Part shown: positions 1-64,000 of the stretch, piece after piece | Layout: the number at the start of each line of letters is the position of its first letter | How positions within the stretch are numbered: the first letter of the stretch is position 1 | Sequence record: NC_019407.1 | Length of the DNA: 64,000 nt | Direction: 5' to 3' (one strand) | Notes under the pieces: generated by a model | What the model was told of the DNA's origin: nothing | Databases searched by the model: none | What the model saw: only the letters and a program-made list of their open reading frames with translations | Made by a program: the position numbers and the translations under genes

Positions 1-1
1 C

Positions 2-2374
2 TTCGCCTCCAATCAGGTCGTCTCCTTCCGTCGCACGGGCAGCGGCGGGGCCTCCAACTTCCAGGGCGGCGGCATCACCGAGGCCCAGGGCGAAGAAGGC
101 GGTTCGCTGTACGAACGTCGGATGAATATGGTCAAGGCGCTTGGCACGATCACGGGCCAAGCCTCGCCTGCTGCCGACGCCATTTCTGAGTATCAATCGT
201 CTCTCGAAAAGCTCCGTGACGTCCTGGTGTTCGAAGAAGGACTGGCTAAGAAGGTGGGTCCGGAGTTCCAGTCCATCTTCAACGCCAAGGTCCTGGAAGA
301 GACGGTCGCCGCCCAGAAGAAGTGGAACCGCTCGATCGTCGAGGCGCTCAACCCGATCGCCAAGGAATCCCGGACCCTGGCCGAGGCCAACGACGTTCTG
401 CAACTGCGCGCCAAGGGCCTGTCGCAGGAAGCCGACTGGCAAGAGCGCCTGACCGAACTGCGCAACTCCGGCATCAATGTCGACCTGATGCAGGACGAGG
501 CCAAGTGGACCCAGTACCTGAACGAGTTGAAGAAGCAGGGCCTGGAGATCGACGTCAAGGCCCTGCAACTGAAGCCGGACGAACTGCGCTACCAGCAGGG
601 CCGCGCCGAGGCGCTCCAGGCTGAACTCGACCTGACCAAGGCGCTGAACGACGCCAAGCTGGCGGGCATCGCCCGCACCGGTTCCAGCTATGACCGCACC
701 CTGTCGGGCCTCGTCGCCGGCAAGGGCCGCGACGGCGAGACGCTCGACCAGACCCGTCAGCGTCTGGCGGGCTCGGTCGGCAGCGACGGCCGCAGCGCGC
801 TGGAAGCCCTGCAAGAGCAGGCCGGCGTGATGGAAGGCTCGCGCATGGCCGACGTCAAGGCCAGCATGCAGTCGCAGCTTGAGATCATGCGCGAGAGCGC
901 GCGCCTCAACAACACCCAGCGCGGCATCTACGACGACTACCGCAATATCCTGGGCGAACTGCTGAACAAGCAGGGCGCCTCGCTGAAGGAATTGCTGGAC
1001 TCGGCCGACGAGGAGACCAAGCGTCTCGCCCAGTCGTTCGTCCGCGCCAAGGCGGACTTCGAAAACCCGCCCGGCTTCCAGAAGTGGGCCGACTCCCTGG
1101 AGCCGCTGGACAAGCGCCTCCAGGACATCAAGGCCAACTTCCTCGACAACTTCTCCGGCGGCATCACCGATGCGCTGCTGGGTGAGAAGGTCGACTGGAA
1201 GGCGATGCTGCACGATACCTTCAAGCAGATGCTGCGCGCCCAGGTCGATGAGGGTCTGAAGAGCCTCACCTACAAGCTGCTCGGCCAAGGTGGCGACCAG
1301 GGCGCGGCCCAAACCCCCGAAGCCCAGGCGCTAGTCTCGGCGGCCGATGTCCAATTGCAGGCTGGCAACAGCCTGCAACAAGCCGCCGCGAGCCTGATGC
1401 AGGCGGCTCAGGCCACCGCGACCGCCGGCGTGGGCGGCGGCCTGGGCGTGATGACGGGCGGACCCGCGATGGGCGGCCTCGGCGGTCTCCTGGGCGGCGG
1501 CGGCCCCCTGGGCGGTCTCGGCGCGATCTCCAGCGTCCTGGGCGGCGGCGATGGCACGGCGACCAACCCGTTCTCGATCGCCGACACCATCCTCAAGCCC
1601 CTGGTCGTCGACCAAACCGGCGGACCGGGCTTCCAAGCGGCGGGCGCGGCGCTCCAGGGCCTGAACATCACCCCGCCGGGCGGCGGCGGCTTCCTGTCGG
1701 GCCTGGGCTCGATGTTCCAAGGCGGCCTGGGCTCGATGCTGCAAGGCGCCCTGAGCTTCGCCGGCCCGCTGCTGGGCGGCCTGCTGACGGGCGGCAAGAA
1801 GAGCCCCAAGGCGCCGGTGAGCTATCGCATGCCGGGCGGCGTCATCGGCCAGCCGAGCACCAACAGCGTCTCGGCTCGCATGGTCGGTCCCAAGCAAAAC
1901 CTGATCGGCACCCTGGCGAACCTGGGCTTCCAGTTGTTCGCGGGCGGCATGGGCGGTGGCGGCCTGATGAGCATGTTCGGCATGGGCGGCGCTGGCGGCG
2001 CGGGAAGCTTCATCGGCTTCAAGGAAGGCGGCCTGACGGGCGCGCCGGTCAACCGCTACACCGTCTCCTCTCTGGGCTCGATGTTCGCCAACGCTCCGCA
2101 CTATGCCGAGGGCACCAGCAACACCAAGCTGGCCAACGGTGGCATGCCGGCGATCGTCCACCCCGACGAAGCGGTGATCCCGCTGTCGCGTGGCCGCAAC
2201 GTCCCGGTGGAACTGAAGGGCGCCGGCGGCGGAAGCTCGACCACCGTGGTCTCGCCGATCACCGTCTACGCCAACGACGTCGACAGCTTCCGCCCGGCCC
2301 AGGCGCAGATCGCCCGCAAGCAGAACCGCACCCTGCGCCGCGCGGCCCTGCGCAACGCCTCGATGGTCAACTAG
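2..2374 (+). CDS. Tail tape measure protein, C-terminal part (5'-truncated by window edge)
   Basis: Frame is open from base 2 through the listed ATG at 122. Helical Ala/Leu/Gln-rich body, Gly-rich C-terminus with GGL...AIVHPDEAVIPL motif, directly upstream of tail-tip genes. Confidence 0.9.
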   Translation, partial: FASNQVVSFRRTGSGGASNFQGGGITEAQGEEGGSLYERRMNMVKALGTITGQASPAADAISEYQSSLEKLRDVLVFEEGLAKKVGPEFQSIFNAKVLEETVAAQKKWNRSIVEALNPIAKESRTLAEANDVLQLRAKGLSQEADWQERLTELRNSGINVDLMQDEAKWTQYLNELKKQGLEIDVKALQLKPDELRYQQGRAEALQAELDLTKALNDAKLAGIARTGSSYDRTLSGLVAGKGRDGETLDQTRQRLAGSVGSDGRSALEALQEQAGVMEGSRMADVKASMQSQLEIMRESARLNNTQRGIYDDYRNILGELLNKQGASLKELLDSADEETKRLAQSFVRAKADFENPPGFQKWADSLEPLDKRLQDIKANFLDNFSGGITDALLGEKVDWKAMLHDTFKQMLRAQVDEGLKSLTYKLLGQGGDQGAAQTPEAQALVSAADVQLQAGNSLQQAAASLMQAAQATATAGVGGGLGVMTGGPAMGGLGGLLGGGGPLGGLGAISSVLGGGDGTATNPFSIADTILKPLVVDQTGGPGFQAAGAALQGLNITPPGGGGFLSGLGSMFQGGLGSMLQGALSFAGPLLGGLLTGGKKSPKAPVSYRMPGGVIGQPSTNSVSARMVGPKQNLIGTLANLGFQLFAGGMGGGGLMSMFGMGGAGGAGSFIGFKEGGLTGAPVNRYTVSSLGSMFANAPHYAEGTSNTKLANGGMPAIVHPDEAVIPLSRGRNVPVELKGAGGGSSTTVVSPITVYANDVDSFRPAQAQIARKQNRTLRRAALRNASMVN

Positions 2375-2389
2375 CTGTCACCCACGACA

Positions 2390-2404
2390 GTCGTGAATCT
2401 TGAC
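2390..2404 (+). promoter_or_regulatory. GTCGTGAATCTTGAC palindromic operator/-35 element
   Basis: Copy of a 15-mer found in nine intergenic regions. Contains GANTC and TTGAC. Confidence 0.75.
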
Positions 2405-2457
2405 GTTCCTGGATGATCGTGGCATCCAGGGACACCTCCTTTCATGGTTAATGCCCG

Positions 2458-3108
2458 ATGCCGAGCTTCCACGACGTCCTGTTCCCCGAGACCATCAGCT
2501 ACGGCTCGTCCGGCGGCCCGAAGTTCAAGACCACGATCTTCCAGGCCGACAGCGGCTTTGAGCAACGCAACAAGGACTGGAGCGACATCCGCTGCGAGTA
2601 CGATGTCGCCCAGTCGATCCGCTCGACCGAGGACATGGACGAGCTTCGCGCCTTCTTCATGGCCCGCAACGGCCGCGCCCACGGCTTCCGCTACAAGGAC
2701 TGGGGCGATTTTCGCCTCAAGAACCAGTTGATCGGCGTCGGCGACGGCGTCACCAAGGTCTTTCAGATCGTCAAGACCTACACCAGCGTCGCCCACGACG
2801 GCACCGAGTACACCTACACCCGCACGATCCGCAAGCCCAAGTGGGACTCGATCGCCGGCGTCAAGGTCGGCGCCGTGGTTCAGGTCGCCCCGACCAACTA
2901 CGAGGTCGACTATTCGACCGGCCTGATGACCTTTGTCACCGCGCCGCCGGCCGACGCCCCGGTCACCATTGGCCTGGGCGAGTTCCACGTCCCCGTCCGC
3001 TTCGACACCGACTTCATGGACGTCACCCAGGAGTTCTGGATGCGCGAGACGTGGCCCAACATCCCGATCGTCGAAATCCGTGACTGGCAAGAGGCCCTGA
3101 CGCCGTGA
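2458..3108 (+). CDS. GTA-like distal tail protein (DUF2460/TIGR02217 family)
   Basis: FHDVLFP..ISYGSSGGP.F.T, GRAHGFRYKDW and FHVPVRFDTD motifs; position after tape measure. Confidence 0.9.
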   Translation: MPSFHDVLFPETISYGSSGGPKFKTTIFQADSGFEQRNKDWSDIRCEYDVAQSIRSTEDMDELRAFFMARNGRAHGFRYKDWGDFRLKNQLIGVGDGVTKVFQIVKTYTSVAHDGTEYTYTRTIRKPKWDSIAGVKVGAVVQVAPTNYEVDYSTGLMTFVTAPPADAPVTIGLGEFHVPVRFDTDFMDVTQEFWMRETWPNIPIVEIRDWQEALTP

Positions 3109-4730
3109 AATCCGTCCCCGAAGACCTGATGGCGCACCTCCAGGAGGAGGTGACCACGCTCGCGACGTGCATCACGATCGTGCGCCAGGACGGCAAGGCG
3201 TTCTTCATGACCGACCACGACCGGCCGATCAAGTTCGAGAACCAGACCTACGTCCCCTACGACTCCTACCAGCGCACGTCGATCCTGATGTCGTCGGAAC
3301 TGGAAGTCGACACCGCCGACATCACCGCCTTCCTGACCTCGAACGGGGTGACGCGCGACGATGTGGCCTCGGGCCTGTTCGACTACGCCGCGATCAAGGT
3401 CCAGTTGCTGAACTACGAGCGGCCCGAGGACGGGGCGATCCTGCTCCGCAAGGGCACGTTCGGCGAAGTGACCATGAACCAGGACGAGACCTTCTCGGCC
3501 GAAATCCGGGGCATGACCCAGGTCCTGACCTACCGGGTCGGGGAGACCTACGCGCCCGAGTGCCGGGCCGACCTCGGCGACCGCCGCTGCAAGATCGGCC
3601 TGATGCCTGAGGAATGGCAGGCCAACAAATACTACGGCCTCGACGCCTGCGTGCTGGGCGAACTCGTCGCCCCCACGTCGTTCGTCAATCCCGTGGTCGT
3701 CAACGGCAACTTCGAGGACGGCGCGCTCAACGCCGTCGTCACCGCGCCGACGGGCTGGGTGGCCTATGGCGATCCGACCAGCCGCTGGGTCTACAAGCAC
3801 GACTGGTACAATCTGTCGCGCCCGCAGGTCGGCAACCAGTTCATCGCCGCCACCCGCACCTCGATCTCCGACAAGCAGGAAGTCGCCGGCATCTACCAGG
3901 ACATCAACCTCGTCTCCGCCGGCGTGCCGGCCGCCGCGATCGACGGCGGCCTCTGCCGCGTGCGCTACAAGTCCTTCGCCGCCTGCCTCAACAACCGCGC
4001 CCAGTCGCGCGAGCGCCTGACCTGCATCAAGGCCGACGGCTCGGTCGAGACGATCTGGGACACCGGCGAGATCAAGTACCCTGAGGACCGCTGGATCGCG
4101 GTCAACGCCGACGACATCCTGATCCCGGCCGGCACCCGCGTCCTGCGCATCGATCTGTGGTCCAAGAAGCGCAGCGTCCACGAAGAGGGCGCGGCCTATG
4201 ACGGGATCAGCCTGTCGATCAACCTGCCGGCGGGCACGGCCGGCAACGCCCATGTCTATGGCGGGGTGATGTTCAAGTGCATCCAGGCGGGGATCAGCGG
4301 CGGCACCCAGCCGGCCTGGACCAACGAACTGGGCGCCACCTATACCGACGGCACGGTCATCTGGCAATGCGTGACCAACTACAAGAAGGTGGGCACGGTC
4401 GCCACGGTCGCCTCCAACAAGTCGTTCACCTCGACCGACATCACCGAGCCGGCCGGTCACTATGACGGCGGCGTGCTCTACTGGGAAACCGGCCGCAACG
4501 CCGGACGCGCCCAGGAGATCAAGACCTGGGCCGCCAACCTCTTCACGCTCTTCCAGCGCACCTACTATCCGATCACGGCGGGCGACCGCTTCGTGGTCTA
4601 TCCCGGCTGCGACAAGCGCCGCGCCACCTGCGCCGACAAGTTCCACAATATCCACAATTTCCGCGCCGAGCCCGACGTGCCCGGCCAGGACATCTACTAC
4701 CGCACGCCCAACGCTCCGGAGCAGGAATGA
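3105..4730 (+). CDS. GTA-like tail hub protein (DUF2163 plus BR0599-like C-terminus) with internal inserted domain
   Basis: N-terminal TDHDRPI; CRADLGDRRC; C-terminal PGCDKR..TC..KFHNIHNFRAEP. Confidence 0.85.
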   Translation: MKSVPEDLMAHLQEEVTTLATCITIVRQDGKAFFMTDHDRPIKFENQTYVPYDSYQRTSILMSSELEVDTADITAFLTSNGVTRDDVASGLFDYAAIKVQLLNYERPEDGAILLRKGTFGEVTMNQDETFSAEIRGMTQVLTYRVGETYAPECRADLGDRRCKIGLMPEEWQANKYYGLDACVLGELVAPTSFVNPVVVNGNFEDGALNAVVTAPTGWVAYGDPTSRWVYKHDWYNLSRPQVGNQFIAATRTSISDKQEVAGIYQDINLVSAGVPAAAIDGGLCRVRYKSFAACLNNRAQSRERLTCIKADGSVETIWDTGEIKYPEDRWIAVNADDILIPAGTRVLRIDLWSKKRSVHEEGAAYDGISLSINLPAGTAGNAHVYGGVMFKCIQAGISGGTQPAWTNELGATYTDGTVIWQCVTNYKKVGTVATVASNKSFTSTDITEPAGHYDGGVLYWETGRNAGRAQEIKTWAANLFTLFQRTYYPITAGDRFVVYPGCDKRRATCADKFHNIHNFRAEPDVPGQDIYYRTPNAPEQE

Positions 4731-5152
4731 CCCGCGACGACATCGTGACCGAAGCGCGCCGCTATGTCGCGCTCCAAACCCCCTGGCGCCATCGAGGCCG
4801 CACCGAGCGCGGCCTCGACTGCATCGGGCTGGCCGTCATGATCTTCGAGAAGTTCAACCTGGAGTACATGGACCAGGATGGCTACGCGCGCACGCCCGAC
4901 GGCGAGAAGTTCGTCGACGTGATCCGCCAGCACATGACCCTGGCCGATCCGACGGCGCTCAAGCCGGGCATGCTGCTGCTGTTCAACGACGACGCCCGGC
5001 CCTGCCATGTCGGCATCCTGGCGCGCCAGCACGGGCGCCTGACCCTGATCCACGCGACCGCCGACAAGAAGCGGACGGTCGAGGAAGTCTATGACCGCCG
5101 CTATGCCGCCCGGTTCCGCATGGCCTTCGATTTCCCCGGCGTTGAGGACTAA
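4727..5152 (+). CDS. NlpC/P60 family tail-associated peptidase
   Basis: PWRHRGR...GLDCIGL catalytic Cys, HVGI and LIHA His motifs. Confidence 0.92.
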   Translation: MTRDDIVTEARRYVALQTPWRHRGRTERGLDCIGLAVMIFEKFNLEYMDQDGYARTPDGEKFVDVIRQHMTLADPTALKPGMLLLFNDDARPCHVGILARQHGRLTLIHATADKKRTVEEVYDRRYAARFRMAFDFPGVED

Positions 5153-5154
5153 TC

Positions 5155-8100
5155 ATGGCCGCCGCCATTGCCCTTCCGATCGTCTCCGCCATTGTCAGCA
5201 CGGCGATCAGCTACGCGTTCCCGAGCGACGGCCCGCGCCTGCGCGACACCAAGGTCTCGGCCTCGACCTACGGCAACGTGATCCCGGAAATCTACGGGAC
5301 CGCGCGTGTCGGCGGCAACATGATCTGGTCCAAGCCGTTCACCGAGAAGAAGAAGAAGAAGCGGGCCGGCAAGGGCGGCTCCTACTACAACGAGTACACC
5401 TACTACTGCGACTTCGCCATGGCCTTCTGCCGGGGGCCGGTCAAGGAAGTGCGCCGCATCTGGGCCGACGGCAAGGTGATCTACGACACCACCGGCGGCT
5501 CGGAGGTGATCGACAACAACAAGTACCGCTTCCGCTTCTATCCCGGCGACGAAGCGCAGCTTCCCGACAGCCTCATCGTCGAGGACAAGGGCGCCGACTA
5601 CGCGCCGGCCTATCGCGGGCTCTGCTATGTCGTGTTCGACGACTTCGCCCTGGCCGATTTCGGCAACCGCATCCCGCAGATCATGGCCGAAGTCTACGCC
5701 GGCGACGAAGGCGGCGCGGCGATCACCGACATCGTCCCGCTGCCTAGTTCTCCGGTCACCGGCGGCTCCTACCAGCTTGGCCAGATGATGATCGACGCCG
5801 ACCGGGGCTACTTCTACCTCGTCGATTCGGTGTCCAACCCGGCGGGCACCGTCCTGCGTCGCTTCCTGCTGGCGAACGGTAAGGAAGACCGTCGTGAGAT
5901 CGTCTCGATCCCGCAGGCCCAGTTCCCGCCCTCGGTCTATGACAGCCCCGACCTGACCTCGGTCCGGGCGGTCACCTCCAAGGGCGAGCTTCTCTGCGTC
6001 TTCGGCGGCATCAACAACTACATGCGGATCGAGAAGCTCGATCCCTATTCCTGGCAGTCCCTGGGGACGATCGGCCGCAGCTATCCTTTCGAGGGCACCC
6101 CCGAAAACAGCCTGGAACACTCCAACACCAATTTCGAGATTTCGCGGGACGACAAGGGCAACTACCTCTGCCTGACGCTGGGGGTGTTTGGCGAGTACAA
6201 CATCTTCGACCCCTCCGACATGTCGTTCAAGGCCAAGGGGGAAATGGCGGGCTGGGGTGGTCCGGGCACGCCGATGTACATCTGCGCCCGCCAGGGCGGC
6301 GCGACGGCTTCCCGCCGGTTCTTCCACGTCACCTATACGGGCGGGGCGTCCTTGCAGGTGTGCAGCCTGAACGAGGTGCTCTACAATCATCCGCTTGATC
6401 ATCCTGGAGATTCCCAGACCGCGACGTCCTGGGCCTTCTGGGACGAGGGCGATCCGGGGGTGGTCTTCTTCTATTCCGACGGCCCCAACCGCTACATCGC
6501 CAAGTGGTCCGAATCCACCGGCGTGCTGGCCTGGAAGACCCAGCTTCGCAACTCCGATCCGTTCTGCGGCTATGGGGTCTATGGCCTGCGCGCCCGGATC
6601 AAGGACAACGAGTTCCACTGGGTCTACAACAAGCACCTGTTCTCGATCAACACCGCCACGGGCCAGTGGATCGACCGGACCTTCGACCAGGACTTCTACA
6701 AGAGCGACAACGACAAGACCGCCGAACAGGTCAACGACGGCGACAAGGGCCTGCTGCTGCCGCGCGACATCTCCGAGGACTATGTCATCTACGATCCGCG
6801 CCGCAACATCGTGATCTGCATCGGGGCGATTCAAGCCCAGAACGGCATCGTTCACGTCGGCGGCTATACGGGCGGCAGGACCTCGGTGGGGGCGATCGTC
6901 GAGCGCCTTCTGGTCTCCACGGGGCAGATGACCTCGAACGACTACGATCTGACGCCGCTCTACGACATCCCGGTCTACGGGTACGGCTACGCCTCCTCGA
7001 CCGACATCAAGTCGATCATCGCCGAACTGCGCAACCTCTTCATGTTCGACCTCGTCGAGAGCGACGGCCGGCTGGTCGCGCGCGTGCGCGGCGATCAGGA
7101 CCCCGACGCCGAGGTGCCCTGGAAGCTCCTGGGCTCCCAGGGCGGCCCGACTCCGGACAAGGCCGACTACTGGAAAGAGACCCGGATGTCGGAGTCCGAC
7201 CTTCCGGCCTCGATCGACCTGACCTATTCGAACATCGACGACGATTATAACCCCTCGACGGCCAAGTCCAAGCGGATCGCCTCGCCGGTGGCGACCATGC
7301 TGTCGCGCCAGCAGGTCAAGGCCGAGTGCAACCTCGTCATGGACGCGACCGAGGCCAAGAACCGCGTCAACATCATGCTCTACACCCAGTGGGAGGAGCG
7401 CACGCAGCATCAGACGGCCCTTCCCTGGCTCTACGCCAATCTCGACGCCTCGGACCTGATCTCGGTGACCATGGAGGACGGCCGCAACTACTTCGAGCGG
7501 ATCGGCTCGATCGAGTTCGGCGCCGACTTCTCCTCGCGCCTGGAAACCTACGGCACCGACAGCGGCGCCTACCTTTCGGACAAGACCGGCGATGGCGGCG
7601 GCGCCGGCCGCCCGACCGTCGTGCCGGCCCCCAAGCCGGTGGTGGGCTTCATCCTCAACACCCCGCTGCTGCGCGACACCCACGACAGCGGCGGCAACTT
7701 CTCCAACTGGTATAGCGCCATCGGCGCGGGCGCGCCGGGTGTGTTCCTCGGCGGCACGATGTTCAAGTCCGCCAATTCGCAGGACTACGTTGATCTCTAC
7801 CAGGAACCGGAGAGCGCCGAGTGGGGCACGGTGATGGGTGTCGTGCCCTCGCCCTCGCACGGCTGGTTCGCGCTCGACTGGGAGACGCGCATCACCATCA
7901 CCCCGGCGGTCGATTTCTTCGAACTGGAATCGATCACCGACGACGAGCTTTGGGAAGGGCTCAATCTCGTGGTCATCGGCGACGAGGTCCTCCAGTTCCG
8001 CGACGCGGTCCAGAACGCCGACGGCACCTGGACGATCTGGAACCTGCTGCGCGGCCGGCGCGGGACGCAGTACGCCTGCGACAATCACAAGGCGGGCGAG

Positions 8101-8631
8101 CGGTTCGTGTTCCTCGACGAGCGCTCGATCGAGTTCCAGGCCGAAAACCTCGACACCTCGGGCCAGAACCGTTGGTATAAGGCGGTCGGCTCGGGCATGT
8201 CGCTGTTCGAGACCGATCCGATCCAGATCAACTACCAGCCCCGCGACCTCATGCCCTACCGCCCGGCCGACATCCGTCGGGCGGTCGCGGGCGGCGACGT
8301 CACCGTGACCTGGAAGCGCCGCACGCGCTTCACGGCCACGCTGAAGGATGGCACCGGCGTGGTCAGCCTCAACGAAGGCTCCGAAGCCTACGAGGCCTAT
8401 GTGCTCGCCGCGCCGTACTCGGGGGACTTGTCGCGTCAAGACGCGCCGACCGTCTACCGTCGCAAATACACCCTGACGAGCCCGAGCTTCACCTACACGG
8501 CGGCCGAGCAGACGGCCGACGGATTTGACGTGAATCTTGACACTCTGCACGTGGTGATCTATCAGTTGAGTTCGGTTGTTGGTCGGGGTTTCCCCGGCGC
8601 GCGCTCGATTGAGTCCTGGCAGGACTTCTAA
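5155..8631 (+). CDS. GTA-like central tail tip / host-specificity (megatron-type) protein
   Basis: STYGNVIPEIYGTARVGGNMIW, APAYRGLCYVVF, FGNRIPQ and LLRGRRGT motifs; 1158 aa. Confidence 0.88.
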   Translation: MAAAIALPIVSAIVSTAISYAFPSDGPRLRDTKVSASTYGNVIPEIYGTARVGGNMIWSKPFTEKKKKKRAGKGGSYYNEYTYYCDFAMAFCRGPVKEVRRIWADGKVIYDTTGGSEVIDNNKYRFRFYPGDEAQLPDSLIVEDKGADYAPAYRGLCYVVFDDFALADFGNRIPQIMAEVYAGDEGGAAITDIVPLPSSPVTGGSYQLGQMMIDADRGYFYLVDSVSNPAGTVLRRFLLANGKEDRREIVSIPQAQFPPSVYDSPDLTSVRAVTSKGELLCVFGGINNYMRIEKLDPYSWQSLGTIGRSYPFEGTPENSLEHSNTNFEISRDDKGNYLCLTLGVFGEYNIFDPSDMSFKAKGEMAGWGGPGTPMYICARQGGATASRRFFHVTYTGGASLQVCSLNEVLYNHPLDHPGDSQTATSWAFWDEGDPGVVFFYSDGPNRYIAKWSESTGVLAWKTQLRNSDPFCGYGVYGLRARIKDNEFHWVYNKHLFSINTATGQWIDRTFDQDFYKSDNDKTAEQVNDGDKGLLLPRDISEDYVIYDPRRNIVICIGAIQAQNGIVHVGGYTGGRTSVGAIVERLLVSTGQMTSNDYDLTPLYDIPVYGYGYASSTDIKSIIAELRNLFMFDLVESDGRLVARVRGDQDPDAEVPWKLLGSQGGPTPDKADYWKETRMSESDLPASIDLTYSNIDDDYNPSTAKSKRIASPVATMLSRQQVKAECNLVMDATEAKNRVNIMLYTQWEERTQHQTALPWLYANLDASDLISVTMEDGRNYFERIGSIEFGADFSSRLETYGTDSGAYLSDKTGDGGGAGRPTVVPAPKPVVGFILNTPLLRDTHDSGGNFSNWYSAIGAGAPGVFLGGTMFKSANSQDYVDLYQEPESAEWGTVMGVVPSPSHGWFALDWETRITITPAVDFFELESITDDELWEGLNLVVIGDEVLQFRDAVQNADGTWTIWNLLRGRRGTQYACDNHKAGERFVFLDERSIEFQAENLDTSGQNRWYKAVGSGMSLFETDPIQINYQPRDLMPYRPADIRRAVAGGDVTVTWKRRTRFTATLKDGTGVVSLNEGSEAYEAYVLAAPYSGDLSRQDAPTVYRRKYTLTSPSFTYTAAEQTADGFDVNLDTLHVVIYQLSSVVGRGFPGARSIESWQDF

Positions 8632-8703
8632 GCCCCCTTTCCACAATCCCGCGATCCTGGCCTGGGCGCCGGGATCGTCCCTTGTCATAAAAGTCGTGGA
8701 ACG

Positions 8704-9546
8704 ATGAGCAATACGCCGATCCTGAGCATCCCCCAGGTTGCCCCCAACCAGAACCAAAAAGAAGACACGATCAACACGGGTCTGGCGATCCTGGAGGCGG
8801 CCCAGAACGACGACATCCAGCTTACGGTGTCGTCCGGCACCTACAACATCACCACCGTTCAGTTCACCCGCGCCTTCCTTCATCGCTATTCGGGTCACAC
8901 CAACGCCACGGTCGTGGCGGTCATCCCCAACACCCCGCGCTGGTTCGCCGTCTCCAACGAAGGCGGCTTCGAGATGGGCCTGAAGGTCTTCGGGCAAACC
9001 CCGGTGACGACGATCCAGCCGGGCAAGATCGTCCTCTTCCAGTCCGACGGGACCACGCTGCGGGCGATCTCCGAGGGCGTCAGCCGCATCTTCGATCTGT
9101 CCGACGTCGATGGCTCCGACACGCCGTCCGACGGACAGGTCCTGGTCTGGAGCGCCACGACCAGCCGGTTCGAGCCGGCCGATCTGCCGGCCGATGTCGA
9201 CTTCTGGACGACGGGCGTCACCCCCAACGACGGCGTCGTGCTGCGCAAGCTCTTCCTGCGCCCCGTGCGCTTCCTGGCCAACTTCCTGGGCTCGGTCGCC
9301 AAGGCGGGCGTCGCGGCGACCGCCAGCACCGTCTTCACGGTCAAGAAGACCACCGGCGTCACCACCACCACGGTCGGGACCATCACCTTCACGGGCTCTT
9401 CGGCCGCCTTCTCGACGGACCAGGGCAGCGGCGCGGTCACCGTCAACTTCGGGGCCGGCGACGTCATGACCATCACCGGACCGGCCTCGGCCGACGCCAC
9501 CCTCGCTGACATCGTCGCTTCCCTCAAGGGCGTCATCCTGCAATGA
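8704..9546 (+). CDS. Tail fibre/adaptor protein (DUF2793-like N-terminus)
   Basis: TPILSIPQVAPNQNQKEDTIN N-terminus is paralogous to the next gene; tail module context. Confidence 0.7.
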   Translation: MSNTPILSIPQVAPNQNQKEDTINTGLAILEAAQNDDIQLTVSSGTYNITTVQFTRAFLHRYSGHTNATVVAVIPNTPRWFAVSNEGGFEMGLKVFGQTPVTTIQPGKIVLFQSDGTTLRAISEGVSRIFDLSDVDGSDTPSDGQVLVWSATTSRFEPADLPADVDFWTTGVTPNDGVVLRKLFLRPVRFLANFLGSVAKAGVAATASTVFTVKKTTGVTTTTVGTITFTGSSAAFSTDQGSGAVTVNFGAGDVMTITGPASADATLADIVASLKGVILQ

Positions 9547-12500
9547 CCGATTACACGCCGATCCTGAAGCTCCCTGAGGTCGCGCCGAACCAAAACCAGA
9601 AGGAAGACACGATCAACACCGCGCTCGCCATCCTGGAGAGCGCGATGAACAACGTGAAGGTCTATACCCTCACCGGCGCGGGGCCGCGCAACCTCACCGA
9701 GGACGACTACACCCGCTACTTCCTGCACCGGTTCTCGGGCCAGACCGCCGCCTACGAGGTCACCGTGCCGGCCGCCCTGCCGCGTTGGTTCGCGGTCGAG
9801 AACGCCGGCAGCTTCGCCATCACCGTGCGCTGCCAGGGGGTCACCGGCGGCCTGCCGTTCGAGGTTCCGCCCGGCAAGATCGGGCTGGCGGTCTCCGACG
9901 GCTCGGACGTCCGCACCGTCGTGCCGCAGTCGGGCATGGGCCTGCTCCAGGACCTCTCGGACGTCTCGGGCGTGCCGACCGACAAGCAGGTCCTGCGCTA
10001 CGACGCCGCCACCAGCCTGTGGAAGCCTTCGACCTTCACGATGGCCTTCACCCAACTGACCGACGTGCCGGGCAGCTATTCGGCCCAGCAAGGCAAGCTC
10101 GTGGCGGTCAACGCCGCCGGCACGGGTCTGGAGTTCGTCACCTCGGCCTCCAACGTCAACGACTTCCTCGACCTCACCGACACGCCCAGTTCCTATGCGG
10201 GCGCGGCGGGCAAGACCGTCAAGGTCTCGTCTGGTGGCACGGGCCTCGTGTTCGGGAGCCCGACCTTCCTGGAGAGCACCGACACCCCGTCCAGCTACAG
10301 CGGCGGCGCCAACAAGTTCGTCCGGGTCAATCCCGGCTCCAGCGCCCTGATCTTCTCGGACGTCAAGCTGACCGACCTCTCGGACGGGCCGGGGACCTAT
10401 ACCGGCTTCGGCGGCATGTTCCTGCGCGTCAAGAACGACGGCACGGGGTTCGAGTTCAACACCGGCTCGGGCGGCCCCGACAACTTCCTGGACCTGACCG
10501 ACACGCCTGACGCGTACACGGGTCAAGGTAACAAGGCCGTGCGCGTCAAATCCGACGTCTCGGGCCTGGAGTTCTATACCCCCAACTTCCTGCTCCTGTC
10601 GGACACCCCGGCCGACTATTCGGGCGCGGCCAACAAGGTCCTGCGCGTCAATGGCGCGGGCAACGCCGTCGTCTTCAGCACCCTGGCTTTCCAGGACCTC
10701 CAGAACGTCCCCACGGCCCAGGCCAACAAGTGGCTGCGCTGGAACCCGACGGCCACGGCGCTGATCAATGACACCCCGACCTTCCTGGGCCTGTCGGACA
10801 CCCCGGCGGCCTATGCCGGCAACGAGGGCAAGTACGTCTACGTCAAGGGGGACGGTTCGGGCCTGGGCTTCACTGCGACCTCGGCCAACCTGTCGTTCCT
10901 GGAGTTGAACGACACGATTGACACGACCTATGATTCCAAGACCGACATGGTGCCGATCGTCACCATCGTCTCGGGCTCGCCGGTCCTGCAACTGGGCTAT
11001 TACGCCTTCGCCAAGCTGGCGGGGGTCAGCCTGTCCTCGCCGACCAACGGCCAAATCCTCGGCTACAACGCCACCTCCGGCCTGTGGACCAACATCGACG
11101 CGCCCGAGGGCGGCGGCGGCTCGATCGGCGTGCCGTCGTATGGGGCGCATCCCTATTGGCGCCTGCTCCTGCACGCCACCGACGGCTCGACTGTCGAGTA
11201 CGGCATCCAGGAGATCGAGTTCAAGCACACCAAGACCGGGGCTGATCTGGCCACCGGCGGCACTGCTTCGGCCTCCACGACGGCCGAGGGCTCGCCGGAC
11301 GGGGCGTTCGACGACACCGTGGGCGCGGCGTGGTTCTCCTCGACGGCGGCGGACGGCGAGTGGATCAAGTACCACTTCACCGCGCCGGTCGATGTGCGCT
11401 ACCTGACCCTGAAGGGCTCGCAGTCGCGACCCAACGGCTCGCCCTCGGCCTTCTCGGTCCAGTACAGCGACGATGACTCGGTCTGGACCACCGCCTGGGA
11501 GGTGACGGGCCAGACGGGGTGGGCGGCGGGTCAGACCCGCGAGTTCCACGCCCCGATCGACCTCTTCTTCACCGACCTCGCCGACGCCCCGCCCAGCTAT
11601 ATCGGGCAGGCGGGCAAGGCCCTGCGCGTCAACACCGGCGAGACGGCGCTGGAGTTCTTCACCCCCGCCACGACGCTGGCGACCATGGGGGATGTCGACT
11701 TCACCTTCCCGCCGACCGATGGCCAGTTCCTGCGCTATGACAACGCGACCGGCAAGTGGAAACCCTATACGCTGACGTCCGAAGGGCAGAAGGCGGCCTT
11801 CCGGGGCGAATGGTCCGGCTCGGGCGAGAACGTCACCCTGACCTTTGACGCCTTGACCATTCCGAGCGTCCTGTCGCCGGACGCGCCGGGCTGGACGATC
11901 GTCGGGCAGGCCGACGCGACGGCTGGCACCACGCAGGCGCTGAAGTCGCGCCCGATCGGCAATAGCGGGCTCTGCTACGTTGAGCAGACCGTCAATTTCG
12001 TCGGCGATACGCCGTTCAAGGTGCGCTACAAGGTCTCTTCCGAATCGGTCGACGTCTTCCGCATCCTGGTCGACGGCTCGGTCGTGCTTACCGACAGCGG
12101 CAACAACGGGACGTTTGAAGAGTTCTCGACCACCCTGTCGGGTACGCACACCATCCGCTACCAGTACAGCAAGGACCCCAGCGTCGCGGTGGGGGACGAC
12201 TGCGTCTATATCAGCCAGATCACCTACAAGAAGACGGCGGACACGCCGTTCATCTATGGTGACACCGTCACCTATCTCGGCAATACCTTCTTCTGCCTGA
12301 TCGACAACACCACCGAGACGCCGGGTGTGGGAACGGACTGGTCGATGTTCGGCGGCTCGGGCTCGGGCACCTTCCTGGGTCTCACCGACACCCCGGCCAG
12401 CTATTCGGGACAGTCGCTCAAGGCCGTGCGGGTCAAGGCCGACGAGACGGGCCTGGAGTTCTACACCGCCGCGACCGGCGGCAGCGGCGGTTCGGGCGGC

Positions 12501-13781
12501 GTCCTACCCGAGCGCACGCGCCTGCATCGCACCACCACCCAGGCGATCCCGTCGGGGACCTGGACGGCCGTCCAGTGGGACTCGGAAGTGGAGGACCCGG
12601 TCGGGGCCTTCGTGTCGAGCGCCAATACCCGCATCACCGTCCCGGCCGGCGTCCAGAAGGCGCGGGTGACGGCCTACACGACCTGGAACACCAGCCCCAC
12701 CAGCGCGACGATTGGCTTGGCGCTGCGGCGCAATGGCGTCGAGATTGGCGCCTCGGGCGGCACCAACATCGCCGCCACCCGGACGGGGTTCGCCGAAAGC
12801 CACTTGAACCTCACCTCTGAGTGGTTCTCGGTCACGCAGGGCGACTACTACGAGGTCTATGTCCTCCAGAACTCCGGCTCCTCCCAGTCCCTGAACGGGC
12901 CGGTGTCGAAGTTCGGCGAGCACTCCTATGTCCAGTTCGAGTGGGACGTGGGACCGGCGGCCCAGCAGTACGAAGCCCACGCCGCCCATCAGGGCTGGCG
13001 CGTGATCGTCACCGAGAGCCAAACCGACACCTTCGCGACCCTAGCGGAATTGAAGTTCTACGACCGGTCTGGAACTCTGGTTCCGACGACGGGTGGCAAG
13101 GTCTACGACACCAATTCCCATGGGACCTATCCGGCCTCCCAGGCGTTCGACGGCAACACCGCCACCTACTGGTCGTCGTTGCAGCAGACCTCGACCGACC
13201 TCCCCGGCGGCCCCGGCTATATCTTCGCCTCGGGCGTGGACGTGGGGTCGTTCAAGATCACCACCACCGGCTCGGACTTCAACACCACCAACTCGCCCAA
13301 GAACTTCTCGCTGCAATATACCGACGACGATGGGGCGTCGTGGAAGACCTACGCGGTCTACACCAACCAGACGGGTTGGGGCGTCAGCGAGGAACGCACC
13401 TTCACCGTGCCGGTGGTGGGCGTGGCGGCCAACGCGCCGGGCGGCGGCAACACCTCGGCCGACTTTGGCTCCTTCATCGCCGGCAAGCCCCTGGCCAGCG
13501 AGAAAGCGATCCGCTTCGTGGTCGCCACCCCGTTCACGGTCACGACCGGCGTCCACCAAGGCTCGGCCGAGACGGCGGCGACCGCTTCGCGCACGTTCAG
13601 CTTCGCCAAGAATGGCGTTGAGTTCCTGACCGCGACCTTCGCGGCGGCGGGGACGGTGGCCACGTTCTCGGCCAACACCGCCACGAGCTTCGCCGCCGGG
13701 GACATCCTGCTGATCACCGCCCCGTCGACCCAGGACGCCACCCTGGCGGACATCTCCTTCACCCTCAAGGGAATCCGATAG
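9543..13781 (+). CDS. Long tail fibre with ~10 shaft repeats and discoidin (F5/8C)-like and C1q-like domains
   Basis: Repeats F(L/T)xLTDTPxxYxG..K.VRV...TGLEF; two AFD(D/G)N/T...W(F/S)S discoidin-like segments; 1412 aa. Confidence 0.85.
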   Translation: MTDYTPILKLPEVAPNQNQKEDTINTALAILESAMNNVKVYTLTGAGPRNLTEDDYTRYFLHRFSGQTAAYEVTVPAALPRWFAVENAGSFAITVRCQGVTGGLPFEVPPGKIGLAVSDGSDVRTVVPQSGMGLLQDLSDVSGVPTDKQVLRYDAATSLWKPSTFTMAFTQLTDVPGSYSAQQGKLVAVNAAGTGLEFVTSASNVNDFLDLTDTPSSYAGAAGKTVKVSSGGTGLVFGSPTFLESTDTPSSYSGGANKFVRVNPGSSALIFSDVKLTDLSDGPGTYTGFGGMFLRVKNDGTGFEFNTGSGGPDNFLDLTDTPDAYTGQGNKAVRVKSDVSGLEFYTPNFLLLSDTPADYSGAANKVLRVNGAGNAVVFSTLAFQDLQNVPTAQANKWLRWNPTATALINDTPTFLGLSDTPAAYAGNEGKYVYVKGDGSGLGFTATSANLSFLELNDTIDTTYDSKTDMVPIVTIVSGSPVLQLGYYAFAKLAGVSLSSPTNGQILGYNATSGLWTNIDAPEGGGGSIGVPSYGAHPYWRLLLHATDGSTVEYGIQEIEFKHTKTGADLATGGTASASTTAEGSPDGAFDDTVGAAWFSSTAADGEWIKYHFTAPVDVRYLTLKGSQSRPNGSPSAFSVQYSDDDSVWTTAWEVTGQTGWAAGQTREFHAPIDLFFTDLADAPPSYIGQAGKALRVNTGETALEFFTPATTLATMGDVDFTFPPTDGQFLRYDNATGKWKPYTLTSEGQKAAFRGEWSGSGENVTLTFDALTIPSVLSPDAPGWTIVGQADATAGTTQALKSRPIGNSGLCYVEQTVNFVGDTPFKVRYKVSSESVDVFRILVDGSVVLTDSGNNGTFEEFSTTLSGTHTIRYQYSKDPSVAVGDDCVYISQITYKKTADTPFIYGDTVTYLGNTFFCLIDNTTETPGVGTDWSMFGGSGSGTFLGLTDTPASYSGQSLKAVRVKADETGLEFYTAATGGSGGSGGVLPERTRLHRTTTQAIPSGTWTAVQWDSEVEDPVGAFVSSANTRITVPAGVQKARVTAYTTWNTSPTSATIGLALRRNGVEIGASGGTNIAATRTGFAESHLNLTSEWFSVTQGDYYEVYVLQNSGSSQSLNGPVSKFGEHSYVQFEWDVGPAAQQYEAHAAHQGWRVIVTESQTDTFATLAELKFYDRSGTLVPTTGGKVYDTNSHGTYPASQAFDGNTATYWSSLQQTSTDLPGGPGYIFASGVDVGSFKITTTGSDFNTTNSPKNFSLQYTDDDGASWKTYAVYTNQTGWGVSEERTFTVPVVGVAANAPGGGNTSADFGSFIAGKPLASEKAIRFVVATPFTVTTGVHQGSAETAATASRTFSFAKNGVEFLTATFAAAGTVATFSANTATSFAAGDILLITAPSTQDATLADISFTLKGIR

Positions 13782-13991
13782 ATGGCCGACGGTACGGCTC
13801 GCGTAACACAGGAGACGGTGGAGATCATCTCCACCGGCCCCAAGCCCGTTCGCCTGACCCAGGAGACGGTGGAGGTCATCTCGACCTCCCAACGTCCCAC
13901 CCGTTTGACCCAGGTCACCGTGGAGGTGATCCGATCGATCGGGATCGTGACGGAACGCCCGCGCCGCCTCATCTTCATGCTCGGAGCCTGA
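13782..13991 (+). CDS. Small virion-associated protein with three R(V/L)TQxTVE(I/V)I repeats
   Basis: Abuts both neighbours; high GC3; internal 18-aa periodicity. Confidence 0.7.
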   Translation: MADGTARVTQETVEIISTGPKPVRLTQETVEVISTSQRPTRLTQVTVEVIRSIGIVTERPRRLIFMLGA

Positions 13992-13992
13992 C

Positions 13993-15081
13993 ATGGCCTA
14001 TATTTTCGTCGACGGCTGCGACAGCGGCAGTAACGCCACCAACACCCCGATGGCTCAGAAGTGGAGTTGGGCCGTCACCAATACGAGCTACCTTAACTGG
14101 GGCGGTACGGGGCGCTTCGGCGGTCAGGCCTACTATGGCGGAGCCACCACGCTCAACATCTATGGCGCCGGAAAGTCTTTCCCGATCACCGGGACGGCGG
14201 TCGGCACCGATGAGTTCTTCATGGGGTGCAGTCTCTACATGGCCGGCACGCCGAGCGGGGGCTACATCATGGCGTTCCAGAACACGTCCCCGGTGCTCGA
14301 TGGGTCGGTCACCTTTAGCACCGGGTCGGCGCCCACCCAATTGTCGATCCGCCTGACCGGTTCGATGACTCTGGCGATCTATCGGGGCGCGACGCTCCTG
14401 GCGACGGGCACCACGGTCCTGACGGCGGCCCAATGGTATCGCATCGAGGCGCGGATCGTGATCTCCAACACCGGGGTGTTCGATATTCGCCTGAACGGCA
14501 ATCCCGAGATCACTTTCTCGGGCGACACCTACGATACGGGCGACCAGGGCGTGCGGCAGTTCTGCATCGTTCCGACCGCCAACACCACCGCGTCGCTGCG
14601 TTTCGACGACATCGTGCTCTACAACAGCGCGGCGGTCGAGGGCGAGCCGACGACGTGGCTGGGCGATCTGCGGATCGACACCCTGCGGCCGACCGCCAAC
14701 GGCGATGTCGTCAACTCCACGCCGCTCTCGGGCGCGGCCTATGCGGCGGTCGATGAGGTGGCTATCGACGGCGACACCACCTATACCGAGTCGACCAACA
14801 TCGGCGACAAGGACCTCTATCAGCTTGGCGACCTGACCGAAACGCCGCAGACGATCCATGCCGTGGTCGTTACCGCCGTGGCCAAGTCGACGGGTACGAC
14901 CAACCGGGCGATCAAGCTCAAGGTCAAGTCAAGCGTCGAGAGCGACAGCGCCGCCAAGACCGTGCCGCTGAGCGCCTATGGAGGCCTGCAAGCGGCGTTC
15001 TCTCGTGATCCGGCGACGACGGCGGCCTGGACCGCGACTGCCGTCAACGGCATGCAGGCTGGCTGGCAGGTCGACACCTGA
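13993..15081 (+). CDS. Putative tail protein with concanavalin/LamG-like beta-sandwich
   Basis: Thr/Gly/Trp-rich; QWYRIEARI and LRFDDIVLY strands; tail cluster context. Confidence 0.6.
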   Translation: MAYIFVDGCDSGSNATNTPMAQKWSWAVTNTSYLNWGGTGRFGGQAYYGGATTLNIYGAGKSFPITGTAVGTDEFFMGCSLYMAGTPSGGYIMAFQNTSPVLDGSVTFSTGSAPTQLSIRLTGSMTLAIYRGATLLATGTTVLTAAQWYRIEARIVISNTGVFDIRLNGNPEITFSGDTYDTGDQGVRQFCIVPTANTTASLRFDDIVLYNSAAVEGEPTTWLGDLRIDTLRPTANGDVVNSTPLSGAAYAAVDEVAIDGDTTYTESTNIGDKDLYQLGDLTETPQTIHAVVVTAVAKSTGTTNRAIKLKVKSSVESDSAAKTVPLSAYGGLQAAFSRDPATTAAWTATAVNGMQAGWQVDT

Positions 15082-15086
15082 CGAAT

Positions 15087-15101
15087 GTCGTGAATCTTGA
15101 C
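15087..15101 (+). promoter_or_regulatory. GTCGTGAATCTTGAC element upstream of lysis cassette
   Basis: Exact motif copy in the intergenic gap before the endolysin. Confidence 0.75.
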
Positions 15102-15160
15102 ATCGGCATGTTTCCGGACCATAGTCAAGACCTTGATTTTCAGCACTTCCGGAATTCCAC

Positions 15161-15802
15161 ATGCGTGTCTCCGACACCGGCCTGAAGCTGATCCAGGCCT
15201 GGGAAGGCCTCGGTGACGGGAACCCCGCCACGGTCGACCTGGAGCCTTATGTCTGCCCGGCCAAGGTCTGGACGGTCGGTTGGGGGCACGCCCTGAAGAC
15301 GCCGACCGGTCAGATCATCGACGTCGACGTCTTCGGCGCCGCCAGGGCCAAGGTCCTGGCGGCCGAATCCATGCAGCGCAAGTTTGGCAAGGGTGCGATC
15401 TCCCGTGATCAGGCCGTCGCCCTGCTGCGCGAGGATGTCACCGGCTTCGAGCGCTCGGTCGACAAGATGATCGGCGCGGCCGGCGCCACCCAGGCCCAGT
15501 TCGACGCCCTGGTCTCGTTCGCCTTCAACTGCGGTTCGGCCAACCTCCAATCCTCGACCCTCCTGCGCCTGCACAACGCCGGCAAGCGCGCGGTGGGCGA
15601 CGTATCGATGTCGGCGCTCTGCAAGGAGAGCAAGCTCTCCACGCCGATCGGCAACATCGCCGTGGCCTTCTCGCGCTGGAACAAGGTCAACAAGGTCTGG
15701 GCGCTGGGACTGTTCCGCCGCCGGCTGTCCGAGGTCCTGGTCTATGGCGGGCATAATCCCGACGAGGCGGTCAAGGCCGCCCAGGGCTTCAAGGGCTGCT
15801 GA
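15161..15802 (+). CDS. Endolysin, GH24 lysozyme family
   Basis: LKLIQAWEG, YVCPAKVWTVGWGH, QFDALVSFAFNCG and GLFRRRLSE motifs. Confidence 0.93.
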   Translation: MRVSDTGLKLIQAWEGLGDGNPATVDLEPYVCPAKVWTVGWGHALKTPTGQIIDVDVFGAARAKVLAAESMQRKFGKGAISRDQAVALLREDVTGFERSVDKMIGAAGATQAQFDALVSFAFNCGSANLQSSTLLRLHNAGKRAVGDVSMSALCKESKLSTPIGNIAVAFSRWNKVNKVWALGLFRRRLSEVLVYGGHNPDEAVKAAQGFKGC

Positions 15803-15804
15803 TC

Positions 15805-16293
15805 ATGAGCCTGTTCGGTGTCATCGCCCTGGCCTGGAAGTTCTTCCTCAACCCGGCCGTCATGGGCGTCGTCTTCGCGGCGATCGCCGCCCTGACGGGA
15901 TTGTGGCTGCTGGGCGGCCCGGTCCTGTTTTGGAAGGTGGTGCGCGACGCGCGCCTCTGGCTCGTCGTCGCCTGCGCGGCGGTGATTTTCGGCTACGCCC
16001 ATCTCCAGACCAAGCTCGAAAAGGCCGAGCAGCGTCTGGAGGAGATCGCCGACCAGAAGCAGGCCCATGACGACGGCCAGGAGGTCGTCAAGAACAACAT
16101 CAAAAAGCAGGTCAAGCGCGCCAAGCAGGCGGCCAAGTACCAAGAGGTTATTCACGATGCCCCGACTGGCGAAAAGCTCGACGCGCTCCTCGACGAGTTC
16201 GCGCGTGATCAAGGCGGTGCTGCTCCCGTCCCTGGTGATGCTCAGCCTGACCCTGGCGGCGTGTCAAACCGTCCCGGTCGGGTTCTCCCCTGA
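15805..16293 (+). CDS. Inner-membrane spanin (Rz-like)
   Basis: N-terminal hydrophobic helices then coiled-coil; overlaps the lipoprotein gene. Confidence 0.8.
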   Translation: MSLFGVIALAWKFFLNPAVMGVVFAAIAALTGLWLLGGPVLFWKVVRDARLWLVVACAAVIFGYAHLQTKLEKAEQRLEEIADQKQAHDDGQEVVKNNIKKQVKRAKQAAKYQEVIHDAPTGEKLDALLDEFARDQGGAAPVPGDAQPDPGGVSNRPGRVLP

Positions 16294-16546
16294 CGACCTC
16301 TATCCCAAGGAACTGCGGACCTGCGCGCCCGCGCCGCAGGTCCCCCCGCGCCCGGCGCCCGGCGCGCCCCGCCCCGAGGACGTCCAGGCCGGCTACGTCA
16401 AGGATGACCATCTCGCCGGCGCCGACTGCCGCGACAAGGTCGAATCCTGGAACGAGCGGGCCGTCAAGTACGAGGCCCAGTACAAGGCCATGAACGCCGG
16501 CCCGGTCGGCAAGTTCTTCGGCAAGCTCAAGGGGAAGACGCAGTGA
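16157..16546 (+). CDS. Outer-membrane spanin lipoprotein (Rz1-like)
   Basis: Signal peptide with lipobox LAA-C, Pro-rich mature region, overlaps the Rz 3' end in another frame. Start could be ATG 16157 or a later codon. Confidence 0.82.
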   Translation: MPRLAKSSTRSSTSSRVIKAVLLPSLVMLSLTLAACQTVPVGFSPDDLYPKELRTCAPAPQVPPRPAPGAPRPEDVQAGYVKDDHLAGADCRDKVESWNERAVKYEAQYKAMNAGPVGKFFGKLKGKTQ

Positions 16547-17022
16547 CGCCGCCCTGGATCGCCGCGCCGCTGCGGGTCTGCGGCAACTTCTTCCGCTGGG
16601 TCCGCTTGACCCTGGACACGCTCTGCGATCGCCCTGACCACCTCCAGCGCCTGTCGATCATCGGCTCGGGCATGGCGGCCTTCCCGCTGATCATCGGGAT
16701 CATCGCGATCCTGGTGCATTTCGGTCTGCACGGGCCGGACAGCGCCGCCGCCCTGGCGACCATCCCGATCATCGGCAACATGGGCTATGGCGCCCTGGCG
16801 CTCTACGCCCTCTCCCAGGTGGCGCTCCTGGGGATCATTAAGGGCGTGCGTCTTTCCGGTCCCGGCGGCGTCAATGTCGAGATCGAGACCACCTCGGGCG
16901 ATGGCGACGGCCTGTCCGACACCCACACCACGATCGTCGAGCGCGGCCGGCGTCACGGCCGCGATCACGATTGTGTCCCCAACCCTCAAGCCGGCTCTGG
17001 CGCCGGCGCTATCACGGAGTAG
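16543..17022 (+). CDS. Putative holin
   Basis: Two hydrophobic segments, charged C-terminus, last large gene of the lysis cassette. Confidence 0.6.
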   Translation: MTPPWIAAPLRVCGNFFRWVRLTLDTLCDRPDHLQRLSIIGSGMAAFPLIIGIIAILVHFGLHGPDSAAALATIPIIGNMGYGALALYALSQVALLGIIKGVRLSGPGGVNVEIETTSGDGDGLSDTHTTIVERGRRHGRDHDCVPNPQAGSGAGAITE

Positions 17023-17027
17023 GGACC

Positions 17028-17201
17028 ATGCGCGAAGGCTTCATGCTGGAAGGCTATGGCGGTCTGAAGATCGGTCCGGGCGGCGGGGCTGGCCCGTACA
17101 CGACCTTGGGCGACGGCGGCTCGGAAGGCTGCATCCCGGTCAAGGACGACATCTCCGGCGACAGCGGGACCGAGATCATCTCCCCGCTCGGCTATGGCTA
17201 A
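17028..17201 (+). CDS. Small Gly-rich hypothetical protein (57 aa)
   Basis: ATG at 17028 after AGGGA; high GC3; fills the gap to the next promoter. Confidence 0.5.
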   Translation: MREGFMLEGYGGLKIGPGGGAGPYTTLGDGGSEGCIPVKDDISGDSGTEIISPLGYG

Positions 17202-17232
17202 CCTTGCGACATAGGGTCGCATGTCATGATCC

Positions 17233-17261
17233 TTGACAGAACGACGATCTTCGAGTATGGT
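17233..17261 (+). promoter_or_regulatory. Sigma70-type promoter
   Basis: TTGACA-17 nt-TATGGT. Confidence 0.75.
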
Positions 17262-17267
17262 CGCGGC

Positions 17268-17560
17268 TCTTCGACGGCATCCCACCGTCACCCATGGCTC
17301 GCGACCCACCGTTCGCAGGGAGATGCTCGCGACCAAGGCGGTAGCCGGAACGACGCTAGGCTGCAAAGCCAAGCCTCCGGAACACGCAGCAGCCGGCTGG
17401 AACGCTAGGCCGTTACGTCCAAACGGGGCCAGGACCTGTGAGGCGAAAGCCGAAAGGCCCCACCACCCGACAAGGGTTCACGCGTGATGCGGAAGAGGGA
17501 CGTCAGTCCTGAAGTGTCTCAGGTGCAGAAGGCCCGTCGGGAAACCGGCGGGCCTTTTTC
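17268..17560 (+). ncRNA. Candidate ~290-nt structured ncRNA
   Basis: Bounded by promoter and intrinsic terminator; no credible ORF; GCAA and GAAA tetraloop hairpins and a GGGGCC/GGCCCC stem. Confidence 0.6.
17529..17559. terminator. Bidirectional intrinsic terminator
   Basis: AAGGCCCGTCGG-GAAA-CCGGCGGGCCTTTTT. Confidence 0.9.
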
Positions 17561-17578
17561 TGGTCTGGAGACTAGGGC

Positions 17579-18379
17579 CTAGTCGACCGCTTCCAGGCGT
17601 CGGCGCTTGGGGGCGCTCGTCGGCATGGACGGGGCCAGATCGCCGATCTTGCCGACCACCTTGCCGAGGAACACGATCCGCTTGGGATCGACGTCGACAT
17701 GATCCTTCAGGTCGGCGCTATAGACCCGGAACGCGCCGCCCTTGGAGGGACGGGTGACGTGCGCGACCTGCATGACCTTGTCCAGGCCGTAGACGAACTC
17801 GCCGCCGGCGGTGCTGGGCTCGACATCGCGGCGGACCACCGCCATGTCGCCCGGCTTGAGGCCAGGGGCGAAGTCGTGGATCGGGGCCAGGGCCAGATCG
17901 GTCGGCTCGGCCTCGAAGCGCTCGCGAAGCCAGTCGGGATCGAGGTTCCAGGTCCGGGCGCGCTTGAACTCGCCAAGGCGGCCTTTGAAGGTCACTTCCT
18001 CGACCGGGTTGGGCGCGCCGACCCCGAAGGTGATGTATTCGGGCGTCGTCTTCAGGACGTGGGCGATCTGCTCCAGCACGTCGATGTGCGGCTTGACGCT
18101 GTCGGACTCGTACATGATGTACGCCGTGCGCGCCAGCGGCCGGCGCTCGCCAGCCTGCTTCGGCTCCCAGCCCGGTTTGGTGCTGGAGTCCTTGCGGGAA
18201 TTGCTCTGCTGGGTCAGGAAGATCATCTTGGCGACCTGTTCCTGAGTCAGGTCGAGGGCCTTCCGGCAGGCGGTGATCCGCTGCCCGATGGTCTGAGGAT
18301 GCGCAAGATCGGCATCCTTGTGGATCAAGGAACGAGCGCGATGGGGCACCATCGGCTTCAGTTCGGCCACGGCTTGCAT
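17579..18379 (-). CDS. XRE-family HTH regulator with degenerate S24-like C-terminal domain (CI-like)
   Basis: IGQRITACRKALDLTQEQVA HTH; C-terminal LKPGDMAVV...FLGKVVG. Confidence 0.8.
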   Translation of the reverse strand: MQAVAELKPMVPHRARSLIHKDADLAHPQTIGQRITACRKALDLTQEQVAKMIFLTQQSNSRKDSSTKPGWEPKQAGERRPLARTAYIMYESDSVKPHIDVLEQIAHVLKTTPEYITFGVGAPNPVEEVTFKGRLGEFKRARTWNLDPDWLRERFEAEPTDLALAPIHDFAPGLKPGDMAVVRRDVEPSTAGGEFVYGLDKVMQVAHVTRPSKGGAFRVYSADLKDHVDVDPKRIVFLGKVVGKIGDLAPSMPTSAPKRRRLEAVD

Positions 18380-18556
18380 TTCGTTCTCCTCCGTCCGTCG
18401 GGAACCGCGTCATTCGGTGTCGGGGTAACACCTGACATTTGCGATGGTTCCACGCCGCAACGTTTCCTTGTCGAAATTGACAAAGAGGGGATGTACACCC
18501 TCTTTGGCAACACATCAAGGCCAGAGATGAAAAAAGTTGTTAACCCGACTTAAGGC

Positions 18557-19240
18557 TCAGGCGCCGGTCGAGCCGAAGCCGCCCGCGCCCCGTTCGGTGT
18601 CGTCCAGGCTATCGACCTCGACGACCGGCACGATCAGGCACTGTTCGAGGATGATCTGGGCGATGCGATCGCCGGGCTTGATCTCCACGGTCTCCCCGAA
18701 GAAGGGCGCGCCGAAGACGTCGGCCTGCTTGCCGTGGTGGGTCAGGATGACCTTGACCTCGCCGGTGTAGTCCTCGTCCACCACGCCGGCCAGGACCCCG
18801 ATGCCCTTGACGCCCAGGCCCGAGCGCGGGGCGACGCGGGCGTAGGTTCCCTCGGGCGCGGTGATCGAGAGGCCCGTCGACAGCAGGGCGCGATCGCCGG
18901 GGTTCAGGCGCACCGTCGTCTCGCCGTCGTAATAGACGTCCAGGCCGGCGGCCTTGGGCGAGCCGCGCGTCGGGAGCTTGGCGGTTTGGGTCAGACGCTT
19001 GACCTTCAGAACCGGGCCGTCGTGCTGCATCTTGGTCAAACCCCTCGCCTCCTCCCAGGACAGAAACTGGACGTCGCGCGTGAAACGCCCGTAGAGCACG
19101 ACGTTCTGGTCGACGCCCGAGCGGACGTCCACCTCGATGCCGGCGCCCCGAAGGGCGTCGGCGAGGGTGTAGGCCTGCTCAGCTTGCGCAGTCCTTTGAT
19201 AGAAGACGGTAGCTCGGCCGTAAAGGAGGGTCGGGGACAT
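18557..19240 (-). CDS. dut: dUTPase with N-terminal extension
   Basis: AAGLDV, APRSGL, GVVDEDYTGEV, GDRIAQ and RGAGGFGSTG motifs. Confidence 0.95.
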   Translation of the reverse strand: MSPTLLYGRATVFYQRTAQAEQAYTLADALRGAGIEVDVRSGVDQNVVLYGRFTRDVQFLSWEEARGLTKMQHDGPVLKVKRLTQTAKLPTRGSPKAAGLDVYYDGETTVRLNPGDRALLSTGLSITAPEGTYARVAPRSGLGVKGIGVLAGVVDEDYTGEVKVILTHHGKQADVFGAPFFGETVEIKPGDRIAQIILEQCLIVPVVEVDSLDDTERGAGGFGSTGA

Positions 19241-19257
19241 TATTTTCGGGCCTCTGG

Positions 19258-20691
19258 TTAACGGGGGATGTCGAGGTGATCGGCCAGGGCGTCGGCGCCT
19301 CCGATGAACGCCTCTTCCTCGCCGGCCGCGTCCAGCAGGAAGATCATCGGCGAGGTGTTCCAGGTCGGGTGGCCCCAGTTCTGGCGGACGTCCTCGAACT
19401 TGGCGCGGCGGTCCTCGTCGCTGGGCTGGACGGCGTCATAGGGGATGCCCTCACGATCCAGGTAGGCCTTGGCCCGGTCGCAGTGCGGGCAGTTGGCCTT
19501 GGTGTAGACCCGGTATTCCGGCGCGCCGGCCGGCGCGGTGACCGCCACCTCGTCGAGGCGCTTGACCGACCAGTAACGCGGCGTCTCGGGGATCGCGCAG
19601 ACGCCCTCCTCAGCGCAGCCGTCGTCCTCCGGAGGCGGCGTCCAGACCGGGCGCTGAAGGAAGCTGAACGCCCGTTCCCAGCCGGGGATTTCGCCCTTGC
19701 CGTACTCCGTCGAGCGCTGCTCGAAGAAGTTGGTGTGGGTCGGGGCGTTCATGATCCAGTCGAGCCAGTCGAACGGATTGTCCTTGACGCCGTAGTTGGG
19801 CTTCAGGCCCAGTTGCAGCAGTCGGCGGTCGGCGATGTAGCGGATGTACTGCTTGGTGTCCTCGGGCGTGACGCCCTCGATCTGGAGTTTGCGGAACTTG
19901 CCCGAGCGGCGCTCGGCGCGGTTCTTCGCCGCCGGCTTGGCCTCGGTCATGTCCGGGGCGATCGCGAAGGCCTGATCGATGAACGCGTCTTCGAGGTCGA
20001 CCATGGCGCGGCAGGCGTCATAGATGCGCTTCTTGGTCTCGTCGTTCCAGGAGCGCGGATGCTCCTTGATCAACTCGTGCAGGAGCTTGATCATCGACTC
20101 CACGTGATGGCTCTCGTCGCGGATCGACCACTCGACGATCGTGGTCATGCCCTTCATGCGGTTGCGGCGCTGGAAGGACATCAGCAGGGCGAAGGACGAG
20201 AAAAGCTGCATCCCCTCGCCGAAGGCCGAGAACACGGCGATGTCGACCATCAGGTCGGCGATCGAGTTGCCGCTGTCCCGATTGAACATGTACTCGTGCT
20301 TTTCGCGCATCGCCTCGTAGTCGAGGAAGGCGCGGAACTCGACCTCGGGCAGGCCCAGGGTGTCGATCAGCGTCGAGTAGGCGTCGATGTGGTTGGCCTC
20401 GGCGGCGATGAACGCGCCCAGCATCATCCGCACTTCCGGGTGCGGGAAGCGCGGGCCGTACTTCTCGAAGTAGCCGCGCGCCACGTCGACGTCGGCCTGG
20501 GTGAAGAACCGGAAGAGTTGCGTCAGCAGGGACTTCTCGTTCGGCGTCAGCTTCTCGTTCCAGTCCTGGATGTCCTGGTCCATGGGGGCTTCGTGCGGAA
20601 GCCAGTGCATGGCCTGCATGGTCTTGTAGGCCTCATAGGCCCAGGGGTAGACGAACGGCTTGTAGTAGTCGCGGGACTTGAGCAGGGACAT
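19258..20691 (-). CDS. nrdB: Ribonucleotide reductase class Ia beta subunit fused to C-terminal glutaredoxin
   Basis: FFTQAD, EANHIDAY, EGMQLFSSF, DESHH and NFFEQR motifs; C-terminal YTKANCPHCDRAK...FIGG. Confidence 0.93.
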   Translation of the reverse strand: MSLLKSRDYYKPFVYPWAYEAYKTMQAMHWLPHEAPMDQDIQDWNEKLTPNEKSLLTQLFRFFTQADVDVARGYFEKYGPRFPHPEVRMMLGAFIAAEANHIDAYSTLIDTLGLPEVEFRAFLDYEAMREKHEYMFNRDSGNSIADLMVDIAVFSAFGEGMQLFSSFALLMSFQRRNRMKGMTTIVEWSIRDESHHVESMIKLLHELIKEHPRSWNDETKKRIYDACRAMVDLEDAFIDQAFAIAPDMTEAKPAAKNRAERRSGKFRKLQIEGVTPEDTKQYIRYIADRRLLQLGLKPNYGVKDNPFDWLDWIMNAPTHTNFFEQRSTEYGKGEIPGWERAFSFLQRPVWTPPPEDDGCAEEGVCAIPETPRYWSVKRLDEVAVTAPAGAPEYRVYTKANCPHCDRAKAYLDREGIPYDAVQPSDEDRRAKFEDVRQNWGHPTWNTSPMIFLLDAAGEEEAFIGGADALADHLDIPR

Positions 20692-20744
20692 GAAGGGGTC
20701 TCAGGAAAAGGAGGGAAGGGGAGGATGAAGGGGCCGGCGGCCCC

Positions 20745-23552
20745 TTACCCCTCACATGCCAAGCAGTCGGACGAGGCCGTCGGATTGAGGGCCAGCATCG
20801 CGGCCTCCTCGGCGGAGCCCTCGGTCACGGGCTCCTCGGCGAACTCGATCTTCTTGCGCTCGACCTTGGCGTTGGTGTTCTCGGCCCGCTTGGGGGTCGA
20901 CGAGCGCAGGTAGTAGAACGACTTGACGCCGGCGCCCTCGCCCCAGCCCAGGAAGTGGAGTTCCGAGAGGTACTCGGCGTCCGCATCATGGGGCACGAAG
21001 ACGTTCAGGGACTGGCCCTGGCAGATCGACTTGGAGCGGTCGACCGCCAGGGTCACGACCCAACGCTGATCCATCTCGCGGGCGGTCCGGTAGACCTTCA
21101 GGAGATGCAGGCGCTCGGCTTCCGGCATGGTCACGCCGTGCTCGGCCAGGAACTCGGGCGTGAAGTGCTGGATCGAACCCTCGGCCGCGACGATCGACTT
21201 CCAGACCGCCTCGGTGTCCAGGCCCAGTTCGCCCAGGCGCTTCTTCAGCCAGCGGTTCTTGACGGCGAACGAGCCCGACAGAGTCTTGTGCAGGAAGGTG
21301 TTGGCCGGGATCGGCTCGATCGACGGCGAGGTGCCCCCGCAAAGGATCGAGGACGAGGCGTTGGGCGCCACGGCCAGCTTGTGGGCGAACCGCTCGCCCG
21401 TGCCTTCCATGTCCGGCGCCTCGCCGCGCTCCTTGCCCAGCAGCAGGGAAGCCGCGTCGGCCTGCTTGCGCATGTGGACGAACAGTTCCAGGTTCAGCCG
21501 GCGGGCGGCGTGACTCTCGAACGGGATGTCCAGCATCTGGAGCAGCGAGTGGAAGCCGAGCAGGCCCAGGCCCACCGACCGTTCGCGCACGGCGCTGTAG
21601 GCGGCGCGGTGCATCTCGTCCGGCGCGTTGTCGATGAACACCTGGAGGCAGTTGTCCAGCATGCGCAGCAGGTCTTCGATGAAGGTCGGGTGATCCCGCC
21701 ACTCCGGCCACTTCTCGGCGTTGACGCTGGAAAGGCAGCAGACGGCGGTCCGCATCTTGCCGAAGATGTCGCGGCCCGAGCCCAGCATGATCTCCGAGCA
21801 GTTGCCCGTCAGATAGCCGTTGAAGACCAGACGGTGGCGCAGGGGCTCGGTCGCGCAGAAGACGTCGGCCTTGTGCGCGAGCGGATGGACGTCGGCGACC
21901 GTCGCCGCCAGGATCGAGGCCACCCCGATCGCGGCGTCGCGCGGCTCGATCGCGTGAGCCAGGACGATGCCGCGATCCGACAGATAGGCCACATCCCACT
22001 CGGCGAGCGAGAAGGCGCTGACCGTGTCGGTCAGGCGGATGCGCGGGTGCAGGCCGGACTCGATGGCCATGAGGCGCATCTGGCGGATCAGGTCGACGTC
22101 GGTCGAGCCCACGGTCAGCCAACGCACGCCGTCGATCTCGACCCACTCGCCGGCCGCGTCCAGGGCGCCGGCCAGCCACGTCAGGCGGCGTTCGACGGTC
22201 CAGGCGAATGGCACCACGCCGGGATTGATCACCTGCGGGTCAAAGCGCAGGGTCGTGCCGTGCTCGTCGCCTTCCAGGTTGGTCGACAGCGTCGACAGGC
22301 GCTTGAGCACCTCGCCCGGCAGGCTCGCGGGCACGAAGGCCGACAGCCGGTTCTTGTCGTCGAAGCCGGCGAAGGTCGTCCACCCGGCGGCATAGGCCTG
22401 CTCGATCGGCGGCGTCGCCTCGGCCAGCCCCTCGATCACCGGCGCCTGGGCCTTGGCCAGCACGGTCCCGAGCTTCAGTTCGCCGGCCCGCACCTCCACG
22501 CCGTCCTGGGTGTAGAACTTGTGGTAGGGGGTGCAGTCGAGATAGTCGCCATCCTCGAACCAGACGCGCACCAGCGCGGCCTTCTCGTCGGTGGGGTTGG
22601 TCTGCTGGATCAGGACGCGGCTGAATTCCTCGCCGTTCCAGACGTCGTGGTATTCGCCCTTCAGGGCCTCGATCGGCAGGTGGCCGTTGCGGGTCAGGAT
22701 TTCGGTCTCGCCGGTCACGCAGAGGTTCGACTGGCGGACCTTGAGGCCGAGCTTCTTCTGCGCCTCGGGGAAGTGGCGGTTGGAGGTGTCGATGAAGTGG
22801 ATGTAGGGCTCGCCCGTCTGCATCCGCGTCTCGATCAGCAGGCGCCACAGTTCGCGCGCCCGCTCGACGCGGATCACCTCGCCGGTCTTGGGCGAGCGCA
22901 GGGCGAACTCGGTGTCGTCGCGCACCGCGATCATGAACTCGTCGGTGACGTTGACGGCGTTGTGCAGGTTGGTGATCTTGCGGTTCTGGTCGCCGCCGGT
23001 AGGCTTGCGGGCCGTGATGAACTCGCGGATTTCCGGGTGGCTGATGTCCAGATAGACGGCGTTGGAGCCCCGGCGCGTGCCGCCTTGGCTGACGGCGAGA
23101 ATCAGGCGATCGTCCACCGCCATGAACGGGATCACGCCGGTCGACTGCGAACCCTTCGAGGTCTTCTCGCCCAGGCCGCGCAGGGCGCCGTAGTAGGAGC
23201 CGATGCCGCCGCCCATCGACGAGAGCCAGATGACCTCGTCATAGTGCTCGGAGATCGACTCGCGGCTGTCCTCGATCGCGGTGAGGAAGCAGGAGATCGG
23301 CAGGCCGCGCGCGGACCCGCCGTTCGACAGCAGGGGCGTGGCGAACATGAACCAGAGGTTCGAGACATAGTCGTAGAGCCGCTGGCCGTGCTCGGCGTCA
23401 TCCGCGAAGGCCGCACTCGCGCGCGCGAAGGCCTCCTGGGGCGAGCTTTCCCCAGGCAGCAGATAGCGTTCACGGAGGGTCTGAAGGGTGAAGTCGTCGA
23501 GCAGGGCGTCGCGGGTGAGATCGATCTTGATTTCGGAGGGTGCGACAGCCAT
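20745..23552 (-). CDS. nrdA: Ribonucleotide reductase class Ia alpha subunit (intein-containing)
   Basis: FATPLLSNGG, GLPISCF, SQGGTRRGS, SNL[intein]CSEI, APNASSS and KSFYY motifs; C-terminal CLAC. Start taken at ATG 23552. Confidence 0.95.
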   Translation of the reverse strand: MAVAPSEIKIDLTRDALLDDFTLQTLRERYLLPGESSPQEAFARASAAFADDAEHGQRLYDYVSNLWFMFATPLLSNGGSARGLPISCFLTAIEDSRESISEHYDEVIWLSSMGGGIGSYYGALRGLGEKTSKGSQSTGVIPFMAVDDRLILAVSQGGTRRGSNAVYLDISHPEIREFITARKPTGGDQNRKITNLHNAVNVTDEFMIAVRDDTEFALRSPKTGEVIRVERARELWRLLIETRMQTGEPYIHFIDTSNRHFPEAQKKLGLKVRQSNLCVTGETEILTRNGHLPIEALKGEYHDVWNGEEFSRVLIQQTNPTDEKAALVRVWFEDGDYLDCTPYHKFYTQDGVEVRAGELKLGTVLAKAQAPVIEGLAEATPPIEQAYAAGWTTFAGFDDKNRLSAFVPASLPGEVLKRLSTLSTNLEGDEHGTTLRFDPQVINPGVVPFAWTVERRLTWLAGALDAAGEWVEIDGVRWLTVGSTDVDLIRQMRLMAIESGLHPRIRLTDTVSAFSLAEWDVAYLSDRGIVLAHAIEPRDAAIGVASILAATVADVHPLAHKADVFCATEPLRHRLVFNGYLTGNCSEIMLGSGRDIFGKMRTAVCCLSSVNAEKWPEWRDHPTFIEDLLRMLDNCLQVFIDNAPDEMHRAAYSAVRERSVGLGLLGFHSLLQMLDIPFESHAARRLNLELFVHMRKQADAASLLLGKERGEAPDMEGTGERFAHKLAVAPNASSSILCGGTSPSIEPIPANTFLHKTLSGSFAVKNRWLKKRLGELGLDTEAVWKSIVAAEGSIQHFTPEFLAEHGVTMPEAERLHLLKVYRTAREMDQRWVVTLAVDRSKSICQGQSLNVFVPHDADAEYLSELHFLGWGEGAGVKSFYYLRSSTPKRAENTNAKVERKKIEFAEEPVTEGSAEEAAMLALNPTASSDCLACEG
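21801..22721 (-). mobile_element. Intein (307 aa) at the NrdA catalytic N-x-C-x-E site, with degenerate LAGLIDADG region
   Basis: Begins CVTGETEILT, has block B LDCTPYHKF and WLAGALDAAG, ends LVFNGYLTGN before C+1. Confidence 0.93.
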
Positions 23553-23658
23553 GGGGTCTCGTTCTCGCGTCGAGGCGCGATGCGTTAAAAAGCCCTGAGA
23601 AATCAGGGCCTTAGATTGACAGCAAAGGATGGTTAAGATAGCCTGAGGGGTCCCGAAA

Positions 23659-23673
23659 GTCAAGATTCACGAC
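23659..23673 (-). promoter_or_regulatory. GTCGTGAATCTTGAC element / nrdA promoter
   Basis: Motif followed by TTGACT-17-TATCTT on the minus strand. Confidence 0.78.
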
Positions 23674-23714
23674 ACTCGTGAACCCCTCAAAGATTCCTTG
23701 ACAGCCCCTCGGAT

Positions 23715-23966
23715 TTACTCGTCGGCGAACTTCATTCCGGCCGCCTGGAGGATGTCCTTGGTATTGCAGGGCTTTCCATCCAGGAGGAAACAGAGGCGGG
23801 TTTCGCGGACCCGATCCCCCAGCGCGGCGATCGCGCGTTCGAGGACCGTCATCCCATCGCCGAGGGGAGCGATCAGGGCTCCGGTCTCGCGCGGGAGGCG
23901 AGGGCCGCTGCCCTTCGCCTCCTTCGGGGTCTTGCTCCGCTTACCGGACAACGCCAGCCACCCCAA
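23715..23966 (-). CDS. Hypothetical protein
   Basis: In the operon and overlapping the upstream gene; start uncertain. Confidence 0.5.
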   Translation of the reverse strand: MGWLALSGKRSKTPKEAKGSGPRLPRETGALIAPLGDGMTVLERAIAALGDRVRETRLCFLLDGKPCNTKDILQAAGMKFADE

Positions 23967-24288
23967 CCACCGCCTGGAACTCGGCCAGGGCTTGGTCGAC
24001 GTCGTGCCCGGCGGCGATCTTCGCCGAGAGGTCCGCGACGGCGGTGTTGACCCGGTCGAGTTCGGCCTTGAAGTAGTCCGGGGTCTCCTTCAGGATGTTG
24101 ACCAGCGCCAGGGTGACGATGTCGACCACCGGGATGCGGATGGTCTCGCCGTCGGCTTCGTTGAACGAGGCCAGCGACAGACCGATGGTGAAGCCGCTCG
24201 GATTATCCGGCGTCTCGGTCAGGGCCAGGACCGCTTGGGCGAGCGAGCGCTCTTCTTGGACCTGGATGTCTTCAGTGGGGAAGGTCAT
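23941..24288 (-). CDS. Hypothetical protein
   Basis: High GC3; preceded by GGAATCC. Confidence 0.7.
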   Translation of the reverse strand: MTFPTEDIQVQEERSLAQAVLALTETPDNPSGFTIGLSLASFNEADGETIRIPVVDIVTLALVNILKETPDYFKAELDRVNTAVADLSAKIAAGHDVDQALAEFQAVVGVAGVVR

Positions 24289-24577
24289 GGGATTCCTGCT
24301 GCATGAGGAGGGTGATGCGGTTGACGGCGTCGACTTCGCTGATCGGCCCGGCCTTCAACAGGGCGTCGATCGTGTCGGCGATCACCCCCTGCTGGTCGAG
24401 GGTCATGATCGCGAGCCCGTAGAGCAGCGCCTGGGACGCGTGGCGCCGGACGCTCGGAGTGGTGTGGTGGATGATCAGGTCGGCCTCGGCGCGATCCCCG
24501 CTGGCGGGCACGAAGGCCGAAAGCGAGAATTCCGGGGCCAGATCGTCCGGGATATCGAGAGGGGCGGGGGAGGACAT
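24272..24577 (-). CDS. Hypothetical protein
   Basis: GGAG RBS; high GC3. Confidence 0.7.
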   Translation of the reverse strand: MSSPAPLDIPDDLAPEFSLSAFVPASGDRAEADLIIHHTTPSVRRHASQALLYGLAIMTLDQQGVIADTIDALLKAGPISEVDAVNRITLLMQQESHDLPH

Positions 24578-24615
24578 GCTCGGCTCCGGTGATGTCGTGT
24601 CTCCTGACGATTGAT

Positions 24616-24630
24616 GTCAGGATTCACGAC
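24616..24630 (-). promoter_or_regulatory. GTCGTGAATCCTGAC element (1 mismatch)
   Basis: Intergenic motif copy. Confidence 0.65.
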
Positions 24631-24644
24631 ATCGGTCAACAAGG

Positions 24645-25604
24645 TTAATTCGCCGCAGGGGCGTCCCAGACGGCTTCGCCCGGCACGAACTTGCGGAACT
24701 GCTGGAAGCCCCGGAAATTGCCCTGGTGCGCCTTGGTCAGCGCGGCGCCCGGACGGGCGGCGCGGGCTTGATGCTCCAGCGGCGAGGCGTGGACCGGCTG
24801 GGAGCCGGCCAGCTTCAGGAAGGTCCCGACGTCACGGGTGATCGAGGCCTTGGAGCCGTCGAAGTCGCGATAGCTGGCGCGCGCGCAGCGCGACGCCGAC
24901 GAGACGATCAGGAGGCGGTCGATCTCGGAGACCTCGCGCAGATTGACGAAGGCGAAGTCGATCAGGCCCAGATTGTAGTCGGCCTGAGCCCGCTCGTTGC
25001 GCAGGAAGCGCGAGATCGTGTCGATGTCCTCTTCCAGGTTGATGAACGGCAGGTGCCATTCGCCCGGCCGCAGCAGGCGCGGGGTCTGGGCGTACAGGTC
25101 CGCCTTGATCCGCCGCGCCAGGGTCTGGATTTCGTCCTGGGCGCCGGCGTCGTCGCGCAGGGTCAGGAAGTTGATCCAGTCGGTGGCCGAGACCACGACC
25201 GAGATGTAGCCGAACCATTCGGTGGCGCGGTTGACCCACTGCTTATGGATGTTGAGGCCGCCTTCCTCGCGCGGCAGGCCCAGCTTGGCGACGCCGGCGC
25301 GCACCGCGTCCGCCATCTCCATCCAGATCGCCTCGGCCGCCTCCTGGTCGGCGTTCGACAGATATTCGCCCGGTTGCATGCCCGGCTTGTTCTCGCGGAA
25401 CAGCGGCACGTAGGGCTCGTCCAGCAGCATCTTCTTGAGCGGGATGGCCCGGCTCGACGAGGCGTTGCGGCTGAACACCCGATGGGTCATGAAGTCGGCG
25501 TGGACCATGCGCGGATAGCGCAGCAGCAGACTGTCCAGGCGCTTGCCGTCCTGGGTGATCGACGCGGCCAGCGGCGTCGTTTGAACGAAATCGAGGGTCG
25601 GCAT
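24645..25604 (-). CDS. thyX: Flavin-dependent thymidylate synthase (ThyX-like)
   Basis: THRVFSRNASSSRAIP matches the RHRxxSxxxxSxR signature; located in the dNTP cluster. Confidence 0.8.
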   Translation of the reverse strand: MPTLDFVQTTPLAASITQDGKRLDSLLLRYPRMVHADFMTHRVFSRNASSSRAIPLKKMLLDEPYVPLFRENKPGMQPGEYLSNADQEAAEAIWMEMADAVRAGVAKLGLPREEGGLNIHKQWVNRATEWFGYISVVVSATDWINFLTLRDDAGAQDEIQTLARRIKADLYAQTPRLLRPGEWHLPFINLEEDIDTISRFLRNERAQADYNLGLIDFAFVNLREVSEIDRLLIVSSASRCARASYRDFDGSKASITRDVGTFLKLAGSQPVHASPLEHQARAARPGAALTKAHQGNFRGFQQFRKFVPGEAVWDAPAAN

Positions 25605-25607
25605 GGA

Positions 25608-26144
25608 TCAGTCCTGGTCGGCGTCGAGCACGATCATGGCGATCGCGTTGTGGAGATCGTCGATCCCCCGGTCGTTGGTGATGGTCCAGTCGGGGACGAT
25701 CAGGTCCATCTCCAGTTCGGAGGCGTGCTGGGAGGCGGCGTCCTTGGTGACCTTGCGCGGGTCCTCGACGCGGATGATCCGGCCCTTCAGCGCCCGCACG
25801 GCGGCGGCCTCGTTCAGGAAGCGGCAGTCCGAGCAGACGACATGGCTGTAGCCCCCGGCCGCCCGCTTGAAGGCCTCGATCCAGGTGTCCGACTCATAGG
25901 AGCGGAACATCTCGGTGCCGATCTTCTGGAGGATGTCGCGGGGGCTCTTGAAGGGGTAGCGGTCCAGGACCGTCTCCTTGAGCACCGGGTCCGACATTTC
26001 GAGGTCGGTCACGCCATAGGCGATCTTGGCGATCTCCCGCAGCGGGTCGGCGAAGTTGATGTGGCGGTAGCCGGCGGCTTCCAGGCGGCGGGCGGCCGTC
26101 GTCTTGCCGTGCCCGCGCTTGCCGGTGATGGCAATCAGGTCCAT
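25608..26144 (-). CDS. Deoxynucleoside monophosphate kinase
   Basis: GKRGHGKTT P-loop; FADPLR, PRDILQKIGTE, SDCRFLNE and HASE motifs. Confidence 0.9.
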   Translation of the reverse strand: MDLIAITGKRGHGKTTAARRLEAAGYRHINFADPLREIAKIAYGVTDLEMSDPVLKETVLDRYPFKSPRDILQKIGTEMFRSYESDTWIEAFKRAAGGYSHVVCSDCRFLNEAAAVRALKGRIIRVEDPRKVTKDAASQHASELEMDLIVPDWTITNDRGIDDLHNAIAMIVLDADQD

Positions 26145-26153
26145 GGGGTTCTC

Positions 26154-27488
26154 CTAGCGAAGGATGGTGAGGGTCTTGGCCGCGCGGGTGATGCCCGTGT
26201 AGAGCCACTTGTCTTCGTCGGCCCGGAAGCAGCCGCTTTCGTCGATCAGGACGACATCGTCCCACTGCGAACCCTGGCTGGCATGGCAGGTGATGGCGTA
26301 GGCCCAGTCCGCGACGATCGAGCTTTTCAGCGCCCGCCAAGCCTTCTGCTCAGGCGCGGTGTAGCCCTTGTTGGTGCGCGAGAAGTGCTCCTCGAACATC
26401 CCCTGGAACATCGTCTTGTCGTGGTACTCGACGCCGTTCTCGTCGCTGAACGAGCCCTGGAACGTCGCGTCGCCATGGGTGAACTCGACCGACTTGAGCG
26501 AGGTCACTTCCGTGCCGTTGGTCAGGTCCGGGTTGTCGCGGACGTTCTTGCGGATGATCAGCGGCTCGTTCTTCTGCGGCCCCACGCGCTCGCCAGGGTA
26601 CTCGACGTAGCCGAATTCCGAGCGAAGCTGCTGGTTGACGTTCCACCGGGTCTTGTTGCGGCCGACGATGAACTGCGGGCGGTCCTCGAAATCGAAGACC
26701 TCCTCATATTCGGCGCGGCGCATGACCTTCACCCCGCTGCCGTAGTCGCGGAACGGCAGGTCCTTGCCTTCGCGCGCCAGGGTCGACAGGTGGATGATCG
26801 GATTGTCCTGGGCCTGCCGGTGGATTTCCGACAGGAAGAAGTCCGGATCATTGGCCAGCAGGCCCGCGTCGTCCTCGACCGGCGGAAGCTGACCAGGATC
26901 GCCCATGGCGAAGATCGGCACCCCGTATTCCATGAGGTCGTCGGTCATCCGGCGCCCGACCATGGACGCCTCGTCGACGACGATCAGGCTCGCCAACTGG
27001 ATGGCGCTGTCGGGGTTCAGTTGGAAGTTGATCTTGTCCTCGCGGTAGGCCGCGCTGAGTTCGGCCTCCAGGCGCTTGATCAGCTTCTTTTGCGTGAAGA
27101 TGTGCTGGTCCTTGTCCGGATCGCCGCCTTCCATGGCGCAGATGTAGAGCGCTTCGCTGAGCGCTTCCCGGTGGTTTTCCAGGTCGGTTTCGAGTTGTGA
27201 GATCGGGGCCGGCTTGGCGCGGTAGATCGCCGAATGGATCGTGCCCGCGTTGGTGTTGGCGTAGCCCTGGGCCTTCAGCTTGGTCCGCATGACCTTGGCG
27301 GCCTTGCCCGTCGGGGCGACGAAGGCCACGGTCTCGGGTGCGATGCCGAGGCTGTCGAGAATGAACGGCAGGATGGTGGACTTGCCCGAGCCGGCGAAGC
27401 CGGTCATCGTCGTCAGGGGTTGCCCGTCCTTGATCTTTTCGACAACGACCTTGCGGGCCGTGTCCTGTTGTGCGCTGAGCGTAGTCAT
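26154..27488 (-). CDS. RecD/Dda-like SF1B helicase
   Basis: GFAGSGKS, APTGKAA, DEASMV, GDPGQLPPV, ITCHASQGSQW and YTGITRA motifs. Confidence 0.92.
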   Translation of the reverse strand: MTTLSAQQDTARKVVVEKIKDGQPLTTMTGFAGSGKSTILPFILDSLGIAPETVAFVAPTGKAAKVMRTKLKAQGYANTNAGTIHSAIYRAKPAPISQLETDLENHREALSEALYICAMEGGDPDKDQHIFTQKKLIKRLEAELSAAYREDKINFQLNPDSAIQLASLIVVDEASMVGRRMTDDLMEYGVPIFAMGDPGQLPPVEDDAGLLANDPDFFLSEIHRQAQDNPIIHLSTLAREGKDLPFRDYGSGVKVMRRAEYEEVFDFEDRPQFIVGRNKTRWNVNQQLRSEFGYVEYPGERVGPQKNEPLIIRKNVRDNPDLTNGTEVTSLKSVEFTHGDATFQGSFSDENGVEYHDKTMFQGMFEEHFSRTNKGYTAPEQKAWRALKSSIVADWAYAITCHASQGSQWDDVVLIDESGCFRADEDKWLYTGITRAAKTLTILR

Positions 27489-27561
27489 CGGAGACTTTCG
27501 GACGAGACGAGGGAACCCGCCCGGACGCGCCGGGCGGGTTGGTCGAAGGGATCAGGAGCGC

Positions 27562-28650
27562 TTAGAAGCGACCCCGGCCGCGCGAGGCGCGTTCGGTGCG
27601 CTCCTCGCCTTCGTCCTCGTCATCGCGACCCCGGCCGCGCGTCGGACGCTCGTCACGCTCGTCCTCCTCGTCGCGGCTGCGACGGGCGGGACGCTCGTCA
27701 CGTTCCTCGCGGTCGTCGTCGCGGCTGCGGCGAGCCGGACGCTCGTCTTCCTCGTCGCGCGAGCGACGGGCCGGACGTTCGTCCTCGTCGTCACGGCTGC
27801 GGCGGGCGGGACGCTCTTCCGGTTCGTCGTCGCGCGCGGCGCGGCGGCTCGAACGCTCTTCGCGCTCCTCCGGCTCGTCATCGCGGCTGCGGCGGCTCGA
27901 ACGCTCTTCGCGCTCTTCGCGGTCGTCGTCACGCGAACGACGGGCCGGACGCTCGTCCTCGTCGTCGCGGCTGCGACGCGAGCGCTTGTCCTCGACGGCC
28001 TTGGGCTTGTCGTCGTAGTCGTCCGGCGTGCCTTCCAGCAGCGCGGCCAGTTCCGTCTCCGGCATCCAGCGCACGATCTTGAACTTCGGCGCGTACTTGG
28101 TGACCTTCCGGCCGCCCTTGGTCTTGCCCTCGAAGGGGTTGGAGTCCAGGGCGATGATCGGCACCTCGCCGGGGTGGTTGCGGAAGCTGTTGCCGAAGTC
28201 CTTCAGGAACGCGGCCAGCGCCCGGCGCTTGGAGACGTTGTTGGCCTGGAAGACCATCTCGACGTAGGGCTCGTCGATCAGACGGAAATCGATCGTGTAC
28301 TGCTCGACCGGGCCGTCTTCCTCGCCGTAGGGACCGTGGTCCGGCAGGCTGTTCTTCGACGGCTGCGGGCCGTCTTGCAGGGCGACCATTTCTTCGTAGA
28401 CGACCTTGCCGTCCACCCAGATCACCCAGCCGCGCTTGTAGGAGCGCAGGTTGGCGGCCATTTCAGTGCCGTTCTTCAGCGGCTCGTCTTCGGCGCCGTA
28501 GGAGTACGTGCCGTCGTTGCCGTCGAACTTCATGAAGGCCTTGCCGTCGCCGCCGCCCTTGAGGTTGTTGGCCTCGTTGGCGATCGCGGCGTAGAAATCG
28601 TCCTGGCTGGCCAGATAGCCGCCGGCCGAACGCGTGGTGAGTTCACCCAT
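27562..28650 (-). CDS. Putative single-stranded DNA-binding protein with long R/D/E repeat tail
   Basis: Globular N-terminal domain, position in the replication cluster, ~130-aa mixed-charge tail. Confidence 0.6.
   Translation of the reverse strand: MGELTTRSAGGYLASQDDFYAAIANEANNLKGGGDGKAFMKFDGNDGTYSYGAEDEPLKNGTEMAANLRSYKRGWVIWVDGKVVYEEMVALQDGPQPSKNSLPDHGPYGEEDGPVEQYTIDFRLIDEPYVEMVFQANNVSKRRALAAFLKDFGNSFRNHPGEVPIIALDSNPFEGKTKGGRKVTKYAPKFKIVRWMPETELAALLEGTPDDYDDKPKAVEDKRSRRSRDDEDERPARRSRDDDREEREERSSRRSRDDEPEEREERSSRRAARDDEPEERPARRSRDDEDERPARRSRDEEDERPARRSRDDDREERDERPARRSRDEEDERDERPTRGRGRDDEDEGEERTERASRGRGRF
27580..28010 (-). repeat. Imperfect coding tandem repeats (RRSRDDEDERPA / RRSRDDDREERE)
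   Basis: About 8-9 units visible in protein and DNA. Confidence 0.9.
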
Positions 28651-28762
28651 TTGCTGATACCTATTTTCTGTGGAGTTCCTCGGAGGCGCGAGTGCCTCCG
28701 AGGCTGTTACTAGGACTAGGCTGAGACTAGGCTAGGACTGGTGGAAGACTTCGTAAGTTGAG

Positions 28763-29899
28763 CTACTCCTCGTCCGCCTTCTGAGCACCCTTTTCAGAGA
28801 TGTTCAGGCGACCGTGGCCTTCGCCTTCCCTCATGTAGTCTTCGATGTTGAGACCATTTTCCGCCAGCGCTTCGCGAACGGCGCTGGTGTCGAGGGTCTT
28901 GCGACCCTTGATCCACGAGATGGAGGCCTTGATCTTTCCGTCTGCCGACTTCGCGACCCGGACTCCGGTGTTGTGGAACCACTGCTTCAGAGCCTCCGAA
29001 GCAGCCTTGTGTCCCACTTCGGCCGCCTTTTTCGCAGCCGAGGCGCACCGCTCCTCGGCCACAAGGCGTTCGAACTCTTCCAGGATCGGCGCGGGCGTCG
29101 TCTTCGAGTTGGCCTCGCCGGTCGTGGGGGTGGACTTCTTGGTCGTCTGGGCGCAGGCGACCTTGAACGGGCAGTAGGTGCAGGAGCTATCGATCTTGCC
29201 CTCGGCCATGACCTCCGACGGGTCCTTGATGGCGAAGACGTCGCGCGCGCGCTGCATGGCGACGTCGAACACCTTCTGATCGAAGGGGACGACGAACACC
29301 TCGATGTCGTCGAAGAACGAAGCGTCGATGTAGATGATGACCGCGTAGTTGGGCCGCCAGGACGAAAGCTGGCGCGTCAATCCCATCTGGACGATCGTCT
29401 GGCCCCTATGGATGCTCTTCTCCTCCTTCAGGTTCACCCGAGGATCGATCGACTTGATCTCCAGGTTGAAGCAGTTGGAGGGATGCTCGACGTCCTTGCG
29501 CGAGCCGCCCAGGGAGGCGATGCCGTACTCGGCCAGGGCGTCGTCGTCGGCGTAGATCACCAGACCGTCGGGCGTGGCCGACAGGGGCGCTTCGGGCGAG
29601 ATGAGGGTCCGCTGATTGGCGCCGCCCCAGATCAACTGGGCGTCGCGGGTCAGGTTCTCGGTGATCCACTTCACGCCGGGCTCGACGAAGTGGTTTTCGA
29701 TCAGGTCGCCGCGTTGCAGCGCGCCCCAGGACTGCTCGTAGTCCGGGTCCTTCGGGGCGCCGTTCTTGGCGAACCACACCTTGCGCAGGCACCCGAACGC
29801 CTCCGAGGCGCCGACCGACTTGCTGCGGTCGTGCTTCCACACCTTCTGGTGGGCCTCGACGTATTCGTTAAACCCGGATTTGAAGTTGATCGCAGCCAT
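28763..29899 (-). CDS. Cas4-like PD-(D/E)XK exonuclease
   Basis: GASE...C.RKVW, ATPDG, LEIKS and Q...QM motifs; CTYCPFKVAC completes a four-Cys Fe-S pattern. Confidence 0.82.
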   Translation of the reverse strand: MAAINFKSGFNEYVEAHQKVWKHDRSKSVGASEAFGCLRKVWFAKNGAPKDPDYEQSWGALQRGDLIENHFVEPGVKWITENLTRDAQLIWGGANQRTLISPEAPLSATPDGLVIYADDDALAEYGIASLGGSRKDVEHPSNCFNLEIKSIDPRVNLKEEKSIHRGQTIVQMGLTRQLSSWRPNYAVIIYIDASFFDDIEVFVVPFDQKVFDVAMQRARDVFAIKDPSEVMAEGKIDSSCTYCPFKVACAQTTKKSTPTTGEANSKTTPAPILEEFERLVAEERCASAAKKAAEVGHKAASEALKQWFHNTGVRVAKSADGKIKASISWIKGRKTLDTSAVREALAENGLNIEDYMREGEGHGRLNISEKGAQKADEE

Positions 29900-29970
29900 C
29901 GCGCACCGTCACATTTCTCTGGTATCGTGACTTGGGTTCATCCAGGGTCACGAGCCTGGGGCGCGGCGCG

Positions 29971-30054
29971 CTAGGGGCGATCGAGCTTGCTACGCAGCCA
30001 GATCAGGAAGGCGGCCCCGATGCAGCCGGCGGCGATCCAAAAGAGGTCGGTCAC
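29971..30054 (-). CDS. Small membrane peptide (27 aa)
   Basis: GTG start overlaps the upstream stop (GTGA); MTDLFWIAAGCIGAAFLIWLRSKLDRP. Confidence 0.5.
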   Translation of the reverse strand: MTDLFWIAAGCIGAAFLIWLRSKLDRP

Positions 30055-30680
30055 GCGGCCTTCTCCCGCATCTTGGCCGCGACCATGTCTTCCATGGCGT
30101 AGTAGCAGCGCTGGGTGGCGAGGACGTCGGCGATGGCGGTGTGGGCGTCCTCGAACCCCTCGCCGATGAGGTGCTTGTGGAGGTCGATCAGCTTGGGCTT
30201 GCGATAGCCGCCCTGGCGAGCCGGCAGCTTCATCAGCGGCATGCCGGCCAGGATGGTGTCGAACATCGCCTTGCCCGCGAACGGATCGGCGTCCGGGCGG
30301 CCCAGGACGCGCCGGACGACATTGGTCATGATCTTGTTGTCGAACGAGACATGGTTGTGGCCGACGACCAAGTCGGCGACCGCGACGAGGTCGCAGAAGG
30401 CCTCGATGACCAGCACCTCGGTGATCCCGATCTGCTCGGAAATCTCGGGGCTGATCCCGTGGATGGCGGCGGCCCCGCCCTTGCCGTCCTTGCCGACGGT
30501 CCAGTCTTGCAGCACGTTCGCCGGGACATCACCCAGGCGCAGGATCATGTCCAGGCGCTGCATCTCCTTGCGTTCCGGATTGGCCAGGACCGCGCCCAGT
30601 TGGACGACGCGAGGCTGTTCGTCCAGGGAGCGTTTGCTGTCCGGAAAGCCGGTGGTTTCGGTGTCGTAGAAAAGGATCAT
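30051..30680 (-). CDS. DEDDh 3'-5' exonuclease (DnaQ-like)
   Basis: FYDTETTG, GHNHVSFD and AHTAIADV motifs. Confidence 0.92.
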   Translation of the reverse strand: MILFYDTETTGFPDSKRSLDEQPRVVQLGAVLANPERKEMQRLDMILRLGDVPANVLQDWTVGKDGKGGAAAIHGISPEISEQIGITEVLVIEAFCDLVAVADLVVGHNHVSFDNKIMTNVVRRVLGRPDADPFAGKAMFDTILAGMPLMKLPARQGGYRKPKLIDLHKHLIGEGFEDAHTAIADVLATQRCYYAMEDMVAAKMREKAA

Positions 30681-30728
30681 CGGGCGATCTCGTTCGGGAG
30701 TGTCTTGTTAACCAAGTTCCGGATGGGT

Positions 30729-30743
30729 GTCAAGATTCACGAC
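30729..30743 (-). promoter_or_regulatory. GTCGTGAATCTTGAC element
   Basis: Exact intergenic motif copy. Confidence 0.75.
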
Positions 30744-30751
30744 ATAGAAAG

Positions 30752-31426
30752 TCACGAAGCACGACTCACGCCCTGGGCTTTGATGATCTCGTAGATACGC
30801 TGGGCCGACAGGCTGTAGGCCTCGGCCAGTTGCGCCACCGGCTCGCCCTTGGCGTAGCAGTCGGCGATCTCGGCGTAGAACCGCTTCTTGGCCTCCTCCC
30901 GGCGCAGCTTGGCGTCGGGGGCGTGGCGGTCGATGAAGCGGTAGATCGCGATCCGGCTGACCCCGTAGTCCTTGGCGATCAAGGGCACGGGGGCGAAGGC
31001 GGCGTAGCTTTCGATGATGTCGGCGGCGTGGTCGGCGAGGGCCATGGGGTTCTCCAGGAGGGCGAGAGCGCGGTCGATCACCACCGCCGCGCGCTTCGAG
31101 GGCTGTTTGGTCAGGAAGCCGCAGCGGCGGCCGGCGGCGTAGGGCGGCTCCAGCCCTACGCAGAGGTACTGGTCGGCGGTCGGGTCCGCGCGGTAGCCGC
31201 CGGCGGCCTCAAGCCACCAGTGGGTCCCGCCGTCGGGGTCGCGCCCGACCATCGGCCGCCAGCCGCCGTCCCAACCGTCCAGCAGATGCCAGAGCGCCTC
31301 GGAGGCGACATAGCAGTGCCCGGCGGTCGGGTTGGAAGCCGTGTACGCGGAACGATAGGGCTCGTGCAGAAGCTCGGGTGTGAGGCTCTTCTGGACCGCG
31401 ATAAGGGTTTCGAGCGGCGCCTGCAT
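30752..31426 (-). CDS. Hypothetical protein with two C-terminal HTH-like repeats
   Basis: ATG overlaps the polA stop; IAKDYGVSRIAIYR and LAEAYSLSAQRIYEI. Confidence 0.75.
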   Translation of the reverse strand: MQAPLETLIAVQKSLTPELLHEPYRSAYTASNPTAGHCYVASEALWHLLDGWDGGWRPMVGRDPDGGTHWWLEAAGGYRADPTADQYLCVGLEPPYAAGRRCGFLTKQPSKRAAVVIDRALALLENPMALADHAADIIESYAAFAPVPLIAKDYGVSRIAIYRFIDRHAPDAKLRREEAKKRFYAEIADCYAKGEPVAQLAEAYSLSAQRIYEIIKAQGVSRAS

Positions 31427-33672
31427 CAGTGCGTCTCCGCCCAGGTGCGGCCCCACTTGACGTCGACATCGACCGGCAGGCGGAAATCGAACCGCTCGCC
31501 GGCTTCCTTCGCCGCGTCGACGATGTTGCGGCGGCAGATTTCCTTGATCGCCGGATCGTCGCGCACCGCCACCTGCATTTCGTCGTGGACCCAGGCCAGG
31601 ACGGCGTAGTCGCCGTGCCAGCCATGGACGAGCCCGTCGTCTTCGTTGAAGGTCTCGAAGTTGACGCACCAGCCCTTGGCGATCGTGGCGCCGGCGCCCT
31701 GGAGCTTGGTGTTGAGGGCCGAGTGCTTGGCCCGCACGAAGAGGTGGCGGCCGTCGAGGGCGTCGACATAGCCGCGCTTGGCCTCGCGCTGCACGGACTT
31801 GACCACCTGTTGCAGCGCCGGGATGCGCGTCATGATCCGCCGCCGCATTTCCGCGCCCAGGGCCTTGGCCTTGGCGACGTTCATGGTCAGGGACGGGTCG
31901 ACGGTGCAGCCCAGCTTGTAGTCCTGGGCGCCGTAGATCATGGCGTAGATGAAGGTCTTGGCGGTGTCGCGCGACTCCATCTCCATGGCCGCTTGGTGGA
32001 CGCCGTGGACATCGCCATCGAGCACGATCTTGCCGTACTGCCCGTTGTCGAACTCCGCCATGAAGTGGGCCAGACAGCGCAGTTCGATACCGGCTTGGTC
32101 GGCGCCCATCAGGGTCCAGCCCTCGGGGACGTAGAAGAGGTCGCGGCAGTCCCAGCCGTGATCGCCCTCGCGGCCCTTCATCAGGACCTTCTTGGTGACC
32201 ACCTCGCCCTTTTCGTTCAGGGTGAACTCGCCCTCGGGCGTCAGCACCGGGCGGCCCCGGATTTGCTTGCCGTCCGGCCCGAGCAGCGGGATCGTCTTGG
32301 CCTCGTCCTTCCACTGCGGCGGCGACTTGAAGACGACGCGGGGGACCTGGGCGATGTTGGGGTTGGAGTGCGAGGCCCGGTTGGTCACCGTGCCCCCGAC
32401 GTTGACGCGGCCGTGAATCTTGCCGTCGCCGTTCCACTCCTCGCACTTGACCAGCCAGCCGTTCTTGCCGTCGACCAACTGCCCCAGGCGCTTCTTGTAG
32501 TAGAAGATTTCCGCCAGGGTCTCGCAGATCGGGATCACCAGCTTCTTGGTGTTCTCGTCCTCGGCCTTGGCCAGATCGCGCAGCACCTCGTCGTCCACCA
32601 CCGGCGAGCCGGTTTCGGTGAACTCCTGGGGTTGCCAGCCATAGACCTTGGTCAGGCGGTCGATGATCTGCGGACGCGAGTTGGGGTTGAACGGCGTCAG
32701 CTTGACCGGGCAGAAGGCCGCGCCGGCGGTGCGGTCGCCCTTCATCGGGTCCTTGTACTTGACATCGCGCGTCGGGACCGTCACCTCGGCCCAGTGCTCG
32801 CGGCTGTCGTCCTCGCCGAACTCGGGGCGCGGCTTGTAGGCGACCTGCTCCTTCTCGGGCTTGCCGGTCTCGGGCGAGGTGTAGGTGGTCGACTTGTGGC
32901 GCTTGAGCCACTTGCCCGGCACCCACCAGGAGCCAAAGTGCGCGATAGCCTCGTCCGACATCCTGGTGTGGGCGGTGCGCAGTTCCTCTTCCAGGCGGCG
33001 CGCGCGCTCGCGGTGGAACGGGAAGCCGTTGCGCTGCACCCGCTCCATCATGTCGTGGATCATGTGTTCGAGCGTGATCGCGGTCTTCGACCACGGCCGG
33101 CTCTCGATCTTGCGCCACAGGGCCTCGGTGACCTCGACGTCTTGAATCGCGTAGTCTTCCATGTCCTGGTTCCAGGACCCCCAGACGTAGCGACTGATCT
33201 CGGCCTTGTCGGTGATGCCCTTGGCCTTGGCCTCTTCCTCGGCCACGTCGGCGTAATCGCCCTTGGGGAAGCCCAGGCGCTGGCCCCAGGCGCCCAGTTC
33301 ATGCGAGCCGATATAGCCGCCCCACAGGTCGCCGCGCTTCCACATCCGGAAGTCGTCGTCCTTGAGGTCGGCGAACAGCATGCGCGTCATCACCAGGGTG
33401 TCGCGGATGATCCCCTGGGGATTGAACTTATCGCCGTAGACCTTCCACAGGGCTTCGCAGTCGAAGCCGATGATGTTGTGGCCGATCAGCATGTCGGCGT
33501 CGTTCAGCATCGCGACGCCTTCGAGGATGTTGTCCTCGCGCTTGTTGCGGTGGAAGACCCAGCGCTGACGGGTGTCGGCGTCCTTGATCACCAGGATGTG
33601 GATGCGCGTCAGTTGCAGCAGCAGCCCATCGGTTTCCAAGTCGAACAGGAGCCGGCGCTTACGGAGCTTCAT
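31426..33672 (-). CDS. polA: T7-like family A DNA polymerase with 3'-5' exonuclease
   Basis: FDLETDG, GHNIIGFD, TNRASHSNPN, GADQAGIELR, KTFIYAMIYG and WVHDE motifs. Confidence 0.96.
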   Translation of the reverse strand: MKLRKRRLLFDLETDGLLLQLTRIHILVIKDADTRQRWVFHRNKREDNILEGVAMLNDADMLIGHNIIGFDCEALWKVYGDKFNPQGIIRDTLVMTRMLFADLKDDDFRMWKRGDLWGGYIGSHELGAWGQRLGFPKGDYADVAEEEAKAKGITDKAEISRYVWGSWNQDMEDYAIQDVEVTEALWRKIESRPWSKTAITLEHMIHDMMERVQRNGFPFHRERARRLEEELRTAHTRMSDEAIAHFGSWWVPGKWLKRHKSTTYTSPETGKPEKEQVAYKPRPEFGEDDSREHWAEVTVPTRDVKYKDPMKGDRTAGAAFCPVKLTPFNPNSRPQIIDRLTKVYGWQPQEFTETGSPVVDDEVLRDLAKAEDENTKKLVIPICETLAEIFYYKKRLGQLVDGKNGWLVKCEEWNGDGKIHGRVNVGGTVTNRASHSNPNIAQVPRVVFKSPPQWKDEAKTIPLLGPDGKQIRGRPVLTPEGEFTLNEKGEVVTKKVLMKGREGDHGWDCRDLFYVPEGWTLMGADQAGIELRCLAHFMAEFDNGQYGKIVLDGDVHGVHQAAMEMESRDTAKTFIYAMIYGAQDYKLGCTVDPSLTMNVAKAKALGAEMRRRIMTRIPALQQVVKSVQREAKRGYVDALDGRHLFVRAKHSALNTKLQGAGATIAKGWCVNFETFNEDDGLVHGWHGDYAVLAWVHDEMQVAVRDDPAIKEICRRNIVDAAKEAGERFDFRLPVDVDVKWGRTWAETH

Positions 33673-34717
33673 GGAGCACCTTGAGGATTTGATCGCCGAT
33701 CCAGTCCACCATCGGGACGATCAGGCTGTTGCCGACGATGGTCCGGCGCTCGGTGTCCGAGAGCCCTTCGATCGCGGTGTGGCCGACGGGCATGCCCATC
33801 AGGCGCTCGTACTCGGACACGGTGTGATTGCGGATGCGCCAGTCCTCGCCTTCCTTGACGAGCAGCATGGCGACGCTGGAGCCGCCGCCGGCCGTGCGCA
33901 GGCAGTTGGCGATTACGCCGCGCTCTTCGATTTGCTGGTCGGGGCGTCCGCGAACAGCGAGGGATCGAGCCCGTGGGACAGGGCGGCCGTCAATTCCGGC
34001 GACAAGGTCCGACCGGCTCGGATCGCGTTGTTCAGGAGGGTCAAACGCCGGGACGGGCTCATGTACAATCCGGCGGGGATCGATTCCGGAGCGTCGAGTA
34101 CACGCGACAAGCACAAGCCGGGGGCGGGACTGGGGGATTCCGAACTGGGGACCGTCGAAGACCGTCCAGGCGATCGCGCGGCGCGGTCCCAGCACATAAC
34201 CACAGTCCGGCCACCGATTCCCTGCCGCGTCGTCGTCACCTTCGGGCTTTCCGTAGGGGTAGAGGGGTTCTCGCTCGCCGGCGAGGCGTCCGAGGAATTG
34301 TCCAAAGGCGTTGTCCTTGTTGGAGAGGAGCTTGACCACGTTCTCGAAGCAGAAGATCGGAGGATCGACCTCGTCGATCACCCGCAGGCCCGAAAGGGTC
34401 AGTTGTCCGCGCGGGTCGGCCAGACCCAGGCCCTTGCCGGCCTCGCTCCACGGCTGGCAGGGGAACGACGCCCACAGGACGTCGACCTTGCCCTCGTGAG
34501 GCGTGCCGTCGATCTGTTCGAGGTTCCCGAGGTTCGGGACGGCCTTCCAGTGCGTCTCCAGGAGACGGATCGGGGCCGAGGCGATCTCGCTGAAGAAGCG
34601 GGCCTTGCCGCCCTTCTTCTCCCACGCCACCGAGGGGACGTCGGCGCCGGAGCAAAGGGTCGCAAAGACCCACGGCGTGACGCCGGAGGCGTCCGCAGGG
34701 GAGGGGTTCGGGGACAT
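33659..34717 (-). CDS. C5-cytosine DNA methyltransferase
   Basis: Variant motif I (LCSGAD), FPCQPWS, FENV, PQSRPR and GNS motifs. Confidence 0.88.
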   Translation of the reverse strand: MSPNPSPADASGVTPWVFATLCSGADVPSVAWEKKGGKARFFSEIASAPIRLLETHWKAVPNLGNLEQIDGTPHEGKVDVLWASFPCQPWSEAGKGLGLADPRGQLTLSGLRVIDEVDPPIFCFENVVKLLSNKDNAFGQFLGRLAGEREPLYPYGKPEGDDDAAGNRWPDCGYVLGPRRAIAWTVFDGPQFGIPQSRPRLVLVACTRRSGIDPRRIVHEPVPAFDPPEQRDPSRSDLVAGIDGRPVPRARSLAVRGRPDQQIEERGVIANCLRTAGGGSSVAMLLVKEGEDWRIRNHTVSEYERLMGMPVGHTAIEGLSDTERRTIVGNSLIVPMVDWIGDQILKVLHEAP

Positions 34718-34772
34718 GGCTCTATGGTTAACGGATGTCGTGAATCACGTCAAGAAATGTCGTCAACGACGA

Positions 34773-35561
34773 CTACTCTTGAGGGGCGGCGGGCCGTTGC
34801 AGGCGCGCGTGCATGGCCTCGATCTCCTCGTCCGACAGGGGCCGGCGGCCCGTGGTCTTGACCTCGCCACGCCAGATGACGTCGGCGAGCTTGAGGAACG
34901 CCTTGGCGAGCTTCTGCTTGTCGGTGTGCCCGATCGCGCGCTGAAGGCCCTCGGGCCAGCGCGGCGGCAGGGCGTAGAAATACATCAGCCCCGGCCGGGT
35001 CCAGACGTCGACGGCGAAGTCGCCCGCCTGCCTCTTTCCCACCGCGAACGACTGGTCGCCCAGCATCGCGATGTTGTTCTCGTCGTAGTAGCCGATCCCC
35101 AGCCTGATCTTGTCGATCTCGCTGTCATAGGCCAGCCACAGGCAGCGCCCGTCGCCCAGGGGGACGTTCTCGATCTCCCAGTCCTGGGGATGGCCCCAGA
35201 CCGCGTCGTGGGCTTCGCGGATGGCGTCGGCCAGCATGCCGGTGATCGTCTTGGGCGAGACCGAATCCCCGACCACCAGGAACGAGCCGGGCTCGATCTC
35301 CAGGGTCTTGTCGACCCCGAAGTGCTCGGCCAGCCGCCCGGCCTTGAACGAGAAGCCCTCGCGCTCGATGCGGTCGGCGATCTCGTAGGCGAATCCCGGC
35401 TTGAGGTTGAGCGTCATCACGTGCGAGACGTTCAGCCCCGAGGCCGATTCATGCCCGAGCCCGATCTGGATCGAATGGGTCTCGGACGTCACCAGGGCGT
35501 AGAGGAAGCCCCCGGAGGGCCGGGTCGGATAGGCGACCCGGCGGGAGAAGAGGAGGGTCAT
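34773..35561 (-). CDS. Hypothetical protein
   Basis: 262-aa ORF with high GC3, abutting the upstream gene. Confidence 0.75.
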   Translation of the reverse strand: MTLLFSRRVAYPTRPSGGFLYALVTSETHSIQIGLGHESASGLNVSHVMTLNLKPGFAYEIADRIEREGFSFKAGRLAEHFGVDKTLEIEPGSFLVVGDSVSPKTITGMLADAIREAHDAVWGHPQDWEIENVPLGDGRCLWLAYDSEIDKIRLGIGYYDENNIAMLGDQSFAVGKRQAGDFAVDVWTRPGLMYFYALPPRWPEGLQRAIGHTDKQKLAKAFLKLADVIWRGEVKTTGRRPLSDEEIEAMHARLQRPAAPQE

Positions 35562-35571
35562 GGGACCTCGC

Positions 35572-37275
35572 TTACAGGCGCCAGTGGCGGCCGTTGAAGG
35601 TGATCAGCGCCCGCTTGCCGTTCGGGTACTGCACGCAGTGGGTGTGCGCCCAGGACGAGGGGCCGGTGTTGTAGCCCATGTCCAGCTTCGAGGTTGTGCC
35701 CGTGTTGTAGGCGCTCTCGAAAATGCCGGGCGAGTGGGTGTGGCCGAACGTCACCTTCGGGCCGATCTTGGCGAACTGCTGGATGTTGCCGCGCGAGCCG
35801 TTGGCGCCGTTGTGGCCGTGGTTGGAGTGCTCGACCCCGCCGACGACGCAGGTCTCGTCCTCGCGCAGGAACTTCACGCCGTTGCAGTTCCAGACGTCGA
35901 AGGCGTTGGTCATCACCTCCTCGAAGATCGAGAAGTTCTTCTCGCCGGTCCGGATCGAGGCGTAGACCGCCCGCTGACAGGTGAGGAAGAACTCGGCATT
36001 GACCGGGTCGGCGCGGTAGTCGGCCGTCTTCAGCCACTTGTTGAGCGCCAGATCGTGGTTGCTCTCAACCACCGTGACCTTCGAGTCCGGGGCCTGCCGG
36101 CCCAGGATGGTCAGGAACATCGCCACCTCGCGCAGTTCCTGCTCGACGCTTTCGGAGCCCTTGACATAGAGCCGGAAGCGATCGTGCGGATCGGCGATGT
36201 TGTGGTGGTTGCGCGCCCGGAAGTCGGAGACGTCGTGGACGAAGATGTGCTCGGGCCGCAGGACGTCGATCATCGACGGCGTCGCCACGCTGCCCCACAC
36301 CCGGCTCCCGTCGGCCGAGCGCTGCTCGGTCGGGAAGAAGCCGAAAGTGGCGGCCGAGACCTCGGGATCGATCTGCGCCACGTGGACGTCGCCGGGCGTC
36401 AGGCAGGCCACGCGATGGCCCTCGGTGACCACGCCGTCCTTGACGAAGACGTCCAGGTCGTAGAACGAGCCGTCGGTATCGCCCAGCAGGTGGCGACAGA
36501 AGAACTTGCCGTCCTCGTCGACCTCGACCAGCACCGCGCCCAACTGGTGGTGGAAGCTGGCCTTGATCCCCGCCTTCTTGGGGACGTAGTTCGGCTTGGT
36601 GACCGCGCCCGTCGTCATGATCTGCTTGGACGGGGTGTGCTTCATCGTCGGAACGCTGACGAGTTGCACCTTGGCGTGGGGGAAGATGCCCCAGCGCTCG
36701 CGGGTGTAGGAGTGGAAGCCCGACAGCGGGTTCTCGGCCGTGGGGAGGGTGTTCATCTCGCCGCAGAAGTCGATCCGGTCGGCGATCCGCACGCGCTCGG
36801 CGACGAGGTATTCCATCACCCGCTTGTGGAAGAACGCCGCGTGCTTGGCGTGGTCCTCGAACAGGCGCTTGGAGTAGGTGAAGCCGGCGATCATGATCTC
36901 GCACGGCGCGTCCCGGCGCAGGTGCTCGGCATAGGCCTCCAGATTGTCGACGAACTCCTCGTGGATGTGCGTCGAGTCCTGGGCCGAGGACAGGATGAAC
37001 CGCCGGCGCCCGGTGGTCTCATCCACCGTCACGGTCCGGGCGGCGGGCGCCGGCCGGTGCGACAGCGGGTCCTTGCGCATCGAGTAGAGGCGGTTCTGGA
37101 GCGTCGTGCGCTTGACGCTGTACTTGCGCGAGAACGCCCGCTGGCCGCCGGCCTTCTTGACCATCGCGTTCAGTTCTTCCGGCGACACCGAATAGATGTC
37201 GAACGGACCCTCGGCCGGCAAGGCGGTCTTGGGCTTCTTGCCCGCCTTGGAAGCGTGTTCGAACTCAGCCGGCAT
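35572..37275 (-). CDS. Calcineurin-like metallophosphoesterase with N-terminal HTH-like region
   Basis: GDVH, HDVSD, SNHD, HGH and GHTH metal-binding motifs in order. Confidence 0.75.
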   Translation of the reverse strand: MPAEFEHASKAGKKPKTALPAEGPFDIYSVSPEELNAMVKKAGGQRAFSRKYSVKRTTLQNRLYSMRKDPLSHRPAPAARTVTVDETTGRRRFILSSAQDSTHIHEEFVDNLEAYAEHLRRDAPCEIMIAGFTYSKRLFEDHAKHAAFFHKRVMEYLVAERVRIADRIDFCGEMNTLPTAENPLSGFHSYTRERWGIFPHAKVQLVSVPTMKHTPSKQIMTTGAVTKPNYVPKKAGIKASFHHQLGAVLVEVDEDGKFFCRHLLGDTDGSFYDLDVFVKDGVVTEGHRVACLTPGDVHVAQIDPEVSAATFGFFPTEQRSADGSRVWGSVATPSMIDVLRPEHIFVHDVSDFRARNHHNIADPHDRFRLYVKGSESVEQELREVAMFLTILGRQAPDSKVTVVESNHDLALNKWLKTADYRADPVNAEFFLTCQRAVYASIRTGEKNFSIFEEVMTNAFDVWNCNGVKFLREDETCVVGGVEHSNHGHNGANGSRGNIQQFAKIGPKVTFGHTHSPGIFESAYNTGTTSKLDMGYNTGPSSWAHTHCVQYPNGKRALITFNGRHWRL

Positions 37276-37966
37276 AGAGAAGCTCCGGTTTGGCGCTGAC
37301 CGGCTTGGACCAATCCCAGACGTACCAAGCATAGGCGAAGCGCGGGGCGCCCTTGGTGCCGGCGATCCAGCGGGGGCGGTGACGAAGGGTGACCTTCGCG
37401 GTGAAGGCGGGGTGATCGAACAGGTCCGCGCGCGAGCGCGCCGCGTCCCATTCGTGGCGGCAGAGGAAGGCCACGAGGCCCTGGTCGGCCTCCATCAGGT
37501 CCAGCGCGTGGCGCGCGGCGCGCTCGGCGTCCTTGCCGTAGGGCGGGTTGGTGATGATCGCGTCCGGGCGCGGCGGCAGCGGCGTGTTCTTGCGCTCCTC
37601 GCCTTTCTCGTCGACAACCGTCTCGGGGCGGGCCTTCAGCGCGCCCAGGCGGTCGAGGTCGGCCGGTGTCAGCTTGAAGAAGTCCTCGACCGCGTCGACC
37701 TCGAAGCCCTCGTAGCGGTGGATGTCCGTGGCGAGGACCTCCTGCACGAAGGGCTTGAGCGGCGTGGCGATGGCGCCGTTGCCGGCGAAGGGCTCCCAGG
37801 CGAAGAACGGGGCGAAGTCGTCGCCCAGGGCCTCGATCAGGGCGTCGAAGGCCGGCCGAGGAGTCGGGTAAAAGTCCAGCGGGGTCCTGGCATATCCGGA
37901 GGCGCCCAGCATGGAGGGGTCTTTGCGACCAGCATCGGAGAGAGACATGGTCGTGAGGGATGTCAT
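37265..37966 (-). CDS. Amino (N6-adenine/N4-cytosine) DNA methyltransferase-like protein
   Basis: DFYPTP, WEPFAGNG and ITNPPY motifs. Confidence 0.85.
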   Translation of the reverse strand: MTSLTTMSLSDAGRKDPSMLGASGYARTPLDFYPTPRPAFDALIEALGDDFAPFFAWEPFAGNGAIATPLKPFVQEVLATDIHRYEGFEVDAVEDFFKLTPADLDRLGALKARPETVVDEKGEERKNTPLPPRPDAIITNPPYGKDAERAARHALDLMEADQGLVAFLCRHEWDAARSRADLFDHPAFTAKVTLRHRPRWIAGTKGAPRFAYAWYVWDWSKPVSAKPELLYAG

Positions 37967-37980
37967 GGTTAACGAAGGGT

Positions 37981-37995
37981 GTCAAGATTCACGAC
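37981..37995 (-). promoter_or_regulatory. GTCGTGAATCTTGAC element
   Basis: Exact copy, back-to-back with the ncRNA promoter. Confidence 0.75.
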
Positions 37996-37996
37996 A

Positions 37997-38024
37997 TTGA
38001 CTGTCGTGAGCCACCACGCTAGAC
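37997..38024 (+). promoter_or_regulatory. Caulobacter sigma73-type promoter
   Basis: TTGACT-15 nt-GCTAGAC. Confidence 0.75.
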
Positions 38025-38026
38025 AG

Positions 38027-38690
38027 GGGGCTACGGGCCGTCCTCCTGCGTTAGCCCCGCCGCCGCGCCTTCCAGGCGGCGAAGGTCGGGACGGAGCCGA
38101 AGGCGAGCCGGCCGAGGCAGCGGTTGGTGAGCAAAAGGAGAACCCGGCGAGCGGCGGAAGGCGAGTTCCTCGCCCTCGAACTCGGAAAGCACGTGGTGAT
38201 GCCGGAACCACCGCGCTCGCGCGGACGTCTGGACGTTGCTAGGCGTAAGGCTGGCCTGCCGAGAAATGGAAACGGCCGGGGCGGACGGGACTTGATCTCG
38301 TCCGCCTTTCCGCCTAAGCTTCCCTCATTGCAGGCGCAGCACCGCCCCTTGCTAACGGCCCCGAGGGGTACGCGGGGGCTATGAAGCCTTGCCTGGGCAG
38401 GACTGCCACTGAACCAGGAACGCCCTGGGCCGCGTATCGCCCATGACGCGAACGCCGGCCGAGAACAGGCGACTAGGCGTGACGGCGACCAGAGGTCGCA
38501 CGATATTCCAAGCTCGGTAGAGCGATCGGCGGGCCGGGGCGCGAGCCTCGTTTCGAGAGCCAGGGCAACCCGTCATAGGTCCTGGTCGGGCGACGAGGCA
38601 GCAAGTCCTGCGAACGGAGCCTCTGAGGCGGCGTCACCAAGATGCAGCAGACGCAAAAAGGCCCCGATCTTGCGATCGGGGCCTTTTCAT
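38027..38690 (+). ncRNA. Candidate ~660-nt large structured ncRNA (unassigned)
   Basis: Own promoter and terminator, no credible ORF, many local stems plus a long-range GGCGGAA/TTCCGCC pairing. Confidence 0.65.
38655..38687. terminator. Bidirectional intrinsic terminator
   Basis: AAAAAGGCCCCGATC-TTGC-GATCGGGGCCTTTT. Confidence 0.92.
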
Positions 38691-38692
38691 GT

Positions 38693-38781
38693 TGGAGCTT
38701 CGGGAGGGACTCGAACCCTCATAGGTGTTCCCACCAGCAGAGATTTGCAATCCCGCGCCTAACCTCTCAGTCCACCGAAGC
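38693..38781 (-). tRNA. tRNA-Cys(GCA) with long variable arm
   Basis: GCTTCGG/CCGAAGC acceptor, U73, encoded CCA, loop TT-GCA-AA, T arm GAGGG-TTCGAGT-CCCTC, extra GGTG-GGAA-CACC stem. Confidence 0.9.
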
Positions 38782-38784
38782 ACA

Positions 38785-38965
38785 AAAGGACCTCGACGCC
38801 CGAAGGCCCGAGGTCCGATCCGTAACCAGGGGAGGGCCGTAGCTGTCCCCTGACCCTGAACGACAGGTGGCGGGCTTGGTCGTCATCCCGTCAGGCTCGC
38901 GGCGCCGCTCGCCTGAACCGCCGATATGCCACGAGGGCAGTGATCCGCAGGTCCCCATAAATAGC
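38785..38965 (-). ncRNA. Candidate ~180-nt structured RNA between the GOLLD-like terminator and tRNA-Cys
   Basis: Non-coding; CAGGC/GCCTG, GTGGC/GCCAC and CAGGGG/CCCCTG stems; ends in a U-tailed hairpin. Confidence 0.4.
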
Positions 38966-39000
38966 AAAAAGGCCACGATCCGCGAGGACCGTGGCCTTTT
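38966..39000. terminator. Intrinsic terminator
   Basis: AAAAAGGCCACG...CGTGGCCTTTT. Confidence 0.88.
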
Positions 39001-39004
39001 CGTT

Positions 39005-39878
39005 TTCCGATGGGCTGAGACTACACCCATCAGCAATCCCGCTTCGAGGATTATTCCCCAGGTGCGACCCCAGGTATTCCCTCGACGTCCACCAGACCCC
39101 TTGCGGTAGTCCAGTCCGAGATCATCGCCGCCGTTCTTGCGCACCCCGAAGGGATTGCGGGTCTGGCGTTTGACCCATCATGGCGAACTACTCGACAGTT
39201 CCTTCCCCGCTGGGCTTGCGACCCACTCACCGGCGCTAACCGGCTGACGAAGCTCTTCCTATCGACACCTCGCGGGCTTGCGACCCTTGAGATGACTCCG
39301 TTACCCGAAGGCCGGAGCATTTGGCGACTTACGTCCGCCACTGGACCAGTCTTTGCGTTTTTCATCGAAGCGGGGATTGAACCCGCGACCGACAGCTTAA
39401 GAGGCTGTTGCACTACCACTGTGCTATTCGCAAACCCACCAAGACGTGCTGGTCCAGTTGTTCCCAGAGCTTTTGACCCCAGAAATGCAACACGCCTCAT
39501 ATCTTTCGCCTTGCGGGCTACTCGACTGCTCTTCAGGACCCCGTCTCCCCCAACCTTTCGGCCAGGATGCCCAGCACCCCTCGAACTGAAGCAAAGCTCT
39601 TCACCGCGAAGTGTCGAACCCTGCAACCCAAACGGTTATCCGTACTCCCTAGACGCGCTTGCACGGGATAGTCCGCTTGCGACGGACTGGCGGTTAAAGC
39701 CTCGGAGTTACCCCGGCCCCGCCTTGTCTCCCACGGTCTTCAGGTCTATCCCCTTTTGCAAGAGGCGGCCAGCTTCCCAGCCCGGACCCGTCGGCTTCCT
39801 CTGTCCTCTTGCGAGGTCGGGCGGCCTATGGGAGACCGTCCCTGTCACCCCGTCGCCGGGGCTTTCGTCAGAAGCGAC
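39005..39878 (-). ncRNA. GOLLD-like giant structured RNA (~870 nt)
   Basis: Promoter and terminator bounded; at least 8 GNRA and 2 UUCG hairpins; GTCGAGTAG twice, one in a loop-E-like AGUA/GAA context; internal tRNA module; next to phage tRNAs. Family call is from recalled GOLLD features, not a search. Confidence 0.72.
39362..39433 (-). tRNA. tRNA-Lys(CTT)-like module embedded in the GOLLD-like RNA; degenerate acceptor stem, no CCA
   Basis: D arm GCAC/GTGC, ACAGC-CTCTTAA-GCTGT, GCGGG-TTCAATC-CCCGC; only about 4-5 acceptor pairs. Confidence 0.8.
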
Positions 39879-39884
39879 GATGAC

Positions 39885-39913
39885 GTTCTAGCGACAGCCC
39901 ACGTCGTCGTCAA
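39885..39913 (-). promoter_or_regulatory. Sigma73-type promoter of the GOLLD-like RNA
   Basis: TTGACG-15 nt-GCTAGAAC. Confidence 0.82.
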
Positions 39914-39969
39914 CGACTTTTTCCGTCTCGATGTCGAATTTTTTCGACAGTCGTGGATGACGACAGTGC

Positions 39970-39998
39970 TTGACATTCTCGTAAGCCCATGCTAGGTG
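39970..39998 (+). promoter_or_regulatory. Sigma73-type promoter of the tmRNA/tRNA unit (divergent)
   Basis: TTGACA-15 nt-GCTAGGT. Confidence 0.72.
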
Positions 39999-40003
39999 TC
40001 GGA

Positions 40004-40375
40004 AATCGTTGTAATTCGGACAACGGAACTGGCGGCAAGACAGGGGTGCGAATCCCCTCGCCTCCACCATCGACGCCCGGCGCTGGGAGTACGCGACTCC
40101 TGGGCAGGGTGCGTTACCCTGGCGGGCTGCGGCCCGAGCCAAGGGGTAGCCGGGCGTCGTTGATGGGGGCGACTAGCTTTCGATTGGCGCTCGGGACTGA
40201 AAGACGCAACGGTGGGTGACCTCCACATCGGCTTGCCGGTGATCGGGTCAGGCAACAGTAAATGTCGCCGACAATGACAACGACGTCGTGGCTTTCGCCT
40301 CGGCTCGTGAAGCCATCGCCGCCTAATAAGCGGTAGAGGAGCCCGCCGGGAGCTTGGCAACAGAATCCCGGCAAC
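40004..40375 (+). ncRNA. ssrA: Two-piece (circularly permuted) alphaproteobacterial-type tmRNA
   Basis: Acceptor piece ends GAC-AGGGG-TGCGAAT-CCCCT-CGCCTCC-A-CCA (40069). Intervening segment closed by CGACGCCCGGC/GCCGGGCGTCG. Coding piece starts GGGGGCG (40165), giving G3:U70. Tag 40267-40326 reads ADNDNDVVAFASAREAIAA with tandem TAA. Confidence 0.93.
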
Positions 40376-40507
40376 CCCCTTTCGCAGGCGGGAACACCAA
40401 CAGGCGATCTGTCGGGCGACCGATTTCCGATCCGTGTTCCCGTCTTCGAAAGGTGGTCGGGCCTACCCTCTTGGTGTGCTATCCAAGGGTCTGGCCACTT
40501 TACAGAA

Positions 40508-40586
40508 CGCGGGGTAGAGGAGTCCGGTTGTCCTCGTCTGGCTCATAACCAGGAGATCGTGGGTTCAAATCCCACTCCCGCTCCCA
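40508..40586 (+). tRNA. tRNA-Met(CAT), initiator-like
   Basis: CGCGGGG 5' end with C1:U72 mismatch, CT-CAT-AA loop, GTGGG-TTCAAAT-CCCAC, CCA encoded. Confidence 0.9.
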
Positions 40587-40588
40587 AT

Positions 40589-40985
40589 GCGAACGCCGGC
40601 TGTTGAGAACGACGGCGTGACAAGCTCGGAGAGAACGAGCACTCCAGTCCGGGGTATGAGGCCGGACTAGCGGACGCCGTAGCGATTGCAGGCGTGACAC
40701 CCGGAGATAGCGGGACCGGCTTTCCGAGCCGCATGCTCGGCGCGTAAGACCGCAGGCCTCGGCCATCGGGCTGTGTCAGGGGATGAGGCTAGTCCTCGGC
40801 TAACCACCTAGCGGTGAAGCTAGGGCATGCGGTTCGGAAAGCCGGTTCGCACCTTCCGCGCGGACCTCGACGAGAGGAAAAGCGCCAGGACCACGGTCCT
40901 GAGATTCGACGGCTGCATGCAGCCTCCTGATCTGACTACGGTTCGACGGGACGAGCGGTGAAAGCCCGTGTCGACCGACTGGTGG
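40589..40985 (+). ncRNA. Array of about 12 short hairpins between two tRNAs (candidate sRNA)
   Basis: ACGCC/GGCGT twice, GCTCG/CGAGC, AGTCCGG/CCGGACT, CCGAGC/GCTCGG, CCTAGC/GCTAGG, AGGACC/GGTCCT and others; no credible ORF. Confidence 0.5.
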
Positions 40986-40995
40986 GTGAGATTTT

Positions 40996-41080
40996 GGTAC
41001 GGTGGCTCGACAGGTAAGGCATCGGCCTCATAAGCCGAGGGTTCGTCCCAATCCTGGTTCAAATCCAGGTCGTACCTCCA
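40996..41080 (+). tRNA. tRNA with CAT anticodon (Met or Ile2) and long variable arm
   Basis: GGTACGG/TCGTACC acceptor, U73, CCA, TCGGC-CTCATAA-GCCGA, extra GGG-TTCGT-CCC arm, CCTGG-TTCAAAT-CCAGG. Confidence 0.88.
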
Positions 41081-41154
41081 AATCGACGCTTGACCCCAGG
41101 CCGCAGGCTGCTAAGCTTCCCCGGTCGGGATCGTCCCGCGTCCTTTCCAAGGTC

Positions 41155-41184
41155 AAGCCCCCGGAGCCTCGCTTCGGGGGCTTT
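41155..41184. terminator. Intrinsic terminator ending the tmRNA/tRNA unit
   Basis: AAGCCCC-CGGAGC...GCTTCG-GGGCTTTT. Confidence 0.8.
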
Positions 41185-41538
41185 TCAGTTCTTGACCACC
41201 CGCAGGCGCCGGGCCTCGCTGGCGCGCTCCTCCGCCGCCACGCGCGAGACGTCTTGCAGGTGCGCCTTGGCGATCAGGTCGGGTGCGCCCACGGCCCGGA
41301 AGGGCACCTTGACGGAGAGGTCGACATAGCGCCGCAAGAGCGGCTCGAATTCCAGACCCCGCGCCTGGGCGATCCGCGACAATGCGCCGGCGACGATCGC
41401 CACGACCAGGACGTTGGTCGGGGTCTCCTTGGTCAGGGTCCAGATGCCCGGTATCGATTGTCCAGGATGGAGTTCCTGCCGCGACACGTCATCGGCGGCG
41501 GCGCGGAAGAGGTTCTCGTAAGGGACGTTTTCGAGCAT
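41185..41538 (-). CDS. Hypothetical protein
   Basis: High GC3 from ATG 41538; the upstream part of the listed ORF is not gene-like. Confidence 0.65.
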   Translation of the reverse strand: MLENVPYENLFRAAADDVSRQELHPGQSIPGIWTLTKETPTNVLVVAIVAGALSRIAQARGLEFEPLLRRYVDLSVKVPFRAVGAPDLIAKAHLQDVSRVAAEERASEARRLRVVKN

Positions 41539-41617
41539 GCGACAACGATAGCGATCTTTTGCCGCCTGTCTACCCTCTACTCTTGATAGTAGTAAAGCCC
41601 TGATTTCAACACAAGCG

Positions 41618-42010
41618 CTAAAGACGCCCGCCGTAATAGTCCCGCCACATCCCCTCCCAATAGTCGATGTGGAAGTCGGTGCAGTCCGGGCAGAGCCGGC
41701 GATCCCTGTTGGGGTCCTCGCCCTTGCCATCCCAGTGGTAGCAGGTCATCGACGAGACCATGCCCAGGCGCCAGAAGGTTCCGCAGCGCTCGCAGCCACC
41801 CAGGGCGATTTGCTGCATCTGCCGGTGGCCATTCCATTTCGCCAGCGGCCGGGACCAGAGGAGATCGACCACCGCGTGGCGGATGCTCCCGTACTGGGTG
41901 AGCCCGACCTGCACGACCTTACGCTTACCCGTCCGCCGGGACACACCGCCCATGAAGCGGTAGGCGTCGGTGTAATAGATGCGCACCTTCGGGAGGCGGA
42001 GCTTCTTCAC
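41618..42010 (-). CDS. Hypothetical protein with CxxC pairs
   Basis: GTG overlaps the helicase stop; CERC and CPDC. Confidence 0.65.
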   Translation of the reverse strand: MKKLRLPKVRIYYTDAYRFMGGVSRRTGKRKVVQVGLTQYGSIRHAVVDLLWSRPLAKWNGHRQMQQIALGGCERCGTFWRLGMVSSMTCYHWDGKGEDPNRDRRLCPDCTDFHIDYWEGMWRDYYGGRL

Positions 42011-43953
42011 GTGTCCATGACCTTTGCGATATTGTCCTCCTTCTCCTTGGCGGCCTGGGCGATGCGCGCGTCGAGCGAGCCGTTCGCCACCAGGAAGAAG
42101 CACATGATTTTCTCGGCCGTCTGCCCGATCCGGCAGGCGCGGTCCTCGGCCTGCTCGATCAGGGTCGGCGTCCAGTCCCCCTCGGCGAACGCCACGTCGT
42201 GCGCCCGCGTCATGGTGAAGCCTACACCGGCGGCCTGGAGGTTGCAAACGATGACCCGGCAGGACTCGTCGTCCTGGAACTTGTCGACCTGAAGCTGGCG
42301 CTTATTGACGGGGGTCCCGCCATAGATCATCGCCGGATTGTAGTCCGCCAATGCCTCGGCCAGCGCCTTGACGACGTCGGAGTGGTAGGCGAACAGGATC
42401 AGCTTGTCGCCGCCGTCGAGGAAGTTCTTGACCCAGGGAATGATCGCCGGGAGCTTGGCCATCCCCAGTTCGCGGCGGACGGCGGCGATCTCCTCGAACA
42501 GCACCGCCACGGCCGGCGGCGCGAGCCCCAGCACGGCGGCGGCGTAGTCGAGATTGAGCGCCCGCGAGTTGGGCTTGTCAGGATCACCGTCCTGTCCCAC
42601 CGCCTTGTCGAAGCCGTAGCGCTGGGCCGTCTCCAGGATCGACAGACCCAGGCGGATGTCGCGCTGGTCCTCGGTCTCGTTCTCGCCGGCCAGCACCGTG
42701 GCCTCGTAGAGCTTCAGCGCCTGGGAAAGCTCGTCCTCGCGCGCCACGACCTCGCGGATTTCCGGGCTGTCGAGGAGGACGATCTGGCGGAACTTCGGCG
42801 GAAGCTCGGGTAGCACCTCGCGCTTGTTCCGCCGCACCATGAAGGTCGAGCGCAGCCGATAGCCCAGTTCCTCCAGGTTGGAGGCCCCGGTGAAATTGTA
42901 GGCGCCGTGCTTGCCACGCGTGTTGTCGAACCAGCCGTCGCAGTAGCGGTAGCCGAAGTCGTTGTAGCTCTTCCCCAGGCCGTCGGGATCGAAGGCCTTG
43001 ACGATCGACCACATCTCGATCGGGCGGTTCATCATCGGCGTGCCCGACAGGAACACGCGGCGCTTGGCGTCGACCGGGTTGAACCAGATGTCGGCCAGCA
43101 CCGGCTCGCGGTTCTCGGCCTCGGCCTTCTTGATCTCGGCGGCGTTGGCTTCCTTGCGCTTCTTGCGCACCGCCGCCTTTGCCCGCGCATCCATCTGCTC
43201 GCCGCCGAGGATGAAGATCGTGCGCCCGCTGTCGGGGGTCTTGATCGCGTGACATTCGTCGCAGACCAGGAGGTCCCACGGCTGCTCGTGGATTTCCTTG
43301 GAGAAGCGCTCCAGGATGTCGTAGTTGATGATCACGACATCGGTCTTGGGCCACCAGCGCGGGTGGACGACCTTCTTGAAACGCGGCTTGCCGTTCTTGT
43401 AGAAGCCGTCGCGCACGGTCTCGCGATAGCGCGTCTCGGCGATCCCGACGCTCAGGCCCTTGCTGCACCAGAGCAGCCATTCGCGCCGCCAGTTCTCCTT
43501 CAGCGAGGCGGGGACCACCACCAGCACGCGGCGGATTTTCTTGATCGCGTTGGAGACGCCAATCGCCTGGATCGTCTTGCCCAGACCCGGCGGATCGGCG
43601 ATCAGGGTGTCGCGCCGCCCCGGCAGGGTGGCGAAGTCGATCCCGGCGCGCTGGAAGGGCTTGAAGTCCCAGCCCTTGGCCTCGACCGCCTTGGAGATCG
43701 GCGGCCAGAAATCACAGTCGGCCTTGTAGGACAGCGCCCGGCTGATGTTGGCCAGATGCTCGCGGCGCCCCAGTTCGTCGAGCGCGTTGCTCTTCCAGAC
43801 CACGCCGGGCACCGCCAGGGCGACGGCCGGGTTGTGGGTGATCAGCGCCCGGCGCGGCGGGCTCCAGGTGAAGCCGGCCTCCTGGAACCGCTTGCGGTCT
43901 TCCCATTCGGTGACGGCCCAGAAATAGCCGTCGCGATAGTCGATAAAAGCCAT
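42007..43953 (-). CDS. SNF2/SWI2-family (HARP-like) helicase
   Basis: DPPGLGKT, VPASL, DECH, LSGTPMMNR, MVRRNK, GVGFTM and QAEDRACRIGQ motifs. Confidence 0.93.
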   Translation of the reverse strand: MAFIDYRDGYFWAVTEWEDRKRFQEAGFTWSPPRRALITHNPAVALAVPGVVWKSNALDELGRREHLANISRALSYKADCDFWPPISKAVEAKGWDFKPFQRAGIDFATLPGRRDTLIADPPGLGKTIQAIGVSNAIKKIRRVLVVVPASLKENWRREWLLWCSKGLSVGIAETRYRETVRDGFYKNGKPRFKKVVHPRWWPKTDVVIINYDILERFSKEIHEQPWDLLVCDECHAIKTPDSGRTIFILGGEQMDARAKAAVRKKRKEANAAEIKKAEAENREPVLADIWFNPVDAKRRVFLSGTPMMNRPIEMWSIVKAFDPDGLGKSYNDFGYRYCDGWFDNTRGKHGAYNFTGASNLEELGYRLRSTFMVRRNKREVLPELPPKFRQIVLLDSPEIREVVAREDELSQALKLYEATVLAGENETEDQRDIRLGLSILETAQRYGFDKAVGQDGDPDKPNSRALNLDYAAAVLGLAPPAVAVLFEEIAAVRRELGMAKLPAIIPWVKNFLDGGDKLILFAYHSDVVKALAEALADYNPAMIYGGTPVNKRQLQVDKFQDDESCRVIVCNLQAAGVGFTMTRAHDVAFAEGDWTPTLIEQAEDRACRIGQTAEKIMCFFLVANGSLDARIAQAAKEKEDNIAKVMDT

Positions 43954-44004
43954 GGGCGCCGCACGTGGTTAACGCGCGGAATGTCGCCCATCACGACACT
44001 AGAT

Positions 44005-44019
44005 GTCAAGATTCATGAC
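44005..44019 (-). promoter_or_regulatory. GTCATGAATCTTGAC element in a divergent promoter region
   Basis: Motif copy with a neighbouring TTAACCAT. Confidence 0.75.
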
Positions 44020-44091
44020 TTGACCCAAGGCGTTAACCATGTCACGTTCGCCGCACGGCCGAGAGATCGGCCGGTCACAAGGAGAACTATC

Positions 44092-44391
44092 ATGACCCTG
44101 ATCGTCAAGATCATGTCGGGCGAGGACCTGCCCGACACCGCGCCCGAAAAGCGCTTCACCCTCCACGCCGGCGTCAAGTCCTTCCATCCGGTGGTCCAGC
44201 CCCCGGAGGTTCCCGGCGGCCAGCCCTACTGCTATGTCCGGCTCTACATCGCCGATCCGGTCAAGACCGCCGCCGTGCCCGGCTTTGTCGAGCATGAGGT
44301 CACGGTCGAGGCGCCGGGCAACGTCTACGTGATGAACGAGGCCGGCAAGACTATCGCCACCTGGACCCCGCCCTGCGGCAAGCCGTACTAG
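44092..44391 (+). CDS. Hypothetical protein (99 aa), lone plus-strand gene
   Basis: AGGAGA RBS; high GC3. Confidence 0.78.
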   Translation: MTLIVKIMSGEDLPDTAPEKRFTLHAGVKSFHPVVQPPEVPGGQPYCYVRLYIADPVKTAAVPGFVEHEVTVEAPGNVYVMNEAGKTIATWTPPCGKPY

Positions 44392-44618
44392 ATTTGCGCA
44401 GCGGCTTCCGGGTCTTCCGGATGCCATCCCAAACGTTGAAGGGCGGCCACGACATCAAGGGCGGGGCCGCCCTTTTTCTCGGTGCCCAGCAGGAGGAAGA
44501 CGAAGCGCTCGCCCTTGGGCGCCTTGAACGTCGCCCGGAAGGGACCCATCTCGGTGTCCATCTCGATCGTGCAGTTGGTCATGGTGGCGCAGTCGCCGGT
44601 CTTCATCGCGATCATCAC
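44388..44618 (-). CDS. Hypothetical protein
   Basis: Coupled start/stop with the upstream gene. Confidence 0.6.
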   Translation of the reverse strand: MMIAMKTGDCATMTNCTIEMDTEMGPFRATFKAPKGERFVFLLLGTEKKGGPALDVVAALQRLGWHPEDPEAAAQI

Positions 44619-45184
44619 GCGGCCTCCTTGATTTCCCGAGCCCGCTCGGTCCAGATCATCAGGTCGTAGTCGGCCGGGCTCATCCCGGCGCGATCGGCCA
44701 GCGCCAGGAAGGCCTCCTCCAGCCGCCGATAGACCTTGGCGTTGCCCGGCGTGGCCTTGGGGACCTCGATCCCGTGTTCGGCCAGATGCGCCAGGATATG
44801 GGTGTCGAGCGCCGAGAGCCGTTGATCCGCCCGCGAGTGTAGCAGGAAGAACCGCGCGGTCTTCGGACCCACGCCGGGGATCGCCTCAAAGGCTTCGACC
44901 GGATCGTGTCTCAGGTCGAGGTCCAGGCTGTAGGCGAAGCACTTCAGCAGGCGGTTGTACTGCCCGATGCCGCGCATCTCCATGTTCAGGCGCAAGGTGT
45001 CGTAATGTAGCGCCTCGCGCACTTTGTCGAACGGGGAATCTCCCAGCATAGTCGAAAGCATCGCTTCGAGCTTGCGAGCCTGGATGTCGGCGGTCTTACC
45101 AGCGACGATGCAGCAGAACAGCCAGAATTCCTCCAACTCGGCGTCGGTGCAGTCGAACTTGGTGACGTTGCGCGGATCGATCAT
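44615..45184 (-). CDS. HhH-GPD superfamily DNA glycosylase (Ogg/EndoIII-like, no Fe-S)
   Basis: AIPGVGPKTARFFL HhH with Lys; LDTHI catalytic Asp. Confidence 0.85.
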   Translation of the reverse strand: MIDPRNVTKFDCTDAELEEFWLFCCIVAGKTADIQARKLEAMLSTMLGDSPFDKVREALHYDTLRLNMEMRGIGQYNRLLKCFAYSLDLDLRHDPVEAFEAIPGVGPKTARFFLLHSRADQRLSALDTHILAHLAEHGIEVPKATPGNAKVYRRLEEAFLALADRAGMSPADYDLMIWTERAREIKEAA

Positions 45185-45663
45185 CAGGGGGCCTTTACGG
45201 CGGGGGTGGTCTTGTACTTCTTGGCGTGGCGCAGGCCCTTCCACGAGGCCTTGTAGCCGTCGAGGTTGCGCCAGCCGCCACAACAGGGCGCGCCGCAGGA
45301 ACAGCGCATGTAGGCCTTCTCGGCGTGCCCGCGATTGACTAGGACCTTCATCGCCGAGGCGGTGTATTCGTCCGGCGTGGGAAAGACCTTCTCGGGGTCG
45401 GCCGCCATCTCGATCAGCAGCCGCTTGGGGCCGTCGTTTTGGCACCTGCGGCAGTAGGCGACCTCGTCATAGGCCAGGGCCTCGGCCTCTAGCTCGGCCT
45501 GGGCCTTGACCTCCTCGACGAGTTCCTCGTAGGTCTGAGCCCCGCTCAGGTAACGCGAGACCTCGTGGGTCCTCGGGAGCGCCTTGCCGCAATCCCGACA
45601 ATGGACGGTGTAGGTCGCCGTCCAGGCGGCGCGCTCGATATCGTCGAGATCGTAGGCTGTCAC
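45184..45663 (-). CDS. Cys-rich putative zinc-binding protein
   Basis: CRDC, CRRC and CSCGAPCC; GTG start overlapping the upstream stop. Confidence 0.65.
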   Translation of the reverse strand: MTAYDLDDIERAAWTATYTVHCRDCGKALPRTHEVSRYLSGAQTYEELVEEVKAQAELEAEALAYDEVAYCRRCQNDGPKRLLIEMAADPEKVFPTPDEYTASAMKVLVNRGHAEKAYMRCSCGAPCCGGWRNLDGYKASWKGLRHAKKYKTTPAVKAP

Positions 45664-46109
45664 AGGTGCGGAGCCAGTTCGCGGTCCATGCGGTCGAGTT
45701 CGCCACGCTTGTGGAGTTCGGCGACCCGGTGCAGGGCGATCAGTTTCTGCTCGATATAGGTCATGGTCGCGGGCGAACGGGTCGGGAGTTCCGACAGGCC
45801 CGTACCGATGCCGTCCGAGGGCCAGACCACGATGCCGCCTTTCTTGACGTGGGTGAAGAGCCGGCGGAAGTCCTCGTCGATCGTCCGGCACTGGGCGTCG
45901 ACCGCCACCGGATCGTCGCCGAAGAAGTCGGTGTCGTGCATGCCCGGCGTGCGCTTGGTCGCCACGCCCACGGCGTTGGGCTCCCCGCGCATGTGCCCGG
46001 CTTGGCCGCCCATGCCCTTGCGGATCATGTTGTCGCCGAACACGTAGAGCACGTCGGGATTGCGGCGCAGGTCTTCGCGGAAGATGCGGTGTTGGTAGAT
46101 GAGGGGCAT
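45660..46109 (-). CDS. Conserved phage protein (VFGDN...GxGGQA family)
   Basis: Recognisable VFGDNMIRKGMGGQAG...NAVGVATK motif; function not established. Confidence 0.75.
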   Translation of the reverse strand: MPLIYQHRIFREDLRRNPDVLYVFGDNMIRKGMGGQAGHMRGEPNAVGVATKRTPGMHDTDFFGDDPVAVDAQCRTIDEDFRRLFTHVKKGGIVVWPSDGIGTGLSELPTRSPATMTYIEQKLIALHRVAELHKRGELDRMDRELAPHL

Positions 46110-46167
46110 CGGGCGATCCTTGAAAAGGCGGGGACCGGCGAACCGGTCCCCTGGAGGTGGGGTTCTG

Positions 46168-47796
46168 TTAGGCGCCGTGCGCCGCGACATAGGCCTTGGC
46201 GTAGGCCTCGCGGTAGGCGGCCTCGTGGACCACGCCCGCTTCGTCGGTGAGGTCCTCGAACGCCTCGTAGTGGACGCCATTGGAGGCGTCCAGGTCGAAA
46301 ACGCCGTCGAGCCGGGCCTGCTGGGCGTCGGCGCGGCCGTCGATGTCGCCCACGAGCTTGGCCCAGGCCGCGTATTGCGCCTCGACCACCGCGTCGAAGG
46401 CGGCGATGTAGGCGTTGCTCATCGCCGCCTCGCTGTCGAGCGGCGATTCGGTGACGTCGTTGTAGCGCTCGCCCTCGAAGCCGTCGAGGATATCGACGAT
46501 CGCGTCGGCCAACGCGTCCTCGTCGGTTTCGGCCATCGCCTCGGCGATCGCCTTATGGGCGTCCTGCTCGCCCCAGGTCCGAGCGATGCTCTCGCCCAGG
46601 ACCGCGTCCTCGGTCGGGAAGCCGTTCTCGTCGAGCACCGGATCGGTGCTTTCGGCCGTTTCTTCGTCCTCGGCTTCGGGGCCGGGATCGGTTTGCTCGG
46701 CGTCAGCCTTGCCGGCGGCGAAGGCCTCGCCATAGCCGCGCACATAGCCCTCCGAGTAGGCTTGCCGGGCCGAATCGGGGCCGTCGCTGAGTTCGCCCGG
46801 CATGTCGAAAGACGCGTCATACTCCCAGCCGTTCTCGGCGTCGGCGGCCCCGGCCTTGCGACCAGCTTCCTCGCCGGCCTTGTCCCAGTTGGTCTCGACG
46901 TCGTCGAACGACACCGACACCTCGGCGGTGGTCGCGGCTTCCGGCGCCGAGGCCGTCACGGTCACGCCGTCGGCGGCGGTGGCGTCGGTGGCGTCTTCTG
47001 GGTCCTCGACCGGCGCGGCGGCCTTCTCGTCGGCGAAGCGCCGCTCGACGGCGGCCGAGAAGTAGTTCTTGGCGTCGGCCTCGGGGATTTCGGCCAGCAC
47101 TTCCATCTTGCAGCAGCGCAGCTTGGCTTGGTTGTAGTCGGTCGGGATCGCCGTCACGTCGCTGGGGTTGATCTCGACGATGATGATCTTGCCGACGCCG
47201 TTGTGGAACTGGAGCAGGTAGTCGAACGAACAGGCGTGCAGACCGCGCGAGCAGAGCGCGTTGCGGTTGGGGTCGCACTTGTCGCGGTCCATCTCGACCG
47301 TCGAGCCGATCTTGTACTCGACCGTGCCCGAGTGGTGGTCGAAGAAGTCGGCGCGCACGCGCTTGAAGGCGTGGAAGTTGCCGTCCGGGGTCAGGGGCAG
47401 GCGACCCTTTTCCAGGAAGGCGTAGAGGTCAGCCGCGATCGACTTGTCGGGGTTGAGGTGAACCTTCTCGATGAACTTGGTCAGCGGCTCGATGTCGAAG
47501 CCTTCCGACAGCACGCGCTTGAAGGTGCCGGCCGCCACGTAGTCGATCACGTGGCCGTCCAGGCGCAGACGGTCGCGATCGTCGAGGATGACGCGCCCGA
47601 ACGACTGGGCCGCGACATAGGCGGCGACGTCGGCGATCAGGCGGATTTCGTCGATGTCCTGCGGCACCTTGCGCAGGGCTTCCTCCAGCTTCTTGGCCTG
47701 GGCCGAGGCGCGGGGGAACACGCGGTAGCGACCATCGAGCGTGATCGAGATCACGTCGTTGGTGATCGTCGACGCGATCTTCTTGGGGGTGGTCAT
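46168..47796 (-). CDS. rIIB: rIIB-like protein with acidic C-terminal extension
   Basis: LPLTPDGNFHAFKRV, CSRGLHAC and DYNQAKLRCC motifs; follows rIIA. Confidence 0.85.
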   Translation of the reverse strand: MTTPKKIASTITNDVISITLDGRYRVFPRASAQAKKLEEALRKVPQDIDEIRLIADVAAYVAAQSFGRVILDDRDRLRLDGHVIDYVAAGTFKRVLSEGFDIEPLTKFIEKVHLNPDKSIAADLYAFLEKGRLPLTPDGNFHAFKRVRADFFDHHSGTVEYKIGSTVEMDRDKCDPNRNALCSRGLHACSFDYLLQFHNGVGKIIIVEINPSDVTAIPTDYNQAKLRCCKMEVLAEIPEADAKNYFSAAVERRFADEKAAAPVEDPEDATDATAADGVTVTASAPEAATTAEVSVSFDDVETNWDKAGEEAGRKAGAADAENGWEYDASFDMPGELSDGPDSARQAYSEGYVRGYGEAFAAGKADAEQTDPGPEAEDEETAESTDPVLDENGFPTEDAVLGESIARTWGEQDAHKAIAEAMAETDEDALADAIVDILDGFEGERYNDVTESPLDSEAAMSNAYIAAFDAVVEAQYAAWAKLVGDIDGRADAQQARLDGVFDLDASNGVHYEAFEDLTDEAGVVHEAAYREAYAKAYVAAHGA

Positions 47797-47817
47797 GGTC
47801 GTCTCCTTGAGACCGGC

Positions 47818-49941
47818 TTAGCTGAACGCCAGGGTGAGCGGGATGGCCTTGATCAGGCCCGGCAGGGCCTTGATGCAGGCGGTGATCTGCGCCTCGGTCG
47901 AGGCGTGGTTCATCATGTCCAGGTACTTCCGGACCGGGTGGTTGTAGTGCTTGTAGACCTTCTGGTGGCCCTCTTCGATGATCTGGATCGTCTTGCTCTT
48001 GGGCGGGGCCTTGTAGGAGCCGTTCTCCTCATAGAGCGACTTCAGGTAGGAGCGCTCACGCTCGGTCCATTCGGCGATGTTCGCCGCCAGGAACGGCTTG
48101 AGCGCCACGAAGAAGGCCGCCAGCGGCGAGGAGGTCATGCGGCCCAGGGCGTCGTATTCCGCCGGGCAGTGCTTGACCGCGCGGGTGAAGAACCCGAAGG
48201 CCGTCGACGAGGAGGAGAACTTCCCCAGCAGGTTGACGCACTCGTCGAGCGCGATCTTGTGCTTGGCTTGCAGGGCCGCGTCCACGGCCGCGCGCAGCGA
48301 CGGGATGTTGGCCTCCTCGACGTGCTTCTGGGCGGTCGGCGAGGCGATGTAGATGTGCTTGATCCCGAACTTGTTGGCCACCACGAAGGTGTCCTCGGGC
48401 TTCTTGCGGTACTGGTCCGACGAGACCCAGGCCACGCCGCCATCGAGATTGGTCTCGACCTCGACCACCGCCCGCTGCTCGCCCGCCCGCTTGGCCAGGG
48501 CCAGACCCCGGATCGGCGGAGTGTAGACCGCCTGCGGCTTCTTGCCCTCGACCCGGCGCGGCACGACGCCGCGCAGGTCGTCGATGTCGACCTCGACGAA
48601 CTTGGCCTTCGGCAGGGCGCATTTCCAGAACTTGGCGGGCTTGTCGAACGCCAGCAGGAAGTCGCCGGACTTCACCTTCAGCTTTTCTTCCAGATAGAGG
48701 CGGAAGAGCCGGGCCAGACGGCGGGTCTCGCTCTGGCTGAACTCGCTCTGTGTCGAGGCGTCGCGCGAGGGGTCCATCAGGTCGGAGACGTCGCGGATCA
48801 CGTAGAAGGTGCGCTCGGCGTCATTGTCGAGCGACAGGGTCTTCTCGATGCGGTAGCCCCAGCGCTCACGGTACTGGTCGAACGTGGCCTTGTAGATGCA
48901 CGACACGCCAGAGAAGGAGATGCTGGCGGTGGTCAGGCCCGTCGCCGGATGGGTCACCGACTTGTTGAGGAACTGCGGCTTGAGCTTGTTGTAGGTCTTG
49001 AAGAACTCGACCACCGGCTCGATGTCCTTGACCTTGTCCCAGATCACCATCTCGACCTCGGTGGTGATCTCGCCGATCTTCTTGATCAGGGCCTCGACCG
49101 CGTCGGGCTTGTACTGAATCTCTTCCCGCGACGGGATCGGCTCCACCGTGCCGATCGGCACCGTGATCAGCCATTTGCGGCCCATGTCATGCGGCAGCGT
49201 CAGCCCGCCCTTGTTGGCCAGCGGATAGATCACGCAGCCCTGGCGCACGTTCCAGACCGAGGGCAGGGCCGAATTCTCGTAGGCCGCCCAGGTGCCGTCG
49301 GCGGCCTCGAACTGCGGGGTCCCCAGGCCCTGGCCCAGGTCGATGTTGGTGTCGAACATCGGCGAGTAGCCGAGCGCGACGTTGCGGATCGCCTTCTCGA
49401 AGGCGGGGAAGTCCTTGGCCGCCACGCCGACCGTGACGCGCACCCCGACCGGCTCGGCGCACTCCTCGGTGCCCTGGAGCATGATCCGGGGCCGGCCGCC
49501 CTCGCCGATCGCGGCGGTATAGTGACGCACCACGTCGCCGTCATAGCAGGACACCGAGAACTGGCTGGTGTAGGCGAACGGGCTCTTGGAGCCCAGGCCG
49601 AAGGCGCCGACCAGATCGTCGGTCTGGTCCTTGTCCGACTCGAACAGCGTCGAGTAGAGGAACATCACCTTCTCGTGGCTCATGCCGACGCCATAGTCGC
49701 GGACGTAGAATTCCGGGCGCAGTTCGTTCGGAGCGTGGACGAAGAAGGTGCCCTTGTAGCCCGAAACCAATTGGGAGTCGTAGGCGTTGGTGGTGACTTC
49801 GCGCACCATCGAGCCGATCTTGTCCGAATAGAGACCGTCGATCAGCATCCGGAAGGCCTTGCCGGAGGCCTTGATCGTGAACTCCTGCTCCTCCTCGACC
49901 CCGATGGTTTCAAGGATGACGGGCTCGGCTCCAAGACGCAT
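47818..49941 (-). CDS. rIIA: rIIA-like protein (GHKL ATPase N-terminus)
   Basis: LYSDKIGSMVREVTTNAYDS, VRDYGVGMS and GAFGLGSKSPFAY motifs. Confidence 0.9.
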   Translation of the reverse strand: MRLGAEPVILETIGVEEEQEFTIKASGKAFRMLIDGLYSDKIGSMVREVTTNAYDSQLVSGYKGTFFVHAPNELRPEFYVRDYGVGMSHEKVMFLYSTLFESDKDQTDDLVGAFGLGSKSPFAYTSQFSVSCYDGDVVRHYTAAIGEGGRPRIMLQGTEECAEPVGVRVTVGVAAKDFPAFEKAIRNVALGYSPMFDTNIDLGQGLGTPQFEAADGTWAAYENSALPSVWNVRQGCVIYPLANKGGLTLPHDMGRKWLITVPIGTVEPIPSREEIQYKPDAVEALIKKIGEITTEVEMVIWDKVKDIEPVVEFFKTYNKLKPQFLNKSVTHPATGLTTASISFSGVSCIYKATFDQYRERWGYRIEKTLSLDNDAERTFYVIRDVSDLMDPSRDASTQSEFSQSETRRLARLFRLYLEEKLKVKSGDFLLAFDKPAKFWKCALPKAKFVEVDIDDLRGVVPRRVEGKKPQAVYTPPIRGLALAKRAGEQRAVVEVETNLDGGVAWVSSDQYRKKPEDTFVVANKFGIKHIYIASPTAQKHVEEANIPSLRAAVDAALQAKHKIALDECVNLLGKFSSSSTAFGFFTRAVKHCPAEYDALGRMTSSPLAAFFVALKPFLAANIAEWTERERSYLKSLYEENGSYKAPPKSKTIQIIEEGHQKVYKHYNHPVRKYLDMMNHASTEAQITACIKALPGLIKAIPLTLAFS

Positions 49942-50034
49942 GGCAAACTCCGAAAGGCAGGCTTGAGTGAATGTGTTGCCGATCCTTCTAGCGAGGCGTT
50001 CTGGCTCTGTCAACACACTCCAGCCTACCGGGAT

Positions 50035-50049
50035 GTCGTGAATCTTGAC
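50035..50049 (+). promoter_or_regulatory. GTCGTGAATCTTGAC element in a divergent promoter region
   Basis: Exact copy. Confidence 0.75.
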
Positions 50050-50068
50050 GTTCCGCGACGCCTGAGGC

Positions 50069-50320
50069 ATGCTCGTATTCATGCGGAACATCACGGCTGA
50101 AGCGACGGGCAAGACCCGCACTTGCACGTCCGAGGATTATCCCTGGCCCCCGCGCGGGTCCGAGGGATGCGATTGCATGGAAAAGTCCAGCAACCCCAAG
50201 CGCGACTTCATGCTGATCGCCGACCGCACCGGTGTAATCGTATGGTACGCGAGGATGACATGCCCGATTCACGGCCCGAAGATCAAGACGTCGGACGTCG
50301 CAACCGAATCCACGACCTGA
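50069..50320 (+). CDS. Hypothetical protein
   Basis: Short ORF just after the promoter; overlaps the next gene by 60 nt. Confidence 0.4.
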   Translation: MLVFMRNITAEATGKTRTCTSEDYPWPPRGSEGCDCMEKSSNPKRDFMLIADRTGVIVWYARMTCPIHGPKIKTSDVATESTT

Positions 50321-50667
50321 TCGTCGGCGACCCTCGGGAGGACGCCCGCTACGCTCGCAAGCTCAGCAACCGCGACAAGACGATGTTCGTCTGCGGGGTC
50401 CTCAACCACCCCGCCTCGGCCTTCGATCTCGATCTCCCGTTCCCGATCGAGGACTGGATCGCCTCGGACGACAATTCCCTGGTCTGCGCCGGGCTCTACC
50501 TGACCGATCTGCGCCTCCAGTTCTACGAGGCCCTGGCGCCGGCCCAGGACGACGAGCAGGCTTTCGTCCGCCAGGGCGAAGCCGAGTTCTGGTATCACCG
50601 CTTCAACGTCATGATCGAGCGGCGCGCCCACGGCGTGCTGGTCACCGACGGGCGCGTCCTCCATTGA
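50260..50667 (+). CDS. Hypothetical protein
   Basis: GAGGA RBS; high GC3. Confidence 0.7.
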   Translation: MPDSRPEDQDVGRRNRIHDLIVGDPREDARYARKLSNRDKTMFVCGVLNHPASAFDLDLPFPIEDWIASDDNSLVCAGLYLTDLRLQFYEALAPAQDDEQAFVRQGEAEFWYHRFNVMIERRAHGVLVTDGRVLH

Positions 50668-51038
50668 GCAGCGATCTGCCCCTCTACGATGGCGCGCTGA
50701 CGGGCAAGCTCGTCGGCCGCTTCGTGCGCGCCGGGCAGGCCTTCGACGTCGTGCGTCCTGGCTTCGACGCCCAGGGGATCAAGCGCCAGACCTGGACCCA
50801 GATCGTCCATGGCGGCGTTCCCGTCTTCGAGGTCAAGGTCCGCACCGATCTCGACAATGTGATCGACCGCTTCGACGAACTGTGGGAGCGTCACATCGGC
50901 GAGGACGAGGACCTGCTCGCCCGCGCCCTGGCCTCGGTCAAGAAGGAGCGGACCGCCAAGTTCCGGGATGGCAAGTCGGGGGTCACGCCGGCCCCGACCG
51001 TCCACGACGTCCGCATCCCCACCGCCTATAGCGGTTGA
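50664..51038 (+). CDS. Hypothetical protein
   Basis: TTGA start/stop overlap; high GC3. Confidence 0.7.
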   Translation: MSSDLPLYDGALTGKLVGRFVRAGQAFDVVRPGFDAQGIKRQTWTQIVHGGVPVFEVKVRTDLDNVIDRFDELWERHIGEDEDLLARALASVKKERTAKFRDGKSGVTPAPTVHDVRIPTAYSG

Positions 51039-51117
51039 CATTTTGTTGGCGTTCAAGGGTTGACAGCCCGGATTTCATGACTTAGATGCCTCCTCGACGA
51101 CAACGAAGGAGGCTCTC

Positions 51118-51744
51118 ATGCCCAAGCGGATCAAAGGCAAGCGCATCGCCCTGCACCGGGCCAAGGTGCTCGACGCCGACGAGTTCAACAACCTGATCGA
51201 AGGCGTGTCCCGCCGCGAGCACGGTCTGCGTGACCGCGTGCTCTTCAAGCTCTCCTTCTATTGCGGCCTGCGCGTCGCCGAGATCGCCGGCCTGGAGTGG
51301 CGCAAGCACCTGCTGGACGCCAGCGGCCGTCTGCGTCCCGCCATCCACGTCACCCACGACATCGGCAAGAACTCGGTCGAGCGCTTCATCCCGATCGAAG
51401 CCTCGCTGGCCGAGGACCTGCGCGCCCTGCGCAAGACCTGCCGCGACAACCGCTTCGTCATCTACCCCCTGCGCGTGACCATGCGCGGCGGCCCGGAGAA
51501 GACCGACGCCAACACCCTGGCGCAATACATGCGCCGAACGTTTCTGGAGTTCGGCCTGGACGGCGCCTCGTCGCACTCGGGCCGCCGCACCTTCATCACC
51601 GATCTCGCGCGGAAAGCGAACCTCGTGGGTTGCTCGCTCCGGGACATCCAGGGCATGGTGGGTCACAAGCGGATCGAGACCACCGGCAGCTATATCGAGA
51701 CCAGCCGGCAGCAGGACCAACTCGTCGCCCTGGTCCTGCGATAG
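51118..51744 (+). CDS. Tyrosine recombinase, catalytic domain only
   Basis: GLRVAEI (R), SHSGRRTF (HxxR) and [11 protein letters not shown] (H...Y). Confidence 0.92.
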
Positions 51745-51753
51745 GAGGGCGCG

Positions 51754-52167
51754 ATGACCTATGTCTGCACCACCGAGACCGACGAGATCATCAACGCCCA
51801 GCCCGTCGATCTGGACGCGGCCGAGGCCCTGCTGCGTCCGCGTCCGAACTTCGCCAAGGCCAGGGGCGTCTGCCGCGAGTGCGGCGCGCCCAAGAACGAA
51901 CGGCGCCTGGGTGCGGACTTCTGCTCGACTCGCTGCCGCTCGGACTTCCACAACCGGGCCAAGATCGAGGGCGCGTCGCTGATCCACATCGTCAAGCGCT
52001 GGCGGCGCTATCGTCGCCCTGGCGACTTCGCCCTGATGACCAAGATGGCGGACGACCTGATCCGCGCCGACAAGCTCGCCAACCGCAACTTCTATCCCGA
52101 CCCGCCGGCCACGGCTCACGCCAAGGTCGTCGCCACCAACATCGCCGGGCGCCGCAAGGCCCGCTAG
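51754..52167 (+). CDS. Hypothetical zinc-finger protein
   Basis: CREC...FCSTRC; GGAGG RBS. Confidence 0.75.
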   Translation: MTYVCTTETDEIINAQPVDLDAAEALLRPRPNFAKARGVCRECGAPKNERRLGADFCSTRCRSDFHNRAKIEGASLIHIVKRWRRYRRPGDFALMTKMADDLIRADKLANRNFYPDPPATAHAKVVATNIAGRRKAR

Positions 52168-52182
52168 TCCCAGGAGTACAGT

Positions 52183-52437
52183 TTGACCACACCGAACCAA
52201 GCCCCCGTCCACACCGTCGAGAGCGGTGGTCACCTCTTCCAGGTCTATGCGGCCCCGGAGAACCACACCCACCGCTACCTCGGCTATTGCGACGGAACGA
52301 TCAGCGTCAGCGGCTCCAGCGTTGACGTCGTCCTGCGGGCCTTGGTGACTAAACATCCGGCGGTGCGGCCCAGCGGCGAGGTGATCGATTTCACCGCCTA
52401 TCGCCTCAAACGCCTGGGCGAGGAGTTCGCCGCCTGA
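52183..52437 (+). CDS. Hypothetical protein
   Basis: GGAG RBS, TTG start. Confidence 0.65.
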   Translation: MTTPNQAPVHTVESGGHLFQVYAAPENHTHRYLGYCDGTISVSGSSVDVVLRALVTKHPAVRPSGEVIDFTAYRLKRLGEEFAA

Positions 52438-52454
52438 CGTCGTGATTTAACACT

Positions 52455-52469
52455 GTCATGAATCTTGAC
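52455..52469 (+). promoter_or_regulatory. GTCATGAATCTTGAC element / primase promoter
   Basis: Followed by TTGACA-16-GCTAGA. Confidence 0.78.
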
Positions 52470-52528
52470 ACCTGTCGGGATTGGAGGCTAGATGGCTCCC
52501 GCCTTTCACCCCCGTCCCGACAGGCTTC

Positions 52529-55500
52529 ATGTCCCACTCTTTCGATTTCCTCGCCGCGCTGTTCGCGGCGCATGAAGGCCCGATCGCCTTCGAGCACAAC
52601 AACAAGACCGTCAAGACCCGCGATCCCGCGTTCGTGGAAGAGCACGACGGCGAACTCTATGTCTCTCCGACGACCCCGGACGGCCGCGTGGCCTTCGTGT
52701 TCGGCACGGACCAGGACGTCGACGCCGATGTCTGGGAGGCGTTTCGCCTCAAGCCGACCGTCGTCCTGTACAAGGAAAAGACTGGCGACATGATCGTGGC
52801 CTGGGCCTTCGAGGAGACCCAGGAGATCGACGACGTGCGCCGCCTCGCCGAGGCGCTGGGCATGGCCGATCTGGAAGAGCCGATCCCGCTGCCCGGCACC
52901 AACGGCTGGTCGCTGGTCCGCGCCGAGGAGAGCGACTACTACCTCCTCGACGAGGTCGAGCGCGTCTATGCCCCGGCCAAGAAGACCGGCTACGACGACC
53001 CGCCGAAGAACCGGCAAGAAAATCGGCAATTTTCTGACACGCAATCGGCGCAAGCTGCGGAAAAGGCTGGCAAAAAAGCCTCTTCCAAGACCGGCAAAAA
53101 GACCGGCGCCGACGCGCCGCCGTGGGACGAGGACCTCGGGACCTACGCCGACGCCGTGATCAAGCGTCCCTATGACGAGGGCGACCAGGCGCTGGCCCAG
53201 GAGATCATCGTCTCCGTCGGGGCCAACAGCAAGTCGATGAACTGGCAACCCAAGGCCATGCCGCTGGGCGCGTTCGTCGCCCAGTTCTGCCAGCACCGCG
53301 AGGGCGCCAAGGACGGCGTCTCCTTCGTGCTGGGCGACATGGTGCCGGGCCAGCGCAAGAAGACGGCGATCAAGGCCCTCTACGCCGTGGGCCTGGACGT
53401 CGACGTGGGCATGTCCTCGGCGGCGATCGACGCGGCCCTGGCCAAGTTCGGGCGCATGGCCGTCCGCTATACGACCCATTCCCACCTGAAGGCGGTCACC
53501 GACGTCAAGAAGGACGTCCTGATCAAGTGGTGCGAGCAGGAAGCCGACGGCGCCGACTACGAGGAGGACGAGGTCCTCCAGCGCTACTTCCTGGCCAAGG
53601 AACTGATGACCCCGGACGTCGCCAAGACGGTCGAGTTCAACGGGACCGAGCACAAGGACGGCGGCATCATGGTCACCGTCAAGCACGCGCCGATCGCCAA
53701 GCACCGGATCATCGTCCCCCTGGCGGCGGCCTTCGACATCTCCAAGGTCGCGCCGACCCAGAAGGAGGCGATGGACAAGTGGGCCAAGGTCCCGACCGCG
53801 CTCGCCCGCGAACTGGGCGTGCCGCTGGACAAGTCGTGCCTGGACCCCTCGCGCCTGTTCTATCTGCCGCGTCACGCCAAGGGCAAGCCGTTCGAGATCA
53901 GCCTGTTCGGCGGCGACCTGTTCGACTGGAAGAGCCTGACCCTCGACGATCCGTTCGAGGCCGAGATCGCCAAGCTGACCAAGGGGACCAGCAAGTCCAA
54001 GACCGAGGCCGGTCGCAACCTGGGCCGCTGGTCGATGAAGGCCGCCCACGGCTTCCAGGTCGTCCAGGTCATGGAGGAGCACTGCCCCGACAAGCTGCGC
54101 CACCAAGTCTCGGCCGGCTACGAGATCGAGTGCCCGTTCGACGAGCTTCACTCCAACGCCGGCGACACCGAGGATCGCGCCTGTCTGGCGGTCAACGCCG
54201 GCGATGGTCCGAGCGAGTGGTTCACCGTCCGCTGCCAGCACGAGTCCTGCCGCGAGTTCACCAATCTCGACATGCTCGGCAAGATGGTCGAGGACGGCTG
54301 GTTCGACCGCGACGTGCTCGACGACGAGACCTACAACATCGTCGAGGCCGAGAACGCCCCCAACCCGCAGGCGGCCAAGAAGATCGAGAAGGAGGACAAG
54401 GCCAAGGAAGCCTATATGCAGGCGATCTTTGACCTCCCCGAATCCGACTTCACCGACGACGACGTTGAAAAGGTCCTGCGCGTCTGCTGCGAGGCCAATC
54501 TGGGGACCCTGGCCGAGAACAAGGCCAAGGAAGCCCTCAAGGCGCGCCTGGGCGTCACCGGCACGGTGATCAACAAGATGTTCAAGGACATGAAGGCCAC
54601 GGTCGCGCGCGAGCAGAACGCCGAGGGCGCGGTCAAGGACCCGCTGGGCCGCAGCATCTTCGCCTATGCGGGCGAGTTCAACTTCGACGAGGCCTTCGCC
54701 TGCTGCTTCCGCGCGCTGGTCAACACCAACCGCGAGAAGGACCAGCCGATCTTCTCCTGCTTGCAGGACAAGCCCGTGCGCATGGCGCCCGAGCCGGATG
54801 GTCGTCTGAAGTTCACCGAGATCGGCACGGCCGCCTCCATGGGGGCCGAACTGAACGAGCTTGTCACCTTCGTGCGCAAGAACGAGCAGGGCCAGGGCGC
54901 GCGCGGAAGGGTTCCCGACGACGTGGCGCGCCACGTGTTCGAGAAGGCCTACACCCGCCTGCCGCGCACGCCCGAGATCATGTACACCCCGATCTATACG
55001 GCCGAGGGTGACTTGATCCGCAAGCCCGGCTGGTATCAGAACCTCGACATCCTGATGGCCGACATCGGCTTCGACGTTCCGAAGGTGTTCAGCGATCCGA
55101 CGCCCGAGGAGGTCGAGGACGCCGTGAAGCTCCTGACCGACGAGGTCCTGATCGACTTCCCGTTCCTGGACTACGACACCGCCGGCAACGAGCGGCGCGA
55201 GCCGTCCATGGCCAACGCCCTGGCGATGCTGATCACCCCGTTCATGCGCCGCATGATCGATAGCTGCACGCCGGTGTTCTTCGTCTCCAAGCCGACGCCG
55301 GGCACGGGCGGGACCTTCCTGGGGATGGTGCCGATCATCCTGTTCGACGGCGAGGAGCCGGCCCCGATTCGCTACACCCAGAACGAAGAGGAAATGCAGA
55401 AGGCGCTTTTGGCTTCTCTCATGAATTCAAAGGCTTACCTCTTCTTCGACGACGTCAAGGAGTTCAACAACCGGGTGTTGCTGATGGCGATCACCTCGCG

Positions 55501-56185
55501 TTATATTGGTGGTCGCGTCCTCGGCTCCTCGAAGAACATCGAGATGCCGAACAACTCGATCTGGATCGCCACGGGCAACAACCCGCTGATCTCCTCGGAA
55601 ATGGCCCGGCGGGTGGTCGACATCCGCCTCAACGCCAAGACCTCGGACATCCAGAAGCGCACCTACAAGCACCCTGACTACGTCCAGTGGCTCAAGGCCA
55701 ATCGCGGCGAGATCGTCCACGCGATCCTCACCCTGATCGCCCATTGGATCAACTGCGGCATGCCGAAGTTCACGGCCCGCAAGCGCGCGTCGTTCGAGGA
55801 CTGGTCCGAGAAGGTGGGCGGCGTGCTGATGTGCGCCAACATCGAGGGCTTCCTGGACAACCGCCGCTCGGTCGCCGCCGACATGGACGAAGCCGCGATC
55901 AAGCAACTGGTCCGCGACTGGCTGCTCAAGTGGGGCGAGAAGACCCAGGTCAAGATCGCCGACCTGTGGAGCTACGCCTACGACATGGAACTCGACATCG
56001 TTTCGGGGGCCAACGACGACCAGAAGAAGGCCCGCTTCATGCGCATCCTTCCGACCCTGGACGGCCGGACGTTCAAGATGCCGCGCGGCGACTGCATGGT
56101 CCGCGCCGGCTCCGACGCCGACGGCAATGTCACCTATCATCTGGAGCGCCTGAGCGCGACGGAGGAGGTCCTGGAGACTGCCTGA
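52529..56185 (+). CDS. Multidomain primase/primase-helicase (prim-pol, Zn finger, P-loop-like C-terminus)
   Basis: GLDVD, YTTHSH, RIIVPL and DPSRLFYLP prim-pol motifs; CPFDELH...FTVRCQHESC Zn finger; KPTPGTGGT degenerate P-loop. Confidence 0.85.
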   Translation: MSHSFDFLAALFAAHEGPIAFEHNNKTVKTRDPAFVEEHDGELYVSPTTPDGRVAFVFGTDQDVDADVWEAFRLKPTVVLYKEKTGDMIVAWAFEETQEIDDVRRLAEALGMADLEEPIPLPGTNGWSLVRAEESDYYLLDEVERVYAPAKKTGYDDPPKNRQENRQFSDTQSAQAAEKAGKKASSKTGKKTGADAPPWDEDLGTYADAVIKRPYDEGDQALAQEIIVSVGANSKSMNWQPKAMPLGAFVAQFCQHREGAKDGVSFVLGDMVPGQRKKTAIKALYAVGLDVDVGMSSAAIDAALAKFGRMAVRYTTHSHLKAVTDVKKDVLIKWCEQEADGADYEEDEVLQRYFLAKELMTPDVAKTVEFNGTEHKDGGIMVTVKHAPIAKHRIIVPLAAAFDISKVAPTQKEAMDKWAKVPTALARELGVPLDKSCLDPSRLFYLPRHAKGKPFEISLFGGDLFDWKSLTLDDPFEAEIAKLTKGTSKSKTEAGRNLGRWSMKAAHGFQVVQVMEEHCPDKLRHQVSAGYEIECPFDELHSNAGDTEDRACLAVNAGDGPSEWFTVRCQHESCREFTNLDMLGKMVEDGWFDRDVLDDETYNIVEAENAPNPQAAKKIEKEDKAKEAYMQAIFDLPESDFTDDDVEKVLRVCCEANLGTLAENKAKEALKARLGVTGTVINKMFKDMKATVAREQNAEGAVKDPLGRSIFAYAGEFNFDEAFACCFRALVNTNREKDQPIFSCLQDKPVRMAPEPDGRLKFTEIGTAASMGAELNELVTFVRKNEQGQGARGRVPDDVARHVFEKAYTRLPRTPEIMYTPIYTAEGDLIRKPGWYQNLDILMADIGFDVPKVFSDPTPEEVEDAVKLLTDEVLIDFPFLDYDTAGNERREPSMANALAMLITPFMRRMIDSCTPVFFVSKPTPGTGGTFLGMVPIILFDGEEPAPIRYTQNEEEMQKALLASLMNSKAYLFFDDVKEFNNRVLLMAITSRYIGGRVLGSSKNIEMPNNSIWIATGNNPLISSEMARRVVDIRLNAKTSDIQKRTYKHPDYVQWLKANRGEIVHAILTLIAHWINCGMPKFTARKRASFEDWSEKVGGVLMCANIEGFLDNRRSVAADMDEAAIKQLVRDWLLKWGEKTQVKIADLWSYAYDMELDIVSGANDDQKKARFMRILPTLDGRTFKMPRGDCMVRAGSDADGNVTYHLERLSATEEVLETA

Positions 56186-56212
56186 CGGGGGTGAGTGCTC
56201 CAGGCCCACGAG

Positions 56213-56243
56213 AAAGGCCCCAGGATCGCTCCTGGGGCCTTTT
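56213..56243. terminator. Bidirectional intrinsic terminator
   Basis: AAAGGCCCCAGGA-TCGC-TCCTGGGGCCTTTT. Confidence 0.9.
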
Positions 56244-56263
56244 GAGTGTCTGAGGCTGGCCGA

Positions 56264-56608
56264 CTAGAGCCAGATGATCTGAGGGGCCTTGCCGCGCTTC
56301 CTGACGATCTGCACGAGGCCTTCGGCGACGAGCTTGCCATACAGGCGGTCGAGCGAGGCGGTCTTGGTCCGGCCTTTGTCCCCGGCTTGCTGGCGCCGGC
56401 GCGCCTTGCGGTTCTGCGCCTCCCGTCCGTAGGTCATCTCGATCCCGGTCTGGAGGTCCTGGCGCGTCAGCTTGCCGCTGGCGAGGGCTTGATCGAGCAC
56501 CGCCACGGCCTCGGGCGGGTACTTCTCCCGCGCGGCCTTCAGATAGGCCGCCTTCTCCTCGGGCGACAGGGTTTCGACGGGGTCTTGTTCGGGGGTCGGC
56601 GCGGTCAT
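56264..56608 (-). CDS. Hypothetical protein
   Basis: GGAGA RBS; high GC3 from ATG 56608. Confidence 0.72.
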   Translation of the reverse strand: MTAPTPEQDPVETLSPEEKAAYLKAAREKYPPEAVAVLDQALASGKLTRQDLQTGIEMTYGREAQNRKARRRQQAGDKGRTKTASLDRLYGKLVAEGLVQIVRKRGKAPQIIWL

Positions 56609-56723
56609 GAAAATCTCCAGGCGCGGGAATGTCACCCCTGATGACACACCCAGCACGAGACGTAAAGTGTTGACAGACGACACTCGAAGCCGGTATTGAA
56701 ACTCCTGTACGGTAAGGGAAAAC

Positions 56724-57323
56724 ATGATCGACGACGATTCAGACTGGCAGGAAGGCGAGCTTTCGCCGCCCCGCGCCCCGATCACCACCAAGGACCTGAC
56801 GGCCGCCGCCCAGAGCGTCGCCGGCGGGCGCATGGCGGCGATGCGGGCGGCCGGAGAATCCCATCGACGCGATTTCCTGATCCTGCGCGGGCCGCTGGGC
56901 GTCGTCCGGCTCTCGTTCGCGCATGTTCCGGTCCTCCAGGCGCTTTGGCGTGTCTGGGCTCGCAAGCGGCTCCAGCGGATCGATGATCCCGGCGCCAATC
57001 TTGCAGAGATCGGAGCCGAGATGGGTTTGGAGGTCAGCGCGGTCCGCCCGGTGATCACCAGCCTGCACAAGAACCGACTGATCCGCACGCGCCGCAGCCA
57101 CCACGGCTGGCAGGGCGTGCGGGCGACCTACTACCCGTCGGAGATCGCCGTCCAGGCCCTGGGCTTGGCGGAGGTCCTCGGCCCTGGTCACGCCGTCCAG
57201 GTGGGGCGTAACGCCTCGGCCTGGGCGAGCCGCAGCCAGACCGAGCCCGGCAACCTGTTCCAACACGCCGCGCTGTTGCGGGGCGGGGCTCATGCCAGGG
57301 CCTACGATTCGGAGTATTCATGA
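56724..57323 (+). CDS. Winged-helix (MarR-like) DNA-binding protein
   Basis: LAEIGAEMGLEVSAVRPVITSLHKNRLIRT. Confidence 0.7.
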   Translation: MIDDDSDWQEGELSPPRAPITTKDLTAAAQSVAGGRMAAMRAAGESHRRDFLILRGPLGVVRLSFAHVPVLQALWRVWARKRLQRIDDPGANLAEIGAEMGLEVSAVRPVITSLHKNRLIRTRRSHHGWQGVRATYYPSEIAVQALGLAEVLGPGHAVQVGRNASAWASRSQTEPGNLFQHAALLRGGAHARAYDSEYS

Positions 57324-57324
57324 A

Positions 57325-57741
57325 ATGCCGCAAACCGCGAAAGACCTCAAAGCCGCCGACGTCCAGCCCGCCGGGGCTAAGGGAAGCGCGCAGCCTGGAG
57401 GTGCTGAAGGGGCGGCCTCCACGGGTGCGGTCCTTCTGAGCAAGGAGGCCATCGGCCAGATCGGCGAAGCCCTCGGCGGCCGGACCCATTGGCAGGCCTC
57501 GATCGCGCGTCGGGTCGGCGTCTCCAAGTCGCAGATCACCCGCTATCTCAACGGCGATCGCACGCCCAACACCGCCCTGGGCGACATCTTCATGGACCTG
57601 ATCGTCGGGAACATCGAGGAACTGTCCGACCTCCTGAGCACGCCCGGCCTGCCCGAGGCCGAGGGCGCGGTGGTCGCCGAAGCCCAGCGCCACATCCAGC
57701 AAGCCGTGCAGTTGCTGCGCGACAAAATCCTGTATTCCTGA
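57325..57741 (+). CDS. XRE-like HTH protein
   Basis: WQASIARRVGVSKSQITRYLNGDRTP. Confidence 0.78.
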   Translation: MPQTAKDLKAADVQPAGAKGSAQPGGAEGAASTGAVLLSKEAIGQIGEALGGRTHWQASIARRVGVSKSQITRYLNGDRTPNTALGDIFMDLIVGNIEELSDLLSTPGLPEAEGAVVAEAQRHIQQAVQLLRDKILYS

Positions 57742-57749
57742 GGTCCCGC

Positions 57750-58220
57750 ATGTCCCTGATCGAGAAGCTCAACAACGACGCCCTGGCCGCCCGCAAGGCG
57801 GCGATGCGCAAGGAAGCCGGCGGCGAGCACGCCGTTCTCCTGGCGACGGTCGCGGCGGACGCCGCCATGATCGCCAAGAACGACCGCCAGACCCCCGGCC
57901 GCGACGTCACGGACGAGGACGTCGTCGCCACGCTGAAGAAGCACATCGGCGGCATCGACACCACCCTGGCGGAACTGACCAAGCGCGGCCGGTCCGAGGA
58001 GGAGCAGTCGCGCTTCATCGTCGAGCGCCGGCGCCTGGAGGCCTATCTGCCCCAGACCCTGTCGGGCGGCGATCTGACCGACGCGATCCACGCCACGGCC
58101 GCCAAGCTCGGCGTCGACCTGCACGTCAAGAGCACCAAGGCGATCGTCGCCGATCTGCAAGAGCAGTTCCCTGGCCAGATTGATTCTTCGGAAGTCGCGC
58201 GCTATCTTAAGAACGTCTGA
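57750..58220 (+). CDS. GatB/YqeY domain protein
   Basis: TDEDVVATLKKHI...LEAYLPQTLS signature. Confidence 0.85.
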   Translation: MSLIEKLNNDALAARKAAMRKEAGGEHAVLLATVAADAAMIAKNDRQTPGRDVTDEDVVATLKKHIGGIDTTLAELTKRGRSEEEQSRFIVERRRLEAYLPQTLSGGDLTDAIHATAAKLGVDLHVKSTKAIVADLQEQFPGQIDSSEVARYLKNV

Positions 58221-58247
58221 TCCCAGACGAAATCCCAGTCAGAACTT

Positions 58248-58278
58248 AAAAGGCCCCGGAGCGATCCGGGGCCTTCTT
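58248..58278. terminator. Bidirectional intrinsic terminator
   Basis: AAAAGGCCCCGGA-GCGA-TCCGGGGCCTTCTT. Confidence 0.88.
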
Positions 58279-58298
58279 CTATGCGTGGATCGGAAGTC

Positions 58299-59369
58299 CT
58301 ACGCCGCTTCCGTCTCGGGACCATCCTCGATCCAGGCCGCATAGAGGTCCTCCAGGACCTTGACGCGGGCCGGGTCCATGTCGGACGGATCGCGGATGCC
58401 TTCGAAGACCCCATGGCGCGGCAGGTCATAGTCGCCGGCCAGGGCGTAGCTCATCTTGATGAACTTCCCCAGCGGCGGGTTGTCATAGAACTCCGCCTTC
58501 TGCTTGGCGTTGAGCCCCGAGGCGACCCTGGCGACCTTGCCCGGCCATTCGGGGAACAGGACCAGGAGCCCGCCGGCGATCCCCTTGGCGACCTTGCCGG
58601 CCTTGTGGGTCGAGCGCTTGGTGTAGCCGCGCTCGTCGAGCGTGGCCTCGTTGGTGTTGGCCTTCTCCTCGTAGCGTCCGATGCAGACACCCTCCAGGTC
58701 GGCCTTGTCCTTGGCCTTGACGTTGAACCCCTCCAGGACGGTCGAGCGGCCGGGCTTGTAGGGCGCGTCCAGCGAGCAGAAGATCAGACCCTCGTCGTCG
58801 TTTTCGAGGGCCTCATAGAACATCGCCACCGCCTCCTGGGCGTTCTTGAGCAGGCGTTGCTCCAGGATGACCACCCAGGACGGCAGCGACAACTCCAGGG
58901 CCTTCAGGGCGTCCAGACGCTCGGTCTTGCCGCCCGGCGCCAGGAAGTGCTCGAAGACATAGTAGCGGATGTCCGGCTCGCCTTCCTGGGTCATGACCGC
59001 CGAGGTCGACCCCCGGAAGTTCAGCTTGCCGTCGGTCAGGATGCCGATCTCGCCGTCCAGGCCGTGGGGCAGGGTCGACAGCAGCCGCCGCACGTGGTGA
59101 TTGGGGATGTACTTCAGCGACCGGGTGATCCCGTGGCCGATCTCGTCGGCCTCCAGGGTGATCCAGCCGGCCTCGGTGTGGACGAGGGAGGTCTCGATCT
59201 TGTCGGGGTGGACGGGCGACACGCTGGCCCGCACCCCGTCCTTCTTGAACGAGGCGTAGCAGGGGAACTGGATGCGGGCCTCGAACTCCTCGGGACGCAC
59301 CGAGTCGGTGTCGGCCAGGGCGATCCGGAACCGCTTGTAGGGCTTGAAAGGCTTGGGTTTCTTGGTCAT
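58299..59369 (-). CDS. ATP-dependent DNA ligase
   Basis: KKDGVR (motif I), LDGEI, EGLIF, YKPGRS and VKAK motifs; OB fold ending PRH. Confidence 0.92.
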   Translation of the reverse strand: MTKKPKPFKPYKRFRIALADTDSVRPEEFEARIQFPCYASFKKDGVRASVSPVHPDKIETSLVHTEAGWITLEADEIGHGITRSLKYIPNHHVRRLLSTLPHGLDGEIGILTDGKLNFRGSTSAVMTQEGEPDIRYYVFEHFLAPGGKTERLDALKALELSLPSWVVILEQRLLKNAQEAVAMFYEALENDDEGLIFCSLDAPYKPGRSTVLEGFNVKAKDKADLEGVCIGRYEEKANTNEATLDERGYTKRSTHKAGKVAKGIAGGLLVLFPEWPGKVARVASGLNAKQKAEFYDNPPLGKFIKMSYALAGDYDLPRHGVFEGIRDPSDMDPARVKVLEDLYAAWIEDGPETEAA

Positions 59370-59818
59370 CTCAACTTCCCCTCGATCAGTTTGAGGCCGG
59401 GCTGGTCCCGGTTCATTTGGTAGACGATGTAGCGATCGCCGCTGAACTCGACGCTGTAGACCGTCATGCCGGCGTCGAGGCACTGCATCCACATGTGCCG
59501 CGTCCCCGGCCCGCCGGGGAAGGCCACGCAGACGTTGGCCCCGCTCTCCACGCGCATCCGGGTGTTGCGGTTCTTGGGCGCGTCGTCGCCCTCGCCATCC
59601 AGGAGCGGATCGACCTTGTAGACCTCGGTGGCGAAGCCCCACTTCTCGGCCCAGGCGCGGCAGAGCCGGTCGTAGCCCTCGGCGTCGCCGTCGACCCAGA
59701 CCATGTCGCGCGGCCAGCGCAGCATCGAGACCAGGGCCGACAGGACCAGACGCGGGGCCTGCTCGACGACCCCGACCCGGCCGCCGCAGACCAACGCCTT
59801 GAACGGATCAGGCTTCAT
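59366..59818 (-). CDS. YspA/SLOG-family protein
   Basis: LVCGGR, GDAEGYD...W, RNTRM and AFPGGPGT motifs. Confidence 0.8.
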   Translation of the reverse strand: MKPDPFKALVCGGRVGVVEQAPRLVLSALVSMLRWPRDMVWVDGDAEGYDRLCRAWAEKWGFATEVYKVDPLLDGEGDDAPKNRNTRMRVESGANVCVAFPGGPGTRHMWMQCLDAGMTVYSVEFSGDRYIVYQMNRDQPGLKLIEGKLR

Positions 59819-61454
59819 CGCCGAAAATCTCCGGATCGAGCACGTCTTCCTCCATGTCGATGAACCCCTGTAGCGGCTGGCGCGGCTCGACGCGCCTGTT
59901 CTCCAGCATGATCTCGTCATGCACCCGCATCTGCGGGATGTAGTCGTACTCGAAGCGCCGCTGCCGGCGTCCGAGCGCGTCGAGGCTCAGATGGCGCCCG
60001 TGATGGTGCCCGTGATGGTGCTGGGCGTCGGACAGGAATTCCTGATAGGCGGCCCGCGTCGAGGCGGCATGGCTGGTGGCGTCGGACAGCGCGGCGGTCA
60101 GGGGCTTGAACGAGGTGGCTCCGTCGCTCATCTCGGTGATGGTATCGAAGAAAGGCTCCAGGTCCGCCACCCCGCGCGGGCCGATCCCCAGCCATCCCGC
60201 CAGCCGCTCGGGCTTGACGTCGTAGCACGAGCCGTCGATCGCCCAGGCGCCCTCCTTGGGGTCCCAGGCCCAGGGCGCGTCGTTCATCGTCGCCAACACC
60301 CCGAAGGCGTCGCAGCGGTCCTTGCCGTCGCGCAGCACCCCGTAGCCGAACTTGGCCTTGCCAAGCATCGTGGTCCATTCGAGCAACACCGTCGGCTCGA
60401 TGTTCAGCGCCGAAAGATGCCGGGCCAGACGGCGCGTGTTGGCGGAGGCCGGCGAGGAAATGCCCAGCACGTCGTGCTCGAAGATCGCCCAGTCCTCGTA
60501 GTCGGCGAACCGGCAATGTTCGGGATAGTCCTCGAACACGCGGTCGCGGTCGTATTTCGGATCGTAGATGTCGCGGAAGTCGTAGTGCCGCCCGCCGCCG
60601 CGAATCAGGGTGGGGTTCGTGTTGAGCCTCAGGGCGTAGCCAAGTTCGATGTAGCGATTTTGGCGCTCGGCCGCGCGTCCCAGCGTCGAGGAATCAGGCA
60701 TCCAGCACCCGGTCCACTCCCCTTCCGGTCCCCAGATGAACAACTGCGCGATCTCCGGGCGGATGTTACGAAGGTGCGGCTCGGTGGGCGGCAGATAATA
60801 GGCCAGATCACCGATCTTGAACCGCATGCTCTGGACGTGCTGTTCGTAGCGGCGCACGGCGTCGTTATAGCGACCGCCTGAAAAAGGCTCGATCATCCTG
60901 GTCGCCATCGCGTAGTCCTTACTCATCAGCCAGTCCATGGCTTGCTTCTGATAGGGGTAGGGCTGAAAGGCCTTGACCATCTTCTGGCTTATGACCGTCT
61001 CGGACTTCAGTATCTGAGCCATGGTCTCCTGGAGGCGCGACTTGCCGGCTTGCCGGGGCGCGACGAGGAGGTCGCCCAGGCCCAGGGTGGTGTCCTCGAT
61101 GATCTTGAGATCGTTCCAGGACGTCGCGTGCGCGGTGACGCTTCCCACGGGCGAAGCGGGGTCGACCCCGAGGATCATCTTGCCGATCTTGTGGTCGAAC
61201 GCCGCCACGATCTGCTCGATCTTCGAGAGCGGCGCGGTGTCGTCGAGGGGATAGGCCACATCGAGCGTGCTCGCCGGCAGCGGCGGCTTGGCGTAGGCTT
61301 CCCGCAGCTTCATGAGCGCGTCGGCCGCCTTGCCGGTCGGGGCGATGACCTGGGCGATCGCCGTTTCCGGCGGACGGGCGGTCTTGCCGCCCAGGCCCAG
61401 ATTGCTCAGGAAGGCCGGCTCAGGCGGAACGGAGGGGGACGACAGGCTGATCAC
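59808..61454 (-). CDS. Large hypothetical protein (start uncertain: GTG 61454 or ATG 61313)
   Basis: About 500 codons of high GC3; no family recognised. Confidence 0.7.
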   Translation of the reverse strand: MISLSSPSVPPEPAFLSNLGLGGKTARPPETAIAQVIAPTGKAADALMKLREAYAKPPLPASTLDVAYPLDDTAPLSKIEQIVAAFDHKIGKMILGVDPASPVGSVTAHATSWNDLKIIEDTTLGLGDLLVAPRQAGKSRLQETMAQILKSETVISQKMVKAFQPYPYQKQAMDWLMSKDYAMATRMIEPFSGGRYNDAVRRYEQHVQSMRFKIGDLAYYLPPTEPHLRNIRPEIAQLFIWGPEGEWTGCWMPDSSTLGRAAERQNRYIELGYALRLNTNPTLIRGGGRHYDFRDIYDPKYDRDRVFEDYPEHCRFADYEDWAIFEHDVLGISSPASANTRRLARHLSALNIEPTVLLEWTTMLGKAKFGYGVLRDGKDRCDAFGVLATMNDAPWAWDPKEGAWAIDGSCYDVKPERLAGWLGIGPRGVADLEPFFDTITEMSDGATSFKPLTAALSDATSHAASTRAAYQEFLSDAQHHHGHHHGRHLSLDALGRRQRRFEYDYIPQMRVHDEIMLENRRVEPRQPLQGFIDMEEDVLDPEIFGDEA

Positions 61455-62058
61455 CTCGGAGATAGAGGGGATGGCGCGGGTGGCCGTCCTTGGACTTCCC
61501 GAGGCACTTGACCTCGACCCCGGTGATTTCCGCCTGCTGGACCGCGCCATAATCCTGATCCTTGAACTCTCCATGCACGCCCCAGGCGGCGATCACGTCG
61601 GCGCCGGCGGTCATGGCATATTCGAACACGTGCTGGAGGACGCGGGCGTTCATCGGCCCGATCGGGTCCTCGGCCGCCTTCATCGCCGCCGGAGAGGGCG
61701 AGCGAAAGGCGAAGAGATTGGCGACGATGATCCCGCCATAGTCATCCCGACGAGCAAAGCCCATGCAGCGGCGGATCGTCGGATCGTCCAGCCGCGCCGT
61801 CGCGGTCGACGGGTTCAGCATCAGGAAGATCAGCAGCGGCTTGCCGGGGTCCCAGACCCGCATGAGGAGGTAGCGGAAGGTCTCGCACCGCGACAGCAGG
61901 GCGGCCTTGATCACGCCCTCCTCCACCACCGCGTCGCCGTAGACGTCGGTCAGGTCGGGATCGAACACGGCCTCCAGCGAGGTTCCGTCCAGAACCTGGA
62001 GCAGGCCTTTCCAGGTGGCTTCCGCCACGTCGGCGTCGATCTGGGGTGCTGTCGTCAT
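61420..62058 (-). CDS. DUF1643 family protein
   Basis: RYLLMRVWD, FLMLNPSTA, DDPTIRRC, NLFAFRS, AAWG and PRHPLY motifs. Confidence 0.9.
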   Translation of the reverse strand: MTTAPQIDADVAEATWKGLLQVLDGTSLEAVFDPDLTDVYGDAVVEEGVIKAALLSRCETFRYLLMRVWDPGKPLLIFLMLNPSTATARLDDPTIRRCMGFARRDDYGGIIVANLFAFRSPSPAAMKAAEDPIGPMNARVLQHVFEYAMTAGADVIAAWGVHGEFKDQDYGAVQQAEITGVEVKCLGKSKDGHPRHPLYLRGDQPVVPLRSA

Positions 62059-62105
62059 TCCTGACATTTGCCCTGAAACGCCAGGGCCTGTCAACGCTTG
62101 AAATC

Positions 62106-62136
62106 AAAAGGGCCGCCCCAGCGGGACGGCCCTTTC
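62106..62136. terminator. Intrinsic terminator
   Basis: AAAAGGGCCGCCC-CAGC-GGGACGGCCCTTT. Confidence 0.85.
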
Positions 62137-62356
62137 TCGATCTTGTCGAACTTCGCCGATCCGAAACCGGGGCTTCCCGGCGACCGCCTCGGAGTTCGAC
62201 CTTGTAGCGCCTTTAACGCTTGCCCCGCGTCGCGGCTTGGGAGCACCGAGCCTTGACGCTGATCTAGTGGGCGGCAGGTGATCGCGGCGGTCATTGCCTC
62301 CTTCAAGGGCGAGGCCCTCTCATGCCCGCGCAGCTTAGGCGGCGGCGCGGGTCACG

Positions 62357-62719
62357 TCAATCCCCCGGATAGCTGGCGCAGACCTCGCGCAGGATCGAGC
62401 GCAGCGGCTCGCCCGGCACCGCCAGGGGCTTGAGCTTGCGGCTCTCGTCCCAGGCCATGGCGTTGGCGTGCAGGAGCCAGAGGACGAAGGCGCGCAGGTC
62501 CTTGGCCCCGTCGGGCAGCGGGATGCCGCGCGCGGTGGGGACGTGGAAGACTCGCCCATCATCCGTGTACGCGAGAACCTCGTCGAGCACCGTGGCCCGC
62601 TTCTTGGCCTCGGCGAGGACAGCGACACCTTTCTGGAACTCACTGACCTGGATGAGCGCCCGACGCTCCTTAGGGAAGTGGGTCTTGGTCCACCAGGAGG
62701 GCTTGCTGTTTGAGGACAC
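62357..62719 (-). CDS. Hypothetical protein
   Basis: GGAG RBS, GTG start. Confidence 0.65.
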   Translation of the reverse strand: MSSNSKPSWWTKTHFPKERRALIQVSEFQKGVAVLAEAKKRATVLDEVLAYTDDGRVFHVPTARGIPLPDGAKDLRAFVLWLLHANAMAWDESRKLKPLAVPGEPLRSILREVCASYPGD

Positions 62720-62933
62720 GGTTACGCTCCAGGAGGGCACGCAGCGAGGGGATGTCGCCGTCCGCCATCTGGTAGAGGCGGACGAACTCGTCGTAGTCGT
62801 ACTCGTTGATGAGGTCCCGCATCGCCTGCGGGAGCTTGTCGATGGTCTTGAAGAGCCGGCGCCGATAGCGCTGGGCCTCCATGCGCCGGCGGATGGCGGC
62901 GTGGCGCGTCTTGGCCGCCCGAACGCGCCGCAT
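62670..62933 (-). CDS. Small basic hypothetical protein
   Basis: ATG overlaps the upstream stop (TGATG). Confidence 0.65.
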   Translation of the reverse strand: MRRVRAAKTRHAAIRRRMEAQRYRRRLFKTIDKLPQAMRDLINEYDYDEFVRLYQMADGDIPSLRALLERNRVLKQQALLVDQDPLP

Positions 62934-63442
62934 CAGGCCGCCGGGGCGATCCAGTCCTCGCGGTCGTCGGCGTAGAGCACCGCCGCCAGCTTCCCCGTGC
63001 CGATGTCGCACTTGGCCGCCGCCTCGACCGCCTGGGGCGCGGTGGCCCCCATGTGGAGCGCGCCCAGGGCCGACCACGTGCCCGAGCCGAAGGCGTAGAA
63101 CGGCGCGCGCATGGTGTAGGCCGGCGCGCCGCTCTCGAACCGCAGGCAAAGACCATCGGGCAGGATGATGTAGCCGTTGGTCTCCTTGTCCGGCTTCTCG
63201 GGGCGCCCCATGTCGCAATAGGCGTCGCGCCCGCCGCTGGCCAGCCACTCGTCGAAGGCCGGCGAGCGCACCCAGTCGTTGAAGATTTGGACGTAGGCCG
63301 ATTCACCCGCCGCGCCGAACAGCAGCGTGCCGCCAGGACCCTTGCGCTTGCCGATCTTCTGGACATTCCCGCAGGGCGTCCAGAGGTCGAGAACCCGAGC
63401 GTCAGCGGCCAGCACGCCGTCGCGATAGACGATACACGTCAT
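62933..63442 (-). CDS. Ntn-hydrolase / HslV-proteasome-like peptidase
   Basis: M-T1-CIV...LAAD, AFGSG, ALGAL and QAVEAA..D.GTG motifs. Confidence 0.8.
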   Translation of the reverse strand: MTCIVYRDGVLAADARVLDLWTPCGNVQKIGKRKGPGGTLLFGAAGESAYVQIFNDWVRSPAFDEWLASGGRDAYCDMGRPEKPDKETNGYIILPDGLCLRFESGAPAYTMRAPFYAFGSGTWSALGALHMGATAPQAVEAAAKCDIGTGKLAAVLYADDREDWIAPAA

Positions 63443-63472
63443 ACGTCCAAACTCCTCAAAAGCAACTTCAGA

Positions 63473-64000
63473 TCAGCGCGGGGCTTGCGGCAGGCGCTTG
63501 GCCGCCGGGTTCCGGGCCGAGCCCGTGGTCGGACCCGCCAGACGCCCGACCTTCTCGGCCTTGAAGCCCTCGGGGCGCAGGGGCGTGCGCGACTTGCCCG
63601 ACGCGGCGGACCGCTCCTTGACGAGGTCATCGCCGCCCTGGGTCTGGGGCGTGGCGCCCTTGATCACGCCGCCCTTGCGGTTGACGTTCGGGGCGTTGAC
63701 CGACTGGACCTGCCCGTTGGCGCCAGCCGCGATCTGGCGCGTCGTCAGATCGACCAGGGCGTCGGCGAAGGCCGACAGCAAGGCCAGGGCGGAGTCCTCG
63801 ACCGGCTTAGCCGAGACGCCGGTGAAGCCGGTGTCCTCGTGCTTGGCCTTGCCGCTGATCCGCACCGAGATCAGCCGGGTCTTCTTGTTGCGGAACAGCC
63901 CCGAGACCTCCTCGCGGGTCGAGACGTCGACGCGGGCGCCGGGCGCGACCGTTTCCAGAAGGGCCAGGGTGGCGTAGTAGCTGTTGACGAAATTGAGGGC
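63473..64000 (-). CDS. Hypothetical protein, C-terminal part (5'-truncated by window edge)
   Basis: Frame is open to the window end; basic low-complexity C-terminus. Confidence 0.6.
   Translation of the reverse strand, partial: ALNFVNSYYATLALLETVAPGARVDVSTREEVSGLFRNKKTRLISVRISGKAKHEDTGFTGVSAKPVEDSALALLSAFADALVDLTTRQIAAGANGQVQSVNAPNVNRKGGVIKGATPQTQGGDDLVKERSAASGKSRTPLRPEGFKAEKVGRLAGPTTGSARNPAAKRLPQAPR

Follow-up and report, generated by a model that had tools for sequence, protein, structure and literature searches.

A GOLLD RNA gene in the Caulobacter phage CcrMagneto with an embedded tRNA-like module whose anticodon loop appears to be kept or replaced as a block

The 64-kb stretch of DNA analysed here (the window) carries on its minus strand a structured unit of about 0.9 kb, which an earlier note based on the letters of the sequence had attributed to GOLLD, or to a GOLLD-like relative, in an alphaproteobacterial phage. 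GOLLD, a giant RNA whose family was reportedly described by Weinberg et al. in 2009, has had no known function since then; that it builds RNA-only cages has been known since 2025. The locus raises the question of whether this unit is a true GOLLD RNA, how far it extends, and what the tRNA-like element lodged within it might do.

The window matches the genome of CcrMagneto (JX100812; hereafter Magneto) at 100% identity. Magneto is a phiCbK-like phage of Caulobacter crescentus, a model alphaproteobacterium, in agreement with the proposed alphaproteobacterial phage, and the same region is found in 12 other phiCbK-like phages at 94-99.6% identity. An Rfam scan of the whole window placed the GOLLD family (RF02032) at 39498..39012 on the minus strand with 169.4 bits (E 8.2e-46), above the curated gathering score of 150 bits. 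The match is untruncated, spanning model positions 1-416 of 416 with few non-canonical pairs flagged, and it provides the full-length cmsearch hit by which the GOLLD identification was to be checked. Sister phages score 165-170 bits, and full-length matches above the gathering score were also obtained in Mesorhizobium, Sinorhizobium and Roseobacter phages. Taken with the Caulobacter phage source, the tRNA-gene setting and the presence of a tRNA-like element in the variable linker, the full-length match supports the identification of the minus-strand RNA as a true GOLLD, beyond a merely GOLLD-like one. We put the probability that the ~0.9 kb unit is the GOLLD RNA gene of Magneto, including a role in translation support that is itself held at low confidence, at about 90%.

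The 3' part of the gene is present in the published record. The Infernal alignment of the family's 3' domains that Kretsch et al. (Nature 2025, PMC12286853) give as Supplementary File 3 contains the CcrMagneto row JX100812.1:c101498-101012, which is exactly window 39498..39012 (window coordinates equal JX100812 record coordinates minus 62,000), together with rows for phiCbK, Karma, Swift, Ccr phages and other alphaproteobacterial phages; the 5' domain lies outside that alignment. The locus is hence catalogued but unremarked: no discussion of GOLLD in Caulobacter phages was found in the literature searched, and GenBank annotates only the tRNA at the Magneto locus, leaving the GOLLD unannotated. 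Since the family is known and the locus stands in a published alignment, novelty is low and no new kind of element is involved. What is added here is a model of the whole gene, which takes in the promoter, the 5' domain and the terminator.

From its signals, the gene is predicted to form a single transcription unit of ~0.9 kb, running from a consensus host RpoD promoter to a strong intrinsic terminator, with the following parts.

39908..39913, minus strand: -35 box TTGACG, kept in phiCbK, Swift and BL57 and fitting the Caulobacter RpoD element TTGaCgS
39885..39892, minus strand: -10 box GCTAGAAC, separated from the -35 box by a 15-nt spacer
39499..39881, minus strand: GOLLD 5' domain, 383 nt, outside the Rfam model, with homologues detected by nhmmer
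39012..39498, minus strand: conserved GOLLD 3' domain, 487 nt, covered by the RF02032 match
38965..39002, minus strand: intrinsic terminator, a 17-pair stem with 9 G-C pairs followed by CUAUUUAU and a U-rich tail

Searching both strands for TTGACN{11,17}GCTANAWC returned a single match in the 64 kb, the GOLLD promoter, against 0.03 expected by chance, and this promoter fits the Caulobacter RpoD consensus TTGaCgS / GCtANAWC (PMC8144410). The promoter TTGACG-15-GCTAGAAC and the terminator that had been read from the sequence are thus both in place, the former at 39913..39885 (minus strand) as the sole consensus match in the window and the latter as a stem with a T run at 39002..38965. Transcription is predicted to start at ~39876-39879 (minus strand); near-identity among the phages begins at 39881, where the conservation boundary of BL57 also falls. 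In BL57 both promoter boxes are kept, with GCTACAAC as the -10 box, while the spacer and the upstream sequence have diverged, and the terminator is kept in related phages. The full unit would accordingly run from ~39879 to ~38960 on the minus strand, so that the strand given previously stands and the length of about 870 nt is revised to roughly 920 nt with the terminator. Between the 5' and 3' domains, neither a promoter nor a terminator was detected. The published phiCbK RNA-seq study (PMC10688885) does not discuss non-coding RNAs.

Several of the small motifs reported earlier recur in this gene model. Counting GNRA tetraloops with at least three closing pairs gave 8 in the RNA against a mean of 2.4 in 500 dinucleotide shuffles (sd 1.5, maximum 8), in line with the claim of at least eight such hairpins, and several CGCAA pentaloops occur besides. 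Both UUCG hairpins were located, at 39309 and 39150, and the terminal GAUGGG...CCCAUC helix proved to be the final helix of the Rfam GOLLD model. For the proposed GGCGGAC-GUAA-GUCGCC hairpin, the Rfam model has a competing long-range helix that pairs AGUGGCGGAC with GUUCGCCAUG. Within the 3' domain, Magneto shares with the RF02032 family the UCAAAAG loop, the GAGUA motif, the terminal GUAGUCUCAG hairpin and a variable linker able to carry a tRNA, and differs from the model in having a 27-nt insert in place of 5 nt and an extra hairpin, CCGG-UUAGCG-CCGG, whose GC-containing loop stands at the place of the model's GCAA hairpin. Three features of this domain bear on the proposed working of the RNA.

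39470..39476, minus strand: A-rich UCAAAAG loop, matching the model consensus and capping the first long hairpin (39498..39441)
39361..39434, minus strand: tRNA-like module, annotated as tRNA-Lys with anticodon CUU (ARAGORN; Rfam tRNA 56.1 bits)
39403..39397, minus strand: anticodon loop of the tRNA-like module, CUCUUAA in Magneto

The conserved A residues of the loop called L14 in the GOLLD literature make an intermolecular A-minor bridge, and by analogy we infer that the UCAAAAG loop is L14. The tRNA-like module sits in the unstructured insert of the model, which corresponds to the variable linker following the first hairpin of the 3' domain.

A scan of 39499..39881 against Rfam families returned no match for the 5' domain. 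Homologues were instead assembled from distant BLAST matches and pattern scans of IMG/VR, followed by an nhmmer filter that was applied because the loose pattern CAGCACGTC-N70-100-AAAGACTG yielded mostly chance matches. The BLAST searches identified GOLLDs in Mesorhizobium, Sinorhizobium and Roseobacter/Ruegeria phages, and nhmmer recovered about 50 homologues from phages and IMG/VR, the majority of which span the 5' and 3' domains contiguously and in the same order. The alphaproteobacterial set comprised Mesorhizobium phage Cp1R7A-A1, Sinorhizobium phage Phosso, Roseobacter phage DSS3P8 and Ruegeria phage V10, and about 45 IMG/VR contigs (designated here, like the other relatives, by L numbers). 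A profile from which all Caulobacter phage sequences had been excluded matched 39626..39500 at E 3.7e-16. The 383-nt 5' domain of Magneto belongs with the 5' domains of these related phage GOLLDs, in keeping with the family layout, where a 5' domain of about 400 nt, less conserved than the 3' domain, precedes it; five hairpins can be placed in it.

39847..39862, minus strand: hairpin a, GCCCCG-GCGA-CGGGGU, placed by covariance model R1
39819..39842, minus strand: hairpin b, GGGaCGG / CCGCCC with the conserved large loop UCUCCCAUAGG, placed by R1
39805..39816, minus strand: hairpin c, CCUC-GCAA-GAGG, placed by R1, with a GNRA-capped hairpin at the same place in relatives
39596..39619, minus strand: hairpin GUUC-GA-CACU-UCGC-GGUG-AA-GAGC, obtained with RNAalifold and containing the GGTTCGA sequence
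39501..39526, minus strand: loop-E / sarcin-ricin-like hairpin GUC-GAGUA-GCC-CGCAA-GGC-GAAA-GAU, closing the 5' domain

In 16 relatives, three hairpins and the helix that closes them covary strongly over the first 90 nt of the domain: pairing is 82.7% against 58.5% in shuffles, a value reached by 0 of 500 shuffles, and 75 cells have both sides changed against 25.7 in shuffles, with slid controls giving 24-45% paired. In the same 16 relatives, the equivalent of hairpin a is 98.8% paired, with compensatory changes in all five of its pairs (5/5), and that of hairpin b is 91% paired, with compensatory changes in 4/5 pairs; hairpin b is also obtained by single-sequence folding. As the first 100 nt of Magneto were misaligned by plain MAFFT, covariance model R1, built on the 16 relatives and free of Caulobacter sequences, was used in its place. 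The sole match of R1 in the window, 39871..39789, aligns hairpins a, b and c with a modest score of 12.6 bits (E 0.26 for the window as a whole), so that the structural match of this segment to its relatives is suggestive and stops short of proof. The closing helix is shifted in Magneto with respect to the alphaproteobacterial relatives, and the middle of the domain (about 39789..39627) is variable and unalignable to theirs.

In the last third of the domain, 15 of 20 consensus pairs display compensatory changes in an alignment including Magneto. The loop-E-like CGAGUAG-CCC-GCAA-GGC-GAAAG reported at this junction (39526..39501) is kept across relatives; both of its stems covary, with both-sided changes in 6/6 pairs, and its GAGUA and GAAA strands are conserved. 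The two supposed T-loops fared differently. The GGTTCGA T-loop is ruled out, as this sequence is one strand of the covarying GUUC...GAGC helix at 39619..39596, whose inner pairs carry compensatory changes in 6-10 sequences (RNAalifold, 18 sequences including Magneto), and AGTTCGA can be placed in part, its GUUC coinciding with columns of that alignment in which a different helix covaries. The folding free energy of the 5' domain is unexceptional (MFE z-score -0.81), a measure that is uninformative in this GC-rich sequence.

The tRNA-like module has a cloverleaf with D, anticodon and T arms, and is called as tRNA-Lys(CUU) by ARAGORN, yet its Rfam tRNA match spans only model positions 4-67. A seven-pair acceptor stem is not present: pairs 4-69 to 7-66 are Watson-Crick, and these are followed by G.A at 3-70, U.U at 2-71 and U.G at 1-72. 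Conservation of the D and T arms is good throughout the clade whereas the anticodon varies, and in the tRNA body Magneto and the Mesorhizobium phage are 84.5% identical, against about 47% for their scaffolds. CUU is the commonest anticodon in the slot (at least 16 of about 50) and Lys the commonest identity; the other anticodons include UUU, UCC, UCU, CAG, UUG, AUG, GAU, UAU, UAG, CCA and UCA. Three relatives have 8-nt anticodon loops, and some slots are degenerate.

Close relatives were compared in the anticodon loop. The loop reads CUCUUAA in Magneto, Karma and Swift, CGUCCUA in phiCbK and CAUCCUA in BL57, so that a 7-nt loop with U33 and a purine at 37 is found in the first three phages but not in the last two. 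Outside the loop the module is identical among Magneto, phiCbK and BL57, and 9 of 922 positions differ between the Magneto and phiCbK RNAs, 5 of them consecutive and located in the anticodon loop (39402..39398). Block replacement of the loop between near-identical GOLLDs was observed in three lineages. L048 and L034, which are identical at 736 of 737 scaffold columns, carry the loops AUUUUGA and AUUGAUAA, respectively; and L166 and L174 share the tRNA body and differ in the loop. In an independent IMG/VR pair, 3 of 12 differences fall in the anticodon loop. Conversely, CUCUUAA is invariant (kept 7 of 7) in six contigs whose scaffolds are only 69-83% identical. The anticodon loop thus appears to be either strictly kept or replaced wholesale, an observation that may be new, and this pattern suggests that something reads the loop, the nature of the reader not being shown by the pattern.

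Two ideas that would tie the anticodon loop to the RNA itself were also considered. Magneto has CUUAAG in the loop and phiCbK CUAG, but a palindromic, self-kissing loop was rejected, as most relatives lack a palindrome there. Inspection by eye for a covarying partner of the loop within GOLLD yielded CUAGGGA at ~39650, where Magneto and phiCbK are the same and covariation is accordingly absent. Around the gene (38950-39950), shared substitutions within 1 kb support each of the three ways in which Magneto, phiCbK, Swift and BL57 can be grouped. This points to frequent recombination among phiCbK-like phages, in which both loop alleles have persisted.

The surroundings of the gene are rich in elements of the translation apparatus. 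Within 2 kb of GOLLD lie a downstream tRNA-Cys, two tRNA-Met genes and a tmRNA gene, and with the tRNA-like element in the linker they accord with the description of GOLLD RNAs as tRNA-adjacent and able to embed a tRNA.

39977..40417, plus strand: two-piece (permuted) tmRNA gene (ARAGORN; Rfam tmRNA_permuted 70.3 bits), outside the GOLLD RNA
38693-38781, minus strand: tRNA-Cys(GCA), 89 nt with an extended variable region (ARAGORN), scoring only 33.8 bits with Rfam tRNA

The tmRNA gene is transcribed divergently from GOLLD, with a weaker RpoD-like site, TTGACA-15-GCTAGGTG, at 39969..39997, and its predicted tag is VADNDNDVVAFASAREAIAA. A terminator-like hairpin (38809..38788) lies immediately upstream of the tRNA-Cys gene. 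Three unrelated contigs also carry a tmRNA within a few kb of GOLLD (L004 3124-3545, L045 9277-9725 and L041 11169-11690); tmRNA genes occur near GOLLD in four lineages, and tRNA islands flank nearly all relatives. Suppressor-type tRNAs were observed in several relatives, as tRNAs with anticodon CUA called by ARAGORN beside GOLLD (L164 4636-4710 and L026 1834-1908), as CUA read from the linker slot loop of L017, and as UCA inside the GOLLD slot (L045 7425-7495 and L030 5319-5390), which hints at stop-codon reassignment or suppression in these phages.

Among known systems, the closest structural reference points are the two GOLLD cages solved by cryo-EM, the env-38 14-mer (PDB 9MEE) and the Streptococcus agalactiae 12-mer (PDB 9L0R). 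In these structures the RNA forms protein-free, closed dihedral cages, with 5' domains as caps, 3' domains as rings and the variable linker directed into the lumen; oligomer number within the family is 10, 12 or 14. Magneto resembles both in its two-domain layout of ~0.9 kb, its phage-borne nature and its location in a tRNA island, and differs from the AT-rich solved examples in being GC-rich (59%). A sequence profile of alphaproteobacterial-type GOLLDs detected no 5'-domain similarity to env-38, of which only the last 90 nt align, and the Magneto 5' domain likewise lacks sequence-level similarity to it. Helix-by-helix equivalence with env-38 P1-P13 was not established. The env-38 sequence compared is 816 nt long instead of 833, and the published residue numbers do not map onto it. 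With the alphaproteobacterial phage GOLLDs, Magneto has in common hairpins a, b and c, the GUUCGA hairpin, the loop-E-like junction hairpin and the tRNA slot, and a tmRNA adjoins GOLLD in DSS3P8, L045 and L041 as it does in Magneto. These relatives differ in anticodon (CAG, UCU, UCA, AUG and others), and the slot is degenerate in DSS3P8. Mycobacterium and mycobacteriophage GOLLDs (PMC6582537; Morgado et al. 2020, cited in PMC12990946) are described as lying within tRNA arrays and as being of phage origin; like Magneto, they are associated with a tRNA cluster and have a tRNA or pseudo-tRNA lodged in their J13/15 linker, but they belong to another host phylum, and anticodon-loop switching is not reported for them. 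ROOL is likewise a large, ornate phage-associated RNA found near tRNAs and forming an RNA-only cage with a disordered internal linker, but its sequence and secondary structure are unrelated, and the Rfam ROOL family had no match in the window.

By analogy with the solved structures, the Magneto RNA would fold in two domains and self-assemble, protein-free, into a closed dihedral cage, its 5' domains forming the caps, its 3' domains the rings and its linker, the tRNA-like module, pointing into the lumen. Given the kept UCAAAAG loop, the hairpins retained at the bridge positions and the presence of a hairpin at the position of the model's GCAA hairpin, such a self-assembling cage is what we would infer as the best and a reasonable reading. 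The consensus host promoter implies that the gene would be transcribed by unmodified host RNA polymerase, and so probably from early infection. The RNA may be part of a phage translation-support island together with the tRNA genes and the tmRNA, a role we assign with low confidence, in which the tRNA-like module would be held or shielded by the cage, or have its release timed by it. As the anticodon loop is strictly conserved or switched as a block, it would be the part of the module that some partner reads. A stronger version, in which the loop of the caged module is the functional business end of this clade of GOLLDs, kept or switched under selection and read by a partner such as a host defence that targets tRNAs or some other factor that reads anticodons, making GOLLD a multivalent protected tRNA mimic, is offered as a decidedly speculative and rather unlikely proposal.

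The embedded element could also be a working tRNA gene, with GOLLD serving mainly as precursor or storage and RNase P and RNase Z freeing a tRNA-Lys(CUU) that decodes AAG; anticodon switches among relatives would then follow from shifts in codon demand or from roles in suppression. Both ARAGORN and Rfam call a tRNA, U33 and A37 give the Magneto loop a canonical form, full acceptor stems of 6-7 bp occur in several relatives (L164, L013), relatives present ordinary or suppressor anticodons such as UCA, and an 'inhibited storage' of embedded tRNAs has already been proposed in the GOLLD literature. Nonetheless, the Magneto acceptor stem retains only four Watson-Crick pairs before its G.A and U.U mismatches, the phiCbK and BL57 alleles combine G33 or A33 with U37, which is not tolerated in a decoding tRNA, and the 8-nt loops of three relatives argue in the same direction, as do the Mesorhizobium 'tRNA-Leu' that lacks a long variable arm, the separate normal tRNA-Lys(CUU) of phages such as L038, and the Mycobacterium embedded pseudo-tRNA, which is not detectably expressed. 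We regard a working tRNA as possible but unlikely. The persistence of two loop alleles across recombining phiCbK-like phages, and the keeping or block replacement of the loop in scaffolds that are 99.9% identical, would suit a decoy or bait, in which the cage shows up to 10-14 anticodon stem-loops that soak up or sense a host factor, such as a defence anticodon nuclease or a modification enzyme, the loop switching with its target. Lys is the commonest identity in the slot, and tRNA-Lys is a known target of anticodon nucleases. This proposal is purely inferential, access to a module enclosed in a cage would be poor, and the pattern fits any anticodon-reading partner equally well, so that we consider a decoy improbable.

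Other readings concern the unit itself. The Rfam model and the published alignment are limited to the 3' 487 nt, and the 5' part has an unremarkable MFE, as might be expected if a GOLLD 3' domain RNA were preceded by an unrelated leader or small RNA. Yet in most of the about 50 homologues the two parts adjoin each other in an unchanged order, the hairpin at their junction covaries, the search for a promoter or terminator between them was negative, and a two-domain architecture is the norm in the GOLLD family, all of which makes two independent elements very improbable. Long ORFs of 191 aa and 199 aa overlap the region on both strands, and the GenBank record of BL57 calls a hypothetical protein, BL57_146c (L005 1535-1741), inside the BL57 GOLLD 5' domain, which could be taken to indicate a protein-coding region. 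In a GC-rich genome, however, long ORFs occur in every frame; a Pfam scan of the ORFs overlapping the region returned no match, and conservation is RNA-like, with compensatory pair changes. The likelihood of a coding region is consequently close to nil, and BL57_146c is probably a spurious ORF call over structured RNA.

The gene is thus best read as that of a true GOLLD RNA, and beyond its full-length model the analysis contributes the block switching of the anticodon loop, and draws attention to GenBank records that lack a GOLLD annotation or, in the case of BL57, call an ORF within the RNA. The practical value of the finding lies in the host system, a bona fide GOLLD in phages of Caulobacter crescentus for which infection RNA-seq exists; the phiCbK-type phages and their non-pathogenic, genetically easy host answer to the tractable pair that had been anticipated. 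There, natural GOLLD alleles differ almost only in the embedded anticodon loop, and constitute a ready-made experiment. If the loop is indeed read by a partner, GOLLD would be more than a container.

Follow-up and report, generated by a model that had tools for sequence, protein, structure and literature searches.

A tRNA-like module with a shortened acceptor stem in the GOLLD RNA of Caulobacter phage CcrMagneto

INTRODUCTION

GOLLD RNAs carrying a tRNA in their variable linker were reportedly described by Weinberg in 2009 and, to our knowledge, no function of GOLLD has become known since then despite a solved cage structure. That structure, obtained by cryo-EM for GOLLD env-38, is a cage-shaped 14-mer in which the linker points into the lumen; covalently linked tRNAs are mentioned by its authors (Kretsch 2025, PMC12286853). 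The presence of a tRNA in the variable linker J13/15 has been reported for some GOLLDs (Kretsch 2025, PMC12286853; Behra 2019, PMC6582537; review PMC12990946). In the mycobacterial GOLLD, the embedded tRNA is called a "pseudo tRNA" and is unseen as free RNA: Northern blots in Mycobacterium detected GOLLD and not the embedded module (Behra 2019, PMC6582537).

The RNA analyzed here, from Caulobacter phage CcrMagneto (hereafter Magneto), shares with the known GOLLDs the Rfam family, the placement of a tRNA after the hairpin and before the 3′ domain, and a phage setting near tRNA genes. Its module is a further GOLLD linker tRNA, an arrangement known before and now found in a Caulobacter phage. Our literature search turned up no publication that places GOLLD in Caulobacter phages and none on phiCbK infection transcriptomes. 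The same search found no description of the conserved short acceptor, the fast loop, the cassette swapping or the permuted versions reported below, which may have been described earlier.

Other long RNAs also contain tRNA mimics. In the 3′ tRNA-like structures of plant viruses and in MALAT1 mascRNA, the mimicry is terminal and depends on the acceptor end (aminoacylation, RNase P), whereas the GOLLD module is internal and without an acceptor end. YrlA, a non-coding RNA that phages and mobile elements also carry, imitates tRNA in its acceptor, D and T arms, without a normal anticodon stem–loop, and acts with the Ro/Rsr protein; we saw no link to Ro/Rsr for the GOLLD module. The tRNA-like module of bacterial Y RNAs (YrlA) is mentioned, with reference to Chen et al. 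(2014), in PMC9569102. In tmRNA, including its two-piece or permuted forms, there is likewise a tRNA-shaped part within a larger functional RNA, and a permuted order occurs also among the relatives of the module. However, tmRNA keeps the acceptor/T-arm half with CCA, is charged with alanine and has no anticodon arm; the GOLLD module is the reverse, with an anticodon arm and an elbow and no usable acceptor end.

Free phage tRNAs are known to counter tRNA-targeting defenses, as does the tRNA-Lys of T5 against PARIS (PMC11464382); anticodon-loop variants of phage tRNAs have been described in the same context (PMC10264068), as has evasion of retrons by phage tRNAs (PMC11555353). The phage origin, the prominence of tRNA-Lys and an evolving anticodon loop are common to these tRNAs and to the GOLLD module. 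The free tRNAs are complete and chargeable and replace cleaved host tRNAs; the module, in contrast, is presumably tethered, lacks an acceptor end and would be at most a candidate decoy or sensor.

RESULTS

A GOLLD RNA in phage CcrMagneto

The window, that is the whole stretch of 64,000 nt analyzed (NC_019407.1), comes from Caulobacter phage CcrMagneto, and all features described below lie on its minus strand. The giant RNA is a GOLLD (Rfam RF02032). The match runs from 39498 to 39012 and covers positions 1–416 of the 416 of the model; it scores 169.4 bits, the gathering score being 150 (E = 8e-46). As in GOLLD, a covarying hairpin and long-range helices surround a variable linker (J13/15), and it is this linker that holds the module; the first-pass annotation had proposed a tRNA body built into a giant structured RNA, and this proves correct. 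Within 2 kb of the RNA are genes for tRNA-Cys, two tRNA-Met and tmRNA, and the GOLLDs of relatives are placed in arrays of up to 32 tRNAs. A permuted tmRNA adjoins the Magneto GOLLD (39977–40417), and a permuted tmRNA also stands beside the GOLLD of the related locus L103.

The predicted transcript spans 38965..39880 (∼915 nt) and contains, in order, the 5′ domain, the P13 hairpin, the J13/15 linker with the module, the 3′ domain and a terminator. Its putative ends follow from the RF02032 match, the limit of conservation among phiCbK-like phages (near 39880), a promoter-like site and a terminator scan, which identified an intrinsic terminator of a 17-pair stem followed by TTTTTG (38965..39002). 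The candidate promoter, read from the sequence as TTGACGA-N14-GCTAGAAC (39885..39913), fits TTGACGS-N10-14-GCTANAWC, which we take to be the Caulobacter sigma-73 consensus; a scan for sigma-70 promoters gave no match. The rest of the conserved 3′ domain occupies 39012..39340 (model positions ∼150–416 in the Rfam alignment). The 5′ domain (39499..39880) is near-invariant in Magneto, phiCbK, Ccr10 and RBC57 and varies between GOLLD lineages; blastn of the Magneto 5′ domain against the GOLLDs of Mesorhizobium and Sinorhizobium phages returned nothing alignable, in agreement with the published "less conserved 5′ region" of GOLLD (Kretsch 2025, PMC12286853).

The tRNA-like module

The module lies at 39434..39361. 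ARAGORN calls it tRNA-Lys(CUU), and in GenBank it is annotated as an ordinary tRNA-Lys. The Rfam tRNA model gives it 56.1 bits, higher than any other tRNA score in the window, with a match limited to model positions 4–67. The D arm (39424–39410, GCAC/GUGC), the anticodon arm (39408–39392, ACAGC/GCUGU) and the T arm (39386–39370, GCGGG/CCCGC) are perfectly paired, as noted previously. The anticodon loop CUCUUAA (39397..39403), with the anticodon CUU at 39401–39399, is the fast-changing spot of the module. At the acceptor end, four Watson–Crick pairs are left (CGAA 39430–39427 with UUCG 39369–39366), followed by G.A (3–70), U.U (2–71) and U.G (1–72), and the sequence continues as AUGAAAAAC instead of CCA; the earlier description of ∼4–5 acceptor pairs and no CCA was therefore accurate. 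The cloverleaf and the tertiary-core nucleotides of a decoding tRNA are thus present, but neither its 7-bp acceptor stem nor its 3′ CCA, although the other tRNA genes of the phage encode CCA. Mimics of the acceptor end present the acceptor/T-arm half, with a CCA end that is free or can be processed; here the acceptor is truncated, internal and without CCA.

In each of the 27 other tRNA genes of the phage, the seven positions of the acceptor end are paired and CCA is encoded, which leaves the module as the sole exception among 28; a stand-alone tRNA-Lys(CUU) is present elsewhere in the Magneto genome. Between the two readings previously considered for the module, a source of processed tRNA and a displayed mimic, these observations disfavor the source, and the mimic is the better description. 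A point against the mimic is that in 25 of 41 loci the anticodon of the module was not found among the stand-alone tRNAs, several phage arrays being only partly sampled.

Two conserved motifs border the module. On the 5′ side, GGUGGGU (39434..39440; GGUAGGU in most relatives) is near-invariant in our alignment A1 of relatives, and the ARAGORN call begins with its last U; since it occurs also in GOLLDs with a tRNA-less or permuted linker, it belongs to the scaffold and not to the tRNA. On the 3′ side, AAAAACGCAAAGA (39350..39362) is invariant in A1, aligns to AAAGCAAAAGUCU of the Rfam consensus and includes CGCAAA (39357–39352).

The module in related GOLLDs

The comparison set comprises ∼120 related GOLLD loci with ∼77 distinct linkers, ∼71 of these being tRNA-like in the standard order; 28 loci missed by a regular expression for the hairpin strand were recovered with nhmmer. 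The Rfam threshold was passed by 13 of 14 sampled comparators, the exception (L069) being accordingly a partial or uncertain GOLLD. In A1 (33 distinct relatives), 96.8% of the structure is paired, with a covariation of 0.504 against 0.154 in shuffled alignments (0/500 as high). The arms of the module are 99%–100% paired, with many compensatory changes. In 64 modules, the tertiary core is kept, with U8 (62/64), A14 (63/64), the GG of the D-loop (64/64) and a UUCRA T-loop (63/64), and the 15–48 and 13–22–46 contacts covary. The acceptor commonly has 4–6 consecutive pairs (5–6 are possible in many AT-rich relatives), and a 7-bp stem with NCCA is found in three of the 64 modules (L270, L277, L303). 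Selection keeps the cloverleaf and the tertiary core and not the full acceptor end; the free decay in relatives that the first-pass annotation had considered is not what the compensatory changes and the conserved core show. Because the three modules just named have a full acceptor and CCA, some GOLLD linkers may release real tRNAs. The AT-rich relatives with 5–6 acceptor pairs might still be processed.

The anticodons of the module were compared across relatives, as had been suggested earlier, and 18 different ones occur on the same tRNA body, some of them non-natural. Among the latter are anticodons with A34 (AUU, AGU and ACC); 8-nt loops are found as well, and the "Leu(CAG)" module of one relative has no long variable arm. 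Despite the varying anticodon, U33 is present in 56/58 loops, A38 in 55/58 and A37 in 46/58. The strong Lys/Asn bias of the modules could stem from ancestry and not from function.

In five GOLLDs, the module is circularly permuted and joined to the scaffold via the variable loop, not via the acceptor end. These permuted modules have a covarying 7-bp acceptor, followed in four of the five by ACCA and a loop, the same layout as in permuted tmRNA genes. The elbow and the anticodon arm are the part common to all versions of the module, including the permuted ones. One GOLLD lineage (L149/L161) has no tRNA-like module, and GOLLD itself is absent from Poindextervirus relatives and from sister genera (Rogue, BL10).

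Helices at the base of the module

The GOLLD hairpin precedes the module and the 3′ domain follows it; two helices, that at the base of the hairpin and a covarying pseudoknot, clamp the base of the module. The base helix, taken from the Rfam alignment, is formed by GAGGCGUG (39491..39498) and CACGUCUU (39441..39448); its assignment to P13 of the published numbering is ours. Among the 33 distinct relatives, 99.6% of its cells are paired and four pairs covary. The 3′ strand includes GUCUU (39445–39441), for which a GTCTT/AAGAC pairing had been proposed. The two strings are complementary in Magneto, but they are only 54% paired in relatives and show no covariation; GUCUU pairs instead with the upstream GAGGC, at the base of the Rfam hairpin, and the earlier pairing is not supported.

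The pseudoknot helix closes the module. On the plus strand, it appears as the complementary 9-mers CTGGACCAG (39341–39349) and CTGGTCCAG (39449–39457). In the RNA, its 5′ strand CUGGACCAG (39449..39457) lies inside the 3′-side internal loop of the hairpin and is unpaired in the nested model of Rfam; its 3′ strand is CUGGUCCAG (39341..39349), of which Rfam gives the last three bases (CAG) to another long-range helix. In the alignment (columns 50–58 with 167–175; 33 distinct relatives), it is 99% paired, and three inner pairs have changed on both sides. Covariation is confined to the inner six pairs (GACCAG/CUGGUC), and the outer CUG/CAG never varies. The closing helix of the first-pass annotation is therefore retained in its position and for its inner six pairs, whereas its outer three pairs are invariant and involve the CAG claimed by the other Rfam helix.

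The first-pass annotation had also let the 5′ acceptor strand, TTTGCG, pair with CGCAAA beyond the 3′ end of the module. The complementarity is real (39434–39429 with 39357–39352), but across the subfamily it is 54% paired and does not covary. It is invariant in a GC-rich clade (alphaproteobacterial phages and two related MAG loci, L220 and L270) and absent elsewhere. The pairing and the 4-bp acceptor are mutually exclusive. Of the 96-nt and 171-nt contexts folded thermodynamically, one gives the cloverleaf and the other UUUGCG/CGCAAA, which is the minimum-energy fold of the 171-nt context. Since the folding energies of the two contexts do not differ from those of shuffled sequences (z-scores −0.1 and −1.2), folding does not discriminate between the two forms. 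As UUUGCG/CGCAAA has no comparative support, a swap of the acceptor strand into the scaffold is unproven in Magneto, though possible.

A fast-changing anticodon loop

In phiCbK-like phages, the anticodon loop is CUCUUAA (Magneto), CGUCCUA (phiCbK) or CAUCCUA (BL57), while the rest of the GOLLD is nearly identical. Magneto has a canonical loop (7 nt, U33, a purine at 37); phiCbK and BL57 do not, with G33 or A33 and U37. Over the whole GOLLD, Magneto and phiCbK differ at seven positions, five of which are in the loop (39402–39398), a clustering matched by none of 2,000,000 random placements. In independent close pairs, loop sites differ by 7.1% against 0.9% for the module body and 1.5% for the scaffold, an excess that depends on three changed pairs out of 14 and that, counted by events, is only suggestive (∼0.02–0.07 by our own estimate). 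On a 60-tip tree of the scaffold, the anticodon has changed at least 36 times, versus 40–44 in the five shuffles listed. In 4 of 18 close pairs, scaffolds that are almost identical carry entirely exchanged modules, which looks like selection for change and not like indifference.

No compensating change for the loop differences is found anywhere in GOLLD when Magneto, phiCbK and BL57 are compared, and for this reason an intramolecular or homo-oligomeric kissing partner of the loop was rejected. The rapid change of the loop is compatible with some surface of interaction on which selection shifts. The loop that would be the target of an anticodon nuclease is not conserved among same-host phages, as three loops occur in phiCbK-like phages of the same host strains; a Lys-specific decoy, tentatively suggested in the first-pass annotation, would not even be shared by all phages of the genus, given the loops of phiCbK and BL57 with their G33 or A33.

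DISCUSSION

With somewhat more confidence than doubt, we read the module as a mimic of tRNA that cannot be charged, stays tethered and is presented within the GOLLD cage, its anticodon loop being the surface for interactions. The J13/15 module would fold as an L-shaped tRNA body, with an elbow and a canonical anticodon stem–loop and with the acceptor cut to four Watson–Crick pairs. Its aminoacylation would be impossible and its release by RNase P and 3′ trimming unlikely, and it would therefore remain covalently attached. Were the Magneto GOLLD to assemble like the homologous 14-mer of the solved structure, fourteen such tRNA bodies would hang in the lumen of the RNA cage. There, the anticodon loop, which between close relatives changes faster than any other part of the RNA, would contact an external factor able to recognize the anticodon arms of tRNAs. 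This factor might be a tRNA-targeting nuclease, an anticodon-binding enzyme or the ribosome, in which case the module would be a bait, a decoy or a handle.

The same features may be read in other ways. A purely architectural strut, that is a rigid L-shaped spacer on which the linker geometry within the cage depends, with no outside partner and an unconstrained loop, would account for conserved arms and core next to a free loop sequence, and for a module that one GOLLD lineage dispenses with (as the Poindextervirus relatives dispense with GOLLD altogether). Yet a strut has no need for a 7-nt loop with recurrent U33, A37 and A38, for multi-base loop replacements that outpace the surrounding sequence or for module swaps between near-identical scaffolds, and we consider it unlikely, if worth keeping in view. 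That a genuine tRNA-Lys(CUU) precursor is stored in GOLLD, from which RNase P and 3′ processing would free it for completion with CCA, charging and the decoding of AAG, is decidedly unlikely. Such a tRNA is recognized by both ARAGORN and Rfam and has U33 and A37 in a canonical loop, AAG would be expected as the dominant Lys codon in a genome of 65% GC, complete CCA-bearing tRNAs occur in some related linkers, and an "inhibited storage" of an embedded tRNA-Phe was proposed in a 2026 review (PMC12990946). However, positions 1–72, 2–71 and 3–70 would have to function as U.G, U.U and G.A, the CCA encoded by every other tRNA gene of the phage is missing, and the product would be redundant with the stand-alone tRNA-Lys(CUU). 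In addition, the same slot holds in phiCbK and BL57 a G33 or A33 with U37, found in no decoding tRNA, the body carries 18 anticodons, some non-natural, and the mycobacterial pseudo-tRNA is undetected as free RNA.

The module could also be a processing signal, at which tRNA enzymes cut GOLLD into 5′ and 3′ pieces held together by the clamp helices, as in two-piece tmRNA. The five permuted modules with their covarying 7-bp acceptor (and, in four, ACCA and a loop in the layout of permuted tmRNA) are in line with this, as are the permuted tmRNAs beside GOLLD in Magneto and L103 and the separate 5′ and 3′ domains of the solved structure; the full acceptor helix and the CCA used by such processing are, however, lacking in Magneto and in most relatives, which makes the proposal very unlikely for this module. 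A conformational switch, in which UUUGCG would alternate between the 4-bp acceptor and the scaffold CGCAAA and so close or open the tRNA shape, draws on a complementarity that every member seen of the GC-rich clade has (the Magneto group, a Mesorhizobium phage with 5 bp, Phosso, L220 and L270) and on the 171-nt minimum-energy fold. Against this highly improbable mechanism stand the incomplete pairing without covariation, the folding energies that match shuffled sequence and the conservation of CGCAAA as a scaffold motif in GOLLDs generally; moreover, in L270 the UUUGCG region (UGCGAAG) serves as the 5′ strand in an acceptor of seven positions that is rich in G.U, so that the match may be chance inheritance. 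Finally, the eroded acceptor stem and the absent CCA might suggest a tRNA gene that the linker acquired in the past and that now decays as a functionless relic. This is hardly credible for a module with the top tRNA score in the window, three arms kept paired by dozens of compensatory double changes across lineages, and conserved tertiary contacts, and the relic was rejected on the covariation in the 33 relatives.

Starting from the tethered mimic, one may go further and imagine GOLLD cages as programmable tRNA-bait compartments, in which the swappable loop would set which tRNA-reading factor is captured or neutralized during infection. Each cage would tether fourteen lumenal anticodon arms, and the targets might be, for example, a tRNA-targeting defense nuclease or an anticodon-binding enzyme. 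We regard this extension as speculative and, on balance, unlikely; if true, the bait compartment would be the first function of GOLLD, an RNA-only device for counter-defense or sequestration.

The annotation is to be corrected: the "tRNA-Lys" of Magneto, Karma and Swift and the "tRNA-Gly" of phiCbK, which had been included in codon-usage arguments, are not ordinary tRNA genes. The conserved elbow and anticodon arm, the dispensable acceptor end, the labile loop and the permuted versions narrow the range of possible partners. GOLLD with its linker tRNA module is now placed in a phage–host pair amenable to genetics, the phiCbK-like phages and Caulobacter crescentus. Three natural loop versions on near-identical RNAs are available, as are sister genera (Rogue, BL10) that lack GOLLD, so that what the linker tRNA does, and what GOLLD does, can be tested directly.

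A tRNALys-like module in the GOLLD RNA of Magneto

Positions 38600–41200 of the window are 100% identical to 100600–103200 of JX100812 (Caulobacter phage CcrMagneto, here Magneto). On the minus strand, ARAGORN places a tRNALys(CUU) at 39434..39361, annotated in GenBank as an ordinary tRNALys. Read directly, this module has a D arm GCAC/GUGC, an anticodon arm ACAGC-CUCUUAA-GCUGU, a variable loop CGGUC, and a T arm GCGGG-UUCAAUC-CCCGC. The acceptor forms four Watson–Crick pairs (CGAA/UUCG) followed by G.A, U.U, and U.G, and CCA is absent on the 3′ side, where the sequence continues with AUGAAAAAC. The first-pass annotation had described such a body, with three arms, a short acceptor, and no CCA, and these readings bear it out, on the minus strand. 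The Rfam tRNA model gives the module 56.1 bits (above the three other tRNAs of the window), with a match limited to model positions 4–67.

The module occupies the variable stretch of the GOLLD RNA model (RF02032; 39498..39012, minus strand; 169.4 bits vs. a gathering score of 150, E 8e-46), with the first hairpin on one side and the conserved AAAGCAAAAGUCU motif (AAAAACGCAAAGACU in Magneto) on the other. A terminator lies downstream at 39002..38965 (minus strand). At 39913..39885 (minus strand), a promoter-like site of Caulobacter type is predicted, TTGACGA-N14-GCTAGAAC; in phiCbK-like phages, conservation starts near 39880. Together, promoter-like site, start of conservation, and terminator predict a GOLLD RNA of ~915 nt. 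In phage BL57, a "hypothetical protein" call over the GOLLD 5′ domain (BL57_146c, L004:1719–1925, minus strand) is probably spurious. According to the genome paper on these phages, Rfam gave no RNA elements beyond tRNAs, and in the literature searched we found no paper linking GOLLD with Caulobacter.

The placement of a tRNA in the GOLLD linker is a known family trait and not a new kind of element, since linker tRNAs have been reported before. A tRNAPhe sits in J13/15 of a Mycolicibacterium GOLLD, for which "inhibited storage" has been proposed (2026 review, PMC12990946). The element embedded in the GOLLD of Mycobacterium aubagnense was named a pseudo-tRNA, and Northern blots show GOLLD but not the pseudo-tRNA (Behra 2019, PMC6582537).

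Linker contents among relatives

GOLLD with the module is found also in the other Shapirovirus phages, Mesorhizobium phage Cp1R7A-A1, and Sinorhizobium phage Phosso. In Rogue and BL10, both are missing, and tRNACys and tmRNA are only ~290 nt apart. To search independently of linker content, we scanned viral, genome, and metagenome collections for the conserved motif that directly follows the linker on its 3′ side. After filtering, ~120 GOLLD loci (L-numbers) with ~77 distinct linkers remain, and 13 of 14 sampled comparators pass the Rfam GOLLD threshold. A standard-order tRNA-like cloverleaf occurs in ~71 distinct linkers and a circularly permuted one in five; one lineage (L149/L161) has no cloverleaf in the linker. 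The linker of L303:1347–1451 (minus strand), like that of L340, holds a complete tRNA with a 7-bp acceptor, GCCA, and anticodon UUA (reading the UAA stop codon).

The permuted modules (L103:4752–4874, L143:7600–7724, L323:2363–2489, and L361:2696–2818 on the plus strand; L315:5670–5808 on the minus strand) are arranged as T arm, acceptor 3′ strand, ACCA (ACUA in L315), a loop of 6–23 nt, acceptor 5′ strand, D arm, and anticodon arm, the same layout as in permuted tmRNA genes. Their 7-bp acceptors covary. They are attached to the scaffold (GOLLD outside the module) via the variable loop, so that all linker modules have the elbow and anticodon arm in common rather than the acceptor end. In L103, an alpha-type tmRNA gene also lies 3 kb from the module.

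Pairing, covariation, and tertiary core

In an alignment of 33 distinct sequences, pairing in the combined structure reaches 96.8%, and its covariation score is 0.504 vs. 0.154 after shuffling (none of 500 shuffles as high); slid controls pair at 32%–46%. The structure is real and well supported. The D, anticodon, and T arms are 99%–100% paired with numerous double changes, and support for the acceptor is confined to pairs 4–69 to 7–66. Pairing in the base helix of the hairpin (GAGGCGUG/CACGUCUU in Magneto) is 99.6%, and four of its pairs covary.

The structural reading of the first-pass annotation was mostly right. Its closing helix is 99% paired and three of the inner pairs covary; the outer CUG/CAG does not vary, and in the Rfam model this CAG belongs to another helix. 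The proposed GTCTT/AAGAC helix is not supported, with 54% pairing and no covariation, GUCUU being part of the hairpin base helix. The alternative TTTGCG/CGCAAA pairing holds, unvarying, only in the GC-rich clade (alphaproteobacterial phages and the MAG loci L220 and L270), and is 54% paired overall without covariation. It excludes the 4-bp acceptor, and folding favors neither decisively.

Among 64 parsed modules, U8 is present in 62, A14 in 63, the D-loop GG in all 64, and a UUCRA T loop in 63. The Levitt pair is A15–U48 in 42/64 and G15–C48 in 9/64; C13–G22 occurs with G46 in 47/64 and U13–G22 with A46 in 9/64. By this comparison of sequences, the module is an L-shaped tRNA body under selection rather than a relic.

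Acceptor ends and decoding

The other 27 tRNA genes of Magneto (24 in the 47–51 kb cluster, and tRNACys and two tRNAMet in the window) each encode CCA and have acceptor ends that are complementary; only the module departs from this. In relatives' modules, consecutive acceptor pairs number 4 (n = 20), 5 (n = 17), 6 (n = 13), or 7 (n = 8), and NCCA follows the acceptor only in L270, L277, and L303. Stand-alone tRNALys(CUU) and tRNAGly(UCC) are present elsewhere in Magneto. A stand-alone gene with the module's anticodon occurs in 4/4 loci with at least 25 neighboring tRNAs captured and a natural anticodon, and in 16/41 loci overall. Oddities among relatives include the non-natural A34 anticodons AUU, AGU, and ACC, 8-nt loops, and a "Leu(CAG)" module without a long variable arm. 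A decoding role is unlikely for the Magneto module and possible for some relatives' modules with full acceptors.

The anticodon loop

Seven positions in the entire GOLLD distinguish Magneto from phiCbK: 39552, 39309, and a run of five in the loop, 39402–39398 (0/2,000,000 random placements of the seven differences are equally clustered). The loop is CUCUUAA in Magneto and RBC57, CGUCCUA in phiCbK and Ccr10, and CAUCCUA in BL57. This comparison reveals no compensating change elsewhere in GOLLD, and the loop is therefore not paired with GOLLD itself. In 58 seven-base loops, U33 is present in 56 (the exceptions are phiCbK and BL57), A38 in 55, and U36 in 49. In the comparison of anticodons across relatives, which the first-pass annotation had proposed, Lys/Asn-like NUU anticodons occupy 36/58 loops; 18 different anticodons occur on one module body.

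On a 60-tip scaffold tree, at least 36 anticodon changes are required vs. 40–44 in the five shuffles shown. In 14 of 18 independent close pairs, the module body is common to both members; there, loop differences amount to 7/98 sites vs. 10/1062 in the body and 85/5547 in the scaffold (Fisher 2e-4 and 1e-3). Since the loop changed in just 3/14 pairs, the excess counted as events is no more than suggestive (~0.02–0.07, Poisson, our own estimate). In the other 4/18 pairs, the entire module is exchanged on a near-identical scaffold (L285/L352, with 2/396 scaffold vs. 27/77 module differences; very different modules also separate L130 from L013, L295 from L354, and L334 from L085). These comparisons show an unusually labile anticodon loop and suggest that the module is swapped as a cassette between conserved flanking motifs.

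Neighboring tRNA and tmRNA genes

A two-piece (circularly permuted) tmRNA gene lies at 39977–40417 (plus strand; ARAGORN, tag peptide VADNDNDVVAFASAREAIAA; Rfam tmRNA_permuted, 70.3 bits at 40007–40326). It is unannotated in JX100812, the genome paper names tRNAs as the only RNA elements, and the gene occurs also in phiCbK, Ccr10, BL57, RBC57, Rogue, and BL10. The tRNACys(GCA) at 38693–38781 (minus strand) is over-long (89 nt; Rfam tRNA only 33.8 bits), as is one tRNAMet (40996–41080, plus strand; 85 nt). Terminator-like hairpins stand just upstream (38788–38809, minus strand) and just downstream (~38650–38690, minus strand) of tRNACys and, with the GOLLD terminator, suggest separate transcription units for GOLLD and tRNACys.

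Beyond the window, the Magneto tRNA cluster (L392) contains, at JX100812 48850–49031, stand-alone tRNALys(CUU) (87 nt, L392:36850–36936) and tRNALys(UUU) (90 nt, L392:36942–37031), both with long, class-II-like variable arms unusual for tRNALys. Phage Cp1R7A-A1 has an 88-nt tRNALys (two copies) and an 88-nt tRNAAsn; Lys and Asn are also the identities seen most often in GOLLD linker modules. ARAGORN also finds in the cluster a tRNAIle(AAU) with CCA (L392:38950–39024, plus strand), without GenBank annotation.

Possible roles of the module

The module is an integral, clamped piece of GOLLD RNA with a selected tRNA body and an unmaintained acceptor end. It would remain tethered, without charging. 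GOLLD env-38 is a 14-mer cage whose linker, unresolved in the cryo-EM structure at 3.0 Å (Kretsch 2025, PMC12286853), is directed into the lumen; by homology, fourteen modules would hang in the lumen of each cage, and the anticodon arm may be offered to an outside tRNA-reading factor.

The rival readings, all less probable, are a tRNA released from GOLLD; a processing signal; an inert strut; a conformational switch, for which the competing TTTGCG/CGCAAA helix is the candidate element; and a relic, rejected because the cloverleaf covaries and the tertiary core is retained. If a tRNA-reading partner is at work, an anticodon nuclease, for which the module would be a decoy as the first-pass annotation proposed, is one candidate. 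The decoy idea is consistent with current work on tRNA-targeting defenses and phage tRNAs; the Lys-specific loop is unconserved even among phages infecting the same host. GOLLD, an unsolved RNA, is now available with natural variants in a tractable phage–host system.

Follow-up and report, generated by a model that had tools for sequence, protein, structure and literature searches.

The tmRNA releases ribosomes that have stalled and marks their incomplete protein for degradation. Phage-encoded tmRNAs are a known kind of gene, and two-piece forms number 53 among 18,146 phage genomes (PMC9004378). Permuted phage or viral tmRNAs are known from the OM43 phage Melnitz, pelagiphages, cyanophages, the Sphingobium phage Lacusarx, and the Brevundimonas phage Bajun. 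Like that of Caulobacter virus Magneto, the subject of this analysis, they are complete genes carried by lytic phages that lack SmpB, and they often adjoin tRNA genes. A scan of IMG/VR found a matching 5' acceptor strand in 109 of 120 loci with the T-arm motif. Most viral tags have the form ANDN...ALAA and a length of 10-16 residues, whereas those of the phiCbK group start with Val and are longer. Melnitz carries a glutamine riboswitch in the 3' domain, whereas none was found in Magneto by Rfam search. Unlike Magneto, mycobacteriophages (Bxz1 group) and Bacillus phage G have one-piece tmRNAs in the standard, unpermuted order; like Magneto's gene, they depend on host SmpB (PMC4131195). The mycobacteriophage DS6A retains the tRNA-like domain only, without a tag frame, and its RNA is thought to be inhibitory, whereas Magneto keeps every functional module.

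The DNA analyzed here, a window of 64,000 nucleotides from sequence record NC_019407.1, belongs to Magneto, a phiCbK-like phage (100% identity). ARAGORN calls a single permuted tmRNA in it (39977-40417, + strand), with the tag VADNDNDVVAFASAREAIAA followed by two stops. The Rfam family tmRNA_permuted (RF04321) matches 40007-40326 over its full-length model (1-213) with 70.3 bits (E = 1.8e-11), above the gathering score of 47 bits, and the seven diverged relatives examined score 70.7-89.8 bits. Both methods place a permuted two-piece tmRNA where an earlier sequence-only reading had put one. That reading had named ARAGORN and the Rfam model alpha_tmRNA (RF01849) as the tools to detect it; ARAGORN does, but alpha_tmRNA gives no match in Magneto at its gathering score of 50 bits. 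When the tmRNA clan of Rfam was searched permissively, beta_tmRNA came out on top for Magneto, with 33.4 bits where its cut-off is 84, so the alpha_tmRNA score must be still lower. The relatives Colossus (53.5 bits) and Bajun (57.4 bits) narrowly clear the RF01849 gathering score. All the marks of the alpha type are present in Magneto, namely, GGCAACAGAA in the 3'-domain loop, a motif also in the alpha_tmRNA consensus, the acceptor stem GGGGGCG/CGCCUCC in the form of that consensus, and the (A)NDN tag start. Judged by these motifs, the Magneto tmRNA would work like, and descend from, an alpha-type tmRNA while being too divergent for the curated alpha model, and the evidence supports a complete permuted alpha-type tmRNA gene with its own tag frame in a lytic phage. 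ARAGORN misses the gene in Rogue, RBC8, CcrBL10, and Colossus, all four of which are detected by Rfam, and ARAGORN-based surveys therefore undercount the tmRNAs of this clade.

The gene is absent from the GenBank and RefSeq entries, and the genome paper reports no RNA elements other than tRNAs. The table of a 2022 ARAGORN survey, in contrast, lists CcrMagneto, CcrKarma, phiCbK, CcrSC, and CcrBL9 as carriers of a 'Permuted' tmRNA. The novelty implied by the sequence-only reading was overstated, as the gene is real and conserved but has already been listed. An unannotated GOLLD RNA was also found; the tRNA embedded in it varies from phage to phage in the anticodon loop alone. With both RNAs missing from the entries and only tRNAs reported in the genome paper, the record of this phage is corrected here. 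What is gained is an exact map of the gene, comprising its promoter, two pieces, intervening segment, tag alleles, and likely resume codon.

The limits of the RNA were taken from its divergence from phage BL57, where conservation ends sharply at 40005 and 40373, and the promoter spacer and downstream sequence are scrambled. The conserved RNA spans 40005-40373 (about 369 nt), with every feature on the + strand. The ARAGORN limits, a span of 441, are too wide, as they take in the spacer of the promoter as well as 44 nt whose counterpart in BL57 is scrambled. The span first proposed, 39970-40400, has the place of the gene right, but its limits take in the promoter and a non-conserved tail of about 27 nt. 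The acceptor piece (40005-40069, about 65 nt), defined by the tmRNA_permuted alignment, covariation, and the BL57 comparison at its 5' limit, contains the 3'-side strands of P2 (40005-40038), a T arm with the loop UGCGAAU (40042-40058, with 40042-40046 paired to 40054-40058), the acceptor 3' strand CGCCUCC (40059-40065), the discriminator A73 (40066), and an encoded CCA (40067-40069). It is followed by an intervening segment predicted to be removed (40070-40164), delimited by sequence reading, folding, and covariation. The sequence-only reading had put this segment at about 95 nt, closed by an 11-bp stem; it is exactly 95 nt, and the stem (40071-40081 with 40149-40159), enclosing three or four hairpins, is recovered in the minimum-energy fold.

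The coding piece (40165-40373, about 209 nt), defined by the Rfam alignment, folds, and covariation, with its 3' limit from BL57, opens with the acceptor 5' strand GGGGGCG (40165-40171), in which G3 (40167) pairs with U70 (40063) within a 7-bp acceptor stem. The permutation is evident from the order of these elements, as the acceptor 3' strand and CCA (40059-40069) lie upstream of the 5' strand, with the 95-nt segment between them. Next come a D-loop-like stretch with UUCGA (40172-40183), the 5'-side strands of P2 (40184-40213), pseudoknot 1, the tag frame, and the 3' domain. Pseudoknot 1 (40212-40250), supported by covariation of stem 2, consists of stem 1 (GUGG with CCAC, 40212-40215 with 40223-40226), stem 2 (UGACC with GGUCA, 40217-40221 with 40246-40250), and a lineage-specific hairpin in its third loop (about 40227-40240). 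The tag region through the stops (40259-40329) runs from the resume context UAAAU (40259-40263) to the tandem stops UAA UAA (40324-40329), which the minimum-energy fold places in the loop of a small hairpin (40318-40334; GCCGC at 40318-40322 with GCGGU at 40330-40334). The 3'-domain helix (40345-40372) pairs GCCGGGA (40345-40351) with UCCCGGC (40366-40372) and holds GGCAACAGAA in its loop (40356-40365), a motif of alphaproteobacterial tmRNAs. Direct reading of the sequence bears out the G3:U70 pair, A73, the encoded CCA, the tandem stops, and the helix 3' of the tag that had been described before.

A homologous stretch exists in 29/29 related Caulobacter and Brevundimonas phage records, and the location of the gene is shared by at least four genera. 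Across 10 diverged phage copies, 81% of the predicted pairs are kept, compared with 39-47% for shifted partners, and 40 pairs are changed on both sides, compared with 11-23. In the same 10 sequences, pairing reaches 100% in the T arm (2 double changes), 77-87% in the P2 helices (7 double changes), 96% in the acceptor stem plus closing stem (12 double changes), and 84% in the small stop-codon hairpin. Double changes also occur at 3 pairs of the 3'-domain helix and at 4 pairs of the pseudoknot 1 hairpin, which is found in neither the host nor Bajun. Pseudoknot 1 stem 2 covaries in an alignment read by eye, being UGAUC/GAUCA in L125 and UGGCU/AGCCA in Bajun, and acceptor pair 5:68 is G:C in Caulobacter phages and C:G in the host and Bajun. 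Together with the tag comparison given below, these patterns support selection on both the structure of the tmRNA and its tag throughout the phage clade. Folding is also better than that of shuffled sequences for the whole precursor (z = -3.0) and the intervening segment (z = -4.2). The precursor fold and the two-strand fold contain 29 pairs between the two pieces, 22 of which belong to P2. The predicted pairing of the mature pieces gains -9.8 kcal/mol, no improvement on shuffled acceptor pieces (mean -9.0, sd 3.2), so energy alone gives the association of the pieces no support. A rival local hairpin in the acceptor piece, CGUUGU with ACAACG, covaries too in two relatives. Two phage genera share 83-94% identity in the core of the intervening segment (40082-40148). 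This core is not a mobile or repeated element, with one copy per genome located solely inside the tmRNA gene, nor does it match any known RNA family in Rfam.

The ssrA gene of Caulobacter crescentus/vibrioides has the same order of acceptor piece, intervening segment, and coding piece. Host and phage have in common G3:U70, A73, the encoded CCA, the UUCGA D-loop-like stretch, the P2 helix between the pieces, pseudoknot 1, UAAAU before the resume codon, NDN near the start and AA at the end of the tag, and a 3' helix with a GGCAACAGAA loop. The stem of this helix is GGAGGGA/UCCCUCC in the host and GCCGGGA/UCCCGGC in the phage, a compensatory difference, and the host loop differs at two bases, with GCCUGCC in place of GCUUGG before GGCAACAGAA. 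The host T loop is UGCGAUU, a form shared by most phage relatives but not by Magneto. The phage acceptor piece lacks the host's 5' hairpin, and its length of about 65 nt compares with about 83 nt in the host when counted from A2, the host piece reportedly being 82 nt. The intervening segment is 95 nt in the phage versus 28-33 nt in the host, and the whole gene is about 369 nt versus about 339 nt. The phage RNA has the additional pseudoknot 1 hairpin and lacks the long hairpin that follows the tag in the host. It has the probable resume codon GUC instead of GCG, a tag of 20-21 instead of 14 residues, and tandem stops instead of a single one. When the Magneto gene was compared by blastn with 55 Caulobacter-type host ssrA loci, no match was obtained at E = 1e-5, and together with the differing architecture, this rules out recent capture from the host. 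Given that ssrA is an integration site of many temperate elements, which contain parts of the gene (PMC9004378), the Magneto tmRNA gene might instead be imagined as host DNA, a fragment or copy left by integration or imprecise excision and without a role of its own. This is hardly credible here because the phage is lytic, the gene is complete, none of the 55 host loci matches it, the lengths of the gene and the intervening segment differ from those of the host, and it has kept its position across genera under purifying selection. A prophage attachment-site relic in particular is ruled out, as the gene is complete and conserved.

The Magneto tag frame reads UAAAU, then GUC, for 19-20 codons ending in AIAA, followed by UAA UAA. 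Starting at GUC (40264), it gives VADNDNDVVAFASAREAIAA, and starting at GCC (40267), it gives ADNDNDVVAFASAREAIAA. Because the host (UAAAU followed by GCG) and the Rfam consensus (UAAAU followed by GCA, which aligns with UAAAU-GUC of the phage) resume directly after UAAAU, GUC (Val) is probably the resume codon, and AAAUGUC is invariant in 14/14 phage copies read, from 13 phages. The sequence-only reading had the frame, the C-terminal AA, and the tandem stops correct but was probably off in register, having skipped GUC, the probable first codon. Two alleles one base apart are found, ADNDND in Magneto (A at 40271) and AANDND in phiCbK, RBC57, and BL57 (C). Only synonymous changes (GCC/GCA/GCU, AAU/AAC) affect the N-terminal NDN and C-terminal AA across the clade, which indicates that the frame is translated. 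All phage variants keep an (A)NDN block, common with the host tag AANDNFAEEFAVAA, and a C-terminal [I/L]AA, and the retention of these ends reads as selection to stay a degradation tag. The middle varies, being DVVAFASA in one group, APFAV in another, and DAPVMEQL in Colossus.

The sequence-only reading inferred that the longer, divergent tag could alter SspB/ClpXP handling. On such a view, the RNA is a working tmRNA that sends tagged proteins to a different fate, which might come about through a weaker or bypassed SspB adaptor, through another protease, or by marking the products made during infection. The tag exceeds that of the host by 6-7 residues, and its phage-specific middle and REAIAA end are conserved across Shapirovirus, Poindextervirus, and Brevundimonas phage Bajun. 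Furthermore, Bajun and Rogue share one and the same tag in RNAs that otherwise differ, and the host tag of Brevundimonas lutea is the same as that of Caulobacter, from which it follows that the phage tag was not copied from the host. Such a change of fate is nonetheless rather unlikely, as the parts that are kept are those shared with the host tag, the NDN block and the hydrophobic residue with AA, whereas the middle varies.

E. coli SmpB, used as a tblastn query on 50,697 phage records, matched 68 of them, none from Caulobacter or Brevundimonas phages. This rules out a phage-encoded SmpB and extends the earlier remark that no smpB lies in the window to the Caulobacter and Brevundimonas phages among these records. 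Without an SmpB in this phage clade, the phage RNA would have to use that of the host. The need to bind host SmpB would also suit a decoy, an RNA that mainly soaks up SmpB or competes with host tmRNA and so stops trans-translation, and DS6A, whose RNA has little beyond the tRNA-like domain and for which such a role has been proposed, may offer an analogy, a similar molecule being a strong inhibitor of tmRNA (PMC4131195). For Magneto, this is very improbable. A decoy needs no tag frame, resume context, pseudoknot 1, stops, or 3' domain, all of which are conserved, and the synonymous-only changes at NDN and AA speak for a translated frame. Genes in the window that might have tied proteolysis or translation to the tag were also checked, and no such link was established. 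Neither the 'HslV family' peptidase nor the 'nucleotidyltransferase' of the annotation has a Pfam match; a YqeY-like protein is the only one confirmed by Pfam among the candidates checked.

Upstream of the RNA lies a promoter-like site (39970-39995) with a -35 element TTGACA (39970-39975), a 15-nt spacer, and a -10-like GCTAG (39991-39995). TTGACA and GCTAG are kept in every Caulobacter phage homolog, whereas the spacer between them is scrambled, and the window holds 3 copies of the motif TTGACA-N14-17-GSTAS where 0.05 would be expected. A consensus scan for E. coli-type sigma-70 promoters gave none, so the promoter call is based on conservation and motif enrichment; the promoter noted earlier holds as a conserved, enriched motif but not as a match to the E. 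coli consensus. The site resembles the Caulobacter housekeeping promoter type, the consensus of which we take to be TTGACgS-N10-14-GCTANAWC. Downstream, ARAGORN finds two tRNA-Met(CAU) genes (40508-40586 and 40996-41080), followed by a terminator-like hairpin with a T run (41167-41189). The gene order Cys - tmRNA - Met - Met is the same in all relatives, and a terminator scan found none between the tmRNA and the two tRNA-Met genes. The tmRNA may therefore form one transcription unit with the tRNA-Met genes and the hairpin (40508-41189).

Of the readings considered, a working phage copy of the two-piece tmRNA is the one we regard as likely. From the identity of the gene, the conservation of its structure and tag, and the lack of a phage SmpB, we infer the following course of transcription, processing, charging, tagging, and proteolysis. 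Host RNA polymerase would start at the 39970-39995 promoter and produce one precursor, probably running into the two tRNA-Met genes. Host tRNA-processing enzymes would then free two RNAs, with RNase P cutting 5' of G40165, the 3' end being trimmed to the encoded CCA at 40069, and the 95-nt intervening segment being discarded. A nearly continuous 21-bp helix spanning the RNase P site in the phage precursor, unlike the host precursor, counts against this. The two pieces, of about 65 and 209 nt, would be held together by the acceptor stem and the long P2 helix, charged by host AlaRS through G3:U70 and A73, and delivered by host SmpB and EF-Tu to ribosomes stalled on broken mRNAs. Translation would then continue in the tag frame of the phage RNA, with GUC 40264 as the most likely resume codon, and add about 20 residues that end in IAA; the ribosome would be released at UAA UAA, and host ClpXP would degrade the tagged fragment. 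It is tempting to conjecture that the phage gains extra ribosome-rescue capacity under its own control at a time when host mRNA decays in infection, the host tmRNA being cell-cycle regulated and degraded by RNase R. No data on the expression, processing, charging, or tagging of any phiCbK-like tmRNA were found in the published literature, and the paper reporting an RNA-seq time course of phiCbK infection makes no mention of tmRNA (PMC10688885).

A more speculative proposition, to which we give little weight, is that lineage-specific conserved features give the phage tmRNA a distinct role beyond that of a spare copy. The features in question are the Val resume codon, the longer tag with its fixed REAIAA end, the extra pseudoknot 1 hairpin, and the core of the 95-nt segment, which is conserved like the tRNA-like domain. 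If this were true, the tag may switch the adaptor or protease for tagged proteins, or the excised intervening segment may survive as a second functional small RNA.

Roles proposed in the literature for phage tmRNA genes include sustaining the hijacked translation machinery, recycling amino acids, and inhibiting the host system. Earlier work on Caulobacter covers the two-piece tmRNA, SmpB, SspB, ClpXP, and the cell-cycle control of tmRNA, and delta-ssrA strains are viable. Because their host is a genetic model with a studied tmRNA pathway and an RNA-seq time course of infection is available, phiCbK-like phages may be the best test ground for the role of phage tmRNAs.

The DNA matches Caulobacter virus Magneto (NC_019407.1 / JX100812.1) with 100% identity by megablast, window positions being record positions minus 62000. 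This lytic, phiCbK-like siphovirus has a genome of 219 kb and is placed in the genus Shapirovirus of the Dolichocephalovirinae. Its tmRNA lies in a gene-free stretch, which has a DNA methyltransferase/transfer-protein block on one side and a helicase gene on the other and also contains tRNA-Cys, tRNA-Lys, and two tRNA-Met. The tmRNA gene is annotated in neither the GenBank nor the RefSeq entry of Magneto. Its existence is nevertheless already on record, because Table S1 of Buchholz et al. 2022 includes CcrMagneto (218,929 bp) as 'Permuted', together with CcrKarma, phiCbK, CcrSC, and CcrBL9 (PMC9004378). Phage entries in a 2014 tmRNA census comprised mycobacteriophages and Bacillus phage G only (PMC4131195); the later ARAGORN survey counted tmRNA in 402 of 18,146 phage genomes, 53 two-piece (PMC9004378), and tmRNA has been reported in the relatives Bajun and Shash. 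The kind is common: a T-arm motif scan of IMG/VR yields at least 120 loci, with the 5′ acceptor strand matched downstream in at least 109 and intervening segments of 24–242 nt among the matches listed. These records cover the existence of the gene; its anatomy and tag are set out below.

ARAGORN calls one permuted tmRNA at 39977..40417 (+), with the tag VADNDNDVVAFASAREAIAA closed by two stops, and the full-length Rfam model tmRNA_permuted aligns to 40007..40326 with 70.3 bits (gathering 47, E = 1.8e-11). The alpha_tmRNA model, suggested as a check by the sequence-only reading, gives no match to Magneto at gathering, the best of the clan being beta_tmRNA with 33.4 bits; Colossus and Bajun narrowly pass, and the Magneto gene is thus too divergent for the curated alpha model. 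The elements listed in that reading are all legible on the plus strand: the T arm (40042–40058, loop UGCGAAU), the acceptor 3′ strand CGCCUCC (40059–65) followed by A73 (40066) and CCA (40067–69), a 95-nt intervening segment (40070–40164), the acceptor 5′ strand GGGGGCG (40165–71) that makes G3:U70, tandem stops UAA UAA (40324–29), and a helix GCCGGGA/UCCCGGC with the loop GGCAACAGAA (40345–72). Folding the precursor to minimum energy yields the T arm, the acceptor stem, the intervening segment closed by the proposed 11-bp stem, and a P2 helix that is long and irregular, and stability exceeds that of shuffles for both the precursor (z = −3.0) and the intervening segment alone (z = −4.2). The limits first proposed, 39970–40400, are too wide. 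BL57 differs from Magneto at only 8 positions within 40005–40373, while the promoter spacer (39975–40004) and all sequence past 40373 are scrambled, so the conserved RNA is 40005–40373, made up of a ~65-nt acceptor piece, the 95-nt segment, and a ~209-nt coding piece. The host coding RNA is reportedly roughly 210 nt.

A homologous stretch is present in 29 of 29 related phage records, covering 28 Caulobacter phages of at least three genera and Brevundimonas phage Bajun, whose copy bears a tmRNA annotation. All seven diverged relatives compared here match tmRNA_permuted (70.7–89.8 bits), including four in which ARAGORN overlooks the gene. When the Magneto fold is projected onto an alignment of ten diverged phage copies, 81% of cells hold standard pairs, compared with 39–47% after shifting partners by 1–3 columns, and 40 pairs are changed on both sides, against 11–23 in the same control. 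The acceptor and closing stems account for 12 double changes with 96% paired, the P2 helices for 7 with 77–87% paired, and the T arm is 100% paired. Stem 2 of pseudoknot 1, UGACC (40217–21) with GGUCA (40246–50), becomes UGAUC/GAUCA or UGGCU/AGCCA in relatives, and acceptor pair 5:68 is G:C in Caulobacter phages and C:G in the host or Bajun. At its 5′ end the acceptor piece has two alternative pairings, one internal and one to the coding piece, each of which covaries in some relatives. These data demonstrate selection on structure and identify the Magneto gene as a genuine, conserved phage two-piece tmRNA, which is probably functional.

Could the locus be a relic of host DNA? This is contradicted by three observations: the gene has no blastn match in 55 Caulobacter-type host genomes retrieved via the host tag, its pairing covaries, and BL57 conservation is confined to 40005–40373. 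The host ssrA gene is ~339 nt with an intervening segment of 28–33 nt across the 55 genomes, in contrast to 95 nt in Magneto. Host and phage share a UUCGA stretch, the UAAAU context, and the GGCAACAGAA loop, and their T loops are nearly identical, Magneto being off by one base. Given these shared features and the lack of blastn matches, the phage gene is an old alpha-type tmRNA that evolves separately. The absence of smpB from the window, noted earlier, extends to all Caulobacter and Brevundimonas phages: when all 50,697 phage records are searched by tblastn with the E. coli protein, SmpB turns up in 68, at identities down to about 40%, and in none from these two groups. Since these phages encode no SmpB, the phage RNA would have to rely on the SmpB, AlaRS, EF-Tu, RNase P, and proteases of the host.

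Tags were compared in 14 copies from 13 phages, residues being given after AAAUGUC, which is invariant in all 14. The tag is ADNDNDVVAFASAREAIAA in Magneto, Karma, Swift, Ccr5, and Ccr10; AANDNDVVAFASAREAIAA in phiCbK, RBC57, and BL57; ASNDNDVVAYASAREAIAA in CcrBL10; AANDNAPFAVREAIAA in Rogue, RBC8, Bajun, and one IMG/VR contig; NDNDAPVMEQLLAA in Colossus; and NAANDNDVVVSTMTSVKLAA in two jumbo contigs (322 and 317 kb); the host has (A)ANDNFAEEFAVAA. NDN close to the beginning and a final hydrophobic residue followed by AA are common to every phage tag, with only synonymous changes in these codons (GCC/GCA/GCU, AAU/AAC), demonstrating selection on the tag; the middle varies, and Magneto ADNDND differs from AANDND by a single base at 40271. 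The frame and tandem stops read earlier hold, whereas the register, placed at GCC, probably does not. The resume codon directly follows UAAAU in the host (UAAAU|GCG) and the Rfam consensus (UAAAU|GCA), where the phages have GUC. An A at position −4 is important in E. coli; resumption at GUC keeps it, resumption at GCC loses it, and GUC also aligns Colossus A-V-NDND with host A-A-NDN. GUC is therefore the rather likelier resume codon, by which the tag would have 21 residues, counting the charged alanine. That the tag alters the fate of tagged proteins, as was proposed, is possible, but its conserved parts are those common to the host tag, which favors an ordinary degradation tag. By analogy with the tRNA-like-domain-only molecule of mycobacteriophage DS6A (PMC4131195), the RNA might instead act as an SmpB decoy, yet a decoy has no need for a tag frame, resume context, and stops, all of which are conserved.

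The core of the intervening segment (40082–40148) is found nowhere but within the tmRNA gene and matches no Rfam family. It retains 83–94% identity between Shapirovirus and Poindextervirus, equal to that of the tRNA-like domain, which is unexpected in a discarded spacer. The closing stem has only 50–62% identity yet covaries, and the inner hairpins keep their pairing via compensatory changes. The segment may guide processing, the acceptor and closing stems forming a nearly continuous 21-bp helix that an RNase III-type enzyme could cleave; alternatively, it may survive as an RNA of its own.

For the proposed promoter, a scan for E. coli-type promoters is negative, but TTGACA (39970–75) and GCTAG (39991–95) are retained in all Caulobacter phage copies with a variable spacer, and resemble the consensus of Caulobacter housekeeping promoters. 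In the window, TTGACA-N14-17-GSTAS has three occurrences where 0.05 would be expected, a 60-fold enrichment over shuffles; the further copies, at 49988–50013 (−) and 52465–52491 (+), are candidate host-polymerase promoters. A terminator scan finds none between the tmRNA and the two downstream tRNA-Met(CAU) genes, both unusually long (40508–40586 (+), 79 nt; 40996–41080 (+), 85 nt), and a terminator-like hairpin lies past the second (41167–41189 (+)), so that a single transcription unit is plausible. The tRNA-Cys(GCA) at 38693–38781 (−), with 89 nt, is likewise unusually long, and the Rfam tRNA model gives it only 33.8 bits. Throughout the subfamily, the genes retain the order Cys–tmRNA–Met–Met, and one tRNA-Met of CcrBL10 carries an initiator annotation.

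About 470 bp upstream, and transcribed away from the tmRNA, lies a full-length GOLLD RNA (Rfam RF02032; 39012–39498 (−), 169.4 bits, gathering 150, E = 8e-46), unannotated in GenBank and RefSeq, which is at odds with the 'no RNAs other than tRNAs' of the genome paper. It recurs in phiCbK and BL57 (165–170 bits) and is absent at the tmRNA locus in Rogue, CcrBL10, RBC8, Colossus, and Bajun. The body of its embedded tRNA (39361–39434 (−)) is identical among close relatives; over 511 nt, GOLLD and tRNA share 99% identity, the sole difference cluster being 5 nt in the anticodon loop. The anticodon reads CUU ('Lys') in Magneto, Karma, Swift, Ccr5, and RBC57 and UCC ('Gly') in phiCbK, Ccr2, Ccr10, Ccr29, Ccr32, Ccr34, S2L, and BL57. 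Because one tRNA body bears swapped anticodons, the pattern suggests a target or decoy for anticodon-directed host defenses, or a GOLLD tRNA-like module rather than an ordinary tRNA. Elsewhere, the product of the 'tRNA amidotransferase' gene (57750–58220 (+)) is YqeY-like (Pfam PF09424, E = 9e-10), and 'peptidase HslV family' (62933–63442 (−)) and 'nucleotidyltransferase' (27562–28650 (−)) have no Pfam match at E = 0.01; the Pfam search establishes no tie of these three to the tmRNA. The ribonucleotide reductase large subunit (20745–23552 (−)) contains an intein (21801–22721), already annotated in RefSeq.

For the phage tmRNA, we infer both the biochemical steps and the benefit. The precursor would be transcribed and split by host tRNA-processing enzymes into two pieces, held together via the acceptor stem and P2; the RNA, once alanylated, would reach stalled ribosomes together with host SmpB, translation would switch to the phage tag frame, and the tagged product would be degraded. 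The host tmRNA is cell-cycle-controlled and degraded by RNase R (PMC3985003). Plausible benefits are added rescue capacity during host mRNA decay and a tmRNA supply independent of this control, and any special role is speculative. Magneto and Caulobacter make a good system for testing what phage tmRNAs do.
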